DNA from: a virus
Taxonomy: Duplodnaviria > Heunggongvirae > Uroviricota > Caudoviricetes
Strand: one strand, 5' to 3'
Length of the DNA: 64,000 nucleotides
IMG/VR virus record: IMGVR_UViG_3300033463_000048
Location: 39,434-103,433 of that record
Part shown: positions 1 through 64,000 of the stretch, one piece after another
How the letters are laid out: each line of letters starts with the position of its first letter
How positions within the stretch are numbered: the first letter of the stretch is position 1
The notes under the pieces: generated by a model
Told to the model about the DNA's origin: nothing
What the model saw: only the letters and a program-made list of their open reading frames with translations
Database searches by the model: none
Made by a program: the position numbers and the translations under genes

Positions 1-1270
1 TCATTTGAATAATATCCAAACAATAAAGAAGTAAGAATCCACCACCAGAACCACGCGCTGGACCGACAATTGTACCTGCGTTCCAACATTCATCTATATT
101 CTTTTGAAGATTTAAGAAGTATGCAGACCATCTTGCATTATTTACTTCAGAAGATTCCCAAGTACGCTGAAGATTGTCCTCTAATTCTCTATATGCTTCT
201 TCATTCTGCAAATCATCGTGCTTTTTAATTCCTTCAATTACCGCATTAACAAGATATTTATCAGAATAATGTGGAGATTCAATAAACTTTTTGAGAGTTG
301 GCATATATTCTACATATTTGTCATACTCATTCTCATACGTATTGATCGCGCGCCACATAAGTTCAGGGATACGCAAGGGTTTACATAAAGAGAAATCTTC
401 ACATTTATCTGCAATTTCTTTTATATTACTATATGCAATATCTAATTGCTCTTTCGTGAGATAAGGGAAGAAAGATTCTAATTCTTCTGTACCCATCATA
501 TAAGTGGTTGCATAGAAGTCATCAACCTCTCTATCACCATTCTGAGCATTCAAATAAGCCTTATGGATAAATCTATCTTCTTTAGACAAATAATGCGAGT
601 CAGTTGTGATAATATATGGAATGTTGTACTTTAAACTAAATTCCAATAACTGCTTATTCACAAGAATCTGCTCTTTGTTGTTACTTGGCTGCATTTCAAA
701 GTAGAAGTTTCCTTCTCCAAAAATCTGTGCCATTTGTCTAATCCAAATATCAATCTTATCCCATAAGGCGGGGTTAGACTGTGCCCTCAAAATCTGAGTG
801 GGAAGACATCCGCCAAGACATGCAGTACTACCTATTACATGTCCTGGGTTTGAACCAATTATATCTATTAAATCTTGATAATATGTTGGCACTCGTCTCA
901 TACTGCGTGATACATATGAACGCATCCACGCGCGAGTTGAGATTTCCATTATCTGTTTTGCGCCTACGAGATCGCGCGCGATAAGAATAAAATGATAATA
1001 TCTATCAACATCTTTATTATAATTATCTGCGTTTAATCCATTACGACAAAGATAAATCTCATTTCCTCTTAATGCTTTAATTTGAGGGAAGTCCTTTGCT
1101 ATTTGTTCAATTTTAATCCAAGAAGAAACTGTTTCGTGGTCAGTAAAAGCCAAGACAGAATGATCCAACTCAACTGCCTTCTTAAATGCGTCTTTTACTT
1201 TGATAATACAATCACGGAGACGAAGATTTGAATACTCTGTGTGACCGTGAAGACTACCTGGATATATCAT
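1..1270 (-). CDS. dnaE: DNA polymerase III alpha-like (DnaE-type) N-terminal PHP domain; gene continues beyond window start
   Basis: Minus-strand ATG at 1268-1270 preceded by an RBS. Translation begins MIYPGSLHGHTEYS...LAFTDHE (PHP metal-binding motifs) and later contains GPARGSGGGFLLLY, which resembles the DnaE motif GPGRGSAAGS. The reading frame runs off position 1. Confidence 0.7.
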   Translation of the reverse strand, partial: MIYPGSLHGHTEYSNLRLRDCIIKVKDAFKKAVELDHSVLAFTDHETVSSWIKIEQIAKDFPQIKALRGNEIYLCRNGLNADNYNKDVDRYYHFILIARDLVGAKQIMEISTRAWMRSYVSRSMRRVPTYYQDLIDIIGSNPGHVIGSTACLGGCLPTQILRAQSNPALWDKIDIWIRQMAQIFGEGNFYFEMQPSNNKEQILVNKQLLEFSLKYNIPYIITTDSHYLSKEDRFIHKAYLNAQNGDREVDDFYATTYMMGTEELESFFPYLTKEQLDIAYSNIKEIADKCEDFSLCKPLRIPELMWRAINTYENEYDKYVEYMPTLKKFIESPHYSDKYLVNAVIEGIKKHDDLQNEEAYRELEDNLQRTWESSEVNNARWSAYFLNLQKNIDECWNAGTIVGPARGSGGGFLLLYCLDIIQM

Positions 1271-1297
1271 AAAATTTCTCCTTTTTACCTATTTTCT

Positions 1298-1336
1298 ATA
1301 ATAATTATACTATAATTTTGTAATTTTTTCAAGTTT
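1298..1336 (-). promoter_or_regulatory. conserved promoter-family member (minus orientation) upstream of dnaE-like gene
   Basis: Plus coordinates attata 1304-09 and tttcaa 1327-32; minus strand reads TTGAAA-17-TATAAT. Confidence 0.6.
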
Positions 1337-3095
1337 AAAAATCAAGAATACTGTCTGTAATTTCAAAGTTATCAACCATAATCTGCGCGCTTATCTTTCC
1401 GCACCATTCATTTAAGTTGGCGCGACCAATAAGTGTTATGGTCATTTTATCATATTTTTTAAACTCATCAATTCTTTTACATTTAAAGAACATATATGAC
1501 ACACCATTAACTGTAATTTTAACTGTATCATTTGTCTTACCCATAATTTGAATTGCAGATTTAGGAATATCTCTTAAAGTAACTTTAATAATTGGTTGGG
1601 GATTACCTTGTCCCCAAATATAATCGGTACTTCCAATTTCTTTAATAAGTTTTTCTATATCTTGATCAGTACCTTCTCTTTCAAAGTTAATATCATAGCA
1701 ACTTTCGGTAAAATTTAAATGTGAAAGTTCTTTATTAGCAAAATCGTGTAGGGCGCGAAGCTTTGAGTTTGGAATTGAAACTCCAAAAGCTTGATCGTGT
1801 CCTTCAGCATATTCCATTAATCCACTATTTAAAAGAAAACGTCTAAAGTCCTTTAACTCACTCTGACTTACTCCTCGCGCGCTACCGCGGATATAACCTT
1901 CATCATTAAGTCGTGCAACAATAGTTGGGCGCTTATGCTTGTCTGCAAGGCGCATTGCGATAAGTCCATTCAACTCTGAAGGAAATATATCTTCATCCTC
2001 AAGTCTAATAAAAAGAATTTGATTAGAAAGCAAATCATTTTTTGCAATCTTCATTTCCATTCTTTCACAAACATCGTCTCTAATCTTATTTTGATGGTCT
2101 CTATTATTACCACATTCACGTGCGGCTTCATTGGCAATTGTATCCATTTCACCTTTATGTCCTCGCTTTTCGCTAGGAATTAATTGATTACCATCCAAGA
2201 AAGCTTTAACCATCTTTTCTTTAGATGCTTGTGAACCAACTCTAATTGTAGCATTTACAAGAGGAACCAAATAAAATGCAACTGAAATTGGGTTTAGTTT
2301 ATCACAAATATCTTCAAAACTTGCACCAACCTTGCCACTAATTGAATAACCTTGTTTTTCAATTAAGGTTCTAAAAAATACGTTTTTGATATTTTCAGCC
2401 TTAAGACCAATTCTGATAATATATGCGTTCTCTGGTTCAACTACACTACCCATATCACCAATTATACCGAAGGCCGCGAGATCAATATAGTCAAATGCAT
2501 ATGATACATTCAAAAGTCTGTCTATATATCGACAAAATTGAAATACTACTCCAGCACCGGTAAGTTGCTTATTAGGATAATTCGGAGAGGTTTGATTATT
2601 AATAATAATTGCATTATCACTAAGCTGACTTCCATCAGAAAGTTCATGATGGTCAAGGACCAGGCAAGGAGCTACTTCCTTAAGTCGTTCGTGATAGATA
2701 TAATCATTAGTAGAACTATCGGGAAGAATAATTAAATCATATTCATCGTCACTATCTAAGATCTGCTGACAAATATCCTCAAGTCCGTGTTGTTTCCCGG
2801 AATGAATATATACGGTAATTATTTTTTCAGGATTTATTTTCTTAGTATATCCATAAGCAATTGCGGCTGAAGTAAATCCATCATTATCACTATCTACCAC
2901 CAAGGCAAAAGGTTTATTGCTGTTCACCTTACTTACATATAACTCCGCGCCTTCTTTAATATTTTTTAACTTACAGGGGTCTGATAGTTGATCGGGATAT
3001 GGATAAAGTACAGACCCTACATCCAACCCACGGGCGTGGAGTAAATTATTTAAGTAATCTGATTGAAAATTTTCATTTACTAACTTACACTTCAT
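1335..3095 (-). CDS. recJ: RecJ-like DHH-family ssDNA exonuclease
   Basis: DHH phosphoesterase motifs VVDSDNDGFTSAA and LVLDHH; GGH-like region; 586 aa. Confidence 0.65.
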   Translation of the reverse strand: MKCKLVNENFQSDYLNNLLHARGLDVGSVLYPYPDQLSDPCKLKNIKEGAELYVSKVNSNKPFALVVDSDNDGFTSAAIAYGYTKKINPEKIITVYIHSGKQHGLEDICQQILDSDDEYDLIILPDSSTNDYIYHERLKEVAPCLVLDHHELSDGSQLSDNAIIINNQTSPNYPNKQLTGAGVVFQFCRYIDRLLNVSYAFDYIDLAAFGIIGDMGSVVEPENAYIIRIGLKAENIKNVFFRTLIEKQGYSISGKVGASFEDICDKLNPISVAFYLVPLVNATIRVGSQASKEKMVKAFLDGNQLIPSEKRGHKGEMDTIANEAARECGNNRDHQNKIRDDVCERMEMKIAKNDLLSNQILFIRLEDEDIFPSELNGLIAMRLADKHKRPTIVARLNDEGYIRGSARGVSQSELKDFRRFLLNSGLMEYAEGHDQAFGVSIPNSKLRALHDFANKELSHLNFTESCYDINFEREGTDQDIEKLIKEIGSTDYIWGQGNPQPIIKVTLRDIPKSAIQIMGKTNDTVKITVNGVSYMFFKCKRIDEFKKYDKMTITLIGRANLNEWCGKISAQIMVDNFEITDSILDF

Positions 3096-4144
3096 TTAAT
3101 TTTTACCCTTTTCTCTAAAAGTTTTTCAAAAATTTCTTCTCCCTTGTCACAAGGAGAATCTTTAAGTTCGGTCAAACTATTCATATCATATATAAAACTC
3201 ATTTGACCATAGTTTTTATATTTATTACAAAACTCTTTTAACTTATTAAAATATTTTTCGCTTCTTCCAATTTCTTCATTATCATAACAGATAATAATTT
3301 CTCTTGGATGACAAGTTTTTACTAATAGTTTCATTTGAAACTTATTTAAGCTACTACCACATGTTGCAACTGCGCAGTTGGGACGAGAAAAACTATCTAA
3401 TTTAAGAACGCTTTTTTCACCCTCAAATAGAAGAGCATATCCTTCTCGTTTTATATTTTCTTTATTGATATTAAGTCCATATAAATTTAAACCAAGAGGA
3501 TGCGCATACCATTTGCCTTCTATACAAACTGGCATATATTTACCAAATTCTTTTGCTTCTTCTTCATTAAGTGCGCGACCACGGATTCCAACCAATTTAC
3601 CATTCACATCATAATGTGGAATAATAATCTTATTTCTACTAATAGAATAAGATATGTTAAACCTATCCATCGCTTCCTTTGTAATTCCCTCATTTAACCA
3701 TTCGGGCGCATAGAATTTAGTAAAACATTCTAATATACAAGGATCATAAGTTGTAAGTTCAGGAACATCTTCAAACTTATATTTATCACGCACACTATTA
3801 TATTTTTCAACTGCAAAGTCATTACCTAAACTATATTTACTACAATCTAAAATTACTTGATAGATATCTTGAAACCAATCATAATCAATATCGCGCGTTT
3901 CATAAAATCGCTTTAAGAAAGTAAAGATAGAAAAACTATCGGAACAATCTGTATAACAATGAAATATATGATTGTTTTTATAATAATATAATTTCCACGA
4001 TGCAGTTTCTATATTTGCATTATGACATACAGTAGGCATAATGAGGGCTTCATCTGTTTCTTTGAAAGGTATGCCCATTCTTTCTAATAATTTCTTTATA
4101 CTTTCAACGTCTAAGTTATCTGTAATTTCTTGATAATTAATCAT
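3092..4144 (-). CDS. dnaG: DNA primase (DnaG-like zinc-binding plus TOPRIM)
   Basis: Cys/His cluster CHNANIE...HCYTDC near the N-terminus; acidic TOPRIM-like motifs LLFEGEKS and CYDNEE; overlaps helicase gene in operon. Confidence 0.6.
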   Translation of the reverse strand: MINYQEITDNLDVESIKKLLERMGIPFKETDEALIMPTVCHNANIETASWKLYYYKNNHIFHCYTDCSDSFSIFTFLKRFYETRDIDYDWFQDIYQVILDCSKYSLGNDFAVEKYNSVRDKYKFEDVPELTTYDPCILECFTKFYAPEWLNEGITKEAMDRFNISYSISRNKIIIPHYDVNGKLVGIRGRALNEEEAKEFGKYMPVCIEGKWYAHPLGLNLYGLNINKENIKREGYALLFEGEKSVLKLDSFSRPNCAVATCGSSLNKFQMKLLVKTCHPREIIICYDNEEIGRSEKYFNKLKEFCNKYKNYGQMSFIYDMNSLTELKDSPCDKGEEIFEKLLEKRVKIK

Positions 4145-5703
4145 TTCTCACCATTTAACTCTTTCGTCATCTGTGTTATTTCTGCAAATTCTTCGTCGTC
4201 CCAATTATATACTTCATAAGCGTTTTGTGTAAAGAAATTCTCAATTGGATCAAGTCGAGAGTCAGTTATAAACAAATCAACTTTCTTTAATCTTGCTAAA
4301 TCCACAATAGACCAAATTCTAACTTGTGTCCATTTACCACTTCTAACTTTAAATATATCTGTTACACAGTTTGGCATACCATATTTTTCTATTGTTGGCT
4401 TTAAAATCTCAAGTTCTTCTTTTGTTGGACGCGCCATAATTGCACCATTATCTGCTTTATTAATTGTGCTACGACCACCTGCCAAACTTGCTTCATTTCT
4501 TATATTTTTATTATCATCTGCATTTGCATTAACCTGAGTTGAAGTAAACATCGCAACATTTAATTCAACCGCCAAATCTTTAAGCGCAGTAGAAAACATC
4601 AACAAAACTTCGTCATTTCTCAAACTAAATCCTTGGAACTCACGCAACAGACTTGGGCCAATGAAGATATAATCATAGAACACATATCCAATATTTTTAG
4701 TTAAACAATTCTCTCTTACAATCAATTTAACCGATTCAATTGTTGGATTCGGCATTTTTACCAATACAAAATTATCCTTAAATCTTTCTACAATTCTCTG
4801 TGCCTTTTCGATTAATTCCATTTCTGCTTTCGTGAAATGTCCATAATCAAAACGACTATCATCAATATCAGTTAAATATGCAAGAACCATCCGTCTAACT
4901 TGCTTAAATGTCTGCTCAGTTACAATAAACAGAACTTTCTCACTACTACCGCGCTGCTCCCATTTTCTATTATTTGAGTTATATCTAATAGGATATGCTA
5001 AATAACATGCATCTGCTACTGCTTGACGCGTCTTACCCACGCCAGATGAACCTGATCTAATAGTCAATGCACCAGGCTGTGCGCCACCAATAACCTCATT
5101 ATAGATAGATCCTTGGATGGGGAGACCGATAGTAACTTCATTATTCAATTCATCAAGGAAGCCAGTAAAATCGTCTGCCAAATTTTCAACCTTGACTTCT
5201 TCTGATTGTGCATATTTATTCTCTAAATGGAGAACTTTTTTCTTTACAGTATCACAAATTTCTTGAGTTGTTAAACTCTCAAACCGCGCATTAATCTGTT
5301 CTGCCTTTGGATTTGTAAAGTCATCACAATAAAATTCTGATACATCAAAACCTTGTTTATTTAAATCGCGCAAAAGATTTATTTTCTTTAATCTTCCATA
5401 ATAATATGGAAACAAATCAACAGAACTTAATTCAATTATATCATTTAAATATTCAATTCCATTCTGTTGAGAAAATACAGTCTTTGCCATATCATTGACT
5501 TCAAGATAATTCTCAATATCAATAGGATTTATGGTGTTCGCGCCTTGTGAGTGAAGACCTACAATTGCAGTGAATATGTACTTTTCAAATTTTGTAGAGA
5601 AATCGGATACTGTCAGAGCATATTTATCAACTTCACTTAAAAGTTGTGCTCTCTTCATAAGACAACCCAATACTTGCTGGATAGTAGTCTTATCAGCAAC
5701 CAT
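4141..5703 (-). CDS. dnaB: DnaB-family replicative DNA helicase
   Basis: RecA-like core with Walker A GAQPGALTIRSGSSGVGKT and DnaB-like N-terminal domain; 520 aa. Confidence 0.7.
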   Translation of the reverse strand: MVADKTTIQQVLGCLMKRAQLLSEVDKYALTVSDFSTKFEKYIFTAIVGLHSQGANTINPIDIENYLEVNDMAKTVFSQQNGIEYLNDIIELSSVDLFPYYYGRLKKINLLRDLNKQGFDVSEFYCDDFTNPKAEQINARFESLTTQEICDTVKKKVLHLENKYAQSEEVKVENLADDFTGFLDELNNEVTIGLPIQGSIYNEVIGGAQPGALTIRSGSSGVGKTRQAVADACYLAYPIRYNSNNRKWEQRGSSEKVLFIVTEQTFKQVRRMVLAYLTDIDDSRFDYGHFTKAEMELIEKAQRIVERFKDNFVLVKMPNPTIESVKLIVRENCLTKNIGYVFYDYIFIGPSLLREFQGFSLRNDEVLLMFSTALKDLAVELNVAMFTSTQVNANADDNKNIRNEASLAGGRSTINKADNGAIMARPTKEELEILKPTIEKYGMPNCVTDIFKVRSGKWTQVRIWSIVDLARLKKVDLFITDSRLDPIENFFTQNAYEVYNWDDEEFAEITQMTKELNGEK

Positions 5704-5704
5704 A

Positions 5705-6253
5705 TTATTCCTCCTCTTCTATCTCATCAAAATTAAAAGCTTTAACTTGTCTTAATCTTTTTGACCGTTGAACAGATTGTACATCGCGCGCGAAACGTTG
5801 TTTCAACTGCTCTTCAATCTTCTGGCAAATACCAACTTCACGCTGTTCAAGACGCGCCCAATATTCGCATCCTTCCGTATAAATATATGGGATAATTCCA
5901 ATTCCACCTTCAGACTTATCTTTGTCTCCTTTTTTTACATCATAAAAATATCGAAGACAAAAATAAATTCCCTTCGCTGTCATTTTCTTTTTTAAAAAAT
6001 TATCCCATTGAGATTTCATTTTTAAGAAATCAACTACAATTTTTTGATCCTTCATTAAGAAATCCCAACTTGCTTGGAACCATAACTCATCATCCATTTC
6101 TGCTTCAATTGATTTTGCTTTTCGTCCAAAATTCTCATAGCATTTTAGATGATAATACCAATTAGTTGATGGCATAACCCAATCTTTTTCCTTATCGGTA
6201 TCAAATTGTTCTTTACAAATTCGACATTTTACTATATGCATATGATTCACCAA
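5705..6253 (-). CDS. hypothetical protein with N-terminal CxxC...HxxC zinc-finger
   Basis: ORF with HIVKCRICKEQF...YHLKCY; own promoter motif upstream. Confidence 0.4.
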   Translation of the reverse strand: MVNHMHIVKCRICKEQFDTDKEKDWVMPSTNWYYHLKCYENFGRKAKSIEAEMDDELWFQASWDFLMKDQKIVVDFLKMKSQWDNFLKKKMTAKGIYFCLRYFYDVKKGDKDKSEGGIGIIPYIYTEGCEYWARLEQREVGICQKIEEQLKQRFARDVQSVQRSKRLRQVKAFNFDEIEEEE

Positions 6254-6277
6254 CTTTTTTTAAAGATTTTTATTTCT

Positions 6278-6343
6278 ATAATAATTATACACTAATTTTG
6301 CAAAAAAATCAAATTTAGGGTGCCGCACTCAGTACGGCACCCT
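6278..6343 (-). promoter_or_regulatory. terminator hairpin (agggtgccg...cggcaccct) immediately followed by conserved promoter (TTGATT-17-TATAAT) on minus strand
   Basis: Hairpin 6317-6343; plus coordinates aatcaa 6307-12, attata 6284-89. Confidence 0.65.
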
Positions 6344-6354
6344 TGGGTTGGTTA

Positions 6355-7341
6355 TTACTTAAGCATATTTTCCATTTCCATTACTGCGAGTTCAAGCACT
6401 TCTGCCTGATCTTCAGTAACTTCAGAAAGTTTAATTTTGCGCCCGAAGGTAATCTCAAGTTTCTTCAGAATACGTTCAGCAATTTCTTTCTTCTCTTCTT
6501 CTGTAGAACCCTTCTCAAGATTTTTTGCCCATAGTTCGCCAGCATAAGATTTAAGCTCATTAAAGTCAATTTCTTTAACTTCACGCTCAATTTTATCGAC
6601 GATTGTAGCATTATTATTAGTGCCTTCTGCTTCGATTGCTTTTACAAGATTATCTAAAACCGCTTGATAAGAGAATTCAATCTTAGGCGGAAAATAAGTA
6701 AATCTGTTTCCTGCTCTAACAGTAGGAGTTTCGCGCGTATAAAGCATACGGTGAGAAATTCCGTTTTCATCAAACTCCATTACGCCAATTCCAATTATAT
6801 CAACTAATCTGTTGATTACATTGAAGGCGCGCTTATCAAGTTTTGGTTGAATACGCACAACAGTTTTATCTGTATCAACCTCAATTTCTTTTTCTTCAGT
6901 ATGGCAAGCAAAAACCATACCATATCCAAGATTTGCTATTGAAAGAATAGTTTTCTGAAATTCCGCTTCGTAAAGCGCGTATGCTTTACCATAAGGTAAA
7001 TCACCAAGTGATTGAACACTATTCTGTGAACATACAAAATCCTGGCAAAGAGTTGCGGCTAAGTCAATCGTATCAAAACAGATAGTATGGAATTTCTCTC
7101 TAACCTTAGGGTCTTTAAGCTGCTTTACTATCTGTTTGACTTCACTCCAAGTAGTAACCGTTTGTGCATAAACCCCGGCATGGGCGTTAAGTCCGGGTTC
7201 AAAAGAAAGAATTAACGCCCCAGGGATGTTACACATAAAAGTTGTCTTACCATATTTATAAGGTGCGGCAAGAAGGATATACTTATTGGATAGGTCCCGT
7301 GTAATTACGGTAGGCTCGAGAGCCAATAAATCTATTGCCAT
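6355..7341 (-). CDS. P-loop ATPase (AAA_24/Sak4-like recombination-associated ATPase)
   Basis: Walker A LLAAPYKYGKTTF near the N-terminus; Walker B-like ICFDTID; located with replication genes. Confidence 0.5.
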   Translation of the reverse strand: MAIDLLALEPTVITRDLSNKYILLAAPYKYGKTTFMCNIPGALILSFEPGLNAHAGVYAQTVTTWSEVKQIVKQLKDPKVREKFHTICFDTIDLAATLCQDFVCSQNSVQSLGDLPYGKAYALYEAEFQKTILSIANLGYGMVFACHTEEKEIEVDTDKTVVRIQPKLDKRAFNVINRLVDIIGIGVMEFDENGISHRMLYTRETPTVRAGNRFTYFPPKIEFSYQAVLDNLVKAIEAEGTNNNATIVDKIEREVKEIDFNELKSYAGELWAKNLEKGSTEEEKKEIAERILKKLEITFGRKIKLSEVTEDQAEVLELAVMEMENMLK

Positions 7342-7360
7342 ATTGTCCCCTCCTTAGGAA

Positions 7361-8284
7361 TTAAAATCCTAAACTAGCGAGGTCAATACCCTTTCCTTTA
7401 GACGAAGTAGTATTAGCACTTGCATTAGTCTTAGTTTCTGCCTGAGACTTCAACTTAGCAAGACGTGCCTTTCTTAATTCTCCACCGCGCAAAATCTCTG
7501 CATCAGAGAACTCATAATCGCCATCCTTTGGAGGCCATCCAGCACGAAGAACCAACTCACTTACATTTCTTGTACGAGTTGTGTACATCGTCTCGTCACC
7601 AAATCCTGCGCCTTCAATTTCCTTAGTTTCTGTGATACTTGAGAAGTTAAGTACACCCATTGTATCAACGGTAGAACCAGGAGTCCAGTTGTCCTGAATA
7701 AATGCAATAGCCTTATCATTAGCTACAACAAAATCCATTACATCTGCGCTCTCATCATACTTAATCAAGATACCTTTAACCACAAGACGACCAGTAGGCT
7801 CATCGTTCTTAATTTCTTCTGAAATGCTCTGTACATACATAGGAGCAATAGAGAACTTAGCAGTCATCTTAGTATCCTTGTTAGGAGTGATGATGTTAAT
7901 AAAACTTGCTGTGACACGTGGGAAAGATACAAGAGCATCACCCTTATAATACTCATTCATCTCAAGTCGCGCACCACTGATATTAACCCATGTTGCCTTC
8001 TCAATACCAACCGATGCGATAGACTGGATCTTATCAATAACTTCATTAAGAGAAGCATAAATCTTATTAGGAGTTTTATCCTTCTTAAACTCCGGCTGGA
8101 ATACAGATACCGGAATCTCAAGAACGGTAGGATCTTCATCTGCGCTATAAAGCGCCTGTTCTACTCTAATCTTAAGAGTACCTCTAATGCAGTTGTTAGT
8201 TACGCCATCTTTTACATATGATGCTTTTTCCAAATCATTTTCGCTTACGATACCACAAATTGTTACGTCAATTACACTCTTCAT
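7361..8284 (-). CDS. hypothetical protein, possible phage SSB-like DNA-binding protein
   Basis: 307 aa; C-terminal tail GIDLASLGF ends in an aromatic residue, as in the interaction tails of some phage SSBs; position between ATPase and topoisomerase genes; weak. Confidence 0.3.
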   Translation of the reverse strand: MKSVIDVTICGIVSENDLEKASYVKDGVTNNCIRGTLKIRVEQALYSADEDPTVLEIPVSVFQPEFKKDKTPNKIYASLNEVIDKIQSIASVGIEKATWVNISGARLEMNEYYKGDALVSFPRVTASFINIITPNKDTKMTAKFSIAPMYVQSISEEIKNDEPTGRLVVKGILIKYDESADVMDFVVANDKAIAFIQDNWTPGSTVDTMGVLNFSSITETKEIEGAGFGDETMYTTRTRNVSELVLRAGWPPKDGDYEFSDAEILRGGELRKARLAKLKSQAETKTNASANTTSSKGKGIDLASLGF

Positions 8285-8320
8285 TTTTTAAATTCCTCTT
8301 TTTCATTTCATTTCTTTTTC

Positions 8321-8357
8321 GTAGAAAATGGGCGGGGCTTATTTCATCCCCGCCCGG
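8321..8357 (-). terminator. rho-independent terminator (minus strand)
   Basis: gggcgggg-cttatttcat-ccccgccc with T-run on minus strand. Confidence 0.8.
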
Positions 8358-8385
8358 TGTTCTTTGGACTAACCTCTATTTTTAA

Positions 8386-8641
8386 TTACTCTTCAGCATC
8401 GAGGTCAAGATCCTTACCAGCGTCAGTAAGGAATACATACTTAACAGGCTTGTCCTCACCCTCAACAGTAACCTTCTCATAGTCTACAAGACCCTTAGCC
8501 TTAGGTCCCTTTGTGCCAAGACCAGTGATAACAGGATTAAGCTGCTTTGCTTCCTTGCCAAGTGCATTGCACAACTCAGTAAACTCTACTCTACCATTGT
8601 CCTTAAGATACTTGATTACGTCTTTCTGATTGTTTGTCATT
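8386..8641 (-). CDS. small winged-helix-like protein (start probably MTNNQK at 8641)
   Basis: RBS ggagaaacaaacaaATG; tandem upstream promoters; acidic C-terminus. Confidence 0.4.
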
Positions 8642-8704
8642 TGTTTGTTTCTCCTAAACATTTTTAATATTGTAATTTTGTTATGAAAGTTCTTTCAACT
8701 TTCT

Positions 8705-8862
8705 AAATAAATTATACCAAAGTTTTTAGAAAAAATCAAATTTTAAATCTCAATTCTTATAAAATTTTTAAGGCTTTTCTAAACCGTGCAAATAGATTTA
8801 AAAATTTTTTCTTTCTTTCACTTTCTAACTATATTATACATAAATTTTGTATAATATTCAAA
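8705..8862 (-). promoter_or_regulatory. two tandem conserved promoters (minus orientation) upstream of 8386..8641 gene
   Basis: attata 8711-16 / aatcaa 8734-39 and attata 8833-38 / attcaa 8856-61 (plus coordinates); both 17-bp spacers. Confidence 0.55.
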
Positions 8863-8873
8863 TTTTATAAACG

Positions 8874-11243
8874 TTATTCACATTTTAAAATTTTTAAAAC
8901 TTCGCCAACATCGTTTAATTTAATGGATTTAATTCCAACAGTTAATTTTGATTGAAGTGGCACATCGTCAGAGGTTAATTTAATTGTAGAAAGGGAAGAA
9001 CCAATAATTAAGTCGACTTTTTGAGATATAGGTATAAAGTCTGCTAACGAATCAGTTCCGTTAAATTTTTGGATTTTTGAACCTTTAGTATTCTTTCCTT
9101 GAAGGCTAAATTCCTTATAGTCTGTTCTCTTAAAAAGTCCATTACGAGAGATTGAAATAATTTCTTTTGTATCTTTTGGAATTAAATGGGCGGCTATTAC
9201 TTCATCACCTTCATTTAATTTAATACCATGTACTCCCGCAGTTACACGACCAGTGGCGCGGACATCATCCGTTTTAGTAATAAGGAAGTTACCACTCTTG
9301 GTTGCAATACCAATATCTTCTTCATTACAAGGAAGAACCGCAACAATTTTATCACCATTATTAAGGTTGATCGCGCGTAGTGATCCACGTTTTAAGTTAT
9401 ATTCACTTAATTCAGTCTTCTTTAACATACCATCTTTAGTTATAAAGATTATATATTTTTGAGACTTATTAGATTGAGTGAGCGCGCAAACTCGGTTATT
9501 ATCTCCAAGAGAAATATAGTTTGAGATATATGTCTTTTGGTTTAGTTCAATAGAAGATGCTTTACAATTATACACATCACCTGACTCTGTAAAGAAAAGT
9601 AAATCACCCGTATTATCTGTAATAATAGAGGTTGTTACATATTCATCCTTATCGAGTTTGAGTTTATTACCCACACCACCTCTACGCTGAGTATAGAGAG
9701 TAGAGGACTCAATGGCGATTAGGTTATCTTTATTTGTAAGAGAAACCTGAAGTTGTTTTTTCTCTACGGGTTCATCATCAGTAGAAGAAAGATTCATAAC
9801 TCTCGTGCGGCGTGCATCACCAAATTTATCCGCAACTTCTTTCCAACCGTTTATCAACTGTTGGTTAAAGAGTTCTTCTGTATTTAAAATCTTTTCAATA
9901 CGTACGCTTTCTTTAACCAATTCTTCGCGTTCATCTTCAAGTTTCTTTACTTCCAAATGCGCAAGACGAGATAATTTCATATCTAATACGGCTTTTGCCT
10001 GCGCATCATCGAGTAAGAAATTTTTCTGTAATGCGGATGATGCGGTCGCAGTAGAAGAAGAAGTTTTAATTACTTGAACAACTTCCTCAATACTAGCGAG
10101 ACAGATTAAAAGCCCATCTATAATATGAATACGGTCTTTAATTTTCTTAAAATCAAATTCAAAACCACGTCGATATACTTCTTTTTCGTGATCAATATGG
10201 GCTTGAAGCATTTCTTTCCAAGTAAAGACTTTTGGATACCGCCCGTTTTCAAGCATTGTAAAATTAATCCCAAAATAAGATTGAAGAGAAGTATTCTTAA
10301 AAAGATACCTCAATACTTTATCGGGGTTAGCTGTTTTTGTAAGATAAATTTTAATTAGTGGTTTCTCACCGGTTAAATCATTAAATCTATCTATGCCTGG
10401 ATTTGTTAATTTCTTTTTTTCTTCTTCGTTAATTATATCTTCTAATTCTTTACAAATAGTATTCGTATAAACAGAATATGGAATTTCCGTAACTTCAAAA
10501 CATCTATCTTTAGGATTGTATTCAACCACACTTCTTATTTTACAAGCGGCTCCATTACCAACGCGCATAGATTCTTTTACTTCTGCTTCGTTATATAATA
10601 TACCTCCCGTTGCAAAGTCAGGAACACAATATATATCTTCAAAATCACAGTTTGGATTTTGCAAAAGAGTAATAAGTGCATTATTAATTTCTCTTATATT
10701 ATATTGTGGAATTGATGAAGCCGCACCAACTGCTATACCTTGCGAGCCATTACAAATATTGTAAAACCCTTTGCTTGGAATTACAGAAGGCAATTCATTT
10801 CCCTCTATACCAATAGGATTATCCCACCATTCTTTTATGGTATCTTTTGCAATATCATTAAAAAGATATTCTCCTAAAGCAGAAAATCTTATTTTAGTAT
10901 AACGCATAGCCGCCCAGTTTTCACTTTCAATAAGATTACCACCATTACCTTTTACTTCCATAAGAGGATATCTCATAGAAAAAGGCTGTGCAGCTCTCAT
11001 TATGATTCCTAAACAAGACGTATCACCATGTAGATACCAACCACCTTTAAGCGCATCCCCTACGGGACCTGTGGAAGCTTGATGGGGTTTATTGTGGGGA
11101 TACTTGTTTTTATACATACAATAAAATATTGCTCGTGCAGATGGTTTTATTGCATCTCTTACATCAATGAGGGCGCGACTTTGAATTGTCGCACCAGCAT
11201 ATTGAGTAAAACTTTCTTCTATTTTTTCCTTTAGATTACTCAT
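8874..11243 (-). CDS. gyrA: type II DNA topoisomerase subunit A (GyrA/ParC-like)
   Basis: SRALIDVRDAIKPSARAIFYCMY matches the GyrA active-site region; C-terminal beta-pinwheel-like repeats; 789 aa. Confidence 0.85.
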   Translation of the reverse strand: MSNLKEKIEESFTQYAGATIQSRALIDVRDAIKPSARAIFYCMYKNKYPHNKPHQASTGPVGDALKGGWYLHGDTSCLGIIMRAAQPFSMRYPLMEVKGNGGNLIESENWAAMRYTKIRFSALGEYLFNDIAKDTIKEWWDNPIGIEGNELPSVIPSKGFYNICNGSQGIAVGAASSIPQYNIREINNALITLLQNPNCDFEDIYCVPDFATGGILYNEAEVKESMRVGNGAACKIRSVVEYNPKDRCFEVTEIPYSVYTNTICKELEDIINEEEKKKLTNPGIDRFNDLTGEKPLIKIYLTKTANPDKVLRYLFKNTSLQSYFGINFTMLENGRYPKVFTWKEMLQAHIDHEKEVYRRGFEFDFKKIKDRIHIIDGLLICLASIEEVVQVIKTSSSTATASSALQKNFLLDDAQAKAVLDMKLSRLAHLEVKKLEDEREELVKESVRIEKILNTEELFNQQLINGWKEVADKFGDARRTRVMNLSSTDDEPVEKKQLQVSLTNKDNLIAIESSTLYTQRRGGVGNKLKLDKDEYVTTSIITDNTGDLLFFTESGDVYNCKASSIELNQKTYISNYISLGDNNRVCALTQSNKSQKYIIFITKDGMLKKTELSEYNLKRGSLRAINLNNGDKIVAVLPCNEEDIGIATKSGNFLITKTDDVRATGRVTAGVHGIKLNEGDEVIAAHLIPKDTKEIISISRNGLFKRTDYKEFSLQGKNTKGSKIQKFNGTDSLADFIPISQKVDLIIGSSLSTIKLTSDDVPLQSKLTVGIKSIKLNDVGEVLKILKCE

Positions 11244-11246
11244 TAT

Positions 11247-13109
11247 TTACTCCCTTATAGTTGAAAAATCAATTTTATTCATTATAAATTCTTTACGTGG
11301 TTCTACATTTTCACCCATCAAATCATAAAGAAGATTAATTGCTTCTTCATTCCATTCCATAGTTTCCAATCTTTGATATTGTGGACTAAACATAGAAGTT
11401 CTAACCTGTTCTGGCTCTAAAGAACCAAGACCCTTATTACGTTGAATATGTCCTTTTATAGTTGGACGTGCAGCATCCATTTCTTCATCTGTAAAATAAT
11501 AGCTTTCTTTCCCATTATGTTCTACAATATATAATGGAGAACGAAGCCAACATAAACGCCCTTCTTTAATAAATTCAGGCGCAAGGAATTGAAGAGCGGC
11601 CATAATTAAAAGACCAATATGATAACCATCTGCATCGGCATCAGTACATATTGCCAATTTTCCATAGCGCAATTTCTTGGAGTCATATTTTCCGGGAATA
11701 ATGTTCATTGCACTGAGAATAAGTTTAATTTCTTCATTTTCAAAAATTCTTTCTTCAGAATTTGAAAGGCAATTAATTATTTTACCTCTTAAAGCAAGAA
11801 GTCCAAATTTTTTATAATCGCGCCCTTGAGCAACACCGCCCAAAGCAGAATCACCTTCTTGAAGAAGAAGGATAGAATTTTCTCCTAAGAACTCAGCGTC
11901 TTTTAATTTATCAGATGCAAAAACTTTCTTCTTTTGATTTTTTTCTACTTCTTTTACCGCACCCAATACTTGTTGGCGCGCCTTTTCTGCTGCGGCTTCT
12001 GCTTTAGCAATTTTCTTCATTAATTCTACAATAGAATTAAATTCATCTGCGTGTCTAATTTTCATTTGCTTTAATGCATCAGAAAAAGCATTAGACGCGA
12101 GAGTGCGAAGATTTGCATTATTAATTTTCGATTTAGTTTGATTTGCAAAGGAAGGTTGCCCAACAGAACAGTTTATTACATAGAACATGCCCTTGCGGAT
12201 ACTATCCCCATCAAATTCAGATTTAGCAAGATTATTAAAAGTTCTTGTAATTGCGTTCTTTGCGCCCGTCACTGGTGTACCACCTTCGGGACAACGTAAA
12301 CCATTTACAAATACATATGATTGTTCGCGCCCATCAGACCATTGAAAGGCAATTTCAACTTTGTCTCCACTTTCATCTTGCGCGCTACCGGTTACAATAT
12401 GCTTATGTAATGGCTTTTGAATATTGTCTTTTACAAAATCTTGAATACCATTCTTAGAACAAAATGATTTCTTCTTTTTACCATCTTCTATTACTTCAAA
12501 AGTAATCCCGGTATAAAGATAAGAAATTGCTTTAATGTCTTCACAAATTTTGTCATAAGAATAAGTTATATCGCCATTCTTAAAAACTTTGGCGTCGGGC
12601 GCAAACGAGATATAAGTTCCATTCTTTTCTGAAGTTTTAAACTCTTTATAATCTTTAAGATTACCTTCTTCAAAATCTGCTTGCGCGCAAACTCCATCAC
12701 GATAGGATTTTACGGTAAACTTAGTAGAACTTAAACACACACACTTTGCGCCGATACCATTTAAGCCTGATACATTCTTATATACATGATCATCAAACTT
12801 ACCACCTGTATGGGATTTAGAATAGATAGAAACCAATACATTCTCTCCATCTTCTCTAATACCAAAAGGTACTCCACGTCCATAGTCACGTACAGTAATA
12901 GTATTGGTTTTTGTATCAAGGTCAATAGAAATTTTATCTCCATAACCGGCAATTGCTTCGTCAGTAGAGTTATTAATAATTTCCTTAAGTGCTTGATAGG
13001 CTCCATCACTATCATCCGATCCAAGATACATCTGGATACGGGTACGGACACCTGTACGGAAGTCTAATGATTTAATGTCATCAATTCCATAATTTTCCAT
13101 TAAACTCAT
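11247..13109 (-). CDS. gyrB: type II DNA topoisomerase subunit B (GyrB-like GHKL ATPase plus TOPRIM)
   Basis: GHKL motifs (IINNSTDEA, GLNGIGAK), TOPRIM EGDSALG, 620 aa immediately upstream of subunit A. Confidence 0.85.
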   Translation of the reverse strand: MSLMENYGIDDIKSLDFRTGVRTRIQMYLGSDDSDGAYQALKEIINNSTDEAIAGYGDKISIDLDTKTNTITVRDYGRGVPFGIREDGENVLVSIYSKSHTGGKFDDHVYKNVSGLNGIGAKCVCLSSTKFTVKSYRDGVCAQADFEEGNLKDYKEFKTSEKNGTYISFAPDAKVFKNGDITYSYDKICEDIKAISYLYTGITFEVIEDGKKKKSFCSKNGIQDFVKDNIQKPLHKHIVTGSAQDESGDKVEIAFQWSDGREQSYVFVNGLRCPEGGTPVTGAKNAITRTFNNLAKSEFDGDSIRKGMFYVINCSVGQPSFANQTKSKINNANLRTLASNAFSDALKQMKIRHADEFNSIVELMKKIAKAEAAAEKARQQVLGAVKEVEKNQKKKVFASDKLKDAEFLGENSILLLQEGDSALGGVAQGRDYKKFGLLALRGKIINCLSNSEERIFENEEIKLILSAMNIIPGKYDSKKLRYGKLAICTDADADGYHIGLLIMAALQFLAPEFIKEGRLCWLRSPLYIVEHNGKESYYFTDEEMDAARPTIKGHIQRNKGLGSLEPEQVRTSMFSPQYQRLETMEWNEEAINLLYDLMGENVEPRKEFIMNKIDFSTIRE

Positions 13110-13125
13110 ACTCCTTCTATTTTAT

Positions 13126-13188
13126 ATATAAATTATACAATAATTTTGTTTAAAAATCAAATTTAGGCATCATTTATTGATGCCTAAA
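13126..13188 (-). promoter_or_regulatory. terminator hairpin (ttaggcatca...tgatgcctaa) followed by conserved promoter (minus orientation) upstream of gyrB-like gene
   Basis: attata 13132-37, aatcaa 13155-60, 17-bp spacer; hairpin 13163-13188. Confidence 0.65.
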
Positions 13189-13901
13189 GCTTTTTCAGTA
13201 TTTTCTTTAAATTTAATGTGTAATAATCCCGCAGATGGATCCCACGGTTTTGGATATATACAATGAACTATGGTTAATGGAATTTTTTCTACCTCACTTT
13301 GTCTATCAGTTAAACGAGAACAATTATAACAATGATTAATAAATTTTATTTTCCCCTTACAGATTGTATTAATAGCATCTTGGTCTGGGAATTTTAATTT
13401 TTTGGTTTGAAGTAAATTACATAATTTTAAATCAATATGATCTCTACGCATAGCACGCAAATTAAGAAGTAAAACACCACTATTTATATAATTTTCTTTT
13501 GTATGAATTCCAGTTTCTGCTTCTTTTACTCCACACATATAATTTTCTTCAAAATCAGTATTCCATAAATTTTTTATTTTATTATAAAAGAAAACGTCTA
13601 AATCAAGATAAAGTATTTTATCTTCAAGTAAAATTTGAGAAACATAACAACGAGTAAAAGACATATACGTCCAAGCATTATCTTTATTTGGTCCATCTTT
13701 TATATATTTTGGAAAATTATTTATATTAACTAATCTAACTCTTTTATCTAAAGGGTATGGAAATTCATCATCTTCTATAAAAAGATAAATACGATATACT
13801 TCTGGATTAGTTTTAACCAAATTATATATAATACCTGGCGCATATTCATATAAGTTTCTTGTAATGGAAAACATTACGGTTATATCATTATTACCATCCA
13901 T
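13170..13901 (-). CDS. family 8 glycosyltransferase (LgtC/galactosyl- or glucosyltransferase-like)
   Basis: DLDVFF (DxD), NSGVLLLNL and HCxxPKPW motifs typical of GT8. Confidence 0.7.
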   Translation of the reverse strand: MDGNNDITVMFSITRNLYEYAPGIIYNLVKTNPEVYRIYLFIEDDEFPYPLDKRVRLVNINNFPKYIKDGPNKDNAWTYMSFTRCYVSQILLEDKILYLDLDVFFYNKIKNLWNTDFEENYMCGVKEAETGIHTKENYINSGVLLLNLRAMRRDHIDLKLCNLLQTKKLKFPDQDAINTICKGKIKFINHCYNCSRLTDRQSEVEKIPLTIVHCIYPKPWDPSAGLLHIKFKENTEKALGINK

Positions 13902-14964
13902 ACATTTCTTTCTCCCGTTTAGTTTTCTTTGGCATATTTGTCCAAACTAACAAATCACGTGCTCTTGTGGCTGCTACATAACTTAAGCACTTTTCTTCAG
14001 TATTATACATACGCGCCCCAACCACAATTACGTTCTTTCGCTCTAAGCCTTTCGCGCTATGAATTGTGAGGATTTTAACTGTGTTGTCTTCCATTTTTTC
14101 TCGAAGTTGTTCTGTGGTTAATTCGTTTCTTTTAAGTATATCGTATGGAAGTCCAACATCTTTAAATTTTCGTGCCACTTCATCAATTTGCGCATTAGTA
14201 CGAGTAAGAACAAACCAATCACGATATTCGTCTGTACTCTTTCTAATTCCTTTTACAATTTTACTTAAGTCATAAGTCATATCATAAACTTTACCGATAT
14301 TATCTCGCGCGGGATAAGATGTGTCCATATAATCTAATCCGGCAAGATTGATAATACGTTTTGCAAAATTTAATATCGCGCGACTATTACGGAAATTTTT
14401 GGTTAGGTCGTAGGTTTTTATTTTGGGGTCTTTTGCTAAGTCAAGGAGTATGTCAGGTCGGCTACCGCGGAACGTATAAATACTTTGACGCCAATCGCCC
14501 ACCATCATCCATTTCTTTGGCTTAATATAGTCAAGGATAACCTTAAACTGCATATCTGTAGAATCTTGCGCCTCATCAAGAAATAGATAATCCACTTCTC
14601 TAATACAATGAAGATTCTTACTAATTAAGTTAAACAAATCATCAAACTTTTCTTCTGATATAATAAAAGAAGTATCAATTCCATTTGAAGTTAAAAGAGA
14701 ATTAACATAAGAATGGATAGTTCCTACAAACATTCCATCTTTATAATCTTCCCCAAGGCGTGCACGTAGAACTTCTGCGGCGTTATTTGTGAAAGTAAAA
14801 ACTACAATTCGCACGGGATTGGTATCTGGCATTTGAAGTACTTTTCTAACCTTTTCAGTTAAAGTTTCTGTTTTTCCACTTGCGGCTGTAGCATTTACTA
14901 CAATAAAATCTTCTGTTGAATTGATAACTGCTTGCTGTTCTTCTGTAAAATCTTTATATTCCAT
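13891..14964 (-). CDS. compact UvrD/PcrA-like SF1 helicase
   Basis: Motif I VVNATAASGKT, motif VI-like LTIHSAKGLERKNVIVVGA; 357 aa. Confidence 0.6.
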   Translation of the reverse strand: MEYKDFTEEQQAVINSTEDFIVVNATAASGKTETLTEKVRKVLQMPDTNPVRIVVFTFTNNAAEVLRARLGEDYKDGMFVGTIHSYVNSLLTSNGIDTSFIISEEKFDDLFNLISKNLHCIREVDYLFLDEAQDSTDMQFKVILDYIKPKKWMMVGDWRQSIYTFRGSRPDILLDLAKDPKIKTYDLTKNFRNSRAILNFAKRIINLAGLDYMDTSYPARDNIGKVYDMTYDLSKIVKGIRKSTDEYRDWFVLTRTNAQIDEVARKFKDVGLPYDILKRNELTTEQLREKMEDNTVKILTIHSAKGLERKNVIVVGARMYNTEEKCLSYVAATRARDLLVWTNMPKKTKREKEMYGW

Positions 14965-16052
14965 TAATTTTCCTCTTCTACTTGATATTCTATAAGTTTT
15001 CTTTTTTGAGAATTAGAATACCTAAAATATCTATTATGAGTATGCTTCTTTTTTCCATCGCAAACTTTTTTGATGTCATTATAAGAAAAACCCAATTCTT
15101 TTTCTGCTTGTGTGGAAGATTTATATTTTTTAATAATACTACCATTTTCATCTATTTCTTCTATTTCACAACATTGAGAAGATAAAAGATATTTTTCATA
15201 TCGTTCTTCAAAACTATCTATTCCATTAAGTCTAAACCAAATATACCCTCCAGCGGTAATTTGATTACCTAATGCTGCGGCTTTTATACTACTAACATCT
15301 ATTTTTAATTGTTTTGATGCTTCACCAGCACTTTTCCAATTCTTAACAAAATTACCCTCTAAGTCATATTGACAGAGTATTTTTGTTATTGTTTTATTAT
15401 TTTTAACATCTTCTATTATTTTATTTATATTTTGTTCATCTTTCTTATAAATCCATATATAACCACATCCATAATGATGTGAAGGAATAAGTTTAGGCAA
15501 ATCTAAACCAGTTTCTTTTTTTGCTTGAGCGTAATTTTCATATATTCCAATTAAGTCTCCATTAAAGGTATATTGTAGCACTGTTCGCGGTTGACAATAT
15601 AATTCCAAAGACTTAACTCTTTTTAGAATACAGCTACGAGATGCGCCTAAAAGATTAGCAACCACAGGAACAGATTTTAATTCTTTATATGCTTCTATAA
15701 TTTCTTCATCAGAGAATTTTTGATGACCGCTACCACCACTTGAGATATTATATCCTATTTCCTTATTTGTTGAATTATATAAATCAATATAATATATTTC
15801 TTTATCATTTAATTCTTCATTTTTTACTCTTTCTAGTATTTCTCTTTTAAAATTTTTTTTACCATATTTTTTAATAGCATTACATAAAGCAGGACAATCA
15901 TTATTTGGATTATTATAAGCCCAAAAAATATGTTGCTGCCATCTTATGGGTTCTGGTACAATAGTTTGACCTATATATATTTTATTATTAATTAAATTTG
16001 TAATTTTATAAATTACTCCCATATTATCCTCCAGACTTAATATTATATCCAT
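14964..16052 (-). CDS. GIY-YIG homing endonuclease
   Basis: GVIYKITNLINNKIYIGQT ... YNISSGG GIY-YIG core; C-terminal DNA-binding repeats. Confidence 0.8.
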   Translation of the reverse strand: MDIILSLEDNMGVIYKITNLINNKIYIGQTIVPEPIRWQQHIFWAYNNPNNDCPALCNAIKKYGKKNFKREILERVKNEELNDKEIYYIDLYNSTNKEIGYNISSGGSGHQKFSDEEIIEAYKELKSVPVVANLLGASRSCILKRVKSLELYCQPRTVLQYTFNGDLIGIYENYAQAKKETGLDLPKLIPSHHYGCGYIWIYKKDEQNINKIIEDVKNNKTITKILCQYDLEGNFVKNWKSAGEASKQLKIDVSSIKAAALGNQITAGGYIWFRLNGIDSFEERYEKYLLSSQCCEIEEIDENGSIIKKYKSSTQAEKELGFSYNDIKKVCDGKKKHTHNRYFRYSNSQKRKLIEYQVEEEN

Positions 16053-17070
16053 AGATATCTGATTTATAAAAATCTATATAAAATTTTTCTCTTTCACCTA
16101 GATTTTTATCTAATGGAACTTCTTCTAATATTGTAAAAGTAAAATTATCCCAATTACTAAATAATGCTTTATGGATATTTGTTCTACTTATTGTTCCAAT
16201 ATTAAGTGAGGTTTTTATGTGCTCAGTCCATCTTTTTGTGATTTCTGCTTTAGTTTTACCTATATAAATTTCTCCACTTTTTTCATTTTTAATCATATAT
16301 ATAACATTTTTGGGATCTTTATTTCCTAAAGTTCTTTTCAGCATATTTTTAAAAGGTTGTTGAATATATTCTGTCCATATTATTTTATAAATGGTTTCTT
16401 TATTATTAAAATGATTTAATATAGAAACCAAATAGTTTATATCTGCTTTTGCTTCATCGGATAAACAAACTCTATAGAAATCTTGATTTTCAGAAATTTC
16501 ACGTTGACGTAGAATTTCCTTATTTATAACTTCGCGTTTTTGACGATAGTCTTCAACTTCTGTTTTAAGAGAAGAAAGTTCGAGATTCGCCCTCTCGATT
16601 TCTTCTCTATGCTTTTCCAAGAACTCTTCTAATTCTTCGCTTGACTCAGATTTAAGTTGTGAGAGTATAGAATCAAGTTGAGATTTATAAGAAGTATAAT
16701 TGGAATTATAGTAGTTTTGAAGAGTAAGGTCAATATTGTCTTTTTTAATTTGGAGTTGATTTTGAAGTTGAGCTTCAATTTCTTGCGCGCTTTCACGCTT
16801 AGATTCCAAAGTTTTTTCAATGCCGCGCAGATTAGATTTAGCAACTTCAGCATTTGCAATGGCCACGTCTGCGAGATTTTTGGCTTGGGTAAGTCTTTCT
16901 TCCTCTTTCCGCTCCAAGGACGAAATTTCCCATAATCTATTTTTATAAGATTCTTCTAATTTTTTATTTAATTCTATATAACTATCTTTAGAAAGTTTAT
17001 TTACTTTCTTTTTAAAGTAAATTATATAAATTAATAAACCTATAATTAAAGTAATTAAAAAATAATACAT
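16024..17070 (-). CDS. membrane-anchored coiled-coil protein with C-terminal GIY-YIG nuclease domain
   Basis: N-terminal TM helix LITLIIGLLIYIIYF, long Glu/Lys/Leu-rich heptad region, C-terminal VIYMIKNEKSGEIYIGKT...YNIKSGG. Confidence 0.6.
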   Translation of the reverse strand: MYYFLITLIIGLLIYIIYFKKKVNKLSKDSYIELNKKLEESYKNRLWEISSLERKEEERLTQAKNLADVAIANAEVAKSNLRGIEKTLESKRESAQEIEAQLQNQLQIKKDNIDLTLQNYYNSNYTSYKSQLDSILSQLKSESSEELEEFLEKHREEIERANLELSSLKTEVEDYRQKREVINKEILRQREISENQDFYRVCLSDEAKADINYLVSILNHFNNKETIYKIIWTEYIQQPFKNMLKRTLGNKDPKNVIYMIKNEKSGEIYIGKTKAEITKRWTEHIKTSLNIGTISRTNIHKALFSNWDNFTFTILEEVPLDKNLGEREKFYIDFYKSDIYGYNIKSGG

Positions 17071-17078
17071 ATAAATTA

Positions 17079-17125
17079 CCCTCCCTTATATAGTAATTAT
17101 ACCATAAATAAGAGAGGGTGTCAAA
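17079..17125 (-). promoter_or_regulatory. promoter (TTGACA-17-TATAAT, minus strand) whose -10 lies in the loop of an 10-bp hairpin
   Basis: ccctccctta 17079-88 / taagagaggg 17109-18; attata 17096-17101; tgtcaa 17119-24. Confidence 0.55.
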
Positions 17126-17129
17126 TTTT

Positions 17130-17645
17130 TCAATTTATAAAAAGCTCTTCATCATCCGATACAACTTCCCAATCAACGGTGCGTAAATACATTCGTTCTA
17201 TTCTTCCATTACCGTCTTCGTTTTTATAATCAATATATAACTTATCTAAAATTTCCCTATCTGTTTCCGGAATTTTTCTTATCTTCTTATATTTACTATA
17301 AATACGCTCTATATCAGTACGAAGTAAATCGCGGTTACTTGCATTTAATAAATTAATTTTATGATCGATTCCACCGATAATTTCTTTAAATTCCATATCT
17401 GCGTCATGAAGTTTTGTAAATTCTGGCTGTAATGCGTTCTTTACATCTTCAATTATGGTTTTTCGTAGTTTTTTATTTTCATCTTCCTTCTTTTTCTTAA
17501 TACGTTTACCAAAGAATAGAGTAACCCCTTTCATTCCACCAAGGATCACTCCAACTGCTGCCACAATAGAAGAAACGTAAATTAAAAAATCTACGATATT
17601 AAATACGAATAAAAATGATAACATTCTGTTGCGCCTCCCACACAC
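17130..17645 (-). CDS. small membrane protein (one TM, basic and acidic C-terminal region)
   Basis: Hydrophobic segment LSFLFVFNIVDFLIYVSSIVAAVGVIL; function unknown. Confidence 0.4.
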   Translation of the reverse strand: MCGRRNRMLSFLFVFNIVDFLIYVSSIVAAVGVILGGMKGVTLFFGKRIKKKKEDENKKLRKTIIEDVKNALQPEFTKLHDADMEFKEIIGGIDHKINLLNASNRDLLRTDIERIYSKYKKIRKIPETDREILDKLYIDYKNEDGNGRIERMYLRTVDWEVVSDDEELFIN

Positions 17646-17749
17646 GCTTTCTAACTAAAAGTGGAAGAATTATAAAGGGACTCAAAAAAGGTGATAGTCG
17701 AAGTAATTTTTTTACTTTATAAAAGAAGAAAGGACTTAAGGAGGCTTTT

Positions 17750-18067
17750 ATGGTTTGGATTAAGGATAAAGAAAATGAAATTCATTTTACAAGAGGAGAT
17801 AGCGGAAATTTCTCTGTAAGTTTATTTAATAAAGATGGAAGCGCATGTACGATGGGCGCAAATGATACAATTATTTTTTCTATGAGAAATGACCAAATGG
17901 TTGTGTTGACCAAAACTTTTACTACAAATCAAATTATAATTAACCCAAGTGATACAAAAAAACTCGCCTGTCAGCCTTATAGATATGAAGTTGAATTACA
18001 TAGTGGAAATAATGTATATACTGTAATTGCTTGGTCACTTTTTATTTTGGAAAGAGAGGTTTTATAA
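17750..18067 (+). CDS. hypothetical protein (first gene of plus-strand structural block)
   Basis: RBS aaggagg upstream; 105 aa. Confidence 0.45.
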   Translation: MVWIKDKENEIHFTRGDSGNFSVSLFNKDGSACTMGANDTIIFSMRNDQMVVLTKTFTTNQIIINPSDTKKLACQPYRYEVELHSGNNVYTVIAWSLFILEREVL

Positions 18068-18247
18068 TGGATTTGATGCCGGGGATTATGGACTTGAGTC
18101 GTCCTAATTATAAAGATAGTGAAATATATGGGAAAATTAAAATAGATAACTATGTAGTTGGCGCGCTCACCATAAACTCTTTGGTTACGGCAACCATAAA
18201 TACTGTAAATTATGTTGAGGGCGCAGTACACGTAGAGGGAGTAAATA

Positions 18248-18604
18248 ATGAATGAGGGATATATTTTAAGAGGAACTACTCCTCATTTAACAATTAAACT
18301 TAAACCTCAAGACCTCACAGTCGATCAAATAGATGCGCTTGAATGGTGTTTTAAACAAGGAAAGATAATTTTAAAGAAAGGATTAAATGACTGTATTGTT
18401 GATACGGAATTAAATACAGTTACATATCATTTCTTAGAGTCTGAAACCCTTATGTTTGGTACAGATTCAAGCGTGAAATTCCAACTTAGATTTAAAGTTG
18501 GAAATGAGTTAATTGGTACGAAGGAAGCAAAACTTACCTTTACTGAACTTTTGAGTAATTCTGAGTTTGAGGATGAAGGAAATGTTGAACAACCTGGAAC
18601 TTAA
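18248..18604 (+). CDS. hypothetical virion-associated protein
   Basis: ORF with RBS ggaggg; overlaps neighbours. Confidence 0.45.
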   Translation: MNEGYILRGTTPHLTIKLKPQDLTVDQIDALEWCFKQGKIILKKGLNDCIVDTELNTVTYHFLESETLMFGTDSSVKFQLRFKVGNELIGTKEAKLTFTELLSNSEFEDEGNVEQPGT

Positions 18605-18965
18605 TATGAAAGTTATAAAGCCAATTAAACTAATTGATTGTGAGATTAGTCTTGATGGGAACTACTTAGATATAGAAAAAGAAATTAATTCTGCTTCAAT
18701 TACTGTAGATTTAGATTGGGAATTAGATATAGAAACCGAAATGAGTTTAAATTTGGTTAGCTATGAATTTGAAGTGGATTTAATGTATAGAGTGGAGGGT
18801 GGCGGTCAGTACCCGGAATATCATGGCCCGTATCTTGTAATTCCAAAATCAGTTGATCAAGAATTAGGTACAAAGGATAAAATTACAAAAAGAAATGTAT
18901 TAGTAAAAGAAGTCCCTACGGCGGAAACTTCAAACACAAAGGGATATACTTTTACTATATTATAG
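18567..18965 (+). CDS. hypothetical virion-associated protein
   Basis: 132-aa ORF in structural block. Confidence 0.4.
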   Translation: MRMKEMLNNLELNMKVIKPIKLIDCEISLDGNYLDIEKEINSASITVDLDWELDIETEMSLNLVSYEFEVDLMYRVEGGGQYPEYHGPYLVIPKSVDQELGTKDKITKRNVLVKEVPTAETSNTKGYTFTIL

Positions 18966-18977
18966 GAGGAAAAATAA

Positions 18978-19565
18978 ATGCCAATTCCTGAGCATACAAT
19001 AAATAAAGTCATTTATGATGGAAATGTGCTTATTGACTTGACGAGCGATACCGTTGTTGCAAATAAATTATTGTATGGTTATACCGCGCACAGTGCGGAT
19101 GGTGAGATTATTACTGGTACTTGTACCTTTGATGCAGATACTAGTGATGCAACAGCAACAGTTGCTGAAGTTTTAAGCGGAAAAACGTTTTATAAAAATG
19201 GACAGAAGTTGACCGGTACAATGACCAATAGAGGCGCAGTTACCGGTACAATTAGTACAGTAGCGGGTGTATATACAATTCCGCAAGGTTACCACGATGG
19301 TAGTGGCACAGTTAGTATTGATTCTACAGAACAAAGTAAAATTATAGCGGGCAATATTAAGTCTGGAGTTATTATCTTAGGAGTAACTGGTACATATACT
19401 GGTGAAGCAATTAGCGCGCAATCTAAGAATGCAACTCCTACTACTAGTCAACAGACTATTACCCCTGATTCTGGATATGATTACTTGAGTCAGGTAGTAA
19501 TTGCTGCGATTCCTTATACCGAGACAATTAACGCGGCGGGAGGATATACTGCTAGTATTGCCTAA
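18978..19565 (+). CDS. tail fibre-associated protein sharing N-terminal anchor domain with downstream fibre
   Basis: N-terminus TINKVIYDGNVLIDLTSDTV nearly identical to N-terminus of 19581..22502; Gly/Thr-rich repeats. Confidence 0.55.
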   Translation: MPIPEHTINKVIYDGNVLIDLTSDTVVANKLLYGYTAHSADGEIITGTCTFDADTSDATATVAEVLSGKTFYKNGQKLTGTMTNRGAVTGTISTVAGVYTIPQGYHDGSGTVSIDSTEQSKIIAGNIKSGVIILGVTGTYTGEAISAQSKNATPTTSQQTITPDSGYDYLSQVVIAAIPYTETINAAGGYTASIA

Positions 19566-19580
19566 TTGGAGTAAAAGGAT

Positions 19581-22502
19581 ATGGCGATTAATAAAGTCAT
19601 TTATGATGGGAATACGTTAATTGATTTGACAAGTGATACTGTGGATGCAAGTACACTATTAGTTGGATATACTGCACACGATCGTAGTGGCGCGGTTATT
19701 AATGGTGCATTTGATTCAAGTATTTACGTTTTAAAAGCTGGAGATACGATGACCGGCGCGCTCACCTTATCGGGCGCGCCTACTTCTAATTTACACGCTG
19801 CAACTAAAAAATACGTAGATGATGCTGTTGGCGCAATTACAGATACGAAAGTTACGCAGACAGTTACAACTACTAGCGCGGCTTATCCTATTCTTTTTGG
19901 CGCAAGTTCTATTACACTTAACTCAGAAGCAACGACCAAAACCGAGGGCGCGCGGATCAGTGGTGCGATTAGTGTTAATCCTGCTACGGGTACTATTAAT
20001 GCAAGACGTATTCATACGGGAACTACTTCACAGTATGGGCGCGTTGTGTTGGGTAATGGTATTGCGAATGGTACTGCTGGATGCTCTCATGGAGAGATTT
20101 ATATTTATGGTAAAGGGGATAAGTATGCTAGAATTTATGATAAAGATGGCGTACTTACTGCAAATAGAGAACTTTATTTTCCTAATATAAGTGGGTATAT
20201 TACCATTATAGATTCCATAACGGGTACTGCCGGAAATGGGAAGACGATTACAAGTTTTACCAATAGTAATGGTGAGGTAGATATTACTTTTGGTAATATA
20301 TCTATCACTAAATCTCAAGTAAGTGATTTTCCAACTCTTGCGACTGTAGCAACTAGTGGATCTTACAATGATTTAAGTAATAAACCGACTATTCCTACAA
20401 TTACTGATACCTATTCTGGGACTTCCTCTAACGGAATGAGCGGTAAAGCAGTTAAAAGTGCCATTGATGCACTTGATGGATCTATTACAGGTTCGGCTGG
20501 ATCAGGTAAAACCCTTACTGCATTTTCACAGACCAATGGTGTAGTTAGCGCGACTTTTGGAAATATTAGTATAACTAAATCTCAAGTTTCTGATTTTCCT
20601 ACATTAGCTACCGTAGCAACTAGTGGAAGTTATAATGACTTAACTAATAAGCCCACTACTTTTGTACTAAAAGCGGGCGATACAATGACCGGTGAACTTA
20701 TTATGGATAATAAGGCGGTCAAAGTTAATATTGGTAATAGTGCTATTGCTACATTCCAAGCGATCGCACAATCGGGTGTAAAATGTACTAGTTCTTATAT
20801 ATCTGGCGCCTGTGCGCATGGTATGTGGTCAACTGGTTATGCTACTTCGTTAACAGATACAACCACTTATGTGGAAGATGGAGCATGGATAATTTATCGT
20901 ACAACTGGTGGAGATATTTGCATTCCTAAATGGGGTTCTATTGGAACAGCATCTAAACCTATATATTTTGATGCATATGGTAAGCCGCTTGAATGTAATA
21001 CAATTCCAACAATAACCGATACGTATTCGGGAACTTCTTCTGATGGTATGAGCGGTAAGGCTGTAAAAAGTGCTATTGATGCGCTTGACGGATCAGTTAC
21101 GGGAAGCGCGGGCGCTGGAAAGACTTTAACTGCTTTTTCTCAGACTAATGGAGTGGTAACGGCTACATTTGGAAATATATCTATTACTAAGTCCCAAGTG
21201 AGCGATTTTCCTACACTTGCAACAGTTGCAACGAGCGGAAGCTATACCGATTTAAGTAATAAACCTACTATTACTGATGAAAATGTATTACAAACACAGA
21301 CCCTTTCAAGTAATACAAGTACATATCCTATCTTATTTTCTGCAACTTCTCATACAGCAGGAAATGATCCATCTACGACTACAACAGGCGCAAGAATAAG
21401 TGGTGGAATTTTTTATCAACCATCAACTGCAACATTATATGTAAGAAAAATTCATTCTAGTACTACAACTGCATATAGTAGAGTTGTTCTTGGTAATGGA
21501 ATTGCTGATGGAACGGCTGGTGCCTGCGATGGTAGAATTGTTATTTATGGTAAAGGAACTAAGTATTTCCAACTTGCAGATAATAATAATGCATTGACTG
21601 CAGATCGTACACTTAATGCACCTGACGTAAGTGGTACTATTGCAACTCTTGAACATATATATAGTATATCTGGTCGTGTAGCAACAATTGCTGCCAATTC
21701 TAATTTAAATTCCTCAGCCTTTACTGTGCCGGGTAGGTATTATTGTAGTTCTACTAATGCTGCTACATTAACTAATAGCCCGGTTACAACTACTGGATTT
21801 GTTATGGATGTAGAGAATTTAGTTGGTAGTGCAATGGTAGAAATTGGAGGCACCGCAAGTAATTATCGTAGAAGAACAATTCGTGGAGCAACTTCTTCTG
21901 ACTGTGTATATATACAAATTTGTTATACTGACTCAAGTAAAGTAGAAACCTATAATAGCTGGATTAGAATGGCTTCTACAAGTACCGCACTTTTGAAGTC
22001 CGGTGGAACAATGACGGGCGCCTTAACACTTTCTGGCGCGCCAACATCAAATCTTCATGCGGCGACAAAGAAATATGTAGATGATGCAGTTTCAGGATTA
22101 AGTGGAACAGTTACATCTGTAGAAGTTACGGGTAGTAAGGGAATTAGTGTAAGTGGTAGTCCGATTACTACTAGTGGAACTATTGCAGTTAGTGTATCTA
22201 CTTCAAGTGGAACGGCTACAAGAAATACAACTAATACTTCTGCGGGTGTAGTTAAATATAATAAATATGGTAGAGTTGTAAATGTATATACTGATACAAA
22301 TATTACTTGTAGTGGTACATTAAATAGTGGTAAAGTAATATGTACTCTTCCAAAGCCTGCACAAATAACTACTGTTGGAGAATTTAGCTTTGGCTCTTAT
22401 TCTTCAGTTCCATTTGCAATTAATACCGATGGAGAGTTATATCCACTTTCAACGATATCTGGAACCGGTAGAGTTGGTTTCACATATATATCTGCTTCTT
22501 AA
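19581..22502 (+). CDS. tail fibre protein with internal repeats
   Basis: 973 aa; LKAGDTMTGALTLSGAPTSNLHAATKKYVDDAV motif at both ends; three copies of a ~90-130-aa repeat. Confidence 0.65.
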   Translation: MAINKVIYDGNTLIDLTSDTVDASTLLVGYTAHDRSGAVINGAFDSSIYVLKAGDTMTGALTLSGAPTSNLHAATKKYVDDAVGAITDTKVTQTVTTTSAAYPILFGASSITLNSEATTKTEGARISGAISVNPATGTINARRIHTGTTSQYGRVVLGNGIANGTAGCSHGEIYIYGKGDKYARIYDKDGVLTANRELYFPNISGYITIIDSITGTAGNGKTITSFTNSNGEVDITFGNISITKSQVSDFPTLATVATSGSYNDLSNKPTIPTITDTYSGTSSNGMSGKAVKSAIDALDGSITGSAGSGKTLTAFSQTNGVVSATFGNISITKSQVSDFPTLATVATSGSYNDLTNKPTTFVLKAGDTMTGELIMDNKAVKVNIGNSAIATFQAIAQSGVKCTSSYISGACAHGMWSTGYATSLTDTTTYVEDGAWIIYRTTGGDICIPKWGSIGTASKPIYFDAYGKPLECNTIPTITDTYSGTSSDGMSGKAVKSAIDALDGSVTGSAGAGKTLTAFSQTNGVVTATFGNISITKSQVSDFPTLATVATSGSYTDLSNKPTITDENVLQTQTLSSNTSTYPILFSATSHTAGNDPSTTTTGARISGGIFYQPSTATLYVRKIHSSTTTAYSRVVLGNGIADGTAGACDGRIVIYGKGTKYFQLADNNNALTADRTLNAPDVSGTIATLEHIYSISGRVATIAANSNLNSSAFTVPGRYYCSSTNAATLTNSPVTTTGFVMDVENLVGSAMVEIGGTASNYRRRTIRGATSSDCVYIQICYTDSSKVETYNSWIRMASTSTALLKSGGTMTGALTLSGAPTSNLHAATKKYVDDAVSGLSGTVTSVEVTGSKGISVSGSPITTSGTIAVSVSTSSGTATRNTTNTSAGVVKYNKYGRVVNVYTDTNITCSGTLNSGKVICTLPKPAQITTVGEFSFGSYSSVPFAINTDGELYPLSTISGTGRVGFTYISAS
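20200..21265 (+). repeat. intragenic tandem/dispersed repeats (three copies of FGNISITKSQVSDFPTLATVATSGSY(N/T)DL(S/T)NKPT module)
   Basis: Near-identical nucleotide blocks at ~20270-20400, ~20560-20660 and ~21170-21260. Confidence 0.7.
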
Positions 22503-22517
22503 GGAGGAAGTTAAAAA

Positions 22518-22721
22518 ATGTATTATTTAGCAATTATTCAAAATTATACAACACCGGCCTTTTATGCTTATGATACAAAAAGTGCCGCATTGAGTGCGTT
22601 TCATAATGAATTGGCATATCGCCATGAATCGCGCACTTCAACGGTTTGTATTTTGTATGATAGAAAAGGTAACGAGTTAAAAAGAGATTATTATGATGTA
22701 CAAGATGTAGAGGAGGTATAA
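22518..22721 (+). CDS. hypothetical protein
   Basis: RBS aaggagg; 67 aa. Confidence 0.4.
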   Translation: MYYLAIIQNYTTPAFYAYDTKSAALSAFHNELAYRHESRTSTVCILYDRKGNELKRDYYDVQDVEEV

Positions 22722-22725
22722 GTAA

Positions 22726-22911
22726 ATGGTAAAACTTATTAGTACAAATGGGGTTTATGATGCTCCAATTCCTACCTACTATATTGAAGATGAGAATGAC
22801 TTGACTAATGTACCTGCCGAAGCGCCCGCTGGAACGATTGTGGAGTGTAATGCGAGTGGTGGATTTAAGCTATTTATGAAGGATAGCCAAGGGAATTTTA
22901 ATGAACTTTAA
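22726..22911 (+). CDS. hypothetical protein
   Basis: 61 aa, RBS ggaggt. Confidence 0.35.
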   Translation: MVKLISTNGVYDAPIPTYYIEDENDLTNVPAEAPAGTIVECNASGGFKLFMKDSQGNFNEL

Positions 22912-22922
22912 GAGGTGAGAGT

Positions 22923-23570
22923 ATGGAAGATAGAGATTTAATGCTTTATTCTTATCTTAAAGGAAAAGGAGGCGGAGGCGGCGGTGGCGGAGAAAAGCCG
23001 CTAAAAATTCTTGATTATCAAGAAGTTAGAAGTGGTAATGGTACTTCTTGGACTTCCAAATCTTTTTCATTAAAGGCTGGGGATACTCTTATTTTTGCTA
23101 TAATGCATAGAGATGAAATTACTACCGCACCTCAAGGTTTTACTTTGATTACAAGTAATCAATCTATGAGTTGGCAACGAATTTCGATATATGCCTATAC
23201 TGCAACAGACACGGAAACTAAGACGGCAAGTTTTACACTATCTAATGCAAGAAGATATGATTGTTATTTATGGAAAATGGAAAACGTGTCCGTATCTGAA
23301 AATGCTAGTTTAAAAAAGGGACAAAAGTATAGTGGTAGTTTTTCATTTACGAATGAATATCGACCAATGTTGATTTTATTTGGTTGTTATAATGGTAATA
23401 ATTGGAGCCTTTCTAGTGAATTAAAAGGACAACTTATATTTCCGGTTATGGAATTCACAACTTATGCAATAAATTTTAATACTGCTTATTCTTCTACACT
23501 TACCTTTACTGCTCCAAGTGATCAATGGAGTACGGCAGGTATATATTTAACAGAAGTAAGCGAACCTTAA
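22923..23570 (+). CDS. hypothetical structural protein with poly-Gly linker
   Basis: KGKGGGGGGGGEK linker then beta-rich domain; followed by strong terminator. Confidence 0.45.
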   Translation: MEDRDLMLYSYLKGKGGGGGGGGEKPLKILDYQEVRSGNGTSWTSKSFSLKAGDTLIFAIMHRDEITTAPQGFTLITSNQSMSWQRISIYAYTATDTETKTASFTLSNARRYDCYLWKMENVSVSENASLKKGQKYSGSFSFTNEYRPMLILFGCYNGNNWSLSSELKGQLIFPVMEFTTYAINFNTAYSSTLTFTAPSDQWSTAGIYLTEVSEP

Positions 23571-23599
23571 ATTTGTTTTTAAGGTAATAAAGAATAACT

Positions 23600-23625
23600 A
23601 GAAGGGACATTAGTCCCTTCTTTTT
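23600..23625 (+). terminator. rho-independent terminator
   Basis: gaagggac-atta-gtcccttc followed by ttttt. Confidence 0.8.
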
Positions 23626-23764
23626 ATATACTTTTTATATAAAATGCCCAATCCCTATATAAATCTTTGTTGAAACGTGATACGCATTTCCTCACACCAT
23701 TCGTGAGATTGCGCATCACGTTTTTTACTTTAGAATAGAACAGAGAAAAGGAGGAAAAATCTAA

Positions 23765-24157
23765 ATGTTCATTGCATATAACCCAAACCCAATCGCGCGC
23801 AGAGTAGGAGATTGTAGCGTGCGAGCTATCGCCAAAGCACTATCTATTTCTTGGGAAGAAGCCTACGCACGCCTTACCGCTGCAGGATTTGCTATGGGCG
23901 ATATGCCATCTGCGGATATAGTATGGGGTGCAGTATTACGACAAAACGGTTTCGCGCGCGAAGCAATACCTAATACTTGCCCCGACTGCTATACCGCGCA
24001 AGATTTTTGTAAAGACCATCAAACCGGCACATATGTACTCTCCTTCGGTGGCCATGTAGTTACGGTAGTAGATGGGAATTTATATGATACTTGGGATAGT
24101 TCCCAACTAATCCCGCAATTCTATTGGTATAAGGAGAAAGAAAATGGAACTGAATAG
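23765..24157 (+). CDS. hypothetical protein with possible Cys/His peptidase-like dyad
   Basis: GDCSVRAIAKAL ... GGHVVTVVDG pattern; speculative. Confidence 0.3.
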   Translation: MFIAYNPNPIARRVGDCSVRAIAKALSISWEEAYARLTAAGFAMGDMPSADIVWGAVLRQNGFAREAIPNTCPDCYTAQDFCKDHQTGTYVLSFGGHVVTVVDGNLYDTWDSSQLIPQFYWYKEKENGTE

Positions 24158-24524
24158 GAATTATAATTATTATACCCCATATGTACCAACTTACGTTGGC
24201 TCTCAACAGATTCCTACGTATTCTTTGCGCCCTACACCTCTCCAATGGTATTGGTTCCAAGGCGGAGAAGAGGTTGCAAAGAACTGGTCGGTAATGCCGG
24301 GTAACACAGTTGCACTATGGGATGCAGATACGCAAGTTATATATTTAAAATCGACCGATCAAACTGGACGCCCAACCATTCAGACTTTGGATTATACAAT
24401 CCGTGAAAATATGGTGAGCGCGCCAAGTGAGTATATAACTAAGTCAGAACTTGATTCTGCAATTTCTTCTCTTCAAGAGAAGTTAGATTCTATTTTAAAG
24501 AAAAAGGAGGATAAGTCTAAATGA
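24144..24524 (+). CDS. hypothetical protein
   Basis: 126-aa ORF, ATGA overlap with upstream gene. Confidence 0.4.
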   Translation: MELNRNYNYYTPYVPTYVGSQQIPTYSLRPTPLQWYWFQGGEEVAKNWSVMPGNTVALWDADTQVIYLKSTDQTGRPTIQTLDYTIRENMVSAPSEYITKSELDSAISSLQEKLDSILKKKEDKSK

Positions 24525-24727
24525 ATCCACTCTACCAACAATTAATGGCTAACTCGCCTGCTAATGGCGCGATGAATTTACTTCAGCGTTTTATGGAGTT
24601 TAGAAATAACTTTTCAGGAAATGCACAGCAAGAGGTTCAAAAGCTCCTGAATTCTGGTCGCATTTCTCAAGAACAGTATAATAATGCAATAATGCAAGCA
24701 CAACAATTATCTCAATTTTTTAAGTAA
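24521..24727 (+). CDS. hypothetical protein
   Basis: 68 aa, Gln/Asn-rich. Confidence 0.35.
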   Translation: MNPLYQQLMANSPANGAMNLLQRFMEFRNNFSGNAQQEVQKLLNSGRISQEQYNNAIMQAQQLSQFFK

Positions 24728-24781
24728 TAAATCGGTGCGCACGATTTATATATAATTTATTTTTTAGGAGGACATAAAGAA

Positions 24782-25438
24782 ATGGCTTTAACAGAAAGCG
24801 AAGGAATGGGTACAACTATGCTCGTTTCACCCGCCGGTGCGAACGGTGGATTTGGTAACGGATTTGGAGACGGTGGCTGGTGGATTTTGTTGCTGTTTAT
24901 TCTCCTTGGTGGTAATGGCTTCGGAGGTAATGGAATGGGAGGAATCTATCCTTGGATGAATCAGTCTAACCAAATCTCAAATGGTTTTGAGAACCAACTT
25001 TTAAATTCTAATATCGCTGGTATTAGAGGAGATTTAGGCGCACTTCAGAACGCGCTTATTGATGGACAGTTTGCAAATCTTCAGCAAAGCTTTGGCGTAC
25101 AGAGCGCACTTCAGAATTGCTGCTGCGAGAATAGAGGCGCGATTGCGGATCTTAAATATACGATTGCAACGGAAAACTGCGCGGATCGTGCGGCGGTTTC
25201 TGATGCATTGCGCGATGTAATTGTGGCGCAGACTGCATCTACTCAGAGAATCCTCGATCAGATGTGCCAGGATAGAATTGATGCGAAGAACGAGAAAATT
25301 GCTGATCTTCAGAGACAACTTACTATGGCTAGTCTTTCGGCTGCACAGAATGCTCAGACGCAGACTATTCTTGCGGATAATGCACTTCAGACAGTTACTT
25401 TGGAGCAGTATCTTCGTAGTCAGGCCGCTACCGCCTAA
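24782..25438 (+). CDS. Gly-rich membrane protein with coiled-coil C-terminus
   Basis: GFGNGFGDGGWWILLLFILLGG TM segment, CCCENRG motif, Ala/Gln-rich coiled coil. Confidence 0.45.
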   Translation: MALTESEGMGTTMLVSPAGANGGFGNGFGDGGWWILLLFILLGGNGFGGNGMGGIYPWMNQSNQISNGFENQLLNSNIAGIRGDLGALQNALIDGQFANLQQSFGVQSALQNCCCENRGAIADLKYTIATENCADRAAVSDALRDVIVAQTASTQRILDQMCQDRIDAKNEKIADLQRQLTMASLSAAQNAQTQTILADNALQTVTLEQYLRSQAATA

Positions 25439-25449
25439 GGAGGTAGTAT

Positions 25450-25755
25450 ATGCATAAGCTTTATGAATTAAAAGAAACGCTTTGTAAGGAATTAGAGGAA
25501 TATGCAAAGAGAGGAAGTAATTTAGATTTACAAAGTTTAAATACAATTGATACACTCGCGCACGCTATAAAGAATTTGGATAAGATAATTGGCGCGAATG
25601 ATTATTCTTCTATGAATTCCTATGGTAATGGTTGGTCTACTCGTGGACGCTATAGTTATAGTGATATGAAAGAGGGATTAAAGAAATTAATTGATAGCGC
25701 GCCGGATGAGCAGACAAAAAGTGAATTAATGCGTATGGCGCAGAGATTTGAATAA
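25450..25755 (+). CDS. hypothetical protein
   Basis: 101 aa; followed by terminator. Confidence 0.4.
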   Translation: MHKLYELKETLCKELEEYAKRGSNLDLQSLNTIDTLAHAIKNLDKIIGANDYSSMNSYGNGWSTRGRYSYSDMKEGLKKLIDSAPDEQTKSELMRMAQRFE

Positions 25756-25772
25756 GTTTATTCTCATACTGA

Positions 25773-25809
25773 AGGGAGAGACTCTAAGTTTTAGAGTCTC
25801 TTCTTTTTT
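25773..25809 (+). terminator. rho-independent terminator
   Basis: gggagagactctaa-gtt-ttagagtctcttc followed by tttttt. Confidence 0.8.
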
Positions 25810-25854
25810 ATATATAAAGGCTTTAAAAAATTTACTTTATTTGAGAAAGAAGTC

Positions 25855-25895
25855 CCAATTTGACTTTCATTGGGATTTATGGTATAATTTAAGAG
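25855..25895 (+). promoter_or_regulatory. sigma-A-type promoter (TTGACT-17-TATAAT) with -35 box inside a hairpin loop
   Basis: ttgact 25860-65, tataat 25883-88, spacer 17; inverted repeat tcccaat/attggga flanks -35. Confidence 0.6.
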
Positions 25896-25928
25896 AATAG
25901 GGAAAGTTTAATTGGAGGAAAAGGATTT

Positions 25929-28772
25929 ATGAGATATAGAGGTGCGGTAAATTATTATGTAAATTTGCCTGCTAATCCTGTACAAGGAGACGTATGGGTA
26001 GTACGTTATCAAGGAGCATCGGGCCAGACTCCTAATGGACATGCATATTGTTGGGAGAATGCGCCGGTTACTACAGATAGAACATATATTGGAGACGTAG
26101 CGGCTTATACAAATTTAGTTAACCATCAATCGGATATAATTAATTGGTTAAAAGATAAAGAACAAAAAGGTATTGCTTGGGCGGGGTTTATTTTTGGAAA
26201 TAATATTACATTTATGGCGCCCAGTAGTACTATTGCAGATGAAGAAGGAGAATATAATAGAGGTGATTTTTTATATCCTCTTGTTTATAGAACTTTAAAT
26301 GGAAGTATATATAATTATAAAATTAGAAAATCAGATAAAGTATCTAATAGTGGTTCTAATTTTAGAGGAAATTATGCTTTTGATTGGAGGCATTATTATA
26401 GTCCGACAAACACTTTAATAGTTTTACCAAGTGCTATAACGTATAGATTATATAATGGAGATTCAACAGAAAATGTAACTATAAATAATGTTCTTTATAC
26501 AAGTTATGCTTTTGGTAGAGTTTCTCCAGGTTCAGTTTCTAGTCCTCCTACAAATACAAATCAATATCAACAATATTTTGGTAATAATACTTCTTCAACA
26601 ATTTATTACGACTGTTTTACTACAGATGAGGCTTCTACCGTTATTGGTAACTTCGTTTCAAGTCGTCCTCTTCTTGATGTAAATGGCGTGCTTGTAGAAC
26701 CTGGTCCTACCACATATACTCTTTGTTATGCTGGTACTGAAGAAGCTCTCCAATGGGTAGATCTTGGTGATCTTGGTGGCAATCTCCCTTCCGGTAAAGG
26801 GAAAATTTACTATAATGGAATCTGTTATAGTGCCGGCGGTGGAGAAAGTGGGAAGTTTTTCCATAGAGAAGAAATTGATACGACTACTTCTAATTTAATT
26901 GTAGTTGATAATTCAACTTTTACCAATCCAAACTCGACTCCTTTAGCAGAGAATATTATTTTATTAAATGAAAGTGAATTAACTCTTATTGCAGATAGTG
27001 AGAACGAATGTAATAGTAATATTATCGCGCAAGAAGGAGGATTAATTACTGGTAAGAAAATTTCAAATAATATAATCCTTGGAAAATATAATTATATATA
27101 TAGTGATAATTATTTTAAAAATGCAATTATATTAGGGCAAAGCAACCACTATGCATCATCAACTACGCCTAATAGTGATTCAAATCCAATTTTAATTGGA
27201 TATAATAATACCGTAGAATGCGATGGCGCGCTTGAAACGAGTACTGTTGATGTGCCTTATATTTTATTAGGTTCTAATAATACTGCATATGAACAAAGTG
27301 ACACAGAAAATAGTTATTATGTTGCTGCAATTGGAAATTCTAATACAGTTAAAGGTACAAAAAGTATTGCCATTGGATATAACGTTATTGTAAGCGGAGA
27401 ATATACTAATTCGCTTGGGACCTCTTATTGGGGAAATAATACTGTTTTAGGTAATGAGATAAATGTTAGTGGCTCTTATATAAAAGCACTTGGTAGAAGT
27501 ATAAATTTTGGTAATAGTTCTGAAATGGTCTTGATAGGTCAAATTCTTAACGGTGCCAACGCATATGAAAGTGCGGTTATTGGATACTATAATAGTATGG
27601 CTAGTTCTACTTGTTGTGGTGTTTTTGGTGCAAATACTTATACTTTTGCCGGAAATTATTATACATATGCTATTGGAGTACAAAATCAAGCAACTTCATC
27701 ATATTATTCTTATATTTTAGGTTATTATAATCGTATAAATGGTTCTAATTTTGGACATATTGTTGGATATAATAACACAATTAATAGTTGTAGTTATCAA
27801 GGTGCCTATATATTTGGATATACTAATTCTTTAAGTGCCGCCAACGATAGTTATGTAATAGGACAAGAGAATACAGTTACTGGTAGTATGTATAATTATG
27901 CTATTGGTAAAAATATTTATCTTTTAAATGGTTCTAATAATAACCTTATTTTTGGTAAGGGTATAGAATTAACGAGTTTTTCTGATAAAATTCGTATTGG
28001 TTATTATCCATTAACTAATAATGATTTCTTTGCTATTGGTGATGGAGAAGATTCTAGTCGTTCTTCAGTTTTTCGTATTGACGCAAATAAAAACTTCTAT
28101 CTAAACTCAACTGTTCCATTACCTCCAGTTCCAAGCGCAGATGGAACTTATACGCTTTCTGTTGCATCGGGCGCATCATCATGGGTGACTGGTGGAGGTG
28201 GAAGTTCGGTAGTTGCAAATCCTAGTGGAAGCGCGACTGATTCACTTACGAAGATTTCTATTGATAATATAATTTATAGTTTAAGTGGAACGGGTACTTA
28301 TGTAGAGGCAAACCCTAGTGGTACGGGAAGTACAGACTTAACTTCAGTTGAAATTGGAAGCACAATTTATAATATACCACAAGGAGTTAATGTAGTTGCT
28401 AATCCAAGTGGAACCGCAAGTACGGACTTAACTTCTCTTGAAGTGGGTAGTACAGTATATTCAATTCCTCAGGGAACGAGCGTAACAGCGAATCCAAGTG
28501 GAAGTGCAACCGACACATTAAACAAATTACAGGTCGGCTCGACGATTTACAGCATCCCATCCGGCGGCGGACTGATCGTATCAGGAACACTTGCAGCCGG
28601 CGCAACATCAATCACATTGTCAGATGCCGGAATAACAACTTCTGCAATGGTAGACATTTATACTGACGAATACGGAGTAAACCCAACAGACGCCGTTGTT
28701 ACAAATGGAAGCATCACACTGACCTTTGCAGCACGTCAGACAGCATTAAACATAAAGGTTTGTTTTTCATAG
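25929..28772 (+). CDS. tailspike / receptor-binding protein with parallel beta-helix repeats and C-terminal tandem repeats
   Basis: 947 aa; repeated GxNNTV/NxxxG beta-helix-like units; four tandem ~38-aa repeats ANPSG(S/T)A(T/S)D...; C-terminus GC-rich. Confidence 0.6.
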   Translation: MRYRGAVNYYVNLPANPVQGDVWVVRYQGASGQTPNGHAYCWENAPVTTDRTYIGDVAAYTNLVNHQSDIINWLKDKEQKGIAWAGFIFGNNITFMAPSSTIADEEGEYNRGDFLYPLVYRTLNGSIYNYKIRKSDKVSNSGSNFRGNYAFDWRHYYSPTNTLIVLPSAITYRLYNGDSTENVTINNVLYTSYAFGRVSPGSVSSPPTNTNQYQQYFGNNTSSTIYYDCFTTDEASTVIGNFVSSRPLLDVNGVLVEPGPTTYTLCYAGTEEALQWVDLGDLGGNLPSGKGKIYYNGICYSAGGGESGKFFHREEIDTTTSNLIVVDNSTFTNPNSTPLAENIILLNESELTLIADSENECNSNIIAQEGGLITGKKISNNIILGKYNYIYSDNYFKNAIILGQSNHYASSTTPNSDSNPILIGYNNTVECDGALETSTVDVPYILLGSNNTAYEQSDTENSYYVAAIGNSNTVKGTKSIAIGYNVIVSGEYTNSLGTSYWGNNTVLGNEINVSGSYIKALGRSINFGNSSEMVLIGQILNGANAYESAVIGYYNSMASSTCCGVFGANTYTFAGNYYTYAIGVQNQATSSYYSYILGYYNRINGSNFGHIVGYNNTINSCSYQGAYIFGYTNSLSAANDSYVIGQENTVTGSMYNYAIGKNIYLLNGSNNNLIFGKGIELTSFSDKIRIGYYPLTNNDFFAIGDGEDSSRSSVFRIDANKNFYLNSTVPLPPVPSADGTYTLSVASGASSWVTGGGGSSVVANPSGSATDSLTKISIDNIIYSLSGTGTYVEANPSGTGSTDLTSVEIGSTIYNIPQGVNVVANPSGTASTDLTSLEVGSTVYSIPQGTSVTANPSGSATDTLNKLQVGSTIYSIPSGGGLIVSGTLAAGATSITLSDAGITTSAMVDIYTDEYGVNPTDAVVTNGSITLTFAARQTALNIKVCFS
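28196..28560 (+). repeat. four tandem ~114-bp coding repeats in tailspike C-terminal region
   Basis: ANPSGSATDSLTKISIDNIIYSLSG / ANPSGTGSTDLTSVEIGSTIYNIPQG / ANPSGTASTDLTSLEVGSTVYSIPQG / ANPSGSATDTLNKLQVGSTIYSIPSG. Confidence 0.7.
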
Positions 28773-28784
28773 GAGGACGGCAAC

Positions 28785-29396
28785 ATGGCTTTTTTTCGAT
28801 GCGGAACAGGCAGTGGCGGAACAACAATTGTTGCGCCCGAAATAACAGGATCATTCGGAAATGCAAACGGCCTTCAAATTCAAAACGGGAAGTATATTCG
28901 AAACTTCGGGACAGGTGCAAATGATAATTCCTTCTATCCGCGAACAAGCAGCAATTCTGCGCCTGTGTATGATTTTTCAAAAGATTTTCACATGCGCTTG
29001 AAAGTGAAGTTTACAGGCACATTTTCCGGCGGACAAAGGATTTGCGATCCGCTTATAATTTACTTCAGACAGTCAGGAACGGGAAACAGGGCCGTTGTAG
29101 AATGGTTAGACATAAACAATGCAATCAATTATATCAGGGTGGGCGGCGACGAATTAAACTATACAGCTGACACATGGTATACTATCGACTTGGAAAGCAT
29201 CAGCAATGTTCAAACGTTTACTATCACAGACGGCGTCACGACTGTTACAAAAACAGAACACTTTGCGCAACATGCGGCAATGACAAATCAACGCTTCGGA
29301 AATATCGACAGAACAAATTTGTCTGCTGTGTTTGATTTTTCAGATTGCTTCTTTGAACAGGACGGCGTTATACTGTGGGGCAACAGAAATTCTTGA
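28785..29396 (+). CDS. hypothetical protein in GC-rich mosaic segment (possible receptor-binding accessory protein)
   Basis: RBS aggagg; codon usage and GC clearly higher than flanks. Confidence 0.5.
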   Translation: MAFFRCGTGSGGTTIVAPEITGSFGNANGLQIQNGKYIRNFGTGANDNSFYPRTSSNSAPVYDFSKDFHMRLKVKFTGTFSGGQRICDPLIIYFRQSGTGNRAVVEWLDINNAINYIRVGGDELNYTADTWYTIDLESISNVQTFTITDGVTTVTKTEHFAQHAAMTNQRFGNIDRTNLSAVFDFSDCFFEQDGVILWGNRNS

Positions 29397-29456
29397 TGCG
29401 CACAAAAACCGTCTGAAAATTTCATTTTCAACACATTTTGAAAATTATATAAAATA

Positions 29457-29490
29457 AAGGCATCAGATTTATTTCTGATGCCTTTTCCAA
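29457..29490. terminator. bidirectional rho-independent terminator
   Basis: aaaggcatcaga-tttat-ttctgatgcctttt between convergent genes. Confidence 0.75.
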
Positions 29491-29867
29491 TCTTCATCGT
29501 TCTTCCATTTACTTCGCGCCAAAAACTTATTCTGAAATAAGTCTTCCGCACAATTTATATCTTCAATTTCCCAATAGGGAATACAGTAAATATAAATCTT
29601 ATTCGCTAAACAATAAGAAATTTTTCTCCTATCTCGTTCTTGCGCCTTATGAAATTCGGTCCGGTTTTTGAAATAGATAGGTATCTGTTGGTAATGTTGG
29701 GCGCCGTTGAACTCGAGGATTGAATTTCTACTTGGGATATAGAAATCAAACCTATACTTTCCTCCACGTAAATCCTCAAACGTCTTTTCGCGCTCAAACT
29801 TAATTCCTTTTTTATTTAATAAATCTGCAACTTTTTCTTCGCCTTTACTCATAATTATCCACCTCAC
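29469..29867 (-). CDS. PD-(D/E)XK-like (DUF559/Vsr-like) endonuclease inserted opposite to the structural operon
   Basis: GIKFEREK...YRFDFYIP...ILEFNGAQHY resembles the restriction-endonuclease-like fold. Confidence 0.45.
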   Translation of the reverse strand: MRWIIMSKGEEKVADLLNKKGIKFEREKTFEDLRGGKYRFDFYIPSRNSILEFNGAQHYQQIPIYFKNRTEFHKAQERDRRKISYCLANKIYIYCIPYWEIEDINCAEDLFQNKFLARSKWKNDEDWKRHQK

Positions 29868-29947
29868 TACAATAAAGTAGATTTCTTATAAAAAAACTCT
29901 ACTTATTATAGAGAAAAAGGAATTTTTCACAAAAGGAGCAAAAGGAA

Positions 29948-30805
29948 ATGATAGAAGAAAGAGCACGTTTTATACAACGTTCAAATCCAACCAATAGTTG
30001 GGTTACATATAATCCCGTTCTCCGAAAAGGAGAAATTGGAATAGAAGAAACAACTGATGGGCGCAGATTAATGAAAATCGGTGATGGACAGACTCCGTGG
30101 AATAATCTTCCATATGCAGAACCATACACTGATAAAACACTCTCACTCCACGACTACGCCGCAGACGCTTGGGCGGTAGGAGCGCGTATTAGTGATTTAG
30201 AGTCACGCGTTATAATTCTCGAAAATCCCAAAGTAGAAATTTCTACGTTTTCGTGCGCGCCATCATCTTTTCAATTAGGAAATATAGTTACGTCTGTAGT
30301 ATTAACTTGGAATTATATAAATGGGGAAGATGTAGTATCTCAGTCGATTAATGGAACTTCTATTCCTATTGCCGATAGAACTTACACATTCTCTGATCAA
30401 TCAATTACTTCAACTACAAGTTTTACTTTAACTTGTATAGATACAGATAATCGCTCAATTTCTAAAACAATTTATTTAACGGCGCTACCAATTATTGTTT
30501 ATGGTGCCGCGGAGATCCCATCTGAATACGATTCTACGTTCTTAAATTCCTTAAGCTCTCAACTTTATGATGGAACAGATACATCAGTTACTATAAATGC
30601 CGCAACTAATAAATATTCCTATATTTGTTATCCATTACGTTACGGCGCAAAACATTTCCTTTTTAATAATATAGAAGGCGGTTTTGCTTATCAAGATACA
30701 ATAAGCTATACTAACTCCTATGGCTATACTGAAAGCTATTACATTTACCGTTCAGATTATCCAAGTCTCGGACAAATAAAAATTAAACTAAGAGGTGAAG
30801 TATAA
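29948..30805 (+). CDS. tail fibre protein with conserved N-terminal NPVLxxGExGxE...KIGDGxTxWNxLPY motif
   Basis: RSNPTNSWVTYNPVLRKGEIGIEETTDGRRLMKIGDGQTPWNNLPY, a motif shared by many phage and prophage fibre and hyaluronidase N-termini. Confidence 0.55.
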   Translation: MIEERARFIQRSNPTNSWVTYNPVLRKGEIGIEETTDGRRLMKIGDGQTPWNNLPYAEPYTDKTLSLHDYAADAWAVGARISDLESRVIILENPKVEISTFSCAPSSFQLGNIVTSVVLTWNYINGEDVVSQSINGTSIPIADRTYTFSDQSITSTTSFTLTCIDTDNRSISKTIYLTALPIIVYGAAEIPSEYDSTFLNSLSSQLYDGTDTSVTINAATNKYSYICYPLRYGAKHFLFNNIEGGFAYQDTISYTNSYGYTESYYIYRSDYPSLGQIKIKLRGEV

Positions 30806-31269
30806 TGAGTTATTTCTCAACCGATTTAATAACGGGACTTCACCCAAAAAGTGATTTCCCCGTTCTTCAATCACATTATGTTGAAGTAGAAGATGATGGG
30901 CGCAGATTAAATCAAAGACTTCCATTTCTTTGTACGTCTCTACCTACGGCTTCTGCTGATTATTTCATGACTACAGCGATTCTTTCGCAAGGTGATAATA
31001 CAATTCCATATATTTGTCTCATAGTAGAGGGCACATACCAATGGGTTTTATATTCTGACCTAATAAATGGTGGCACTGGCGTTGATTCTCTTGAGTCTTT
31101 AAGCGATACAGATATTTCTCAAAAGAAAAATCAAGACATACTTTACTATGATAGTTCAAGTAATATGTGGAAAAACCGTTTATTTTCAAAACGTGTGAGC
31201 GCGACAGAATATGCTCTTGTAGATAATAAATATACAGATAATGTAATTTATTTTGTAACTAACGACTAA
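30805..31269 (+). CDS. hypothetical tail-associated protein
   Basis: ATGA overlap with upstream fibre gene; 154 aa. Confidence 0.4.
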   Translation: MSYFSTDLITGLHPKSDFPVLQSHYVEVEDDGRRLNQRLPFLCTSLPTASADYFMTTAILSQGDNTIPYICLIVEGTYQWVLYSDLINGGTGVDSLESLSDTDISQKKNQDILYYDSSSNMWKNRLFSKRVSATEYALVDNKYTDNVIYFVTND

Positions 31270-31282
31270 AGGAGGAATTTAA

Positions 31283-32464
31283 ATGGCAACTGCATTTATG
31301 TATGTAGAAGATTTTCTTGCGGGATGCTATTCATTTGTAGGAGTTTCAAAATATGTAAGTGGTGGATATGGTCAACCACTTACAAGCGCTTTTCTCGCAG
31401 GAAAAGAAAATAAGAAATGGTTTAAGGATAAATCAAAGCAAGACCCTTCAAAGACTAACTGGGAATATCTTTCTCAATTTGCAGATCAGGGATGGTATTG
31501 CACTGACTGCGTATGTCTTTTAAAAGGTGTACTTTGGGGATATCGTGGTGATGGCACAGAAGGTAAATTTGGCTCTAATGGAGTAGAAGATTCTACTGAT
31601 GCAGAATTTTATGATATGTGCTATAATAAAATAGATATTTCTAAGGGGAAAAATAGAGATAAGCTTAAGCCGGGAATGATCCTTCATATGAAGGGACACG
31701 TTGGTACTGTATTTAAGGTTAATGGAAGTGATATTAAAGTAATTGAGAGTTCTCCTAGCCTTGATGGAACTAAAGTAAGTTCAATTAACTATCAACAGTG
31801 GACTGGTGCTGGATATAGTCCTTATATTATTTATGAAGCGAAACCACAGCCACAACCTACACCTGCACCTGTGATAGATCCTATTAAAGCGGGAGATATA
31901 GTTACAATTAAAGAAGGCGCAATTTATGGTGGATCTGCATATGGGACAAAAGTACCTTCTGCCTATATTGGAAAGCCTTATACCGTAACAAAAGTAGAAA
32001 CTCATAATAATGAGAAAGAGGCTTTAATTAAAGAACTTAATTCTTGGGTTCCTACTATGTACCTTACAGTAGTTAAAATTACTGTTGGGATGACTGTAGA
32101 GATTGTTGAGGGCGCGGTGTATGGAGGATCATCTTATGGAGTAAAGGTTCCAAGTGGATGTATTGGTAAGCCTTATACCGTAACCAAAATTGAAACTCAT
32201 AATAATGAAGAAGAGGCACTTTTAAAAGAACTTAATTCTTGGGTTGCGACTAAGTACCTTAAGCCTTATGTAGCAACGACTACACAGAAATATCCTGTAA
32301 AAACCGTATGGGTACAGAATTTGAATGTGAGATATGGGCCTGCAATGTATTATTCAGTAGTGGATATGGTTCATAAAGGAACCAAATTTACTGTATATGA
32401 AACAAAAGGCGATTGGGCACGCGTCGGTAAGAATCAATGGGTTTATAAAAAATATCTTGAATAA
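31283..32464 (+). CDS. endolysin: NlpC/P60- or CHAP-like Cys/His peptidase plus two cell-wall-binding repeats plus C-terminal SH3b-like domain
   Basis: Catalytic-like Cys (GWYCTDCVCLLKG) and His (HVGTVF); two ~65-aa repeats (IYGGSAYG..KPYTVTK.ETHNNE); C-terminal SH3b-like WVQNLNVRYGP...GDWARV. Confidence 0.7.
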   Translation: MATAFMYVEDFLAGCYSFVGVSKYVSGGYGQPLTSAFLAGKENKKWFKDKSKQDPSKTNWEYLSQFADQGWYCTDCVCLLKGVLWGYRGDGTEGKFGSNGVEDSTDAEFYDMCYNKIDISKGKNRDKLKPGMILHMKGHVGTVFKVNGSDIKVIESSPSLDGTKVSSINYQQWTGAGYSPYIIYEAKPQPQPTPAPVIDPIKAGDIVTIKEGAIYGGSAYGTKVPSAYIGKPYTVTKVETHNNEKEALIKELNSWVPTMYLTVVKITVGMTVEIVEGAVYGGSSYGVKVPSGCIGKPYTVTKIETHNNEEEALLKELNSWVATKYLKPYVATTTQKYPVKTVWVQNLNVRYGPAMYYSVVDMVHKGTKFTVYETKGDWARVGKNQWVYKKYLE

Positions 32465-32498
32465 AAAAGAGAGGAGTCAATTATGACTCCTCTTTTAT

Positions 32499-33599
32499 TT
32501 ACTCTAATACCTGCGCCCAATCACATTCTCTAGGCGTCTTATCATCACGGAACCTAATAAGGCGGGGGTGGCGAATATGATGAGATACCTTATCAATCTG
32601 CATACCACCAACTTCTACAACCTTACCTTTATACGCTTCAGGGTTAGCTAAAACTTCTTCAGTAAGTCCGCTCAAATCACCAAAATAAACTGGCTGTCCA
32701 TCCTTTACCAGTCCAAGTTTAAGCGATCCCGCCCAACCATTATAAAAGTTCTTTGTAACTGGCACAATCGGTTCACCACGCATATAATCTTGGTAGTAAA
32801 CACCCTCAGGTAGATTCTCTTCTTTAATATTATCATACCAATAAGTCCACAACTCAATAGATTTTCCTTGATAAAGTTTAGAAGCAGGATTATACCCCAT
32901 GATAAAGCAATCAATAGTTTGTTTAAGTTCTTGCTTTACCTTAATACTTACTCGCGCGGGAGTACGCTTATCATATACGATAGCGTCATTGCGCATAATA
33001 ACCATTCCTTCGCGCCCACTAGCAAGATATTCTTGAAGTTTGTCCCATAATTCTTCACCCTCATAAAATTCTGCATAGTGAATATATTCACTAGAATATT
33101 TCTTCATTTGGTTAATATAATTTTGACGTTCTTTGTATGGAGTTTTATTTAGATTTTTCCCTTCAAAAGCCATACAATCAAAGATATGAAAATGAAGTGG
33201 GGTTTTCTTTTGACGTTCTATTGCTTTTTCTTTAAGGCAACCAAGAATACTAGTAACATTTTTACTACCCTCTGCATCTGGAATATAAACTTCTGCAAGA
33301 ACACAAGTTCCATTTGGGAGAATACCCATCCATTCTTTAAGCTGCGGCACCCAATCAATTTTATCCACAACTTCCCCGTTTACATTTCGTGAGCGCGCGA
33401 TCATAAAACAATTGCCATCTTCATCCTTAAGGATGCGTTGATAAAATCCATCTACTTTTAAACTCCCACTATATTCTCCTGAAAAAATAGCATTTTTTAC
33501 AGTTTCTTTTCTAATATTTTCAGAAGTAGAAGCGGGAAAACTCCAATATTTCATTGGAGAAATATTAAGCCAATCAATTTTATTAATATAACCTTTCAT
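32499..33599 (-). CDS. ATP-dependent DNA (or RNA) ligase
   Basis: Adenylation motif I SLKVDGF (KxDG), OB-fold-like C-terminal region. Confidence 0.65.
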   Translation of the reverse strand: MKGYINKIDWLNISPMKYWSFPASTSENIRKETVKNAIFSGEYSGSLKVDGFYQRILKDEDGNCFMIARSRNVNGEVVDKIDWVPQLKEWMGILPNGTCVLAEVYIPDAEGSKNVTSILGCLKEKAIERQKKTPLHFHIFDCMAFEGKNLNKTPYKERQNYINQMKKYSSEYIHYAEFYEGEELWDKLQEYLASGREGMVIMRNDAIVYDKRTPARVSIKVKQELKQTIDCFIMGYNPASKLYQGKSIELWTYWYDNIKEENLPEGVYYQDYMRGEPIVPVTKNFYNGWAGSLKLGLVKDGQPVYFGDLSGLTEEVLANPEAYKGKVVEVGGMQIDKVSHHIRHPRLIRFRDDKTPRECDWAQVLE

Positions 33600-34420
33600 T
33601 CAATATATCTCCATTCGTATCCATTACAAGTTTTTCTTTTACCTTTACACACTTTTGAAATACTGCTAGGATCTGTTTTAGTTTCTTCACCGGCTTGTTT
33701 TATTGTGTTATATTCTTTTATCAGTTTTCCATTTTTGTATTGTCCTACTTTTCTTAATGGACATTGTTTTAATTTTCTTTTTTGAGGAAGTTCATCTCCT
33801 TCTCTTATCCAAAAGAAACCTTTATATCCATTTTTAGTATTACAAGCAGTTTTTATACTATCCTTATTAAAACCAGTAATATAACTTGCTTCCTTTAAAG
33901 AAGAATAAGAGTTTACTAATTCTAATTCTTCTGTATATTGTAATACTCTTGATTCACTTTGCTTTATCCCGCTGTGTAAAAATCCTCTATCAATAATTTC
34001 TTCTTTATCATAAAGTCCTAATTCTTTCAACACATCTACAACAGATGAATACCACACCCCAAGTTCTTCTGATATTTGACGGACTGATTGTCCTTCTAGA
34101 TATTTAGTAGCAACTTCTTCTCTTTGTATCCATTTTCGGCCATCTCCTCCAATGGTGGTATTGTATCCATTTTTAATTGTGTCTAATTCTTTAATCCAAT
34201 AGATTTCTCTTTCATTAAGAATTTCATCAGAAACATTCTCTTCTAAAGGAATTATAGAAAAATGTTCTAAACCATATTTATTCATCGCTCGATATAAATG
34301 AGTATCGCTCTTCTTTGAAGCATAAATATGTTTACTCCAACGCGAAGCTAAAGTTTCAACAGTTTTCCCAATATAAATTTTTGAATTAAGATCATTTATA
34401 ATTTTATAAATAGTTCCCAT
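33596..34420 (-). CDS. GIY-YIG homing endonuclease
   Basis: GTIYKIINDLNSKIYIGKT ... YNTTIGGDG; C-terminal HTH-like repeats. Confidence 0.8.
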   Translation of the reverse strand: MGTIYKIINDLNSKIYIGKTVETLASRWSKHIYASKKSDTHLYRAMNKYGLEHFSIIPLEENVSDEILNEREIYWIKELDTIKNGYNTTIGGDGRKWIQREEVATKYLEGQSVRQISEELGVWYSSVVDVLKELGLYDKEEIIDRGFLHSGIKQSESRVLQYTEELELVNSYSSLKEASYITGFNKDSIKTACNTKNGYKGFFWIREGDELPQKRKLKQCPLRKVGQYKNGKLIKEYNTIKQAGEETKTDPSSISKVCKGKRKTCNGYEWRYIE

Positions 34421-34508
34421 AAGAAAATTCCTCCTGTTTTCTAAAATAAAGTAAAGATTTGTCCAAGGAAATCTACTTTTAAGATGCCATTTATAAAATA
34501 ATTATAAC

Positions 34509-35045
34509 TTAATTTTCTTTTTCTTTCAAATTTAAAGTCTCAAGGAAGAACTCTGCGGTTTCCTTTAACTCATCAATCGTTCCGTCATTTAAAATCCAAT
34601 AATCATAAGTATAATCAAAGACTTCTTCATCTGCATGATTGGAAGTTTCTTTTTCTTCTGCTTCTTTTCTGGATACAAATATAGTTGTCGCGCTGAATAC
34701 GTCTTTAAGTTTCTCAAGTTCCTTTGGTTCTCTTACACAAATAAATAATGCGCAATCATCTATAACTCCTTCAGATGCAAGTACGTCTTCCCAAAGTCCT
34801 TTTTCATATTCCAACTCTTTAAGAGGAACGTCTCTCCACTCGGTAAGTAAATCTTTCATGTCAGAAAGAAACTTTCTGTCCTTTGGAGTTTTCTCTCCAT
34901 TCCAACCACAATAAAATGCAATTTTCTTTACAAAATCAATTGATGAAATGCTATGTGCGCGAACACCCAAGATATCTTTACAATAATTAATAAATGTGTC
35001 TTTACCAGCGGTTGCACAGCCATTAACCAAAATTACTTTTATCAT
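34509..35045 (-). CDS. deoxynucleoside monophosphate kinase-like P-loop kinase
   Basis: MIKVILVNGCATAGKDTF resembles the T4 gp1 dNMP kinase N-terminus. Confidence 0.55.
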   Translation of the reverse strand: MIKVILVNGCATAGKDTFINYCKDILGVRAHSISSIDFVKKIAFYCGWNGEKTPKDRKFLSDMKDLLTEWRDVPLKELEYEKGLWEDVLASEGVIDDCALFICVREPKELEKLKDVFSATTIFVSRKEAEEKETSNHADEEVFDYTYDYWILNDGTIDELKETAEFFLETLNLKEKEN

Positions 35046-36000
35046 ATTCTACTCCTAGTTCATTAAGCCACTCTAAAAAAGTTTGTGGAAATACATAAAT
35101 TTTCTTATCTATTGATTTAAATTGGTGTATTTTATCAGAAAGTTCTTCCCAAAATTTAGGACTATTTATTGCTTTTTTTATTGCTGGAATCGAAAAAAAA
35201 TCTTTTAAAAGACGGATTATTTCTTCAGGAATTTCGAATCCGCGTGCTAATGCTGTTTGGAAATATCCGTATGAATGAAAACCATATCCTGCCAGTTTAT
35301 ATACATTTATTCCCTTTTCGTTAAGAAAAATAACTGCTTTGCATACAGCAGTAATATAATCTAGTCCTAAAATACCATTACGTGCAGTGCCTGTTGCTCT
35401 AGTTAAAGAATTATTTTCATCTCTCCAAAGATATAATGGATCCTCTAAATATTTTACATTAGAAGTAAGTCCCATACACTTGATTAAGAAACAAATATCT
35501 TCATTACCTCTAAGCCCTTCTTCAAATCTTATATCATTATTTCTAAGAAAAGAAGTTTTAAAAATTTTTCCATGAAGCCAAATCCTGGCACTAGTTTTAG
35601 GATGAATAAGTTGATCTGCGCTTTTCTTTGATTCTACAGCAATTGTAGACATTACTATGTCAGTATTTAAGTCACGAGTAATTTCATAACTTAATTTTTT
35701 TATTGTATTAGGCATCAGCATATCATCTGAATCAAGAAAAGTTACATAATCTATATTAGATCTATAACATATATCTAACCCATATTGGCGCGCCATGCCT
35801 GGACCGCTATTCTTTTCCATTCTAAAGCATTTAATATGTAATTTATCTACGTATTCATCACATATTTCACATAAATCAATATCACTACAATCATCAATTA
35901 CAATTGTGAAAAAACGTTTGTTTGTTTGATTAACCAAAGAGTCAAGAGCCTCTCTTAACTGATCTGGTCGGTTATAAGCTGGAATTATAACTGCTAACAT
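35023..36000 (-). CDS. family 2 glycosyltransferase (GT-A fold)
   Basis: IIPAYNRPDQLREALDSL...IDDCSD and DSDD motifs. Confidence 0.75.
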   Translation of the reverse strand: MLAVIIPAYNRPDQLREALDSLVNQTNKRFFTIVIDDCSDIDLCEICDEYVDKLHIKCFRMEKNSGPGMARQYGLDICYRSNIDYVTFLDSDDMLMPNTIKKLSYEITRDLNTDIVMSTIAVESKKSADQLIHPKTSARIWLHGKIFKTSFLRNNDIRFEEGLRGNEDICFLIKCMGLTSNVKYLEDPLYLWRDENNSLTRATGTARNGILGLDYITAVCKAVIFLNEKGINVYKLAGYGFHSYGYFQTALARGFEIPEEIIRLLKDFFSIPAIKKAINSPKFWEELSDKIHQFKSIDKKIYVFPQTFLEWLNELGVEYDKSNFG

Positions 36001-36456
36001 TTACTTCTCCTTGACCGCGGCGCCCTTAGCAAGACAGTCAACCATTTCATTGCCTTTAATACCCGCGTGTCCTTTTACTTTAAAAAATTCATATTGTGGA
36101 TTCTCAAAGAAAGGAATTAACTCTTCCCACAGATCGCGGTTTTTAACTACCGTGTTCTTCGAGGTAATCCACCCATTTTCTTTCCACTTTATATACCACT
36201 TTTGCTTATAAGCATTAATAAAGTAGGCAGAGTCACTATAAATACCAATTACTTCTCCCATATCGGCATAACGTTTAGCTAACTTGCACCCTTCAAGCGC
36301 ACCCATAAGTTCCATTCGGTTATTTGTGGTTTTTTCAAAAGGGCCGCCTGAGAAGTAGAATTTATCTTGTCCTATCTGAAGCATAATACCGTATCCACCT
36401 ATAGATTCTTCGGTACCATTACCGCGCGTACTACCATCAGTATAGACTTGAATCAT
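36001..36456 (-). CDS. rnhA: ribonuclease H (RNase HI)
   Basis: YTDGS, NNRMEL, SDS, KVKGHAGIKGNEMVDCLA catalytic motifs. Confidence 0.8.
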   Translation of the reverse strand: MIQVYTDGSTRGNGTEESIGGYGIMLQIGQDKFYFSGGPFEKTTNNRMELMGALEGCKLAKRYADMGEVIGIYSDSAYFINAYKQKWYIKWKENGWITSKNTVVKNRDLWEELIPFFENPQYEFFKVKGHAGIKGNEMVDCLAKGAAVKEK

Positions 36457-36836
36457 TTTATTTTTCCTTTCGTTTTAAGATAGTAATCAATAAGATCCTT
36501 TGCTTTATAATACTCTAAATCAAGTACTCCTTCGTAGGACTTCTTGATTATTTTTTGAAGTTTAACTACATCAACACCTTTTTCTTTTAACTTTTTAATT
36601 TTACAACCATACTTTTTTCCAAGTTTTCTTCTTAAGAAGAAACCTAAATTGGCTTTAAGTTCTTTTCTAACTAAGTTCGCAACCATCGCGCCCATTGCTA
36701 AATAGACCTCTTCTCTATCCCCGAAGCGATTATCAAAACTACTAAAGTCTAGACAAATCTCTTTCTTATCAATAGAATACATATTGATTAAGGTTGCAAT
36801 AGATGATAAAATTCCATCATAATCTTTTTCACTCAT
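36453..36836 (-). CDS. hypothetical basic protein
   Basis: 127-aa ORF with promoter motif upstream at 36860-36898. Confidence 0.4.
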   Translation of the reverse strand: MSEKDYDGILSSIATLINMYSIDKKEICLDFSSFDNRFGDREEVYLAMGAMVANLVRKELKANLGFFLRRKLGKKYGCKIKKLKEKGVDVVKLQKIIKKSYEGVLDLEYYKAKDLIDYYLKTKGKIK

Positions 36837-36859
36837 TTGAACAAACTCCTTCCCATTTT

Positions 36860-36898
36860 TCTTTTATTATACCATACTTTTTCAGAAAAAGCAAATTT
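36860..36898 (-). promoter_or_regulatory. conserved promoter-family member (minus orientation)
   Basis: Minus strand reads aagcaa(-35-like)-17 bp-tataat; plus-strand coordinates attata 36866-71, aagcaa 36889-94. Confidence 0.55.
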
Positions 36899-36959
36899 AC
36901 TGATTTTGATTTCAATTTTTTTACTTATTTTAAGAGAAAGAAAATTTGAAAAAATTTTT

Positions 36960-37000
36960 AAATTGTGTTATTCGCGTGCGCACCCGCGCGTCATGCGCGC
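36960..37000. promoter_or_regulatory. cluster of GC palindromes (GTGCGCAC, CGCGCG-tcatg-CGCGCG) in AT-rich divergent intergenic region; candidate operator
   Basis: ttattcgcgtgcgcacccgcgcgtcatgcgcgcgttatttt immediately downstream of an AAATTTGAAAAAATTTTTAAATTG promoter-like motif. Confidence 0.5.
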
Positions 37001-37044
37001 GTTATTTTAATAAGGAAGTCATTTTGGAGAAAAGGAGTTTTTGT

Positions 37045-38058
37045 ATGGGAGTAGATTTTGTAGATTTCTCTTTCAATGGGAGAACCAATAGACAACTAAA
37101 TATCTCACGTGTCAGTGACGGCTCACGATATACAGAACAGCTACTTCCTCAATTAAAGGACACAACAGTTGATCCCGAGGGAGTAGATGGAGTTTTATTT
37201 TTTAATACATTTTATAAAACTAAACAAATTACATTAAATATTGCTTTTGATGCAGTTACAGAAACACAACTTAGGGAAATACGTAAAATTTTCTGTGGGC
37301 GCCAACCGGCAGATTTAATTTTTTACGAACGTCCATATAAGATATATAATGCAAAAGTAACTGGCACACCAGAAATTAAAGTTATCCCTTTTAGAGAAAG
37401 ACTTGTTTCTGGTAGTAATACTTATATCTTACCTGCAAATGATCCAATTCGTAGTGCAATTCCAGGGGATGATGGAGTGCGCACAGAAATGGTCTATGCA
37501 GAAAATCCGGTACGTATATATAAAGGAGAGGGTACAATAACTCTCTCTGCTTTCACCCCATATGCACACACGCCTGAGAATGGCAAATATCTTGATGGCG
37601 CGGCTTATAGTTCTTGTACTAATATAAGTGACTGGGCAGAAAGCGCGGGATTACTCCCTCATCAAACAGTAGATGGGGTTACTTATGATTCATTTTCTCA
37701 TCTTACTAATCAGATAAGAGTATATAATCCTGGCGATTTGCCTACTCCGTTTGTTTTAAAATTTCAAACAACCGCGGCTGGAGAAACTTCGATTAGCCTT
37801 GGAAAAACAGGACAACTCCCTGAATATGTTCTCACCTTAAATTCCCCTTCTGCGGGAGCATACTTTCTTTTGGACAGTAAGCAGGGACTTATATATAACT
37901 GCGATTCAAGTTATAATCCTATTTCCGTAGCAAATAATTATATAACCGGTGGTACGGCATTATTTAAAATCGGACTTTGTACAATTGAAGATGATTATCG
38001 TTTTACTTTAAGTAATGTATCTAATGCTACCATCTTATATAATTATCTATATTTCTAA
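37045..38058 (+). CDS. siphovirus-type distal tail protein (Dit)-like / phage tail family protein
   Basis: Start MGVDFVDFSFNGRTN with RBS aaaaggag; FxFNG N-terminus resembles Dit; the annotated ORF start at 36946 is probably too far upstream. Confidence 0.45.
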   Translation: MGVDFVDFSFNGRTNRQLNISRVSDGSRYTEQLLPQLKDTTVDPEGVDGVLFFNTFYKTKQITLNIAFDAVTETQLREIRKIFCGRQPADLIFYERPYKIYNAKVTGTPEIKVIPFRERLVSGSNTYILPANDPIRSAIPGDDGVRTEMVYAENPVRIYKGEGTITLSAFTPYAHTPENGKYLDGAAYSSCTNISDWAESAGLLPHQTVDGVTYDSFSHLTNQIRVYNPGDLPTPFVLKFQTTAAGETSISLGKTGQLPEYVLTLNSPSAGAYFLLDSKQGLIYNCDSSYNPISVANNYITGGTALFKIGLCTIEDDYRFTLSNVSNATILYNYLYF

Positions 38059-38070
38059 GGAGGAAAATTT

Positions 38071-38382
38071 ATGGACTATGTAATTGTAATTCTTAAATTG
38101 GTTTGTTTCCTTGCGGCGCAAATTCCTCTTATTATCCAACTAATTAAATATGTAAAGACTGCCGCAAAGGAAAAAGACGGTTGGAAACGTCTTGTAGGAC
38201 TTGCATTAGTTTACATTCAAGAAGCAGAAAAACTTTTTGATAATGGCGCGAGTCGTAAAGAATGGGTTTCTACAATGATTCTTACTACTGCTGATGAAAT
38301 TGGATATAAACTTAGTGAAGATGAACTTTCTAAGTTGATTGATGATTTAGTTGGAATGAGTAAGAATGTTAATGTTGGATAA
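38071..38382 (+). CDS. putative holin-like small membrane protein
   Basis: N-terminal TM helix, charged C-terminus, 103 aa, followed by terminator. Confidence 0.4.
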   Translation: MDYVIVILKLVCFLAAQIPLIIQLIKYVKTAAKEKDGWKRLVGLALVYIQEAEKLFDNGASRKEWVSTMILTTADEIGYKLSEDELSKLIDDLVGMSKNVNVG

Positions 38383-38387
38383 GTTTG

Positions 38388-38417
38388 AAGGCTAGTCTAA
38401 GGACTAGCCTTTAAAAT
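38388..38417 (+). terminator. rho-independent terminator
   Basis: aaggctagtc-taag-gactagcctt followed by T-rich run. Confidence 0.7.
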
Positions 38418-38455
38418 TTGAAAATTTTATAAAATTTAGGTATAATTTATGTAGA
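38412..38455 (+). promoter_or_regulatory. conserved promoter-family member
   Basis: ttgaaa 38418-23, tataat 38441-46, spacer 17, then TTATGTAGAAAG. Confidence 0.65.
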
Positions 38456-38480
38456 AAGAGTAAAAGGAGAAAAAGTTTAA

Positions 38481-38783
38481 ATGGCTAATGCAGTTACAAA
38501 AGAGAAGATTAAGCAAATTAATCAGCTTTATTATGAATATCATAACTATGCAAAGGTTGGTAGAGAGTTAGGCATCGGCGCGGCAACTGTTAAAAAGTAT
38601 GTTGATCCCAACTACGCGCCCGTTGATGAAAGTTTGATAATCCGGTTCGATCCGGAAAAGGATATGCCCAGGGAATTCTCCACTCAGAGGTTTATGGAAG
38701 TTGAGAATTTTGGCGATTTGTGCATTCTTACGGAAGATGAACGAGAAGAAATAGAGATACTTCACGGAGAAATGGAGATTTAA
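38481..38783 (+). CDS. HTH DNA-binding protein (sigma region-4-like), possible transcription regulator
   Basis: YAKVGRELGIGAATVKKYV helix-turn-helix. Confidence 0.45.
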   Translation: MANAVTKEKIKQINQLYYEYHNYAKVGRELGIGAATVKKYVDPNYAPVDESLIIRFDPEKDMPREFSTQRFMEVENFGDLCILTEDEREEIEILHGEMEI

Positions 38784-38784
38784 G

Positions 38785-39144
38785 ATGATTGAGAAAAAAA
38801 AGATTTTCTATTTTAGGGAACGCGAAGGCGAACCTAATAGATATACTCTTGCAATAGATTATGATCTTGCAGAAGAGTTTTATATTAAATCTACAGAAGG
38901 AAGTTTCAACGTACTATTCGCGCGAGTTTTAAATATGGATTATCCAACCTTTCTTCGGTTTTGTCGAGACGTTGGTGGCGCGGAATTGATTGGTAAGAAC
39001 ACGTCTTATGTATATCCCGTCTTTAAAAAGACAAGCGAAGCAATTCAGATTTTGGATATGCTGAATGCGCAGATGAATTTGATTAAGTGGGAAAAGGATC
39101 ATCCCGATTGGGAAAAGCATCAGGAATATTTGGAGAAGAAATGA
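38785..39144 (+). CDS. hypothetical protein
   Basis: 119 aa; ATGA overlap with next gene. Confidence 0.4.
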   Translation: MIEKKKIFYFREREGEPNRYTLAIDYDLAEEFYIKSTEGSFNVLFARVLNMDYPTFLRFCRDVGGAELIGKNTSYVYPVFKKTSEAIQILDMLNAQMNLIKWEKDHPDWEKHQEYLEKK

Positions 39145-40010
39145 ATATAAATATTGATGATTTAAAAGCTTGTTTGGAAAAAGATTTACAAATTGTCTCA
39201 GAAGAAGAATTTGAATGGAGAGAAAAAGAAAAAAGGAGCCACGGAGATTTTTATACTCTTGAAGAAATTTGTGGAAAAGTTCAAGAGGGTATAGTTCCTT
39301 ATCAGATTCTTTGGTATATTTTGAGATATTACGTCTTAGATAAAAAAGAAATTTCAAAAATTGTTTCTACACTTGAAATTGATCGAGTGTTATTTGATAC
39401 AGATAAAGCGTATAATTCTTTTGGAGTAACTGGAAATTGTGAAGAAGTTAGTCATAGTGAAGAGATAACTTCCTCAAAACTAGTACATAATAGTTCTTAT
39501 GTAAGAGATAGTTATGATGTCGGCGCGTCGAAATATGTAAGTAATAGTTCATATATTTCTTCAAGTAAAAAGATAACTTATTCTACTCATATTTTTGACT
39601 CAAGTAATGTGGACCATTCGGCTTATATCTCAACTTCTTCAGGGGTAACTGATTGTCAGTACATTAAATTAGGAAATAATATTTCAAATAGTGTTTTTTG
39701 TCTTGGCTGTGACGATTTTGAAAATGGTTTATTCTGTGCCTTTATTAAAAATGAAAAAGATAAGTATTTTATCTTTAACAAAGAAGTTTCAAAAGAAAAT
39801 TTTGATAGGGCGCGAGACGATTTAATTGATATGTTTGGAAAGTTCTTTTATGTAGAACGCAATAAAGATGGCACCTATATTAAAGAGCGTGATATAAATG
39901 CCTTTAAAGAATATTGTTCTTCTATTGTTGGATATGATAAGGTAATATTTGATTATCTAATGAGAGAGATATTTGGTTTGTGGAAGCCAGTGGTGATGGG
40001 AAAATTTTGA
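39141..40010 (+). CDS. hypothetical protein with Ser/Asn-rich pentapeptide-like repeats
   Basis: Start MNINIDDL at 39141; repeats SNSSYISSSKKITYSTHIFDSSNV. Confidence 0.45.
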   Translation: MNINIDDLKACLEKDLQIVSEEEFEWREKEKRSHGDFYTLEEICGKVQEGIVPYQILWYILRYYVLDKKEISKIVSTLEIDRVLFDTDKAYNSFGVTGNCEEVSHSEEITSSKLVHNSSYVRDSYDVGASKYVSNSSYISSSKKITYSTHIFDSSNVDHSAYISTSSGVTDCQYIKLGNNISNSVFCLGCDDFENGLFCAFIKNEKDKYFIFNKEVSKENFDRARDDLIDMFGKFFYVERNKDGTYIKERDINAFKEYCSSIVGYDKVIFDYLMREIFGLWKPVVMGKF

Positions 40011-40164
40011 AATTTTCTAAAATTTAAATTATAATAAGTTTATAAAGAGTTCCGAGTGAAAGCCTAGCGCTTGGGGAGGAAAGCGGTATAAAGTCCTCAA
40101 CACCATAAATGTAGAAACCGGTTATACTGGGGCCGGCGGCGCGGAAAGTAGGAACTCTAATATC

Positions 40165-40236
40165 AGGGGTATAGCACAATGGTTAGTGCACCAGGCTTTG
40201 ACCCTGGGGATGCGGGTTCGATCCCCACTACCCTTG
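40165..40236 (+). tRNA. tRNA-Gln (anticodon TTG)
   Basis: Acceptor AGGGGTA/TACCCTT (one G-U), D-arm GCAC-AATGGTTA-GTGC, anticodon arm CCAGG-CTTTGAC-CCTGG, T-loop TTCGATC. Confidence 0.65.
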
Positions 40237-40266
40237 CTTAAGATTATTAAAAGGAGAAATAAAAAA

Positions 40267-40404
40267 ATGACTAACTCAGAAAAGCTGGCACTAATGGAAA
40301 ATCGTTATATTACTCTTAAAGAAAAAGAAAAGAATATTAAGTGTCCGGGAGTTCTTCGTCGCCTCGCGCGCGAAATTAGAAATTTGAAAAAGAAAGGAAA
40401 CTAA
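40267..40404 (+). CDS. small basic protein
   Basis: MTNSEKLALMENRY...; RBS aaaggag; the upstream part of the annotated ORF overlaps the tRNA. Confidence 0.35.
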   Translation: MTNSEKLALMENRYITLKEKEKNIKCPGVLRRLAREIRNLKKKGN

Positions 40405-40405
40405 A

Positions 40406-40666
40406 ATGGAGTGGAAAGATCACAAAGCCACTAAATGTGTTTTCGATACCGAAGATAAAAAGGCTATTTATCGAGTGATAGGAATGTTAGAGTATATACG
40501 TATGCAAAGGAATTGTATGGAAGCTGATGGTTTTACAACCTTTTTGCAAATGGGTGGTCTTCCTACTATTTATAGCGTAGATACTTTAAATAAAATCATA
40601 GAAGTTCTTAAAGATATGATGGAAAATACAACTATTGAACTATTAGAAAGGAATAAAAATGCTTAA
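40406..40666 (+). CDS. hypothetical protein
   Basis: 86 aa. Confidence 0.4.
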   Translation: MEWKDHKATKCVFDTEDKKAIYRVIGMLEYIRMQRNCMEADGFTTFLQMGGLPTIYSVDTLNKIIEVLKDMMENTTIELLERNKNA

Positions 40667-40877
40667 ACTTACTTTCTCAGAAAAATTTGTTAATGCGCCG
40701 GATTTTTATCACGATATTGATTTTACGACTAATCTGAGTGAAGATGCTTCTATTGGTGATTATGTAGATGCATTTAAGAAGTTTCTTTTTGCAGCAGGCT
40801 TTTATCCCGATACTATTAATAAGTATATTAATGATGATGCCTTAGATGAGTTTTATAATAGTCAGATTTCTGACTAA
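40659..40877 (+). CDS. hypothetical protein
   Basis: 72 aa. Confidence 0.35.
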   Translation: MLKLTFSEKFVNAPDFYHDIDFTTNLSEDASIGDYVDAFKKFLFAAGFYPDTINKYINDDALDEFYNSQISD

Positions 40878-40903
40878 ATATATCTTTGTGGGAGGAACCC
40901 CAT

Positions 40904-41116
40904 ATGAGTCTCGACAAAGCAATTAAACACAAGAAAGAAAAACGTAAACCTTATTACGGTTCAAAAGCTGTCTGTAAAAGTTGCCGCAATAATGGTAGTT
41001 GTGAATGGTGTAAAGAAAATCGTCTACACAAATTTGAGAAATCAGTAATTATAGACGACGAAATGCAAGCGGAAATTGATACAGCGATAAGTGTAGAAAG
41101 AGAAGAAAATGTATAA
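40904..41116 (+). CDS. small Cys-rich (CxxC...CxxC) protein
   Basis: MSLDKAIK...CKSCRNNGSCEWC. Confidence 0.4.
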   Translation: MSLDKAIKHKKEKRKPYYGSKAVCKSCRNNGSCEWCKENRLHKFEKSVIIDDEMQAEIDTAISVEREENV

Positions 41117-41309
41117 ATTTCAAAATGTAAAATCAAGCGCAATTTCAAAAATAGGATTTGATAAAGAAACTAATAAATTAGCTGTAATTTTCCACCACGG
41201 TAGAGAATATGAATATGAGGGTGTTTCAGAAGCAACCTTTAAGCAGTTTATAAACGCTCCGTCAATCGGAAAATATTATAATCAGCATATTAAAGGACTT
41301 CTTCCTTAG
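41109..41309 (+). CDS. KTSC-domain protein
   Basis: SSAISKIGFDKETNKLAVIFHHGREYEYEGVSEATFKQFINAPSIGKYYNQHIK matches the KTSC domain pattern. Confidence 0.55.
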   Translation: MYKFQNVKSSAISKIGFDKETNKLAVIFHHGREYEYEGVSEATFKQFINAPSIGKYYNQHIKGLLP

Positions 41310-41329
41310 TAAAAGATAGAATTTTAAAA

Positions 41330-41369
41330 CGGAACTCCCACTTTTATTTAAGGGAGTTCCGATTTTTTT
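41330..41369 (+). terminator. rho-independent terminator
   Basis: cggaactccc-12 nt loop-gggagttccg followed by attttttt. Confidence 0.8.
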
Positions 41370-41387
41370 GGAGGAATAAATATATAA

Positions 41388-42002
41388 ATGGCAAAATATG
41401 AAAAGTATGAGGGTATGTCCCTTCCAGATCCTGATCGCGTGCAATACTATGAGCAACTTACGAATCGTACAATGTGGATTGTAGATGAGATAGATGACTC
41501 ACTTTATTCAGTGATTGAAAAAATTATTCGATTTAATAGAGAAGATGCAGAGGCGGGATTGGATGATCCTTATGATCGTCAGCCTATTAAACTTATAATC
41601 GCATCACCTGGAGGACTTGTTGATAATGCGCGCTCACTTGTTTCTATTATGGCGATTTCTCAAACTCCAATTATTACAATTGGTATTGGACAAGTAGCGA
41701 GCGCGGCATCAATGATCTTCTTGGCAGGGCATAAGCGTATTGCTACAAAGAATACTTATTTCGTATTTCATAATGGAAGTTGTGAAAATTTGAGTGGTAC
41801 TTTTGCTGAATTACGCGCTTTCATGATGAATTATGAAAAGGAAATAGAAGAACTTTCTGAATTTTATAAAGAATATACTTCATTTGATCCAGAGTATATT
41901 GATGAAAAATTAAATGAAGGAGATTGGTATATTAGAATCGATGAAGCTATAAAGTGTGGAATCGTTGATGAAGTTACAGACGATATATCAATTTTCTTTT
42001 AA
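41388..42002 (+). CDS. clpP: ClpP-family serine protease
   Basis: IASPGGLV and GQVASAASMIFLAGHKR match ClpP catalytic Ser and His regions. Confidence 0.65.
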   Translation: MAKYEKYEGMSLPDPDRVQYYEQLTNRTMWIVDEIDDSLYSVIEKIIRFNREDAEAGLDDPYDRQPIKLIIASPGGLVDNARSLVSIMAISQTPIITIGIGQVASAASMIFLAGHKRIATKNTYFVFHNGSCENLSGTFAELRAFMMNYEKEIEELSEFYKEYTSFDPEYIDEKLNEGDWYIRIDEAIKCGIVDEVTDDISIFF

Positions 42003-42013
42003 AGGAGAATTAA

Positions 42014-43630
42014 ATGATAAATTATTTCGGCTATCTTGAAGTGGAACTTAATGATGAGGACTTTGCAACACTACAAGGAGGAAGCACACCTGAGTCTTTG
42101 GGAGAGTTAAAAGAGAACCAATATATTATTGCTAAAGACCGGTTTGGGAGAGTTGAATATTTTCAGTTTAAGAATAGTAAAGTAGAAAGAATTTTATATA
42201 CTGAATTAGGGAATGATTTTACAGGTAAAATTAAACCATTAAACGACCAACAAGTTTGCGCCTTTCATATGTTAAGAGATAAGGACGTTCCGGTGAAACT
42301 TATAACTGGTAAGTTTGGTACCGGTAAGGCGCAACCAATAGATACAGTAATCCCTACCCCAATGGGTATGAAGAGACTTGGGGATATAAAAGTTGGAGAT
42401 TATGTGTTCGCGCGTGATGGACGTAAAACGAAAGTTTTAGGTATATTTCCTCAAGGAGTTCTTACTAATTATAGAGTAGAACTTAGCGACGGGCGCGTTG
42501 TATTTTGTAATGATGAACATATTTGGACTTGCGTGGATAAAGATGGAAATTTTTTTGATACTACAATTAAAGAAATTATAAGTTCTTATATGTTATATGA
42601 GGGAGAATATTATAGAATCCCTTGGAACGAAGCAGTTAAATATGAAGCAGTTATAGACGAAAGGGATTTTTATAAGGAAGGACATTACATCTCTTGTGAA
42701 ATTCCTAAAGAATTTATGACCGCGCCGATTGATCAAAGAATGCGTCTTTTAGCTGGAATTATTGATTCTAAAGGACTTATCAAGGCACGCCGCTTATATT
42801 TAAGACTTAAGGACTTTAATCTTATTAGGGATATGTATTCTTTCTTAATGGGATTAGGAATTTACGCATATAATGATGATACTGTAATTGAAGATAACTT
42901 AACTGCGGAAATTCATTTATGTTTAAACGAAAAGCAAATAAGTGAAATTTCTCCTTATCTTTATATGTTTGAATTAGAGAGACAAATCGATCCCGAGGAG
43001 AAACCTGCACTAGAAATCACCGATATATATACTGTTGGTGAAGCAGAAATGGTATGTATTTTGGTTGATAATCCAGAGCATTTATATTTGACTAATGATT
43101 ATATTGTAACTCATAATACAATGGCAAATATTGTTGCCGCGCTGGAAGCGGTTCAAAAGGGTGAGTTTGAGAAGATTATATTTATTAGAAATAATGTACA
43201 AGTGGCTGGGACAGATCCCATTGGCGCACTTCCAGGAGACGAACATGATAAACTTCTTCCGTATTTAATGCCTTTTGCAGACCATTGCGGTGGTATAGAA
43301 GGTATTCAAAGATTAATAGAAGAAGAAAAACTTGAAGTAATTCCTCTTGCTTTTTTAAGAGGTCGTAGTATTAGAAATGCTATTCTTTATTCAATGGAAT
43401 CAGAAAATTTAACTAAAGAACATATTCAATTAATTTTAGGAAGAGTAGATAAGGGTTCTCAGTTATGGATGGATGGAGATATTAAGCAAAGAGATAAGGC
43501 TATATTTGAAAAGTCTCAAGGACTTGAAATTATGATTGAAAGACTGGCGGGGAATCCTTTATTTGGCTATGTAAATTTAGTTAAGTCAGAACGTTCACCA
43601 ATAGCCGCACTTAGCGATCTACTTGATTAA
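42014..43630 (+). CDS. phoH: PhoH-like ATPase interrupted by an intein
   Basis: The 105-aa N-extein ends GKFGTGK; the C-extein TMANIVAALEAVQKGEFEKIIFIRNN...LPGDEHDKLLPYLMPFADH is a PhoH core. Removing residues 106-368 restores the Walker A motif GTGKT. Confidence 0.8.
   Translation: MINYFGYLEVELNDEDFATLQGGSTPESLGELKENQYIIAKDRFGRVEYFQFKNSKVERILYTELGNDFTGKIKPLNDQQVCAFHMLRDKDVPVKLITGKFGTGKAQPIDTVIPTPMGMKRLGDIKVGDYVFARDGRKTKVLGIFPQGVLTNYRVELSDGRVVFCNDEHIWTCVDKDGNFFDTTIKEIISSYMLYEGEYYRIPWNEAVKYEAVIDERDFYKEGHYISCEIPKEFMTAPIDQRMRLLAGIIDSKGLIKARRLYLRLKDFNLIRDMYSFLMGLGIYAYNDDTVIEDNLTAEIHLCLNEKQISEISPYLYMFELERQIDPEEKPALEITDIYTVGEAEMVCILVDNPEHLYLTNDYIVTHNTMANIVAALEAVQKGEFEKIIFIRNNVQVAGTDPIGALPGDEHDKLLPYLMPFADHCGGIEGIQRLIEEEKLEVIPLAFLRGRSIRNAILYSMESENLTKEHIQLILGRVDKGSQLWMDGDIKQRDKAIFEKSQGLEIMIERLAGNPLFGYVNLVKSERSPIAALSDLLD
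42329..43117 (+). mobile_element. intein (263 aa) with LAGLIDADG homing-endonuclease domain; Ala1, C-terminal HN, +1 Thr
   Basis: Block A AQPIDTVI, block B NDEHIWT, LAGLIDADG-like MRLLAGIIDSKG, C-terminal YIVTHN followed by T. Confidence 0.75.
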
Positions 43631-44435
43631 GGTATTAAAAATGACAAATATTTATAAGATAACAAATATTGTTAATGGTAATATTTATATTGGAAAAACA
43701 ATTAACAATATTAATGACCGTTGGAAAGAACATATTTACTCTGCGATATCAAAAGATAAAGATGGTAATTGTCCTCTTCATTGTGCTATTAGAAAATATG
43801 GAAAAGAAAATTTTTTAATAGAATTAATTGATAGGTGCGAGGATTTTGATAGTTCAAATAAGGAAAAGTATTGGATAAAATACTATGATTCTTATAATAA
43901 TGGATATAATGCTACTTTGGGTGGGGATGGAAATCCATTATATGATAGAGAATATATCAAAAAATTATGGGACGATGGGCTGTCTAATAAAGAAATTAGA
44001 GAAATTATTGGTTGTGATAAGAAAGTAATAAGAAAGACTCTTTATTCTTATGGCATAACAAAAGAAGAGCTTTATAAAAGAAGAGGGAAGAATATAGAGA
44101 AAGATATAGATAAAGATTATTTAAAAGAGTTATGGGATGAAGAGCTAACTCTAACCCAAATTGCCGAAATTTTTAATGTTGAACAAAAAACTATTATGCG
44201 AAGATTAGAAAAAATTGGTATTGACTCTAATCAACGACATAATAGATATTATGATTCACTTTTAAAGGTTCATTGGTCTGTTATTTTAAATTTGTATAAA
44301 GAAGGAAAAACTATTTCAGAAATTCGAAAAATAACGGGCTGTGGATTTAATTCTATAGAAAAAACAATAATCAGGCATCGAGACTATTTAAAAGATAAAA
44401 ATGAAGTCAGGACTATGGCTGATTTGCTTGATTAA
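43623..44435 (+). CDS. GIY-YIG homing endonuclease
   Basis: NIYKITNIVNGNIYIGKT ... YNATLGGDG; repeated HTH-like modules. Confidence 0.8.
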   Translation: MIKVLKMTNIYKITNIVNGNIYIGKTINNINDRWKEHIYSAISKDKDGNCPLHCAIRKYGKENFLIELIDRCEDFDSSNKEKYWIKYYDSYNNGYNATLGGDGNPLYDREYIKKLWDDGLSNKEIREIIGCDKKVIRKTLYSYGITKEELYKRRGKNIEKDIDKDYLKELWDEELTLTQIAEIFNVEQKTIMRRLEKIGIDSNQRHNRYYDSLLKVHWSVILNLYKEGKTISEIRKITGCGFNSIEKTIIRHRDYLKDKNEVRTMADLLD

Positions 44436-44452
44436 GTTGAGGAGGAAGAGGT

Positions 44453-46447
44453 ATGAGAGGATATACCTATTATAATCCAGGTGGTGCCGCCGGCATGAGG
44501 GATAGATATTATAGCGTAATTAATTTAAATGACCCATTTAATAAACCCAATCCTTATGGTATGGCTGCAATAAGAAATGCTAAGGATACTATAACAGAAT
44601 CTCGTGTTTCTATTGAACATTTGGCCGATTATCTTGATCAATTGGCTGCTAGGCTAGAAAATGATGAAGATAGATATATTCAAAAGAAGATAGCTCAGTT
44701 TGAAAAAGACCCTTATTTTAAAGGAGAAATTGAGGGAGAAACAAATGGCGTGGGAATGTTAAGAGCAATAAAAGATGCTCAAAAAAAGGGTAATTATTCT
44801 GATGCTTTTACTCTTTTGTTTAATGCCAGACAATCTCTTCAAACTTTAATGAATCAACGAAATGCATCTATAAGAACTTTTAAAAAAAATGCAAAAAATC
44901 TTCAAGGCATACAAAAAACAACCGAATGGCGCGAAAATGTAGACCTTGTAAAATTAATGAATGATGATAAACTTTTTGAAGAACTTGAAAATAGTTTTGA
45001 ACAAAGTTTTGATATTAATGATCCTAAACTGAGTCCAAAATTTACTAATGAATATTATATTGGTATAGCAGAAAAAATGGAAGAAGCAATCCGAAATGAG
45101 CAATTTCGAAGAGGAAATTATGCAAATTTAGATCCTGTCTTTAAAAGAAAAGGAGGAATAACAGACCAAATTAAAGACATATTTGCTCAAGCTGGACTTA
45201 TAAGAATGACAAATTCAGAAAGAGAATTATTGAAAGATATAAATCATAAAGAAAGTAACGCTGATAAACTTAGAGATTCAAAAATAAATGCTATTCTAAA
45301 AAAGGCAGTTTTGCAGAATACGGACATGAAGAAAAGAAATAAAAAACAGTCAACTCTTTTGAAAGAAATTTTGGATGTTATAAATTCTGGCGACCCTACT
45401 GAGTTATTTGGTTCTTTAAAATTACAAAAAGATATGGGAGTCATTGGAGTAGCGCTAACTGGTTCTCAAAGAGGAAAAAGAACTAACTGGTTAGGTGAAT
45501 CTTTTACAGTACAAAGAAGAGAAGACGTTGTTGCTTTTGATATTACTACTGATTATGATAAAGTTGTTGAAAAAGTAAGAGATTATTTTTATAATACTTA
45601 TGATTGGGCTACAATGTCTACTGAGCAAATGGAAAAATTAATTCAAGAAACCGCCCAAAAATGGGTAGAGGAAGGACGCGCCTTAGAAGATTTTTTTACT
45701 ATAAGAATAAATACTAAAGGTTATACTTCTAATCTTGATTTAGCTATTTTAAATAAAGGTACAAAATTAAAAGCGGCTGAAACCAATTTAATAAATCTTT
45801 CACAGAGTTTGAAGAGTGTTCAAGGTAACGTAGATAAGATAACTGGCTCTTCAGCAAGTAATTTTATAGGGAAGGCAAAAAGCATAGATAATCTTATTTT
45901 TTTGTTAGATAGCGCAATTCCTATTGGTATGTCTAGTGATATTTTATCTTCAATAGAAGATTGTATTGCTTCTATGTGTTGGATTTGGATGTGGGATGCC
46001 AATATGACAGATTTAGTTAATTTAGGAGATAATTCATCCAATTCAAATACTTTATATTTATTTCAATCTGGTGGTGCTTTGTTTAGTGGCTCTCAAATTA
46101 TTAAAGAGGCTTCAAAAGAAATAAAAGGCACGAGTATGGGTGGTATTATTAAAGTACATTTATCAATGACAAAAGATGTAAATAGAGAATATTATTTAAG
46201 TTTAAAAGAAAAGTTCCCTGTACCAGCAATTACAAAAGGAGAATCTTATACATATATAGATTCAAAAGGGCGAGAAAAAACTAGTAATAAGCATTATGGT
46301 AGCTATGAAGATCAACAAAAAGCATTGGAAAAACGTTGGGTTATGTTGAGAAATAAAGTTATAAATGATAGTACCTTACATATTGATTTTAATCAAAGGA
46401 TGATGGATAGTTTGCTTATGAAATTATCTGTTTTAAGAAATTTGTAA
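44453..46447 (+). CDS. large hypothetical protein (664 aa)
   Basis: No recognisable motif; coiled-coil-rich middle. Confidence 0.4.
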   Translation: MRGYTYYNPGGAAGMRDRYYSVINLNDPFNKPNPYGMAAIRNAKDTITESRVSIEHLADYLDQLAARLENDEDRYIQKKIAQFEKDPYFKGEIEGETNGVGMLRAIKDAQKKGNYSDAFTLLFNARQSLQTLMNQRNASIRTFKKNAKNLQGIQKTTEWRENVDLVKLMNDDKLFEELENSFEQSFDINDPKLSPKFTNEYYIGIAEKMEEAIRNEQFRRGNYANLDPVFKRKGGITDQIKDIFAQAGLIRMTNSERELLKDINHKESNADKLRDSKINAILKKAVLQNTDMKKRNKKQSTLLKEILDVINSGDPTELFGSLKLQKDMGVIGVALTGSQRGKRTNWLGESFTVQRREDVVAFDITTDYDKVVEKVRDYFYNTYDWATMSTEQMEKLIQETAQKWVEEGRALEDFFTIRINTKGYTSNLDLAILNKGTKLKAAETNLINLSQSLKSVQGNVDKITGSSASNFIGKAKSIDNLIFLLDSAIPIGMSSDILSSIEDCIASMCWIWMWDANMTDLVNLGDNSSNSNTLYLFQSGGALFSGSQIIKEASKEIKGTSMGGIIKVHLSMTKDVNREYYLSLKEKFPVPAITKGESYTYIDSKGREKTSNKHYGSYEDQQKALEKRWVMLRNKVINDSTLHIDFNQRMMDSLLMKLSVLRNL

Positions 46448-46500
46448 ATTTTTTAAAATTATAATATAATAAAAGAAAAAGAGAAAGAGAGTTTAAAGAA

Positions 46501-47382
46501 ATGACTGTATTTTTAACCGGTGATACACATGGCGAAACTATAGATACATATCAGCGTATTAATTATATGCTGAATAATGAAAGGGAAAAAGCAGATGGAT
46601 TTATTGCTTCTGATGATACTGTTTTGGTTATTTTGGGAGATTTTGGAGGGAACTTCGGAGGAGGACAGTCAGTAGAAGATATCGAATTTAAAGAAATGCT
46701 AGAAGAGTTTGGAATTACATATTTTGTAATTCGTGGCAATCATGACCAGCGCCCTTCTAACTTATTTAATGGTGATACTTGGCATTTCGAGCAAATGTTC
46801 GATGGTCCTACTTATGTAGAAAATAGATTCCCACATATCCATTATGCAATGGATTATCCTTGGGTTTATAATATCGAAGGTAAGAAGACCTTGGTCCTTC
46901 CTGGCGCATATAGTGTAGATAAGGGTTGGCGCATTAATTATGAGAGAAGATATAAAATTCCTATTTGGTTCCCTGATGAGCAGATGACTTCTGCAGAACG
47001 CGAGTATGCTATGACTTTGTGTAGACTTAATGATTTTAAGTTTGATATGATTCTTAGCCATACCGCTCCTTTTTCTAAGATTCCTCATTCTAGTTTTAAA
47101 TATGGAAGAGATATTATTAATGGTTGTGTAGTAGATACTACTATGGAAGAACTTTTTGATAATATTTATAAGATGTGTGAATTTAAACTATGGGCCTGGG
47201 GTCACTATCACGAGAATTTTGGCGCAAAAGACCTTAGCGAGGACAAATATTATCTTTGCCTTTATGAAAGAATTGATAGTCTTGAAAAATTGTTTTACAA
47301 TGGCCCAAGCTATCGATATGCAGAAAGACAAGATATATATAATAAAGTTTTTGAAAAAGTAGAGGACACAAATGGACAGTAA
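46501..47382 (+). CDS. calcineurin-like metallophosphoesterase (Ser/Thr phosphatase-like)
   Basis: GDTHG, GDFGGN, GNHDQ motifs. Confidence 0.7.
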   Translation: MTVFLTGDTHGETIDTYQRINYMLNNEREKADGFIASDDTVLVILGDFGGNFGGGQSVEDIEFKEMLEEFGITYFVIRGNHDQRPSNLFNGDTWHFEQMFDGPTYVENRFPHIHYAMDYPWVYNIEGKKTLVLPGAYSVDKGWRINYERRYKIPIWFPDEQMTSAEREYAMTLCRLNDFKFDMILSHTAPFSKIPHSSFKYGRDIINGCVVDTTMEELFDNIYKMCEFKLWAWGHYHENFGAKDLSEDKYYLCLYERIDSLEKLFYNGPSYRYAERQDIYNKVFEKVEDTNGQ

Positions 47383-48220
47383 GGATTTAAGGTTTATAAA
47401 GTTTTTACTTCTTTTAATTATTATTGGGATTATATATGTATTATATGATCTTAGTAATAATAACCGAGAAATAGAAACTTGGAAAGTAGATTGGGGAGTA
47501 GATGAAACACCCACAGTAGAACCTTCTCCCACAGAAGGAATGGGGATTTCAATATCGCGCGCGAAGCCTACGGATTGGATTTCTCCTACTCCAACTTTTA
47601 CAATTACGCCGGAGCCGACGGCAACGCCGACTCCGACTTTTGTTGTAATAGACACACCTACTCCTAAGCCTACGAAAACTCCTAAACCTACTAAAACACC
47701 TACTTCTAAACCGACTCCGCGCCCTACACCAAAACCTACACAATCCGTATATCCATGTGAAAAGACGGTGCCGCGCGGTGGTCATGATTGGAAACCATGG
47801 GCGCGCCATACAAAAATTACACTTAAATCTTCACCACAGTATAAGCTACAGAAGAAAGCAAAGACGGATTCTAATGGGTTGAGATATTGTATAGATCCCA
47901 GTGGTGAAAAAAGATACTGTGTCGCGCTGAATACGTATTGGTGCGGCGGTAGCCCTGAAGATATTGGAAGATGTTTTGATGTGGTTATGGCTAATGGAAG
48001 TACACTTAAGTGTTGTTTGGGTGATGTAAAGAAAGATGAGAACTCATGGAAGGGGCAATGTAAGTTTGGAAGTAAGGGAGAATTATTAGAATTCCAAGCA
48101 GAGCAAAAGAAATTAAGTAAGAAAATAAATGGTGATGTATCCGCGCTAGGTGGCGCATTTGAAGGAGAAGCAGTTAAGATAATTGCTTATGACTTCTTTA
48201 TAGAAGGGTTTGGTGAATAA
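47372..48220 (+). CDS. membrane-anchored protein with Pro/Thr-rich linker and Cys-rich C-terminal domain
   Basis: TM LLLLIIIGIIYVLY; PTPTxxP repeats; 9 Cys in C-terminal 120 aa. Confidence 0.45.
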   Translation: MDSKDLRFIKFLLLLIIIGIIYVLYDLSNNNREIETWKVDWGVDETPTVEPSPTEGMGISISRAKPTDWISPTPTFTITPEPTATPTPTFVVIDTPTPKPTKTPKPTKTPTSKPTPRPTPKPTQSVYPCEKTVPRGGHDWKPWARHTKITLKSSPQYKLQKKAKTDSNGLRYCIDPSGEKRYCVALNTYWCGGSPEDIGRCFDVVMANGSTLKCCLGDVKKDENSWKGQCKFGSKGELLEFQAEQKKLSKKINGDVSALGGAFEGEAVKIIAYDFFIEGFGE

Positions 48221-48308
48221 AATGGAATTTATTTTTCTTTTTATTTTGTTTATGTGGCTATTTGATGATTTTGACTCGGAGAAAAGAGACGACGAGTAGG
48301 GAGGCACT

Positions 48309-48554
48309 GTGGATATTGTCACAATATTATCAATTTTTGGATTAGTTTCTACTATAAGTGGGAATGTATTAATTAATTATAGAAGAAAAATTGGATTTTT
48401 GGTTTGGATTATTGGTAATATATTGTGGATTTTAGTTAATGTGTTTGGGACGTTTAATGTGTTTATGGTTATAATGTATGTACTTTATGCGGTACTTAAT
48501 GTTGATGGCTGGATTAAATGGAGTAAAATACAAAAAGGAAAGGCTTCTAAGTAG
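48309..48554 (+). CDS. small polytopic membrane protein (GTG start)
   Basis: Three hydrophobic segments; 81 aa. Confidence 0.4.
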   Translation: MDIVTILSIFGLVSTISGNVLINYRRKIGFLVWIIGNILWILVNVFGTFNVFMVIMYVLYAVLNVDGWIKWSKIQKGKASK

Positions 48555-48566
48555 AGGCCTTTTTAA
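48539..48566 (+). terminator. rho-independent terminator
   Basis: aaggcttctaagtagaggcc ttttt. Confidence 0.65.
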
Positions 48567-48606
48567 ATTTGAAAATTTTTTAAAATTATTATATAATTTA
48601 TATAGA
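48563..48606 (+). promoter_or_regulatory. conserved promoter-family member
   Basis: ttgaaa 48569-74, tataat 48592-97, spacer 17, then TTATATAGAAAA. Confidence 0.65.
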
Positions 48607-48628
48607 AAATAAAGAAAGGAATAAAAAA

Positions 48629-48835
48629 ATGGATACGGCTTTCTATTTGGATGCAGAAAAGTTTGTACGATTTATCGGTGATTTGGCTGATAAGGTTCCG
48701 AAGACACCCTTAACGCGCGATGTAGTTAATAGAATTATTGATTATGTTGAGCAGAATATGGAACATAAAGAGTTCTGTCCTTATGGTTTTACTGAGATAG
48801 ATAAAGAAGTTTGTGGAGTTTGTAGAAGTAACTAA
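48629..48835 (+). CDS. hypothetical protein
   Basis: 68 aa, C-terminal CxxC. Confidence 0.4.
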   Translation: MDTAFYLDAEKFVRFIGDLADKVPKTPLTRDVVNRIIDYVEQNMEHKEFCPYGFTEIDKEVCGVCRSN

Positions 48836-48858
48836 GAGATAGAAAGAAGGATACAACT

Positions 48859-49545
48859 ATGGGAAAGTTCTATGAGAGTCCTACTGAGAAAGAAATGGAA
48901 ATTGCTAGAGAAATCTGCGGATATATAAATGATGATACTTCAATTGGTGCTCTTGCTTCTTTTGGGATATATTGGGTTAATGCCGGTTGTGAAAAATCAG
49001 TTTATAGAAGCGATAAATTGCCCGGTTGGGTTATAAAAGAAGGCAATGAAAGTTGTTATTATGAAGCAAAAAATTATGAGCGCGCGAAAGAAGAGGGACT
49101 TACTTTTTATTTTGCGCCTTCGTATTTTATAGTAAAAAAAGAAAAGGAAGTCGGTAGTAAAGAGCATAGTGTGATTATTGATAGATATTATACTATGCAG
49201 AAAGAAGTAATTTGTGATGAAGGCACAAATTGGGATAGCGTTAATGAGTATATTAAAAATAATTATTATACTGATGAAGACTTTGATAAAGTAGAAAGTG
49301 GCGAACGTCTAGAAAGCGAGATTTTTGAAAAATATGAAGAAGATCTTAGTGATATGGATAACGTAGATGCGCTTATTGGTTTCACTAACGCAATAGAAAA
49401 AGATATTTTTGAAGAATTTTGTGATAGGCTTAATTTGAACGATCTTCATTTGGGAAACTTTGGATTTAGTACAGAAGAAAGAAGAACTGTTATTGTAGAT
49501 TACAGTGGCTATCATTGCTGGGAAACTTTTGGAGAAATTGCATAG
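48859..49545 (+). CDS. hypothetical acidic protein
   Basis: 228 aa. Confidence 0.45.
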   Translation: MGKFYESPTEKEMEIAREICGYINDDTSIGALASFGIYWVNAGCEKSVYRSDKLPGWVIKEGNESCYYEAKNYERAKEEGLTFYFAPSYFIVKKEKEVGSKEHSVIIDRYYTMQKEVICDEGTNWDSVNEYIKNNYYTDEDFDKVESGERLESEIFEKYEEDLSDMDNVDALIGFTNAIEKDIFEEFCDRLNLNDLHLGNFGFSTEERRTVIVDYSGYHCWETFGEIA

Positions 49546-49594
49546 GTTTTTGTATAAAATATACAAAAAAAACGAAAAGTCGAGAAGTAAATTT

Positions 49595-49640
49595 TACTTT
49601 TTGACTTTTTTTTAAATTTTTGGTATAATATATATAGAAA
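49595..49640 (+). promoter_or_regulatory. sigma-A-type promoter (TTGACT-17-TATAAT), variant of conserved family
   Basis: ttgact 49601-06, tataat 49624-29, followed by ATATATAGAAAGAGTGAG. Confidence 0.65.
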
Positions 49641-49661
49641 GAGTGAGAAAGGAATAAAGAA

Positions 49662-49919
49662 ATGGAATTGTTTCTAAAAAGCAAAAAGGGAGAAAATAAA
49701 TATTATAAAACGGATATTTATATGGATCCGCTGCCTGAGAGTTGCTATAAATGTCCGTTCTTTTATTTGACCAACCCTGATGAAGGAGGTGGTTGGTATG
49801 AGCATTGGACTTGTTTTTTAGGAGTACTCAGAACAAAAAGAGATTATGCTGGAATTGCATTGGAAAGAAGTAAGAAGTGTCCACTTAAGAAAGGAGTTAA
49901 AAATGAAATTCTTAGTTGA
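49662..49919 (+). CDS. hypothetical protein
   Basis: 85 aa. Confidence 0.4.
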   Translation: MELFLKSKKGENKYYKTDIYMDPLPESCYKCPFFYLTNPDEGGGWYEHWTCFLGVLRTKRDYAGIALERSKKCPLKKGVKNEILS

Positions 49920-50091
49920 ATATAGAGAAGCAAAATATTGCACTGCTGAAGTTTATGCAGATACTAGTGAAAAAGCAAAAGAAAAATTTATACAAGAATG
50001 GGAAAGTGGAAGAGCCTTTTGTGTAGACGAAAGTGGTTTAGAATTAGACATTTACAATGTTTGTGAGGACAATGAAAATGAGAACAATTGA
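49903..50091 (+). CDS. hypothetical protein (start MKFLVEY)
   Basis: RBS aaaggag; 62 aa. Confidence 0.35.
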   Translation: MKFLVEYREAKYCTAEVYADTSEKAKEKFIQEWESGRAFCVDESGLELDIYNVCEDNENENN

Positions 50092-50368
50092 TGTAGATGC
50101 ATTACTTCAAAAGGCAAAGATTATAAAAGTAAAAATCGGCGGCGATAAAGTTGTCGATATGATTATGGTGCAGGATTTGATGAGCGCACCAACTGTTGAA
50201 GCAACTCTCGAAGAAACTCATTGGCTTTTTGATAAGAGTAATAAGGATAAGTTTATCTGCGCGAAATGCGGAAATTCTATTAGTGGAGATATGATTGGAG
50301 GACGTTATGTCGCGCACAATGGGTTTTTCCCTTATCCTTATTGTCCTATGTGTGGAAGAAAGGCATAA
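50057..50368 (+). CDS. zinc-ribbon family small protein (C-terminal YPYCPMCGRKA)
   Basis: CAKCG...YCPMCG. Confidence 0.45.
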   Translation: MFVRTMKMRTIDVDALLQKAKIIKVKIGGDKVVDMIMVQDLMSAPTVEATLEETHWLFDKSNKDKFICAKCGNSISGDMIGGRYVAHNGFFPYPYCPMCGRKA

Positions 50369-50371
50369 AAA

Positions 50372-50596
50372 ATGAACGAATGGATTCCTATTACAAAACA
50401 ACTACCGGAAGAAAAAAGAACAAAAGGTTATGGTTTATGTAATGTATTAGTAACACATAAATATTCTGGTGTCTTACGTACTGGTAAAGCTATATTTACT
50501 AATGGAAAATTTTATACTATAAATTATCAAATACCAGATGAGACCGTAATTGCTTGGATGCCATTACCTGAACCATATAAAAGAGAAGAGGTATAG
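50372..50596 (+). CDS. hypothetical protein
   Basis: 74 aa. Confidence 0.4.
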   Translation: MNEWIPITKQLPEEKRTKGYGLCNVLVTHKYSGVLRTGKAIFTNGKFYTINYQIPDETVIAWMPLPEPYKREEV

Positions 50597-50598
50597 AA

Positions 50599-50991
50599 AT
50601 GGAAGAGTTTACAGTTGAGTATGGAAGAACTTTTACACTTACAATTGGTGATGTAGAAGTATGTAATCTTGTGATTAACAATGGAGTTAATGGTAAGTGG
50701 ACTATTACTGCGTGGTATACAAAAGAAGGTTATGGTCATAAAGGATATGGTACTCAACTGATGAAGCGCGCGATTAATCAGATGTACGAGTGGTATGGAA
50801 AGCCGCGCGTAATTGAATACGTATGGAATGGCGCGAATCAGTATGTATATGATTGGTTAGAGAAGTTTGATCCGGTATGTAAGTGCCCATTAGCTGTGTT
50901 GAAGATGCAGAATGATGATGAGTGGGACGCGCATATTTATTTGTTGAATGTAGATAAATTTTTGGAATATTTTGGAGTAGAGAATGAGTAA
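50599..50991 (+). CDS. possible GNAT-like acetyltransferase
   Basis: GYGHKGYGTQLMKRAI resembles GNAT motif A; weak. Confidence 0.3.
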   Translation: MEEFTVEYGRTFTLTIGDVEVCNLVINNGVNGKWTITAWYTKEGYGHKGYGTQLMKRAINQMYEWYGKPRVIEYVWNGANQYVYDWLEKFDPVCKCPLAVLKMQNDDEWDAHIYLLNVDKFLEYFGVENE

Positions 50992-51409
50992 AGAATTTAA
51001 TAAAACAGAAGAGAAAGAGCTTGAGACAAAAGTGCGAAATATTTGGTCTAATTATCTTACTTTAGATTCTGATGTTAAGGATATTATATATAGTTATAAA
51101 GGTATTTATCCTTTTGATATCTGTAATATAAATGTTGCTAATGGATATATTGATATTGATTATTCTTATAGCAAGGATAAGGGTAACTTAGATTTATATT
51201 TTGATTATATTTCTTTCCCAATTGAATGGCTTTTTTATTATATTAATGATCGTGAGTATTTTGGTTATAAAATAGAAGAGCAGAAAATGTGGGATGAACA
51301 GGCAGAAAAAGAAAGACGGTATGAAGAACTCAAAGAAATTTATAGATATAAAGAAGCTGAGTTTGAAGAATATTTGAGACTTAAGGAAGAATTTGGAGAT
51401 TTAAAATGA
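50984..51409 (+). CDS. hypothetical acidic protein
   Basis: 141 aa. Confidence 0.4.
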   Translation: MSKEFNKTEEKELETKVRNIWSNYLTLDSDVKDIIYSYKGIYPFDICNINVANGYIDIDYSYSKDKGNLDLYFDYISFPIEWLFYYINDREYFGYKIEEQKMWDEQAEKERRYEELKEIYRYKEAEFEEYLRLKEEFGDLK

Positions 51410-51469
51410 GTGATTGGTATACAGATTATTGTCCAAATTGCGGCGCAGAAATGGAGGTAGACGAATGAG
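51407..51469 (+). pseudogene. 20-codon remnant ORF (MSDWYTDYCPNCGAEMEVDE), apparent internal-deletion relic of a zinc-ribbon paralogue
   Basis: Its C-terminus mirrors ...YCPHCGARMEVNK of the next gene. It ends in the same GGAGGTAGACGAATGA junction seen at 52134-52149. Confidence 0.45.
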
Positions 51470-51794
51470 ACTGATTGATGCGGATGCTGTAAGTGAACAA
51501 ATGCGACCATATATAAGTTTGCACAAAAACTCCGAAGATTTATTTTTGGCGGGATGTGGCGACGGAGCATATCATTATCAATTTGCAGTTGACCACGCAC
51601 CAACCATCGAGGAACGCAAGACGGGCAAGTGGGAAGTAAAACTCATTCGTCCCATTGCTCACTTGCTTATATGCTCTAACTGCGGAGCGGAGATAAACAT
51701 AACAGAAGAAGCGCACTTGGAATACTACAAAAGAGATTTTCGATACTGTCCGCATTGCGGTGCAAGGATGGAGGTAAACAAATGTGGGCAATAA
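51465..51794 (+). CDS. zinc-ribbon family small protein
   Basis: Start MRLIDADAV; CSNCG...YCPHCGARM. Confidence 0.45.
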   Translation: MRLIDADAVSEQMRPYISLHKNSEDLFLAGCGDGAYHYQFAVDHAPTIEERKTGKWEVKLIRPIAHLLICSNCGAEINITEEAHLEYYKRDFRYCPHCGARMEVNKCGQ

Positions 51795-51922
51795 TTGGCG
51801 TTGTTATTGGTATTATTATTAATCGACTTATAATCGAGCCATTGGAAGAAAGACGCTATAGAAAGATGTGTGAAGATGCAGGGCTTATTCCAGTACAGTG
51901 GTACTACAGACGGAGGTAAACA

Positions 51923-52150
51923 ATGACGGATAAAGAGATTATCGATCTTGTAGCGGAGAAAGTCACAGAGGCATATAGCCGAGGTGTTAAGGACGGAATG
52001 AAGATGGCAAATGATTATCGAACAGTAACAATAAAGGACATTTATCCATCGTTTCCATCACAAGCCGACATGGTTTCAGTATATGCCGCACCCGTATACC
52101 CTCGGTACAATACAGTTATGACACAAGAGAAAGTGGAGGTAGACGAATGA
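51923..52150 (+). CDS. hypothetical protein
   Basis: 75 aa; ends at conserved GGAGGTAGACGAATGA junction. Confidence 0.4.
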   Translation: MTDKEIIDLVAEKVTEAYSRGVKDGMKMANDYRTVTIKDIYPSFPSQADMVSVYAAPVYPRYNTVMTQEKVEVDE

Positions 52151-52455
52151 CAGCACAAGAAATGATGGTAAGAAGTGAAATAAGACAAATCCTTAATGAA
52201 GCAGGAATCAATAGAGAAACCATTAAACAAATGGTAAAAGATACTATTACAGATGTTGTAAAAGCGCAAGTAAATCAAGTTCTTATGGAACGTAAGGAAA
52301 AAGACTTAAAGGAAGTTGTAATAGATTATTTAGATAGTAATATGTGGGGTATTATACGTAAAGTAACAGATGAAGTGGTCAAGCAGAAAATGCGTTGGCT
52401 TGATTTTTCTGTAAAAGTTGATGTTACGGATAAGAGTAAAAAAGAGGTAGAGTAA
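52147..52455 (+). CDS. hypothetical protein
   Basis: 102 aa. Confidence 0.4.
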   Translation: MTAQEMMVRSEIRQILNEAGINRETIKQMVKDTITDVVKAQVNQVLMERKEKDLKEVVIDYLDSNMWGIIRKVTDEVVKQKMRWLDFSVKVDVTDKSKKEVE

Positions 52456-52658
52456 TGGGAATTTATGTTGATATTACTTTACGAAATTCAAAAACAGGTG
52501 AAGAAAAAATAATTGAGTTTTGGAGCGCGGCTTCATATTCTGAAGCATGGCGCGGAGCTGTTGAGAAGGGATTACATAAGTTAAGTGACCTTTGGTCTCC
52601 CGAAGGGGATGATAAATATTGGTTTTTAGCGAGTCTTACAGATACGACAAGGAGATAA
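52455..52658 (+). CDS. hypothetical protein
   Basis: 67 aa. Confidence 0.35.
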   Translation: MGIYVDITLRNSKTGEEKIIEFWSAASYSEAWRGAVEKGLHKLSDLWSPEGDDKYWFLASLTDTTRR

Positions 52659-52664
52659 AATGGA

Positions 52665-52967
52665 ATGGCAAAATATATAATTACAATGCCTGTATGTTAT
52701 AAAAAAGCATTAGAAAATGATACATTTGGTTCTCATAAATGGGATTGGATCTTTAGGGAACTCTGTAAAATAGCGAAACCATATGAAGAACCCGAGGAAG
52801 CAGAATGGAAAGACTATTATTTTATGGGTCAGCGCGAAGGATTAGAGTGTTCTAAATGTCATAATGTAGTGGATTTTTATCGTTTTCCTTACTGTCCTTG
52901 GTGCGGAAGAAAGATGAAAATCGCGCCTTGTGGTGGGCGCAGAGGATTAGGAGTAATAGATGACTAA
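52665..52967 (+). CDS. zinc-ribbon family small protein (FPYCPWCGRKM)
   Basis: CSKCH...YCPWCG. Confidence 0.45.
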   Translation: MAKYIITMPVCYKKALENDTFGSHKWDWIFRELCKIAKPYEEPEEAEWKDYYFMGQREGLECSKCHNVVDFYRFPYCPWCGRKMKIAPCGGRRGLGVIDD

Positions 52968-53160
52968 TAAAGAAAAAGCAATTGTAATGGCACATACTGG
53001 AATTTGTATGCTTACTGGAGATAAAATGAAATATTTTTACGAGTATTTGGAAGAGTTATATGGTAGACCGGTATATACCCATGAGATTCTTTATTTAGAT
53101 ATTAAAGAAAAGTCTAAGAAGGATTTTATTAAATTATGTAAGGATATAGAAGTAAAATAA
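52960..53160 (+). CDS. hypothetical protein
   Basis: 66 aa. Confidence 0.35.
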   Translation: MTNKEKAIVMAHTGICMLTGDKMKYFYEYLEELYGRPVYTHEILYLDIKEKSKKDFIKLCKDIEVK

Positions 53161-53180
53161 AAATAAAAGGAGAAATATAA

Positions 53181-54161
53181 ATGATTTTTTCAATTGTTGG
53201 ACTTATTATTGCTGTTGTTGGATTTTTCTTGCTTAATGAAGTTACAGAATCAATCGCAACGCGCCTTTTGGCATCAGTTCTGACTCTCGTTGTCTTTGTA
53301 ATTCTTGGGTGTATTACTTCTGTTCCTACCGGTAACACTGGTGTAGTTGTTACCTTCGGACATGTAGAAGATTACACTCTAGATTCTGGTATCCATTTTG
53401 TTGCACCTTGGCAGACAGTAAAGAAAATGGATAATAAGACGCAGATTTATAATGTAGAGTTATCTTGCTTTTCTTCCGACATTCAGGAAGTAACTATTAA
53501 GTATGCAGTAAACTATAGTATTGATAAGCAGAATGCGCAGATTATTTATAAGACAATTGGTGAAAACTATGTTGCTACTGTAATGGAGCCAAAGGTTCAA
53601 GAAGCAGTAAAGGGTATTATTGCAAAATATACTGCTGAGCAGTTGATTGGTATTCGTGCGAACTTGTCTACTCAGGTAGAAGAAATTCTCACTGCGTCTT
53701 TGGCAAATTATTATATTAATGTAGTATCTACTTCCCTTAGCGACATTGATTTTACCGATGCCTTCACTGATGCTGTAGAAAAGAAACAGGTGGCAGAACA
53801 GAATAAGTTGCGCGCTAAGACTGAGCAGGAACAGGCAATTATCGAGGCTAATGCGTCTGCAGAGAAGCAGGTAATTAAGGCGCAGGCAGATGCTGATGCG
53901 GCGATTATCGCGGCAGAGGCTGATAAGAAGGTACAGCAGATTAATGCTGATGCGGCTGAGTATGCGGGACAGAAGGAAGCTGCGATTTTGAGTAATATTG
54001 GTGAGCAGTTGACGAAGTATCCGGGATTGCGCGAGTATTATTACTTCCAGGCTTGGGATGGGAAACTTCCTATTACTATGCTTGGTGGAGATACAAGTGT
54101 AATTATGGATGGATTAGTTAATTCTGAAAACAATGTTGAAATTGAAAAGGGCGTAGAGTAA
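53181..54161 (+). CDS. SPFH/band-7 (prohibitin/HflK-C-like) membrane protein
   Basis: N-terminal TM(s), then SPFH-like core and long Ala/Gln/Glu coiled coil. Confidence 0.55.
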   Translation: MIFSIVGLIIAVVGFFLLNEVTESIATRLLASVLTLVVFVILGCITSVPTGNTGVVVTFGHVEDYTLDSGIHFVAPWQTVKKMDNKTQIYNVELSCFSSDIQEVTIKYAVNYSIDKQNAQIIYKTIGENYVATVMEPKVQEAVKGIIAKYTAEQLIGIRANLSTQVEEILTASLANYYINVVSTSLSDIDFTDAFTDAVEKKQVAEQNKLRAKTEQEQAIIEANASAEKQVIKAQADADAAIIAAEADKKVQQINADAAEYAGQKEAAILSNIGEQLTKYPGLREYYYFQAWDGKLPITMLGGDTSVIMDGLVNSENNVEIEKGVE

Positions 54162-54185
54162 TCTGCGCCCTTAGGGGAGATTTAA

Positions 54186-54581
54186 ATGGTAGATATATCA
54201 GTATATAATAACTGCATGAATAAACTTGCAAAAGATAATATAAAAATTAATGAATATGGTGCTTTAGAGGTTAATGCGGATGTATTTATAAAAGCAAATA
54301 TGTCTGATAAAGAAATCAAAGATTTTATCTATCAAATTTTTGATATGATGATTGAAGATTGGAATGAGGAGCATCCTTATATAGAAGCTAATTTCACTAA
54401 TTTTATTGGTGAAAGATTTTTAAGTTATCTTGAGGATTTTGAATTTAATTGCTTTGAAAGTGATAGTTTTTGGGATATTACTATTTATTATAAAAATTCA
54501 ATTATATACGTATGGGGCAACGCTTTTGAAGGCTACATTCATTTAGGTTATGAAGGCGATAAGGTAGAGGAAGAAGAATGA
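54186..54581 (+). CDS. hypothetical protein
   Basis: 131 aa. Confidence 0.4.
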   Translation: MVDISVYNNCMNKLAKDNIKINEYGALEVNADVFIKANMSDKEIKDFIYQIFDMMIEDWNEEHPYIEANFTNFIGERFLSYLEDFEFNCFESDSFWDITIYYKNSIIYVWGNAFEGYIHLGYEGDKVEEEE

Positions 54582-54853
54582 AGAATACTTATGATTATTT
54601 TAATAGGGTTAAATCACTCTATGAGGAATGTATGAATAAAATGGAACCCCAAGACCACAAGGAAATGGGATTTCTCCTCGGGATGCAACACGCGCGAGAT
54701 ATATTGGTAAGGGAGTATCATAATTATACTATGAATGAGTTGGAGAATTTATTTGTTACTCCGTTACCCACGGAAAAAGTTGTTGACTTATTCTTCAATA
54801 AGGATTTGGCTAATTTTCTAGAAGATTGTTTAGATAAGGAGAAAGATAAATGA
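54578..54853 (+). CDS. hypothetical protein
   Basis: 91 aa. Confidence 0.4.
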   Translation: MKNTYDYFNRVKSLYEECMNKMEPQDHKEMGFLLGMQHARDILVREYHNYTMNELENLFVTPLPTEKVVDLFFNKDLANFLEDCLDKEKDK

Positions 54854-55146
54854 AGAAATTTAGTAAATTTGATAAGTTTATATTTGGTTTAACCGCAGCA
54901 ATTGTAATTTTCTTAATTGTTGTACTTGTTCTAATTTTCGCGCCTTCAAAGCGTGAGCCATTTAATAAAGAATTGTATGACCAGTTTATTGCAGTAGAGA
55001 AGTACGGTAATAGTCAGAGGGGATTGCTTATTGTGTATGATAAGGATACAAAGGTAATGTATTATTTTATTGATGATGCATATCAGATGGCACTTACCCC
55101 TATTTATAATAGTGATGGAACCATTAGACTTTACGAAGGCGAGTAA
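54850..55146 (+). CDS. small membrane protein
   Basis: TM LTAAIVIFLIVVLVLIF. Confidence 0.4.
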   Translation: MKKFSKFDKFIFGLTAAIVIFLIVVLVLIFAPSKREPFNKELYDQFIAVEKYGNSQRGLLIVYDKDTKVMYYFIDDAYQMALTPIYNSDGTIRLYEGE

Positions 55147-55147
55147 A

Positions 55148-55678
55148 ATGGGAAAATATTGGAGACACTTCAAAACAGTATGTAAACATAAATTCTTTGT
55201 ATTCAAAGAGTGCAGAAAATGTGGAATAACTTGGCAAGGATTTGTACACGACTTGTCTAAATTTTCTGTTACTGAATTTATGCCATCTGCAAAATATTTT
55301 CAAGGTGACAGAAGCCCAATTCAAGCAGAGAAAGAAGCGATAGGCTACAGCAAGGCTTGGCTACATCATAAATCACATAATAAACATCATTGGCAGTATT
55401 GGACAGATTTTGGCACGAGTGGAAACATCATCAAAGTAAAGATTCCGATTAAGTATGTAATCGAAATGGTATGTGACTGGATTGGAGCGGGAAAAGCATA
55501 TTCAACAAAGAAGTGGGGTCAAACTGAGCCACTTGATTATTATATAAATCACATCAAAAAAGAATCCCACATTCATCCTGAAACAGAAAGAACAGTGATG
55601 TATCTGTTACAGGTTCTTGCAGACAAAGGACCGGATAAATTTCACAATGAAGCAAAGAAATTGCTGAAAGAAGGGTAA
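55148..55678 (+). CDS. His-rich hypothetical protein (WLHHKSHNKHHWQYW)
   Basis: Start MGKYWRH after TAA; 176 aa. Confidence 0.4.
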   Translation: MGKYWRHFKTVCKHKFFVFKECRKCGITWQGFVHDLSKFSVTEFMPSAKYFQGDRSPIQAEKEAIGYSKAWLHHKSHNKHHWQYWTDFGTSGNIIKVKIPIKYVIEMVCDWIGAGKAYSTKKWGQTEPLDYYINHIKKESHIHPETERTVMYLLQVLADKGPDKFHNEAKKLLKEG

Positions 55679-55681
55679 AAA

Positions 55682-55930
55682 ATGGGAATTTTTTATGATA
55701 AATATGTTTTCTTCAGATATAGTAATAGAAATGATTTCGTTCCAGATTATCCCGAAGATTTTGAGAAAATTGTAAAGTATCTACAATCTCAGGGTAAAAT
55801 TAAATGTAGTGCGCGCCGGTTACAGAGTCTCTATAGAGATTATTGTGATGAAACTGCTAGTGCGGGTTGGTTGGACGTCGATGAAGATGTACTTGCGCGT
55901 TTTGCAGAATGGTTGAATAGACAAGATTAA
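55682..55930 (+). CDS. hypothetical protein
   Basis: 82 aa. Confidence 0.4.
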   Translation: MGIFYDKYVFFRYSNRNDFVPDYPEDFEKIVKYLQSQGKIKCSARRLQSLYRDYCDETASAGWLDVDEDVLARFAEWLNRQD

Positions 55931-55941
55931 AGGAGATAAAA

Positions 55942-56514
55942 ATGCATTATTGTACTTATATTTTTACAGAGAAAATCCCAACCAATGAAGATATCGATAG
56001 AGTAATGGCTCCATTTTATGAGGGCGATTTCTATCGAAAACTTGATGAAGGTAGTGATGGTGAACGCCCCGCATTTTTGTGGGATTGGTGTGTCCTTGGT
56101 GGACGTTATTGCGGAGACATTAAACTTAGAATTGACAAAGATAACAAAGAATATAAATGGTATATCTATATGTCTGGTGGGAGAGAGGGAAAGATTTTTC
56201 GTTCTAGTATCTTTAAAACTCTTTCTTCAGGCGAAAAAATTTATTTTAGTGAAGAAGATTATTATCCATACATGGGCTGGCACGATGGATACTTATATGT
56301 AGATGGCGCCTATGCAAAAGATATAATGAATATTGATGATCTTAATTGCTATCAGTTTATTGACGAGAATGGAATGGGTTTTGCACGTGAGTCTTGGAAT
56401 GATGCAGCAGAGAAATTTGAAAAAGATGAACTTTTTGATGAAGAGTTTAAAGCAACTATTGAGCGCGCAAAAGAAAATAATTTGTTTATTACGGTGATTG
56501 ATTGTCATGATTAA
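55942..56514 (+). CDS. hypothetical protein
   Basis: 190 aa. Confidence 0.4.
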   Translation: MHYCTYIFTEKIPTNEDIDRVMAPFYEGDFYRKLDEGSDGERPAFLWDWCVLGGRYCGDIKLRIDKDNKEYKWYIYMSGGREGKIFRSSIFKTLSSGEKIYFSEEDYYPYMGWHDGYLYVDGAYAKDIMNIDDLNCYQFIDENGMGFARESWNDAAEKFEKDELFDEEFKATIERAKENNLFITVIDCHD

Positions 56515-56539
56515 AGATTTTACCAAGGAAAAGAAGAAA

Positions 56540-56734
56540 ATGTGCGATTGTAGAAAATGTGAAAACTCTGAGTTAAGATGGGGTGATAAAGGCGAACTCG
56601 TATGTTGGCTTCAGAGTGATATAGAATATATTCATTATTGTGATTGGGCAGTAGAAATGGTAGAGAATGGAAAAGATTTTTACTGTGAAGATTATAAAGA
56701 AGAACCAGGAAAATTTTTGGAGGAAGATAAATGA
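56540..56734 (+). CDS. small Cys-rich protein (MCDCRKC...)
   Basis: RBS aaggaaaag; CxC...C..C. Confidence 0.35.
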   Translation: MCDCRKCENSELRWGDKGELVCWLQSDIEYIHYCDWAVEMVENGKDFYCEDYKEEPGKFLEEDK

Positions 56735-57141
56735 ATATGACTGGATGGATATGTCCAACTTGTGGGCGCACTTACTCTCCATATGTGAGTACGTGTGAGT
56801 ATTGTAATGAAACCTATGATAATGGGATGGATAAAATTATATCGAAGGGCGCACTGCCACAGAAAGAAGAGATTGTAGTAGAGTCCAAACCAAACATTGA
56901 TTTGACTAGTATTATTGCGCCTATTCGAGAAGAAATTATAGATTTGAGACGAGATTTACCTTTAGATATTACTGATAAATCAATCAGAGATCGTCAAGAA
57001 GGGTATAATCTCGCAATTGATGACGTACTTGAATTAATTGATAGTGAAACCACAGATAAAACTGTTGTAATTGAAATCACAAATCCTTTCTGTAAGGGAA
57101 ATTGTGAAACTTGTACTATGAATTGTAAACGGAGGGGATAA
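56731..57141 (+). CDS. hypothetical protein with N- and C-terminal Cys clusters
   Basis: WICPTCG...CEYC ... CKGNCETCTMNC. Confidence 0.4.
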   Translation: MNMTGWICPTCGRTYSPYVSTCEYCNETYDNGMDKIISKGALPQKEEIVVESKPNIDLTSIIAPIREEIIDLRRDLPLDITDKSIRDRQEGYNLAIDDVLELIDSETTDKTVVIEITNPFCKGNCETCTMNCKRRG

Positions 57142-57142
57142 T

Positions 57143-57442
57143 ATGGACTCATTTATTTATAAAGCAAGCACAATGCGTGGAGAAACTCAACTTGCTCTTA
57201 CTGAAATTGAAATTAAGCGGCGCATTAACGAAACAATTAAAAACGCAGCAATTGCCGGTGAGTATTGGTGTCATTTTGTTATGCCTACACTACTTGAAGA
57301 GAAAGTTGTTGACGATATTGTAAGTGCGCTTCTTGCGTGTGGATATAGAGTTAAGGTTATGTTTAATAAAACATACTGTTTAACCATTCTTTGGGCGCCG
57401 GAAGATATGAAAGTTACTTTCGATGGAGAAGACTGGAGTTAA
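57143..57442 (+). CDS. hypothetical protein
   Basis: 99 aa. Confidence 0.4.
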   Translation: MDSFIYKASTMRGETQLALTEIEIKRRINETIKNAAIAGEYWCHFVMPTLLEEKVVDDIVSALLACGYRVKVMFNKTYCLTILWAPEDMKVTFDGEDWS

Positions 57443-57445
57443 GCT

Positions 57446-57667
57446 ATGGAAGAACTTAGAGATCGTGATTTAATGAACATCTATGAAATCTACGACCGAC
57501 TTCTCGATCTTGCTTGCGCGACTAATGATAAAGAAGAGGAATTGGTTTTGAGAAATGCAAGCAGAATGCTTAGAGAAATTGAAATTTATGCTAATAATAT
57601 ATCTGAAAATGATAATATGTTTTGGTCTAAAGGCGTTATAAAGGATATTATCTATCCTCTTGGATAA
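57446..57667 (+). CDS. hypothetical protein
   Basis: 73 aa. Confidence 0.35.
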   Translation: MEELRDRDLMNIYEIYDRLLDLACATNDKEEELVLRNASRMLREIEIYANNISENDNMFWSKGVIKDIIYPLG

Positions 57668-57671
57668 GCTA

Positions 57672-57716
57672 TAAAAAATTTGAAAAAAATATAAAATTAT
57701 ATTATAATTAATATAG
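57672..57716 (+). promoter_or_regulatory. conserved promoter-family member
   Basis: ttgaaa 57680-85, tataat 57703-08, spacer 17, then TAATATAGAAAATAAG. Confidence 0.6.
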
Positions 57717-57738
57717 AAAATAAGAAAGGAGCTTAAAA

Positions 57739-57984
57739 ATGGAACATCTTATCCCTGAAGAATTTAACTCTAAAGAATTTAACTACAACATTGAACTTTG
57801 TATGGAAGTTGTAGAAAAATTCCATAGAATTCAGTTGATTGATAGCGATCTTGCTGCTGCAATTATTCCTACTCTAATCGATAATTATGCAGATGGACTT
57901 GGTATTGATGCAGTTGAATTTGCAAAAACTCTTGTCCCATTGATTGAAACCAATCACCGTGAAAACCCGGAATTATACAAATAA
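57739..57984 (+). CDS. hypothetical acidic protein
   Basis: 81 aa. Confidence 0.4.
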   Translation: MEHLIPEEFNSKEFNYNIELCMEVVEKFHRIQLIDSDLAAAIIPTLIDNYADGLGIDAVEFAKTLVPLIETNHRENPELYK

Positions 57985-58026
57985 AATTTGAAAAAGTTTT
58001 AAAATTATTGTATAATTTATTTAGAA
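57982..58026 (+). promoter_or_regulatory. conserved promoter-family member
   Basis: ttgaaa 57988-93, tataat 58011-16, spacer 17, then TTATTTAGAAAGTTGAGAGAG. Confidence 0.65.
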
Positions 58027-58061
58027 AGTTGAGAGAGAATTAAAAAGAAAGGAGAGTAAGA

Positions 58062-58475
58062 ATGGGACTTGATATGGGTGTAGTAGTGGAACGTTATCCT
58101 GAAACTACGGTAAAAACTATTGGAATGAATCGTCTGTTTAAGAAAACTGACCAGGCGGTTTATGAAGATTCGAATTTTAAAAAGCCGCTTACAGAAGTAA
58201 TATATTTTCGTAATGCGTATGAAATCCGCAATCGTCTTTCGAGAGTTATCGCACACAACCATTTTTGGGGAGAGTTCGCCCATAAGGGTGGATATGCTAT
58301 TCTTACTCTTCGTGATGTTGCGCGCTTCATCGAAGTTCTTGATGAAATGAGCAAAGAAAAAGAGAATGATGATTATTACATTCCTACAAAAGAAGATGTG
58401 CGTAACATGAAAATTCTTTATCGCTTTATGAAACTTAATCCTAACGCTTCTGTTAAGTATTATGACTCTTTTTAA
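58062..58475 (+). CDS. hypothetical protein
   Basis: 137 aa. Confidence 0.45.
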   Translation: MGLDMGVVVERYPETTVKTIGMNRLFKKTDQAVYEDSNFKKPLTEVIYFRNAYEIRNRLSRVIAHNHFWGEFAHKGGYAILTLRDVARFIEVLDEMSKEKENDDYYIPTKEDVRNMKILYRFMKLNPNASVKYYDSF

Positions 58476-58487
58476 AGGAGAAATAGT

Positions 58488-58688
58488 ATGGACGAAAGAT
58501 ATAAGGAATTAATGCGCGCTCAACGCAAGTATGATAATTTAATTACTCTAATAGATAGTGGTGAATATAAGCCTACTGCAAGAGATTTTAGAGAGCTAGA
58601 GCACGCAAAAAAGGATTTGGAGTCTGCATATGCAGATACATATATTTTTGAGGAAATTATAGATAAGGAGAATTATAATGAAAACTAA
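58488..58688 (+). CDS. hypothetical protein
   Basis: 66 aa. Confidence 0.35.
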   Translation: MDERYKELMRAQRKYDNLITLIDSGEYKPTARDFRELEHAKKDLESAYADTYIFEEIIDKENYNEN

Positions 58689-58850
58689 AACCGTACCTGC
58701 ACTGATGCCCACTAGGAAAGCACGTCGCGCGAGAGCAAAGAACAATATGTATGATGTACCTCATTTGTTTAAGCGTACTTCAGCGCGCAATGCAAAGCGT
58801 CAGAGTTATTTCTCACTTCATTGGAGAGAGGCGGTAATGTTTGATGAGTG
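58678..58850 (+). CDS. small basic protein (MKTKTVPALMPTRKARRARAKNNMYD...)
   Basis: 57 codons, Arg/Lys-rich; below the ORF-track cutoff. Confidence 0.3.
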
Positions 58851-59161
58851 ATTTTGAGAACCAACTTCAAATTATTCTTTCAAAACATATTCTCGTTTTT
58901 ACACCCGACTATCACGTTGTAGTATATAGTTGGCGCGCCATGCAAGAATTAGCGGAATACTTCAAAACTTACCAAAGCGCGCACACAGATTTTCTATATA
59001 CCTCTATGGCGCAGTCTACTGCGCCTGGGGATTATGCTGGCGCGGATGCGTGGGGCGCATTTAGTTGGGTAGATAATGGTGAAATTAAAATGTTTGGATT
59101 AAATTTTATGCAGGAAGCGCAGGAAAATAGATTTAAGCAATTTAATTCCACTTCTAATTGA
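58841..59161 (+). CDS. hypothetical protein
   Basis: 106 aa; last ORF before long non-coding region. Confidence 0.4.
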   Translation: MMSDFENQLQIILSKHILVFTPDYHVVVYSWRAMQELAEYFKTYQSAHTDFLYTSMAQSTAPGDYAGADAWGAFSWVDNGEIKMFGLNFMQEAQENRFKQFNSTSN

Positions 59162-59303
59162 ACTCATTAGTTTACGGAAAACCGCGAACTAATGGGTTCG
59201 CGAGATAAGTTCAACTCTTATATGAGTTATTGGTTTGACTTTATTTGACTCCTTTCTTTAGTTGTACCTCTTTCTTACAGCGCGGACGAGAGTTCGCGCA
59301 CCT

Positions 59304-59381
59304 GGGGGTAAGAATGGTTTCGACTACGCTTAAACCCAAAGTGGACTGCGTAGGACGCGGGATCGTAACCCGCTACCTCCA
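59304..59381 (+). ncRNA. non-canonical tRNA-like element (candidate tRNA mimic/Y-RNA-like module)
   Basis: Acceptor-like GGGGGTA/TACCTCC plus discriminator A. T-arm GCGGG-ATCGTAA-CCCGC. Internal CTACGC-18 nt-GCGTAG stem instead of a canonical anticodon arm. Lies within an ORF-free GC-rich segment. Confidence 0.4.
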
Positions 59382-59571
59382 CTCAGGAAGACCATCCCAT
59401 CGCGGCGTATGATCTTCTACCGTTATCATGAATTTCGAGTACTTAAACTACCACCGGCACTCAACTTAGGCGTCCTTGAGATATGCGAGTCAGTGATATG
59501 TGGCATTTAGTGGGGAACGGTATATAAGAACGCAAAGTAAAGTACTCCTCTCTTTGAGAGAATTAAAATTT

Positions 59572-59616
59572 TAAAATTTGAAAAAGTTTTAAAATTTTGG
59601 TATAATTTTTATAGAA
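59572..59616 (+). promoter_or_regulatory. conserved promoter-family member
   Basis: ttgaaa 59578-83, tataat 59601-06, spacer 17, then TTTTATAGAAAGTTGAGAGAG. Confidence 0.65.
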
Positions 59617-59655
59617 AGTTGAGAGAGAAATCTCACTTTATATTACAACAATATC

Positions 59656-59725
59656 GCGGAGTAGAGGAGAGGAACCTTGCTAGGCCCATAACCTAGAGAC
59701 GCGAGTTCGAATCTCGCCTTCCGCA
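59656..59725 (+). tRNA. tRNA-Met/Ile2-like (anticodon CAT) with short D-arm
   Basis: T-arm GCGAG-TTCGAAT-CTCGC, anticodon arm CTAGG-CCCATAA-CCTAG, acceptor GCGGAGT/CTTCCGC with one mismatch. Confidence 0.5.
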
Positions 59726-59729
59726 ATCA

Positions 59730-60110
59730 AAGGTGCACACAGCAAACTTTTTAAACAAGCATATGATTAGGGATCATATCCTCCACAATAGGATAAGCGA
59801 AGTTGGCGCCTTGTATTTTTAACTTAAAAGCACTTACTGCAATTTTAAAACCGCCGAAAGGCTCCACAGATTAAAGATGAAAATGCAACTTTAGTGGCAT
59901 CCTGCCATAAACTTAAAAAAGTGCTTTGGAATTTTTAAAACTTAAAAGCTCACCCAGCAAACTTAAATTGGGATAATAAAACAACATTGTGAACGCTGTT
60001 TTTAAGTGGTTCAAGTCCACTATAAAGAGCTTTGTAAATTGAAAAGAAACTTAAACGCCCTTTCTGCAATCTTAAAAAATAGCTTAAAGGTAAAGCAATT
60101 CACTTGTAAT
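59730..60110 (+). repeat. array of degenerate 30-45-nt repeats (AACTTAAAAGC..C(A/T)GCAAAC/CTGCAAT.. units) with embedded tRNA-arm-like hairpins
   Basis: Units gcacacagcaaac, gcacttactgcaat, gctcacccagcaaac, gccctttctgcaat each preceded by aactt-aaaag. T-arm-like GTGGTTCAAGTCCAC at ~60005. No ORF of 60 aa or longer on either strand. Confidence 0.5.
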
Positions 60111-60160
60111 GAATATATGCGGTTCGAATCCGTTTTTGGGCGTTGTATTTTTACTAAACT
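60063..60160 (+). other. degenerate tRNA-like sequence (anticodon-arm ATTCA-CTTGTAA-TGAAT; T-loop GCGG-TTCGAAT-CCGT)
   Basis: Imperfect acceptor pairing; probably a decayed tRNA or tRNA-like RNA. Confidence 0.3.
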
Positions 60161-60175
60161 TAAAGGAGAATTCTT

Positions 60176-61765
60176 ATGTCAGATTTTTGGTCACTTATGA
60201 AAAACGAAGATAATTACACATATACAGAGAATGGCGCAGTAGCATATAAGAGTTCTCTTAATAAGTGTTTGGATATGTTTGCAACCTTCGGCGCTTTGAG
60301 AAAAGAGTCCGATTGGTCAACATATACGCAGATATTCCTCGATGCAATTGCTGAGGATCCTGTAACTGCAATGAAGGTTTTGTTCTATGTGCGTGATATT
60401 CGTGGTGGACAGGGCGCACGTACAATCTTCCGTAAGTGTATGGAAGCTCTCGTAAATACTCATACGGATTATCTTAAGGCTGTAATTGAGTTAATTCCTG
60501 AGTATGGTAGATGGGATGACCTTTTTGTACTAATTAAATACCGTAATAGAGAAGTAAATCAGATTATTCTTGAGTTCATTGCTAAGACCCTTACAACTGA
60601 TCTCTGTGGATTATCTAATACACTTCTTGCAAAGTGGATGCCTTCAGAGTCTGCCTCAAATGTAGAGCAGAAGAAGTTGGCTGCATACTTTACAAATAGA
60701 CTTTTCAATGGAGATAAGAGAACTTATCGTAAGACAATTTCTCGTCTTCGTGAGAATAGTCATATTGTAGAGACTTCAATGTCCGCAAATAAGTGGGATA
60801 TTGATTTCTCAAAGGTGCCTTCACGGGCATCTCTAAAATATAAAGACGCCTTCTATAACCACAATCCTGAGGGTTATACAAAGTATCTGTATGATGTCGC
60901 AACCGGTAAGGCTAAGATTAATGCGGCTGCTTTGTTCCCAGTAGATATTGTAGAAAAGGCTCAGATAACTTCTCTTAGCGATAAGAGAAATGTTATCACC
61001 CTTGATGCAATGTGGAAGGCTCTTCCTAACTACCTTGAAGGTAAGGAAGAAACTGGATTGTGTGTTGTAGACGTTTCCGGTTCCATGAGTGGAACACCTT
61101 TGAACGTTGCTTTGTCACTTGGCTTGTACTGTGCAGAGCGCGCGAAGGGTCCTTACAATGGAAAGTTTATTACATTCTCTGAGAGACCTCAGATGGTTGA
61201 AGTTCGCGGCAAGAATCTTGTCGAGAAGCTTCAGAATATGAATCGCGCGCATTGGGATATGAATACAAATATCGAAGCGGTATTTGATTTGATTCTCGAT
61301 ACGGCAATTCGTAATAAGCTTCCACAGTCTGATATTCCTTCAAAGTTGTATATCATTAGTGATATGCAGTTTGACGCAGCAAGAAATGAGTATGGTTCTT
61401 GGTACGGTTATCGCCGTAAGCCAAGAGCTAACGAAAGAACCTTTATGACAACCATAAAGGAGAAGTTTGCTCGTGCGGGCTATGATATGCCACTTCTTGT
61501 GTACTGGAATGTAAGACCAAGTAAGGCGGGAATGTTTCAGGAAACCGTCGGTGGTGAACAGTGCTGTATGGTTAGCGGGTTCTCTCCTTCGTTGTTCAAG
61601 GCTGTAATTGAAGGCACTTCTTACGAAGAGCAGGTAATTACAACCGAAACGGGCGAGAAGAAGACCGTTACCGTACAGAAGCTGAACCCATTGGATATGA
61701 TGATGAAGACATTGTCAAATCCAAGATACGATGCGGTTGGTGAAGCAATGAAGGCGTTTAGTTAA
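60176..61765 (+). CDS. Ro60/TROVE-like RNA-binding protein with C-terminal vWA (MIDAS DxSGS) domain
   Basis: N-terminus GAVAYKSSLNKCLDMFATFGAL and VLFYVRDIRGGQGARTIF fit a TROVE-like pattern. The vWA MIDAS motif is CVVDVSGSMSGTPL. The C-terminal CCMVSGFSPSLFKAVI parallels Ro60 MCGFDTGALDVI. Total length 529 aa. Confidence 0.5.
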   Translation: MSDFWSLMKNEDNYTYTENGAVAYKSSLNKCLDMFATFGALRKESDWSTYTQIFLDAIAEDPVTAMKVLFYVRDIRGGQGARTIFRKCMEALVNTHTDYLKAVIELIPEYGRWDDLFVLIKYRNREVNQIILEFIAKTLTTDLCGLSNTLLAKWMPSESASNVEQKKLAAYFTNRLFNGDKRTYRKTISRLRENSHIVETSMSANKWDIDFSKVPSRASLKYKDAFYNHNPEGYTKYLYDVATGKAKINAAALFPVDIVEKAQITSLSDKRNVITLDAMWKALPNYLEGKEETGLCVVDVSGSMSGTPLNVALSLGLYCAERAKGPYNGKFITFSERPQMVEVRGKNLVEKLQNMNRAHWDMNTNIEAVFDLILDTAIRNKLPQSDIPSKLYIISDMQFDAARNEYGSWYGYRRKPRANERTFMTTIKEKFARAGYDMPLLVYWNVRPSKAGMFQETVGGEQCCMVSGFSPSLFKAVIEGTSYEEQVITTETGEKKTVTVQKLNPLDMMMKTLSNPRYDAVGEAMKAFS

Positions 61766-61787
61766 AACCTAAACGCCTTTTTCTTTT
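61751..61787 (+). terminator. rho-independent terminator overlapping the stop codon and abutting tRNA-Asp
   Basis: aaggcgtttag-ttaaaac-ctaaacgcctt followed by tttcttttg. Confidence 0.75.
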
Positions 61788-61859
61788 GGTTCTATGGTAT
61801 AACGGTTAGAATGTCGCGCTGTCAACGCGGAGACGGGAGTTCAACTCTCCCTAGAACCG
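61788..61859 (+). tRNA. tRNA-Asp (GTC)
   Basis: Acceptor GGTTCTA/TAGAACC, anticodon loop CTGTCAA, T-arm GGGAG-TTCAACT-CTCCC. Confidence 0.8.
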
Positions 61860-61864
61860 TCTAT

Positions 61865-61937
61865 GGTGGAAGTGGCAGATAGGCAATGCGCTAGATTGTG
61901 GCTCTAGTTTATGCGAGTTCAAATCTCGTCTTCTACC
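61865..61937 (+). tRNA. tRNA-His (GTG) with encoded G-1 and C73
   Basis: Extra 5' G, acceptor GTGGAAG/CTTCTAC, anticodon arm CTAGA-TTGTGGC-TCTAG, T-arm GCGAG-TTCAAAT-CTCGT. Confidence 0.8.
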
Positions 61938-61945
61938 TTTAATAT

Positions 61946-62025
61946 GGGCGTGTAGCCTAATTGGCTGAGGCAGCAAACTGTTAATTTGTCCTTCGGGAAT
62001 GTGGGTTCAAGTCCCACCGCGCCCG
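61946..62025 (+). tRNA. tRNA-Asn (GTT)-like with extended 11-nt variable region
   Basis: Acceptor GGGCGTG/CGCGCCC, D-arm GCCT-AATTGGCTG-AGGC, anticodon loop CTGTTAA, T-arm GTGGG-TTCAAGT-CCCAC. Confidence 0.55.
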
Positions 62026-62035
62026 CTTATAAAAT

Positions 62036-62117
62036 GCGCGTATCGCCTAGTGGTAGGGCACATGACTTTTAATCATGCGGATATAATCCATCGGTGGTTC
62101 GAATCCACTTGCGCGCA
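62036..62117 (+). tRNA. tRNA-Lys (TTT)-like with long 15-nt variable arm
   Basis: Acceptor GCGCGTA/TGCGCGC, anticodon arm CATGA-CTTTTAA-TCATG, T-arm GGTGG-TTCGAAT-CCACT. Confidence 0.55.
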
Positions 62118-62204
62118 GTAAATTTTGAACCCTGTTTTAAACTATTATATTTATTTATTAACAATTTTACTTATAGTTAGAAAATAAATAGGAGGCTCAA
62201 TAAA

Positions 62205-62816
62205 ATGAGTAATAGTAAATCAGTGGTTAATCATATCAAAAAAAGAAAAAGAGATTTGGTAAGACTTTTTGGAGGGAAATGCTGTATTTGTGGTTTTGAT
62301 AAATATCCAGAGGCTTTAGAATTCCATCATATTAATCCCGAAGAGAAAGAGTTTGGTTTAATGGAGAAAGGTGCAACAACAAAAGCTTTGGAAAAACAAT
62401 TAAAAGAGCTAAAAAAATGCATTATGGTTTGTTCTAATTGTCATAAAGGCATTCATGCTGGAAGAATTGAGTTACCAACAGAAGTTCCTGGGTACGATGA
62501 AGAAATTGCTGAAGAACTACTAAGAGAAAACTACCGAATTAAACATGGACAGCAATTTTATTGTCCTCGATGCGGGGCGCCTGTAAGTACGAAAGGTGTT
62601 CATTGTATTCCATGTTCAAATCTTTTATCTAGAAAAGTAGATAGACCGAGCAGAGAAGAATTAAAAGAACTTATTCGAAATGTTGCCTTTACAAAAATTG
62701 CTGAAAAATTTGGTGTCTCAGACAATGCAGTTCGTAAATGGTGTAAAACATATAATTTACCATCAAAGAAAAAAGAAATATCCAATTATTCAGATGAAGA
62801 TTGGGAAAAAATTTAG
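62205..62816 (+). CDS. HNH homing endonuclease with C-terminal HTH
   Basis: CCICG...LEFHHINPEEKEF...CSNCH HNH core; second Cys4 cluster; C-terminal IAEKFGVSDNAVRKWC. Confidence 0.8.
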   Translation: MSNSKSVVNHIKKRKRDLVRLFGGKCCICGFDKYPEALEFHHINPEEKEFGLMEKGATTKALEKQLKELKKCIMVCSNCHKGIHAGRIELPTEVPGYDEEIAEELLRENYRIKHGQQFYCPRCGAPVSTKGVHCIPCSNLLSRKVDRPSREELKELIRNVAFTKIAEKFGVSDNAVRKWCKTYNLPSKKKEISNYSDEDWEKI

Positions 62817-62821
62817 TAAAT

Positions 62822-62893
62822 GCTCCTATAGTTTAATTGGTAAAATAAAAGCCTTGTAATCTTTAGTTCTCCGTTCGATTCGGAGTGGGAGCT
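62822..62893 (+). tRNA. tRNA-Thr (TGT)-like
   Basis: Acceptor GCTCCTA/TGGGAGC, anticodon loop CTTGTAA with weak stem, T-arm CTCCG-TTCGATT-CGGAG. Confidence 0.55.
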
Positions 62894-62944
62894 TTTCCGC
62901 ACGGAATAGGTGCGAGCTACGCGCCGTATCTATTTTGTGTATAT

Positions 62945-63029
62945 GCCGGATTGGAGTAATTGGTTATCTCAAGGACCTGCTAAGTCCTCCCACTGAAAGG
63001 TGGTGTGCGTTCGAGTCGCGCATCCGGCG
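62945..63029 (+). tRNA. tRNA-Ser (GCT), class II
   Basis: Acceptor GCCGGAT/ATCCGGC, anticodon arm AGGAC-CTGCTAA-GTCCT, long variable arm CCCACTGAAAGGTGG, T-arm GTGCG-TTCGAGT-CGCGC. Confidence 0.8.
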
Positions 63030-63034
63030 CTTAT

Positions 63035-63109
63035 GTGTACGTACCCAAGTGGTTTAAGGGGCTGGACTGCAACTCCAGTATTTCGTGAGTTCGAATCTCA
63101 CCGTACACT
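63035..63109 (+). tRNA. tRNA-Cys (GCA)
   Basis: Acceptor GTGTACG/CGTACAC, anticodon arm CTGGA-CTGCAAC-TCCAG, T-arm GTGAG-TTCGAAT-CTCAC. Confidence 0.8.
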
Positions 63110-63114
63110 CTTAT

Positions 63115-63196
63115 GCTGCGTGTCCGGGCGGTGAGGGAGCGGTCTTGAAAATCGTTGGCTTGAAAGGGCTTGTAGGTTCGAATCCTATGCGCAGCG
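63115..63196 (+). tRNA. tRNA-Ser (TGA)-like
   Basis: Acceptor GCTGCGT/GCGCAGC, anticodon loop CTTGAAA, wobble-rich variable arm, T-arm GTAGG-TTCGAAT-CCTAT; D-arm irregular. Confidence 0.5.
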
Positions 63197-63202
63197 CTCT
63201 AT

Positions 63203-63276
63203 GGAAGCGTAATTCAGTTGGTCAGAATGCTCGTCTGATAAGCGAGTTGTCGGTAGTTCGAGTCTACCCGTTTCCA
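63203..63276 (+). tRNA. tRNA-Ile (GAT)
   Basis: Acceptor GGAAGCG/CGTTTCC, D-arm ATTC-AGTTGGTCA-GAAT, anticodon loop CTGATAA, T-arm GGTAG-TTCGAGT-CTACC. Confidence 0.8.
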
Positions 63277-63281
63277 CTTAT

Positions 63282-63353
63282 GCGGCCGTGGTGTAATGGT
63301 AGCATAGCGGTCTCCAAAACCGCGAGATTAGAGTTCAAATCTCTACGGTCGTG
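63282..63353 (+). tRNA. tRNA-Trp (CCA)
   Basis: Anticodon arm GCGGT-CTCCAAA-ACCGC, T-arm TAGAG-TTCAAAT-CTCTA, acceptor GCGGCCG/CGGTCGT (two G-U). Confidence 0.75.
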
Positions 63354-63377
63354 TATTTTAAATAGGTAGGTAAACTT

Positions 63378-63794
63378 ATGATAAAAAAGTGTTTAATTTG
63401 TGGAAATGAATTTGAAACAATCGAGCATGGTGAAGCAAGGAAATATTGTTTTGAGTGTTCACCTTCTTATAAAAAAGGAGATAATGTTGGCAGAGCCAAT
63501 ACTATTACTGCGATTAGGCACGCCTTAAAAAACGAATTAATTAAAAGAAAGGGCGGTGCTTGCGAGAAGTGCGGATATAATAGATGTTATGCTAGCCTTG
63601 AATTTCATCATTTAAACCCTGAAGAAAAAGAATTTACTATAAGTGAATACTGTTCGGGGAATAATGTTAGGGTTGAGTTGGCTCTTGAAGAAATTAAAAA
63701 GTGCGCTTTATTGTGTGCTAATTGTCATCGTGAATTCCATGACTTAAATACAAAAGAAAATATTACTTATGAAGAGTTTTTAAATGCTCAGTAA
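63378..63794 (+). CDS. HNH homing endonuclease (paralogue of 62205..62816)
   Basis: CLICG...LEFHHLNPEEKEF...CANCH; stop codon overlaps first bases of tRNA-Phe. Confidence 0.8.
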   Translation: MIKKCLICGNEFETIEHGEARKYCFECSPSYKKGDNVGRANTITAIRHALKNELIKRKGGACEKCGYNRCYASLEFHHLNPEEKEFTISEYCSGNNVRVELALEEIKKCALLCANCHREFHDLNTKENITYEEFLNAQ

Positions 63795-63858
63795 GCTAAT
63801 CAGGTGAAAGCGCCTGCCTGAAGAGCAGGAGAGTCTGGTTCGATACCAGAACTGAGCA
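63786..63858 (+). tRNA. tRNA-Phe (GAA)
   Basis: Acceptor GCTCAGT/ACTGAGC, anticodon arm CCTGC-CTGAAGA-GCAGG, T-arm TCTGG-TTCGATA-CCAGA. Confidence 0.75.
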
Positions 63859-63861
63859 TCT

Positions 63862-63933
63862 ATCCCCGTAGGCTAATGGAAAGACCGATTGGCTACGAAC
63901 CAATTAGTATCAGTTCGACTCTGGTTGGGGATG
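63862..63933 (+). tRNA. tRNA-Arg (ACG)
   Basis: Acceptor ATCCCCG/TGGGGAT, anticodon arm ATTGG-CTACGAA-CCAAT, T-arm ATCAG-TTCGACT-CTGGT. Confidence 0.7.
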
Positions 63934-63939
63934 TATAAT

Positions 63940-64000
63940 GCCGAGGGAACTGGCGTTCGGTCGGGCCTCATAAGCTCGATAGGGTGGGATCGAAACCCAT
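63940..64000 (+). tRNA. partial tRNA-like (possible CAT anticodon) truncated by window end
   Basis: Acceptor-like GCCGAGG, anticodon-like CGGGC-CTCATAA-GCTCG, T-arm start GTGGG-ATCGAAA-CCCAT at the window edge. Confidence 0.3.

What the first reader, a model, noticed from the sequence alone, without database searches (positions are those of the whole stretch)
59161..61765. Ro60/TROVE-vWA-like protein gene preceded by ~1 kb of ORF-free, structured, tRNA-like DNA: candidate phage Ro/Y-RNA-like module
The 529-aa product of 60176..61765 has a vWA MIDAS motif (DVSGSMSG) and a C-terminal CCMVSGFSPSLF segment that parallels the Ro60 vWA domain. Its N-terminus looks TROVE-like.

No ORF of 60 aa or longer is listed on either strand between 59162 and 60005 (the only listed ORF, 60006..60200, overlaps the gene start). 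That ~1 kb stretch contains:
- a GC-rich, highly self-complementary segment (59161-59560);
- a tRNA-like element with a non-canonical T-loop (59304-59381);
- a conserved promoter (59572-59616);
- a CAT-anticodon tRNA-like gene;
- a degenerate repeat array.

Bacterial and phage Ro60 orthologues are known to be encoded next to tRNA-mimicking Y RNAs near tRNA clusters. That arrangement is reproduced here, immediately upstream of a 12-tRNA cluster. If this is correct, the non-coding RNAs are candidate ligands of this protein.
Basis: partly seen in the sequence, partly recalled or inferred. Interest (0 to 1): 0.85.

Follow-up and report, generated by a model that had tools for sequence, protein, structure and literature searches.

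The report
Phage Ro-like protein with Y-RNA-like modules
A phage gene for a Ro60-shaped RNA-binding protein sits directly behind four small structured RNA modules of a kind found next to the same gene in very different phages (Felix O1, Listeria, Bacillus and mycobacterial phages); these modules are probably the protein's unrecognised "Y RNA" partners.

Summary

They are its "degenerate repeat array": four tandem modules at 59730-60144. Each has a 7-bp basal helix (AAGRCNC/GNGYCUU-G) and an unpaired WWA-CWGCAA motif. The apical parts vary, and the fourth is a tRNA cloverleaf.

- **Distribution:** in 80 distant DUF2828 loci the same module gives 155 same-strand hits, against 17 on the opposite strand and about 11 in shuffles. 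Hits are concentrated within 500 nt of the gene.
- **Cultured phages:** it is also present in Felix O1, Listeria LMTA-57, Bacillus Nate and mycobacteriophage Jobypre.
- **Structure:** the helix covaries (77/80 Watson-Crick at the variable pair).
- **Independent check:** a covariance model built only from distant phages finds all four window modules.
- **Databases:** Rfam 15 has no matching family.

Element 59304-59381 is a separate item: a tmRNA tRNA-like-domain-only RNA, as in mycobacteriophage DS6A. Protein-RNA binding is inferred, not shown.

The parts
59161..59229 (+). Non-canonical tRNA-like element 1: a 7-bp acceptor-like stem, a 7-bp 'anticodon' stem and a short T arm. Its role is unknown and it is probably not part of the Ro-like module.
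   Evidence: ARAGORN calls it tRNA-???. It is conserved in four relatives, with five compensatory pairs. The Rfam tRNA model does not hit it.
59232..59277 (+). A 46-nt pyrimidine-rich spacer that is identical in all five related loci. It carries two strings resembling the 3' tail of 16S rRNA (ACUCCUUUCUUUA and ACCUCUUUCUUA). Unexplained.
   Evidence: Alignment A1. The resemblance to the 16S tail is from my own knowledge. An exact 30-mer from the spacer is absent from the viral and metagenome collections.
59280..59299 (+). GC-rich hairpin (GCGCGGAC-GAGA-GUUCGCGC) immediately 5' of the tmRNA-like element.
   Evidence: Read directly from the sequence. It is conserved in relatives, with a different loop.
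59304..59381 (+). tmRNA tRNA-like-domain-only RNA ('mini-tmRNA'). It has an acceptor stem with G3:U70, discriminator A, a D-loop analogue, a P2a helix closed by a conserved 18-nt loop, and a T arm. It has no mRNA-like domain and no pseudoknots.
   Evidence: Rfam tmRNA scores 42 bits in the window and 57-62 bits in four relatives, against a gathering score of 47. Eight compensatory pairs occur and G3:U70 is invariant. Model R1 finds it only in the five close loci. A related form occurs in the gut contigs L211-L213, and no DUF2828 gene is found in the DNA held for them (1.6-13.5 kb).
59385..59561 (+). A variable structured stretch that comes in two alternative versions among relatives. It ends in a small hairpin followed by an A/T-rich run. 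Function unknown.
   Evidence: Alignment A1. No Rfam hit.
59578..59606 (+). Sigma-70-type promoter with an extended -10 (TTGAAA-N17-TGgTATAAT). It is the probable start of the unit tRNA-Met + four modules + Ro-like gene.
   Evidence: It matches 11 of 12 consensus positions plus TG and is the best site in 3.6 kb. It is invariant in the five loci. Function is inferred.
59656..59725 (+). tRNA-Met(CAU). The window copy has C33 where the relatives have U33.
   Evidence: ARAGORN and Rfam tRNA, 48 bits. Alignment A1.
59730..59812 (+). Module 1. Basal helix AAGGUGC/GCGCCUU-G, then ACA-CAGCAA, with two small apical hairpins.
   Evidence: Model R2, built from distant phages only, scores it at 23.2 bits.
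59827..59927 (+). Module 2. Basal helix AAAGCAC/GUGCUUU-G, then UUA-CUGCAA, with a branched apical part that includes the conserved GGCUCCA hairpin.
   Evidence: R2 scores it at 23.6 bits.
59945..60033 (+). Module 3. Basal helix AAAGCUC/GAGCUUU-G, then ACC-CAGCAA. The apical part includes a T-arm-like hairpin, GUGGUUCAAGUCCAC.
   Evidence: R2 scores it at 22.3 bits. It is present only in the window and L085.
60054..60144 (+). Module 4. Basal helix AACGCCC/GGGCGUU-G, then UUU-CUGCAA. It encloses a complete A/U-rich tRNA cloverleaf (60072-60141, 'Thr UGU'), whose anticodon differs among relatives (UUU, GUU, ACA).
   Evidence: ARAGORN and Rfam tRNA, 50 bits.. R2 scores it at 19.4 bits with filters off; the next best hit in 3 kb scores 7.3 bits.
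60176..61765 (+). Ro60-fold protein of 529 aa: an N-terminal helical-repeat domain (DUF2828) plus a vWA domain with a complete MIDAS motif (DUF7788). The RBS AAGGAG lies at 60163-60168.
61750..61790 (+). Terminator-like hairpin followed by a T run, overlapping the stop codon. It is the probable end of the unit.
   Evidence: Consensus scan only.
61787..63934 (+). Cluster of 12 tRNA genes, interrupted by two HNH endonuclease genes. This is context only; it contains no modules.
   Evidence: The descriptor and R2 find no module here.

Best explanation
The gene at 60176-61765 encodes a divergent Ro60-type RNA-binding protein: a helical-repeat ring domain plus a vWA/MIDAS domain, belonging to the DUF2828/DUF7788 family.

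The 430 nt between tRNA-Met and its start codon encode four tandem structured RNAs of about 85-100 nt. Each is closed by a 7-bp basal helix (consensus 5'-AAGRCNC ... GNGYCUU-G-3'). On the 5' side the helix is followed by an unpaired WWA-CWGCAA motif. The helix carries a variable apical domain, and in the fourth module this domain is a whole tRNA cloverleaf.

These modules are this protein family's counterpart of Y RNAs. The proposed sequence of events is:
1. They are transcribed from the promoter at 59578-59606 together with tRNA-Met and the gene.
2. They are released by processing.
3. They are bound by the protein through the basal helix and CWGCAA loop.
4. Their tRNA-arm-like apical parts tether or decoy tRNA-handling or RNA-degrading factors.
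5. The resulting RNP serves RNA quality control, RNA repair or counter-defence during infection.

**Shown here:** the fold similarity, the existence and covariation of the modules, and their tight same-strand linkage to DUF2828 genes across phyla.

**Inferred:** transcription and processing, direct binding, and the downstream function.
For: **Protein**
- The AF2 model has pLDDT 80 and pTM 0.80.
- Foldseek against the PDB: the nine best hits are all Ro60/TROVE, aligned over the full length with probability 1.00 and TM about 0.5. Every other hit covers the vWA domain only.
- MIDAS residues are invariant.
- PHROG 850 'RNA-binding protein' matches at E 9e-131. Homologues in mycobacteriophages are annotated 'Ro-like RNA binding protein'.

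**Modules**
- All 16 modules in the window and four relatives have a perfect 7-bp helix plus CWGCAA.
- In 80 distant loci (37-47% protein identity) there are 155 hits on the gene strand, 17 on the other strand, and a mean of 11.1 in shuffles. 56 of 80 loci have at least one hit.
- Module density is 1.23 per kb in the 500 nt upstream and 0.56 per kb in the 500 nt downstream of the gene. It falls to near zero (at most about 0.06 per kb) further downstream, but stays at about 0.1-0.4 per kb for up to 3.5 kb upstream, where the tRNA arrays lie.
- A covariation test that did not select on pairing gave 77 of 80 Watson-Crick pairs at the variable position, using all four pair types, against 24.9 in permutations.
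- Model R2, built only from distant phages, finds the four window modules at 19-24 bits, with the next best hit at 7.3 bits.
- The whole 64-kb window has four descriptor hits, all at this site.
- The modules flank the gene in Felix O1, Listeria LMTA-57, Bacillus Nate and mycobacteriophage Jobypre.
- Jobypre's middle module contains a YrlA-like T-AS-D domain (Rfam YrlA 39 bits, E 2e-7).
- 127 of 266 module interiors carry a tRNA-arm-like hairpin, against 45 expected.

**Context**
- RtcB lies about 1 kb downstream in relative L081 and 1.3 kb downstream in LMTA-57.

**Precedent**
- Y RNAs are encoded within 4 kb of Ro60 on the same strand (PMC4201824).
- Phage phiLo Ro60 binds two Y-like RNAs encoded upstream of its gene (PMC12135203).
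- Bas63 gp130 is Ro60-like, lies upstream of tRNAs and counters the Ppl defence (PMC11482910).
Against: - No sequence profile links the protein to TROVE or to Ro60 chains in the PDB.
- TM-scores of about 0.5 are moderate.
- No expression, processing or binding data exist for any of these RNAs.
- The motif (CWGCAA) differs from the Ro-binding motif of known Y RNAs (GNCGAAN0-1G), and Rfam YrlA and Y_RNA do not hit the window.
- 24 of 80 distant loci, and KVP40, lack a module under the strict descriptor.
- In a reverse search, 18 of 30 module-bearing pieces carried no DUF2828 in the DNA held. The link is therefore not exclusive at short range.
- Module 4 could simply be a tRNA precursor.
- R2 E-values for the window are borderline when the search covers 114 kb (0.011-0.022).
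Confidence: 0.7

Rival explanations
1. The modules are cis-acting operator or leader elements on the DUF2828 mRNA. They would be sites for translational or stability feedback by the protein or another factor, and not separate stable RNAs.
For: In the window and many other loci the modules lie in the 5' leader on the gene strand, downstream of the promoter. In KVP40 a CAGCAA motif sits 26 nt before the start codon. In L017 a module overlaps the start of the ORF.
Against: - Arrays of two to four copies with quite different apical domains are more than an operator needs.
- In Felix O1, Jobypre and the L038-type loci the modules lie downstream of the gene or between tRNAs.
- Some modules contain full tRNA-like or YrlA-like domains.
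Confidence: 0.12
2. The modules are tRNA-cluster accessories, independent of the Ro-like protein. They could be processing scaffolds, spacers or decayed tRNA genes.
For: Most DUF2828 loci lie in tRNA clusters. Some modules enclose or abut tRNAs, and tRNA-Met is often directly 5' of a module. Modules occur on pieces with no DUF2828 in the DNA held.
Against: - The 12-tRNA cluster in the window, and the distal tRNAs of Felix O1, have no modules.
- Module density peaks sharply at the flanks of the gene, not across the tRNA arrays.
- Loci with no tRNA nearby still have arrays next to the gene; examples are L003, L004, L019, L022 and Jobypre downstream of the gene.
- The conserved single-stranded CAGCAA motif plus a covarying helix points to a specific binding partner.
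Confidence: 0.08
3. The ligands of the protein are the upstream tRNA-like RNAs: element 1 at 59161-59229 and the tmRNA-like element at 59304-59381.
For: Both are conserved structured RNAs in the five close loci. Ro60 is known to bind misfolded or tRNA-like RNAs. Cluster C mycobacteriophages have both a tmRNA (PMC4131195) and a protein structurally similar to Ro60 (PMC12363180).
Against: - Both lie upstream of the promoter that precedes the gene.
- The tmRNA-like element is not found in 80 distant DUF2828 loci.
- A related form occurs in the gut contigs L211-L213, and no DUF2828 gene is found in the DNA held for them (1.6-13.5 kb).
Confidence: 0.07
4. The repeat array is a by-product of local duplication with no RNA function.
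For: The repeats in the window share flanking AACUUAA strings, which suggests duplication.
Against: The same architecture is conserved across phages of Firmicutes, Proteobacteria and Actinobacteria. It shows compensatory changes and a strong strand bias.
Confidence: 0.02

Closest known systems
Ro60/Rsr with Y RNAs (YrlA) in bacteria and phages (Chen et al. 2014, PMC4201824), and Thermus phage phiLo Ro60 with Yrl1/Yrl2 (PMC12135203)
   Same: - The protein combines a ring-type helical-repeat domain with a vWA/MIDAS domain.
- One to four small RNAs are encoded within a few hundred nucleotides of the gene, on the same strand.
- Each RNA has a terminal stem, a conserved unpaired motif just 3' of the stem's 5' strand, and a variable, often tRNA-like, second domain.
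- RtcB is linked in some relatives.
   Different: - There is no TROVE profile match, and sequence identity to Ro60 is 11-16%.
- The motif is WWA-CWGCAA next to an AAGRCNC/GNGYCUU helix, not GNCGAAN0-1G.
- Rfam YrlA and Y_RNA do not hit the window.
- The tRNA-like part of window module 4 is a normal, unpermuted cloverleaf with its acceptor stem opening into the basal helix. In YrlA the acceptor is closed and the basal stem replaces the anticodon stem.
- Binding has not been tested.
Bas63 (Felixounavirus) gp130, a Ro60-like protein that counters the Ppl defence (PhageMaP preprint, PMC11482910)
   Same: Both are Ro60-like by structure and lie directly beside a tRNA stretch. The Felix O1 counterpart (ORF42) is a homologue of the window protein (32% identity).
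   Different: - The authors guessed that some annotated tRNAs are the Y RNAs. Here the candidates are unannotated modules in the spacers between tRNAs (Felix O1, NC_005282 23872-24704).
- That gp130 is the ORF42 orthologue is my inference from genome type and position.
- No defence phenotype is known for the window phage.
tmRNA tRNA-like-domain-only RNA of mycobacteriophage DS6A (Hudson et al. 2014, PMC4131195)
   Same: [quoted passage not shown] That paper notes that such a molecule inhibits tmRNA, perhaps by titrating SmpB. This applies to element 59304-59381.
   Different: - The phage lineage and host are different; related copies come from human gut samples.
- A conserved 18-nt loop, UUAAACCCRAAGYGGACU, closes P2a.
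- The window copy has a non-canonical T loop.
- Charging with alanine and SmpB binding have not been tested.

Membership tests
Ro60 / TROVE protein family | Significant match to the Pfam TROVE profile (PF05731) or to Ro60 sequences | tested here: not met
   There is no TROVE hit at E<=10 in the window protein or in any of 79 homologues. Single-sequence and profile searches find no Ro60 chain in the PDB.
Ro60 / TROVE protein family | Fold: a helical-repeat ring domain followed by a vWA domain | tested here: met
Ro60 / TROVE protein family | MIDAS motif in the vWA domain (DxSxS...T...D) | tested here: met
   D299, S301, S303, T364 and D396 are invariant in 79 sequences.
Ro60 / TROVE protein family | Binds Y RNA or misfolded RNA | not testable with these tools
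   Only genomic linkage to the modules is shown.
YrlA / Y RNA (Rfam RF02553, RF00019) | Encoded within about 4 kb of the Ro60-type gene on the same strand | tested here: met
   The four modules lie 32-446 nt upstream on the + strand. The same holds in distant loci.
YrlA / Y RNA (Rfam RF02553, RF00019) | GNCGAAN0-1G (GGUCCGA-like) Ro-binding motif near the 5' end | tested here: not met
   The motif is WWA-CWGCAA after an AAGRCNC strand. The definition of the YrlA motif is taken from PMC4201824.
YrlA / Y RNA (Rfam RF02553, RF00019) | Rfam covariance-model score at or above the gathering score | tested here: not met
   There is no YrlA or Y_RNA hit at E<=10 in 58800-60300. The related module in Jobypre reaches 39.3 bits against a gathering score of 69.
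YrlA / Y RNA (Rfam RF02553, RF00019) | tRNA-like domain in the order T arm, closed acceptor-like stem, D arm | tested here: not met
   Window module 4 has an ordinary cloverleaf order with an open acceptor, and modules 1-3 have no full tRNA-like domain. The feature is met in Jobypre's middle module.
tmRNA (RF00023), for element 59304-59381 | tRNA-like domain: acceptor stem with G3:U70, discriminator A, T arm, D-loop analogue | tested here: met
   See the Rfam alignment. G3:U70 is invariant and eight compensatory pairs occur in five sequences. The window's T loop is non-canonical.
tmRNA (RF00023), for element 59304-59381 | mRNA-like domain with resume codon and tag reading frame, plus pseudoknots | tested here: not met
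   308 of the 374 model positions are replaced by 14 nt. ARAGORN finds no tmRNA.
tmRNA (RF00023), for element 59304-59381 | Rfam gathering score (47 bits) | tested here: inconclusive
   The window scores 42 bits, below the threshold. The four relatives score 56.7-61.8 bits, above it.

The most novel reading that the evidence does not exclude
The CAGCAA modules are the RNA subunits of a widespread but so far undescribed phage ribonucleoprotein built on a divergent Ro60-fold protein. Their apical domains are T arms, anticodon arms of tRNA-Asn, tRNA-Lys and tRNA-Thr type, or whole tRNA mimics. These are displayed as decoys, sensors or tethers against host factors that target tRNA or other RNA. 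The RNP would therefore be a general counter-defence device, which would explain the anti-Ppl phenotype of Bas63 gp130. In the window it sits with other mimics of translation RNAs: a tmRNA tRNA-like domain and strings resembling the 16S rRNA 3' tail.
Probability: 0.3. Interest if true: 0.9.

Novelty: new variant of a known kind. Interest (0 to 1): 0.78.

Why it matters
Ro60-Y RNA particles are known from animals, from bacteria and from a few phages that carry canonical TROVE proteins. The DUF2828/DUF7788 family is much more common in phages: it hits 711 of 50,697 phage records, including Felix O1-like, A511-like, cluster L mycobacterial, Campylobacter, Staphylococcus and Vibrio phages. It is annotated only as 'RNA-binding' or 'Ro-like', and no RNA partner is known.

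If the modules are its partners, three things follow:

- **Annotation:** a family of hundreds of small phage RNAs gets a name, a consensus and a search model.
- **Experiments:** work on a genetically tractable case (Bas63 gp130, which counters the Ppl defence) gains concrete RNA targets to delete or mutate.
- **Evolution:** the way Ro-type proteins recognise RNA can be compared across two motifs, CGAA and CAGCAA.

The display of anticodon-arm and T-arm mimics also links this system to the current question of why phages carry tRNA clusters.

Tried and rejected
- **TROVE by sequence:** Pfam scans of the protein and of 79 homologues gave no hit. PDB sequence and profile searches found no Ro60. 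Only fold comparison shows the relation.
- **Known RNA families for the gap:** the Rfam E-value scan found only tRNA and the truncated tmRNA, with no Y_RNA or YrlA. Rfam scans of seven distant module arrays also found no family for the modules.
- **Global structure of 59161-59560:** the folding z-score is -1.59, which is not significant.
- **The tmRNA-like element as a general DUF2828 partner:** model R1 finds it only in the five close loci; other hits are ordinary tRNAs. Rejected.
- **A full or two-piece tmRNA with a tag frame downstream:** I read the conserved GCA... stretch near 59530 for a tag frame (A1). The frames are not conserved between the two versions. Rejected.
- **More relatives through the invariant spacer:** an exact 30-mer gave no hits in viral or metagenome contigs.
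- **DNA similarity to known phages:** only a tRNA-Met match to a Bohxovirus.
- **KVP40:** neither the strict descriptor nor R2 finds a module, although two CAGCAA sites with AAGACAU/AACGACAU strands exist. Left open.
- **An alternative protein partner:** Pfam scans of neighbouring genes in module-bearing pieces without DUF2828 showed nothing recurrent.
- **Literature:** the term DUF2828 gave no relevant paper, and no paper describing the module was found.

Full report
**1. What is in the sequence**

Between 59162 and 60005 no ORF reaches 60 aa.

ARAGORN finds three tRNA-type genes in the gap:
- an odd tRNA-like gene at 59161-59229;
- tRNA-Met(CAU) at 59656-59725;
- an A/U-rich 'tRNA-Thr(UGU)' at 60072-60141.

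It also finds twelve tRNAs at 61787-63934. Rfam confirms the tRNAs. A sigma-70-type promoter with an extended -10 lies at 59578-59606. It matches 11 of 12 consensus positions and is the best site in 3.6 kb. A terminator-like hairpin overlaps the stop codon. Other ORFs in the window are phage replication genes: RecJ-like, DnaB-like, topoisomerase II and PhoH-like.

**2. The protein**

- **Sequence families.** Pfam assigns DUF2828 and DUF7788, with only weak vWA matches and no TROVE. PHROG 850 'RNA-binding protein' matches end to end.
- **No sequence link to Ro60.** None of 79 homologues hits TROVE even at E<=10. Neither the sequence nor a family profile hits Ro60 chains in the PDB.
- **Fold.** An AlphaFold2 model built on 79 homologues has pLDDT 80 and pTM 0.80.
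  - Foldseek's nine best PDB hits are all Ro60/TROVE: phage phiLo, Xenopus and human. They align over 500-570 columns. Every lower hit covers the vWA domain only.
- **MIDAS.** The MIDAS residues are invariant.
- **Conclusion.** The protein is Ro60-like in fold but is not a member of TROVE by sequence profile.
- **Distribution.** The family is common in phages: 711 records, among them Felix O1-like, Listeria, Staphylococcus, Campylobacter, Vibrio and Bacillus phages. It also includes mycobacteriophages, where it is already labelled 'Ro-like RNA binding protein'.

**3. Close relatives**

Four metagenomic loci encode proteins 75-90% identical to the window protein (L081, L082, L084, L085). All have the same gene-free gap of 0.8-0.9 kb.

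The alignment shows a mosaic of conserved blocks in this order:
1. tRNA-like element 1;
2. an invariant 46-nt spacer;
3. a GC hairpin;
4. the tmRNA-like element;
5. a variable stretch in two alternative versions;
6. the invariant promoter;
7. tRNA-Met;
8. three or four repeat units;
9. the RBS and the gene.

**4. The repeat units are structured modules**

Each unit starts with AA(A/G)G(C/G)NNC, three nucleotides and C(A/U)GCAA. It ends with the complementary GNNCUU(U) followed by G. All 16 units in the five loci have a perfect 7-bp closing helix whose variable positions change together. Each unit folds with that helix closing a branched interior.

The window has four modules: 59730-59812, 59827-59927, 59945-60033 and 60054-60144. 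The last encloses the 'tRNA-Thr' cloverleaf. In relatives its anticodon is UUU, GUU or ACA.

**5. The module is linked to DUF2828 genes across phages**

I scanned 80 viral loci encoding proteins 36-47% identical to the window protein. The descriptor was a 7-bp helix, 3-5 nt, CWGCAA, and the partner strand within 36-175 nt.

- **Enrichment.** There are 155 hits on the gene strand, 17 on the other strand, and a mean of 11.1 in block shuffles. 56 of 80 loci have at least one hit. 123 of the 155 are followed by G, against 4 of 17 on the other strand.
- **The window.** The whole 64-kb window has four hits, all at this site, and none on the minus strand.
- **Arrangement.** Hits form tandem arrays of two to four directly upstream or directly downstream of the gene.
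- **Density.** Density is 1.23 per kb in the first 500 nt upstream and 0.56 per kb in the first 500 nt downstream. It is near zero (at most about 0.06 per kb) further downstream. Upstream, where the tRNA arrays lie, it remains at about 0.1-0.4 per kb out to 3.5 kb.
- **Consensus.** From 232 unique copies the consensus is (u/a)a|AAGRCNC|WWA|CAGCAA|G-poor ... A-rich|GNGYCUU|G. Lengths fall into two groups, 50-70 nt and 80-130 nt.
- **Covariation.** In a test that did not select on pairing at the variable position, that position is Watson-Crick in 77 of 80 sites (A:U 33, G:C 23, C:G 13, U:A 8). Permutations give 24.9.
- **Independent model.** A covariance model built only from 53 short modules of distant phages finds the window modules at 23.6, 23.2, 22.3 and 19.4 bits. 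The next best hit in 3 kb scores 7.3 bits. At E<=1 three of them are the only hits in the whole window.
- **Reverse search.** I searched viral contigs for AAGACACNNACAGCAA. Of 80 pieces, 30 have the closing helix, and 12 of these carry DUF2828 within the DNA held. Of the 50 without the helix, 2 do.

**6. Cultured phages**

- **Felix O1:** four modules lie in the spacers between the first tRNAs, just downstream of ORF42 'RNA-binding protein'.
- **Listeria LMTA-57:** three tandem modules lie directly upstream of its DUF2828 gene. An RtcB-type ligase lies 1.3 kb downstream.
- **Mycobacteriophage Jobypre:** three modules lie directly downstream of its 'Ro-like' gene.
- **Bacillus phage Nate:** three modules lie in the tRNA array upstream.
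- **KVP40:** there are only two loosely matching sites.

**7. Relation to known Y RNAs**

- **Databases.** Rfam 15 has no family for the module.
- **Canonical YrlA.** YrlA carries GNCGAAN0-1G near its 5' end and a permuted tRNA-like domain. It is encoded within 4 kb of TROVE Ro60 on the same strand (PMC4201824).
- **Phage precedent.** Phage phiLo Ro60 binds two Y-like RNAs encoded upstream of its gene (PMC12135203).
- **YrlA-like interior.** The middle module of Jobypre gives a sub-threshold YrlA match (39.3 bits, E 2e-7) covering the T arm, closed acceptor-like stem and D arm. A similar weak hit occurs in L038.
- **Interpretation.** At least some modules share the YrlA effector domain but have a different basal stem and motif. 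I read the modules as the Y-RNA counterpart of this divergent protein family.
- **tRNA-arm mimicry.** Across 266 modules, 127 interiors hold a tRNA-arm-like hairpin, against 45 in shuffles. The commonest loops are T loops, CUGUUAA (Asn type) and CUUUUAA (Lys type).
- **A permuted form.** In L074 two tRNA-like RNAs carry the motif in the anticodon-arm position.

**8. Function**

Nothing here shows binding or expression. Four observations bear on function:
- The tRNA-cluster setting recurs in many loci.
- RtcB lies close by in some relatives.
- LeBron gp53, a Ro-like protein, is toxic when overexpressed.
- Bas63 gp130 is a Ro60-like protein directly upstream of tRNAs in a Felixounavirus, and it counters the Ppl defence (PMC11482910).

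Together these point to RNA quality control, RNA repair or counter-defence. That gp130 is the orthologue of Felix O1 ORF42 is my inference.

**9. The tmRNA-like element**

- **Scores.** 59304-59381 matches Rfam tmRNA with the whole mRNA-like part missing. It scores 42 bits in the window and 57-62 bits in relatives, against a gathering score of 47.
- **Conservation.** G3:U70 and the discriminator A are invariant. Eight pairs change compensatorily. An 18-nt loop is nearly invariant.
- **Independence from DUF2828.** It is absent from the 80 distant DUF2828 loci. A related copy with the same loop occurs in three human-gut contigs, and no DUF2828 gene is found in the DNA held for them (1.6-13.5 kb).
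- **Precedent.** Mycobacteriophage DS6A has a tRNA-like-domain-only tmRNA. Such RNAs inhibit tmRNA, perhaps by titrating SmpB (PMC4131195).
- **Conclusion.** I treat it as a separate unit.

**10. Verdict**

The finding is real and its interpretation is essentially right, with the ligand candidates relocated to the repeat array. The kind of system (Ro-type protein plus Y-type RNA) is known, and so is the Ro-like nature of this protein family. The RNA module family appears to be undescribed in Rfam 15 and in the searchable literature.

Noticed in passing
window 59304-59381: A tmRNA tRNA-like-domain-only RNA with invariant G3:U70, discriminator A and a conserved 18-nt loop, UUAAACCCRAAGYGGACU. 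The window copy has an odd T loop (AUCGUAA) where relatives have UUCGAAU. Related copies lie in the human-gut contigs L211-L213 (L212 9927-10026, minus strand of the locus). No DUF2828 gene is found in the DNA held for those contigs.
   Followed up: yes
window 59232-59277: A 46-nt spacer that is 100% identical in five loci, although the flanking RNA genes differ between them. It holds two strings resembling the 3' tail of 16S rRNA (anti-Shine-Dalgarno): ACUCCUUUCUUUA and ACCUCUUUCUUA. No explanation found.
   Followed up: partly
window 59161-59229: A compact tRNA-like RNA starting right at the stop codon of the upstream ORF. It has a 7-bp acceptor-like stem, a 7-bp 'anticodon' stem with a 6-7-nt loop, and a 3-5-bp T stem. 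Compensatory changes occur between two groups of relatives. The Rfam tRNA model does not recognise it.
   Followed up: partly
window 59385-59561: A structured stretch that exists in two unrelated versions among the five loci: the window, L082 and L084 share one, and L085 and L081 share the other. The swap leaves the flanking blocks intact.
   Followed up: no
window 59656-59725; L081 5627-5711; L085 647-731: The window's tRNA-Met(CAU) has C33 where U33 is nearly universal. In L081 and L085 the same gene carries a 12-nt extra variable arm. tRNA-Met is the tRNA most often found directly 5' of a module (8 of 16 cases, five of them from the window and its relatives).
   Followed up: partly
L074 3376-3497 and 3703-3817: Two tRNA-like RNAs have normal acceptor, D and T arms. 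In place of the anticodon arm they carry an insert with the module motif (AAGAYAU-NNA-CAGCAA). This looks like a circularly permuted form of the module.
   Followed up: partly
module interiors in L001-L210 (for example L011 3841-3902, L074 3891-3947, L066 5772-5836): Many short modules end in a hairpin with a 7-nt loop of anticodon-loop form. CUGUUAA (Asn GUU) and CUUUUAA (Lys UUU) are the commonest. The tRNA-like core of module 4 carries UGU, UUU, GUU or ACA in different relatives.
   Followed up: partly
window 62205-62816 and 63378-63794; L081 8600-9787: Two HNH endonuclease genes are inserted in the tRNA cluster. Where the window has the second HNH gene, between tRNA-Trp and tRNA-Phe, relative L081 has an RtcB RNA ligase gene.
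   Followed up: partly
L086 5482-6012 (KVP40); L081 13090-13581; L082 11510-12001; L084 7517-8008: A PF04308 (RNase H-like) gene lies directly after the DUF2828 gene in KVP40. It also lies within the tRNA clusters of the window's relatives, so it may be a second recurrent neighbour.
   Followed up: no
L081 1-393; L210 1759-2691: A Band-7-like membrane protein gene lies a few kb upstream of the Ro-like gene both in a close relative of the window and in mycobacteriophage Jobypre.
   Followed up: no

What the first reader, a model, noticed from the sequence alone, without database searches (positions are those of the whole stretch)
59304..59381. Non-canonical tRNA-like element with ATCGTAA T-loop and 18-nt internal loop
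A 7-bp acceptor-like stem (GGGGGTA/TACCTCC) and a perfect 5-bp T-stem (GCGGG/CCCGC) are present. The T-loop is ATCGTAA rather than TTCGAAT. The anticodon arm is replaced by a CTACGC-18 nt-GCGTAG stem-loop. This is the kind of partial tRNA mimicry described for Y RNAs. Alternatively it is a decayed tRNA.
Basis: seen in the sequence. Interest (0 to 1): 0.65.

Follow-up and report, generated by a model that had tools for sequence, protein, structure and literature searches.

The report
Phage mini-tmRNA lacking its message part
The flagged 78-nt element is a phage-encoded copy of only the tRNA-like end of bacterial tmRNA (the ribosome-rescue RNA), a kind reported once before in mycobacteriophage DS6A, and it probably lets the phage interfere with or replace the host's rescue-and-tagging system.

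Summary
It is not a Y RNA or a decayed tRNA. It is a TLD-only "mini-tmRNA": the 5' and 3' ends of a tmRNA joined by a short hairpin, with no tag reading frame and no pseudoknots. Rfam's tmRNA model matches end to end (42 bits, E 3.5e-15, about 308 internal positions collapsed to 14 nt). A covariance model built without it scores it at 54 bits, against 27 or less for tRNAs. The one published phage example, DS6A, behaves identically (43 and 48 bits). Four related phages carry an ortholog at the same position: 98.9% of cells paired, 8 of 18 pairs compensated, G3:U70 and A73 fixed. At least 124 more copies occur in viral contigs. In an unbiased set, 38 of 38 keep G1:C72, G2:C71, G3:U70 and A73, so charging with alanine appears to be selected. 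The odd AUCGUAA T-loop is a coupled 54/58 swap specific to this phage. The same swap recurs in CPR tmRNAs and in other minis, so it is a variant, not decay. A Ro60-like gene lies 800 bp downstream, but it has better Y-RNA candidates beside it and does not co-occur with mini-tmRNAs elsewhere. Verdict: new member of a known but barely studied kind.

The parts
59304..59310 (+). Acceptor stem, 5' strand GGGGGUA; G3 at 59306 forms the G3:U70 wobble
   Evidence: Pairs 1-3 are invariant and pairs 4-7 are compensated among the 5 orthologs. G1:C72, G2:C71 and G3:U70 occur in 38 of 38 unbiased family members.
59311..59324 (+). D-loop-equivalent region AGAAUGGUUUCGAC, including the UGG and UUCGAC (59319-59324) motifs of the tmRNA TLD; one nt longer than the family consensus
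   Evidence: Aligned to RF00023 positions 8-21 and to E. coli ssrA CUGGAUUCGAC. 79% invariant among orthologs.
59325..59329 (+). Connector (helix-2a-like) stem, 5' strand UACGC; C59324 adds a sixth pair with G59353
   Evidence: Among orthologs 2 pairs are compensated, 2 change on one side and 100% of cells are paired. All 5 pairs covary across the family.
59330..59347 (+). 18-nt 'loop' UUAAACCCAAAGUGGACU; the core AAACCCAAAGUG (59332-59343) is a remnant of the 5' strand of tmRNA helix 2
   Evidence: 89% invariant among orthologs. 11 of 12 identical to E. coli ssrA AAACCCAAGGUG. Similar motifs occur in L127, L123, L196 and DS6A.
59348..59352 (+). Connector stem, 3' strand GCGUA
59353..59356 (+). 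GGAC motif preceding the T-arm, the conserved tmRNA TLD junction
   Evidence: 100% invariant among orthologs. Matches RF00023 and E. coli GGACGCGGG.
59357..59373 (+). T-arm: stem GCGGG/CCCGC with variant T-loop AUCGUAA (A54 at 59362, U58 at 59366)
   Evidence: Two stem pairs are compensated among orthologs. The relatives have UUCGAAU, UUCAACU or UUCGACU. A54..U58 loops recur in CPR tmRNAs and in other minis.
59374..59381 (+). Acceptor stem 3' strand UACCUCC (U70 at 59378) plus discriminator A73 (59381); no encoded CCA (followed by CUC)
   Evidence: None of the 15 tRNA genes in the window encodes CCA. None of the 4 orthologs encodes CCA.
59280..59299 (+). Conserved GC-rich hairpin GCGCGGAC-GAGA-GUUCGCGC, ending 4 nt before the mature 5' end (leader element; role inferred)
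   Evidence: The loop differs (GAGA/GAAA against UU) while the stem is kept in all 5 phages.
59546..59577 (+). Terminator-like hairpin (CUCUC-UUU-GAGAG + AAUUAAAAUUUU): probable 3' boundary of the transcription unit that holds the element
   Evidence: The stem differs but still pairs in L366 and L369 (by eye; pairing in L370 and L368 is unclear). It is followed by the invariant sigma70-type promoter at 59578-59606.

Best explanation
It is a phage gene for a TLD-only ('CDS-less') tmRNA. This is a ~78-nt RNA made of the acceptor stem, D-loop equivalent and T-arm of tmRNA, closed by a short remnant of helix 2, with no mRNA-like domain.

Proposed mechanism:
(1) It is transcribed early by the host polymerase, at the 3' end of the small-ORF unit upstream of the tRNA array (inferred).
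(2) It is matured like a tRNA: 5' cut by RNase P, 3' trimming, then CCA added post-transcriptionally, as must also happen for all this phage's tRNAs (inferred).
(3) It is charged with alanine by host AlaRS through G3:U70 and A73 (conservation shown, charging inferred).
(4) It binds host SmpB through the UUCGAC/GGAC/T-loop platform (motifs shown, binding inferred).
(5) As Ala-TLD-SmpB-EF-Tu it competes with host tmRNA for SmpB and for stalled ribosomes. Proteins from broken messages are then not given the degradation tag. At most they receive one alanine, giving tag-less rescue or blockade of trans-translation.

Confidence that it is a TLD-only tmRNA homolog is about 0.93. Confidence in the competitive, charging-dependent mechanism is about 0.5. 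The single figure given for this explanation (0.6) covers identity and mechanism together.
For: Identity:
- RF00023 matches model positions 1-374, 42.0 bits, E 3.5e-15, with 308 positions replaced by 14 nt.
- CM R1, built without the window, gives 54.2 bits against 27 or less for tRNAs.
- DS6A's published 'TLD only' element scores 48.3 (R1) and 43.2 (Rfam) with the same collapsed architecture.
- The 5' half, loop core and 3' half align to E. coli ssrA.

Functional constraint:
- Orthologs at the syntenic site in 4 relatives are 98.9% paired, against 39-54% in slid controls, with 8 of 18 pairs compensated.
- Loops are more conserved than stems.

Charging: G1:C72, G2:C71, G3:U70 and A73 occur in 38 of 38 elements found with the acceptor left unconstrained, while pairs 4-7 vary. 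The same holds in 5 of 5 orthologs and in DS6A.

Dependence on the host: there is no SmpB in the window or in the viral mini-tmRNA loci, although the same query finds smpB next to nine bacterial tmRNA loci.

CCA: none of the 15 tRNAs encodes it.

[quoted passage not shown] 2009; PMC11915505).

No hidden message part: ARAGORN finds no tag, and the downstream 196 nt is unstructured (z +1.15) and not conserved.
Against: - There is no expression, processing, charging or SmpB-binding data for this or any environmental member. Steps 1-5 are inferred.
- The published inhibition reportedly did not need chargeability (PMC4131195). A pure SmpB sponge would therefore work, and the conserved alanine identity needs another reason, so the exact on-ribosome outcome is open.
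- This copy's T-loop (A54, U58, A59, A60) departs from its four relatives and could impair elbow formation or SmpB/EF-Tu handling.
- The 18-nt loop is more conserved than the model requires, which suggests an unidentified partner.
- The benefit to the phage is unknown.
- The host is unknown.
Confidence: 0.6

Rival explanations
1. A pure SmpB sponge. The RNA only sequesters SmpB (and perhaps RNase R) away from host tmRNA. It never needs to be aminoacylated or to enter the ribosome.
For: [quoted passage not shown] The UUCGAC/GGAC platform is conserved. No phage SmpB is found.
Against: It does not explain why G1:C72, G2:C71, G3:U70 and A73 are invariant in 38 of 38 unbiased members, 5 of 5 orthologs and DS6A while the rest of the acceptor stem drifts with compensation. 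These positions are AlaRS identity elements, not, to my knowledge, SmpB contacts.
Confidence: 0.2
2. A Y-RNA-like ligand of the phage Ro60-like protein. The tRNA-like element would tether the neighbouring Ro60/TROVE protein to an effector, as part of an RNA quality-control or repair module with RtcB.
For: ORF 60176-61765 is structurally Ro60/TROVE-like (9kop E 2e-6; 9l5y 'Ro60 dimer from Thermus phage phiLo' E 1.2e-5). It lies 800 bp downstream in all 5 related phages. RtcB follows in L368, and DS6A also has an RtcB-like ligase.
Against: - The ends form an acceptor stem with a free discriminator rather than a Ro-binding stem, and no Y-RNA family hit appears at E <= 10.
- A terminator-like hairpin and a strong promoter separate it from the Ro60-like gene.
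- None of 80 DUF2828 loci holds a mini-tmRNA, and none of 284 mini-tmRNA/pattern loci holds DUF2828.
- DS6A has no Ro60-like gene.
- Four tandem units with closing stems and inner T-arms sit directly upstream of the Ro60-like gene and are better ligand candidates.
Confidence: 0.06
3. A decoy or shield against host defences that cleave or sense tRNA/tmRNA. The mini-tmRNA would soak up anticodon-nuclease-type or tmRNA-directed activities, or supply t(m)RNA-like fragments as in the AcrIIIA1 protein-RNA anti-CRISPR.
For: Its position at the head of a 15-gene tRNA array, with Ro60-like and (in L368) RtcB repair genes, suggests an RNA-damage-response island. AcrIIIA1 associates with tRNA and tmRNA fragments (PMC11662646).
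Against: Most family members stand alone with no tRNA genes nearby. Strict retention of the AlaRS identity set and the SmpB-platform motifs is not required of a nuclease decoy. There is no direct evidence.
Confidence: 0.1
4. Non-functional relic: a decayed tRNA or tmRNA pseudogene, or an attP-type fragment of the host ssrA picked up by imprecise excision.
For: The T-loop departs from consensus, there is no CCA, and the element is below the Rfam gathering score. ssrA is a common integration site, and phage-borne ssrA fragments are known (PMC9004378).
Against: - Compensatory substitutions occur in all three helices among orthologs, with 98.9% of cells paired.
- attP fragments carry only the 3' part of the gene, whereas this element has both halves precisely joined.
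- No integrase was found among the 20 larger ORFs scanned. In DS6A the integrase is 10 kb away.
- Absence of CCA is the rule for this genome's tRNAs.
- The A54/U58 swap is a coupled change also found in full-length tmRNAs that sit next to smpB.
Confidence: 0.03

Closest known systems
TLD-only tmRNA of Mycobacterium phage DS6A (tmRNA Website tmID 11587; Hudson, Lau & Williams 2014, PMC4131195; Mao et al. 2009 RNA Biol 6:355)
   Same: Same architecture and size: 78 nt against 80 nt, at JN698994.1 28478-28557. Both have a 7-bp acceptor with G3:U70 and A73, a UGG...UCGAC D-side motif, a 5-6 bp connector stem, a loop with an AAA(A)CC...GG.AC motif, a G(G)AC junction and a 5-bp T-stem. Neither encodes CCA or a tag. 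Both fall just below the Rfam tmRNA gathering score, with about 310 model positions collapsed (42.0 and 43.2 bits). Both are hit by R1 (54.2 and 48.3 bits). Both are absent from standard annotation.
   Different: T-loop AUCGUAA (A54/U58) against the canonical UUCGAUU. GC 55% against 70%. A large, virulent-looking, low-GC phage of unknown host against a temperate actinophage. Here the element heads a tRNA array next to a Ro60-like gene, whereas DS6A's lies between gp33 and a DNA pol III gene and DS6A has no Ro60-like gene.
Bacterial one-piece tmRNA (SsrA; Rfam RF00023)
   Same: The tRNA-like domain is homologous: the 5' 21 nt, the helix-2 5'-strand core (AAACCCAAAGUG, 11 of 12 identical to E. 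coli) and the 3' 29 nt GGAC-T-arm-acceptor-A. Alanine identity elements are kept.
   Different: It lacks the mRNA-like domain (resume codon, tag ORF, stop) and all pseudoknots. It cannot encode a degradation tag. It is phage-borne, with no adjacent smpB.
CDS-less organellar tmRNAs (jakobid and other mitochondria, Jacob et al. 2004; ~65-bp Mallomonadaceae plastid forms, PMC11915505)
   Same: Natural tmRNAs reduced to little more than the TLD. They are presumed to work with SmpB without tagging.
   Different: Those are the cell's or organelle's only tmRNA, with a dedicated imported SmpB, so they substitute for the system. The phage form coexists with, and probably competes with, a full host tmRNA.
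Bacterial Y RNAs with tRNA-like modules (YrlA) bound by Ro60/Rsr (Chen et al. 2014, from my own knowledge)
   Same: Partial tRNA mimicry (T-arm, D-like loop) without a decoding anticodon loop, and a Ro60-like gene nearby.
   Different: The topology is opposite: here the termini are at the acceptor stem and the 'anticodon side' is closed. AlaRS identity is kept. There is no Rfam Y-RNA match. It does not co-occur with Ro60-like genes outside this clade.
tRNA-Ala
   Same: G3:U70, A73, the acceptor/T-arm minihelix and the requirement for CCA.
   Different: No anticodon arm (6-bp stem with an 18-nt loop) and a degenerate 3-bp D-stem. ARAGORN does not call it, and in Rfam the tmRNA model is the one reported here, not the tRNA model of the same clan.

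Membership tests
TLD-only (CDS-less) tmRNA, DS6A type | 5' and 3' halves of the tmRNA tRNA-like domain joined by a short connector in place of the MLD and pseudoknots | tested here: met
   RF00023 aligns positions 1-374 with 308 positions replaced by 14 nt. DS6A gives 312 replaced by 20 nt.
TLD-only (CDS-less) tmRNA, DS6A type | Scores as a family member with a model that did not include it | tested here: met
   R1: window 54.2 bits, orthologs 51-57, DS6A 48.3, tRNAs 27 or less.
TLD-only (CDS-less) tmRNA, DS6A type | Alanine identity set (G3:U70, A73) | tested here: met
   Present here. Present in 5 of 5 orthologs and in 38 of 38 unbiased members.
TLD-only (CDS-less) tmRNA, DS6A type | Conserved D-side UUCGAC and pre-T-arm GGAC motifs | tested here: met
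TLD-only (CDS-less) tmRNA, DS6A type | Binds SmpB and inhibits or replaces trans-translation | not testable with these tools
   Only the literature precedent for a similar molecule (PMC4131195, PMC11915505).
Full tmRNA (Rfam RF00023) | mRNA-like domain with resume codon, tag reading frame and stop | tested here: not met
   Only 28 nt lie between UUCGAC and GGAC. ARAGORN reports no tmRNA or tag. The downstream region is unstructured and not conserved.
Full tmRNA (Rfam RF00023) | Pseudoknots PK1-PK4 | tested here: not met
   Absent (alignment).
Full tmRNA (Rfam RF00023) | Reaches the curated gathering score | tested here: not met
   42.0 bits against 47.
Y RNA / YrlA | 5' and 3' termini pair into a Ro-binding stem; the tRNA-like module is internal | tested here: not met
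   The termini form a 7-bp acceptor stem with an unpaired discriminator.
Y RNA / YrlA | Match to a curated Y-RNA family | tested here: not met
   No such hit at E <= 10 in 58800-59800.
Y RNA / YrlA | Genomic linkage to a Ro60 ortholog | tested here: inconclusive
   A Ro60-like gene lies 800 bp downstream in this clade, but in a separate transcription unit. There is no co-occurrence elsewhere: 0 of 80 and 0 of 284 loci, and DS6A has none.
Y RNA / YrlA | Physical binding to Ro60 | not testable with these tools
   -
Canonical tRNA (RF00005) | Anticodon arm with a 5-bp stem and 7-nt loop, and a 4-bp D-stem | tested here: not met
   6-bp stem with an 18-nt loop, and a 3-bp GAA/UUC D-stem at best. 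ARAGORN does not call it.

The most novel reading that the evidence does not exclude
TLD-only tmRNAs are a widespread phage counter-measure, not a DS6A curiosity: at least 124 IMG/VR contigs carry one and current annotation tools miss them. They must be alanylated to work. As Ala-TLD-SmpB they enter stalled ribosomes and give tag-less rescue, or poison host trans-translation. This would protect phage proteins made from messages cut by host defence RNases. In this clade the RNA has been recruited into an RNA-damage-response island together with a tRNA array, a phage Ro60-like protein with tandem Y-like RNAs, and RtcB.
Probability: 0.3. Interest if true: 0.7.

Novelty: new member of a known kind. 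Interest (0 to 1): 0.45.

Why it matters
Trans-translation is close to universal in bacteria and is an antibiotic target. A natural, phage-made RNA that competes with tmRNA would be an evolved inhibitor or bypass of it. The published record names one phage example (DS6A) and gives no mechanism. This window adds a well-supported second lineage with orthologs. Following it up showed that the class is common in uncultivated phages, that ARAGORN and Rfam's gathering threshold both miss it, and that its alanine-identity nucleotides are its most invariant feature. That last point turns 'SmpB sponge or charged ribosome-entering mimic?' into a testable question. The A54/U58 T-loop swap, shared with CPR tmRNAs, is a natural experiment on T-loop requirements.

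Tried and rejected
1. megablast and blastn of the region and of the element against 50,697 deposited phages found no match. GyrA tblastn gave at best 34% identity. The phage and its host remain unidentified.
2. The first loose DNA pattern (14 specified bases) returned mostly chance hits, with 5 real ones. My first generalised regex was malformed. A non-greedy regex then skipped the window's own copy, because its loop contains a decoy GGAC. A covariance model replaced these.
3. MAFFT mis-registered the 5' acceptor when D-region lengths differed (A1). I rebuilt the alignment from members with a 20-nt 5' segment (A2).
4. A host-clade guess from the A54/U58 T-loop: CPR tmRNAs share the loop type but not the helix-2 motif, so there is no host call.
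5. I looked for a hidden mRNA-like partner or tag ORF downstream (59382-59577). There is no tag-like frame, z is +1.15, and the segment is indel-ridden among relatives. Rejected.
6. attP or integration relic: no integrase was found. Rejected.
7. Sequence-profile search of the DUF2828 protein against PDB found nothing. Only the fold search revealed the Ro60/TROVE similarity.
8. Mao et al. 2009 is not held in the library, so its results are cited second-hand.
9. A column-based pair count for the upstream odd tRNA-like element was abandoned, because the MAFFT register was not structure-aware.
10. The 50-nt invariant block is not a repeated promoter and remains unexplained.

Full report
**1. The observation**

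- GGGGGUA (59304-59310) pairs with UACCUCC (59374-59380). The third pair is a G:U wobble.
- GCGGG pairs with CCCGC around the loop AUCGUAA (59357-59373).
- CUACGC pairs with GCGUAG around 18 nt (59324-59353).
- A 3-bp GAA/UUC mini D-stem is also present.
- An unpaired A sits at 59381, followed by CUC rather than CCA.

The MFE fold gives exactly these helices (-28.3 kcal/mol). The z-score of -2.1 is only modest. ARAGORN finds 16 genes in the window but not this one, and Rfam at gathering thresholds lists only tRNAs.

**2. What it is**

The 5' half (GGGGGUAAGAAUGGUUUCGAC) and the 3' half (GGACGCGGG...CCCGCUACCUCCA) looked to me like the two ends of a tmRNA. A permissive Rfam scan confirmed it. 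RF00023 (tmRNA) matches 59304-59384 over model positions 1-374, at 42.0 bits and E 3.5e-15, with 308 internal model positions replaced by 14 nt. That is below the gathering score of 47, which explains the silence. No Y-RNA family matched at E <= 10.

Comparison with the real E. coli ssrA sequence shows that the conserved core of the '18-nt loop', AAACCCAAAGUG, is identical at 11 of 12 positions to AAACCCAAGGUG in the 5' strand of tmRNA helix 2. The element therefore looks like a one-piece tmRNA from which everything between helix 2's 5' strand and the base of its 3' strand has been removed. There is no resume codon, tag frame or pseudoknot.

**3. It belongs to a class, and the class is known**

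The tmRNA-database papers list 'Mycobacterium phage DS6A (TLD only)'. [quoted passage not shown] CDS-less forms are also reported for mitochondria and for two plastids (PMC11915505).

I located the DS6A element at JN698994.1 28478-28557. It is unannotated and lies between gp33 and gp34. It is 80 nt long, has G3:U70 and no CCA, and scores 43.2 bits with RF00023, with 312 positions collapsed to 20 nt. That is the same behaviour as the window's element.

A 24-base pattern, for which I estimate well under one chance hit, found 115 IMG/VR contigs. A script extracted 104 elements (64 unique, 66-94 nt) from them. An 18-sequence alignment that excluded the window supports the three-helix fold:
- 97.7% of cells are paired, against 53-71% in slid controls.
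- All five connector-stem pairs have changes on both sides.
- The invariance of acceptor pairs 1-5 and of most of the T-stem in that set was imposed by my search pattern and carries no weight.

The covariance model R1 built from this alignment scores the window's element at 54.2 bits (E 3e-8 over 1 Mb). The best ordinary tRNA scores 27.1 bits.

**4. Orthologs**

The neighbouring 529-aa protein has relatives at 75-90% identity. Their contigs (L366, L368, L369, L370) are syntenic, and each carries an R1 hit of 51-57 bits at the same position. These five sequences were not chosen by any RNA pattern. Among them:
- 98.9% of cells are paired, against 39-54% in slid controls.
- 8 of 18 pairs are compensated.
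- The acceptor 5' strands are GGGGGUA, GGGGCUA, GGGGACG and GGGAUCG.
- G1:C72, G2:C71, G3:U70 and A73 never change.

The unpaired segments are the most conserved parts: the D-region is 79% invariant, the 18-nt loop 89% and GGAC 100%. This rules out a decayed gene.

**5. The alanine-identity signal, tested without bias**

I ran a scan that fixed only UUCGAC, GGACG and a canonical T-arm, leaving the acceptor stem and discriminator free. Of its 48 hits, 38 form an acceptor helix. All 38 have G1:C72, G2:C71, G3:U70 and A73, while pairs 4-7 vary among GC, CG, UA, AU and UG. Twenty of the 38 come from contigs not found before, so at least 124 verified elements exist in IMG/VR.

G3:U70 and A73 are the established AlaRS identity elements (my own knowledge; the review PMC8012679 states that the TLD mimics tRNA-Ala and is charged by AlaRS). 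Their conservation argues that charging is part of the function. A pure SmpB sponge would not need it.

**6. The non-canonical T-loop and the missing CCA**

The four relatives have canonical T-loops: UUCGAAU, UUCAACU and UUCGACU. AUCGUAA is therefore a derived state of this phage. Positions 54 and 58, which in tRNAs form the reverse-Hoogsteen pair, have swapped together, and position 60 has also changed. U55 and C56 are kept.

All 104 viral members extracted have U54...A58. The swapped type recurs elsewhere, however:
- In full-length tmRNAs of Patescibacteria/CPR (L354, L355, L357, L360), which sit next to smpB where the fetched DNA allows a check (L354, L355 and L357).
- In what looks like the acceptor piece of the SAR11 two-piece tmRNA.
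- In other minis. L315 has AGCGUAA. L343 and L345 have the same GGGGGUA/UACCUCC acceptor as the window, with AUCGUUA. L356 and L359 are further examples.

It is a viable natural variant, not damage.

The absence of CCA is also ordinary. None of the 15 tRNA genes in the window encodes CCA, none of the orthologs does, and only 20 of 38 family members do.

**7. Context**

The five-way alignment of the intergenic region shows this order:
- An odd tRNA-like element, 59161-59229.
- A 50-nt block that is 98% invariant, 59230-59279.
- A GC-rich hairpin, 59280-59299, then 4 nt.
- The mini-tmRNA.
- A variable segment full of indels, which is unstructured (z +1.15).
- A terminator-like hairpin at about 59546-59577.
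- An invariant sigma70-type promoter at 59578-59606, matching 11 of 12 positions with an upstream TG.
- tRNA-Met, the first gene of the array.

The same promoter sequence recurs at about 57690 and about 58000. The element therefore probably lies at the 3' end of the unit that starts near 58000 (inferred).

The window comes from a large phage that looks virulent: GyrA/B, DnaB, primase, a UvrD-like helicase, ligase, RecJ, PhoH and GIY-YIG endonucleases, with no integrase among the 20 larger ORFs scanned. It has no SmpB. The SmpB query was validated as a positive control.

Across the class, most members stand alone with no tRNA genes nearby. Lying at the head of a tRNA array is specific to this clade.

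**8. The Y-RNA rival**

An AlphaFold model of ORF 60176-61765 (DUF2828 + DUF7788; pLDDT 77) has only two significant PDB matches. They are a 'Trove domain' structure (9kop, E 2e-6) and 'Ro60 dimer from Thermus phage phiLo' (9l5y, E 1.2e-5). It fails on several counts:
- The element's ends form an acceptor stem, not a Ro-binding stem.
- A terminator-like hairpin and a promoter lie between it and the Ro60-like gene.
- None of 80 DUF2828 loci has a mini-tmRNA.
- None of 284 mini-tmRNA or pattern loci has DUF2828.
- DS6A has no Ro60-like gene.
- Four tandem units of about 90-110 nt lie directly upstream of the Ro60-like gene (about 59729-60146). Each has a closing outer stem and a shared NCWGCAAWY-UUAAA motif, and some have an inner T-arm. 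They are conserved in the relatives, and the closing stem compensates. They are much better Ro-ligand candidates.

I keep the Y-RNA reading of the flagged element at about 6%.

**9. Mechanism**

Shown:
- Homology to the tmRNA TLD.
- Structural conservation with covariation.
- Invariant alanine identity nucleotides and D-side/GGAC motifs.
- No message part.
- No phage SmpB in the window.

Inferred:
- tRNA-like maturation with post-transcriptional CCA addition.
- Alanylation.
- Binding to host SmpB.
- Competition with host tmRNA for SmpB and for stalled ribosomes. The result would be suppression of ssrA tagging or tag-less rescue.

The main rival is a charging-independent SmpB sponge, which has literature support but does not explain the identity-element conservation. 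Decoy and relic readings are weaker.

**10. Verdict**

The element is a new member of a known, scarcely studied kind, the phage TLD-only tmRNA. Two by-products raise its interest above that of a routine annotation: the size of the class and the invariance of its alanine identity set. Interest 0.45.

Noticed in passing
window 60176-61765 (+): The 529-aa DUF2828 + DUF7788 protein inside the tRNA array is structurally Ro60/TROVE-like. Its only significant PDB fold matches are 9kop 'Trove domain' (E 2e-6) and 9l5y 'Ro60 dimer from Thermus phage phiLo' (E 1.2e-5), while sequence and profile searches against PDB found nothing. The family is very large: 7,967 proteins had E <= 1e-10 among the 8,000 candidates scored.
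   Followed up: partly
window ~59729-59815, 59822-59925, 59940-60035, 60052-60146 (+): Four tandem units of about 90-110 nt lie between tRNA-Met and the Ro60-like gene. Each is closed by its own outer stem (AAGGUGC/GCGCCUU, GCACUU/AAGUGC, AGCUC/GAGCU, ACGCCC/GGGCGU), followed by a shared NCWGCAAWY-UUAAA motif. The last two hold T-arm-like hairpins. They are conserved upstream of the gene in the relatives, and the closing stem compensates. They are candidate Y-RNA-like ligands of the phage Ro60-like protein. No Rfam family matches them.
   Followed up: partly
window 60072-60141 (+): The 'tRNA-Thr(UGU)' called by ARAGORN, and by Rfam only over model positions 4-67, has an all-A/U acceptor with U:G pairs. 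It lies inside the last of the units above, enclosed by the ACGCCC...GGGCGU stem, 35 nt before the Ro60-like start codon. It may not be a decoding tRNA at all. In L366 the equivalent is called tRNA-Lys(UUU).
   Followed up: partly
window 59161-59229 (+); L368 4232-4300, L366 4078-4143, L370 206-271: A second non-canonical tRNA-like element lies 75 nt upstream of the mini-tmRNA. ARAGORN calls it tRNA-??? with a 4-base anticodon here and a 66-nt tRNA-Leu(UAA) in relatives. Two sequence versions exist, and in both the acceptor, the 7-bp 'anticodon' stem (with a 5-6 nt loop) and the T-stem all stay paired through compensating changes (read by eye). A long hairpin that pairs the 5' strand with the anticodon region is an alternative fold in both versions. 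For 59161-59303, z = -4.5.
   Followed up: partly
window 59230-59279 (+): A 50-nt block (UUGGUUUGACUUUAUUUGACUCCUUUCUUUAGUUGUACCUCUUUCUUA) is invariant at 49 of 50 positions across five phages whose flanking RNAs differ. It is more conserved than any RNA gene nearby. It is unique in the window and is not a sigma70-type promoter match. Its function is unknown.
   Followed up: partly
window 59280-59299 (+): A conserved 8-bp GC-rich hairpin with a GAGA tetraloop (UU in two relatives) ends exactly 4 nt before the mini-tmRNA 5' end. It could be a leader or processing element, or the 3' end of an upstream RNA.
   Followed up: no
window 57662-57731, 57970-58039, 59560-59629 (+): Three copies of a ~70-nt promoter region (AAAUUUGAAAAAGUUUUAAAAUU..UGGUAUAAU...GAAAGUUGAGAGAGAA). 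It is a recurring strong sigma70-type early promoter with a conserved leader.
   Followed up: no
window 40165-63934 (all 15 tRNA genes): None of the phage's tRNA genes encodes the 3' CCA, so the phage depends entirely on a CCA-adding enzyme.
   Followed up: yes
window 62035-62118 (+): tRNA-Lys(UUU) carries an extra ~11-nt hairpin (GGAUAUAAUCC) in the variable region (alignment). tRNA-Asn at 61946-62026 is also long, at 80 nt. The near-identical contig L365 has a 73-nt tRNA-Lys(UUU) instead.
   Followed up: no
L354, L355, L357, L360, L313, L322, L331, L336-L338 (metagenome and genome contigs): Full-length tmRNAs with a swapped A54...U58 T-loop (AUCAUUC, AUCGUUC, AGCAUUA and others). L354, L355, L357 and L360 are named Patescibacteria/CPR genomes, and the metagenome contigs L313 and L336 resemble L360 at the 5' end. 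Most of the ten lack an encoded CCA. smpB is adjacent in seven of them (L313, L322, L336, L337, L354, L355, L357). This looks like a lineage-wide departure from the near-universal T54-A58 arrangement. I did not check whether it has been described.
   Followed up: partly
L368 7600-8787 and 9134-11442; DS6A gp76 (JN698994.1 49300-50502): The relative L368 encodes RtcB after the tRNAs that follow the Ro60-like gene. It also encodes a nucleotidyltransferase (CTP_transf_like), an NMN transporter, an AAA_33 kinase and an isochorismatase, which looks like an NAD salvage set. DS6A, the other phage with a TLD-only tmRNA, also encodes an RtcB-like ligase.
   Followed up: no
L118 6475-6632 (-), L175 8177-8307 (+): In two marine viral contigs the mini-tmRNA abuts a tRNA-Thr(UGU) with a gap of only 2-3 nt, which suggests co-transcription and shared processing. 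Most other members have no tRNA within several kb.
   Followed up: no
L137, L147, L152, L176, L177, L194, L198, L201 and others (viral contigs): A 94-nt subfamily of minis has a longer connector made of GUCAC-rich repeats (GGUGUCACAGUGUCACCUGUCACAGAGUCACC). This may be a protein-binding or repeat-expansion variant of the connector.
   Followed up: no
window 14964-17070 (-), 62205-62816 (+): Two adjacent GIY-YIG/NUMOD homing-endonuclease-like ORFs lie in the replication module. A 203-aa ORF with a weak CoiA_N match is inserted in the tRNA array. These are probably mobile endonuclease genes.
   Followed up: no
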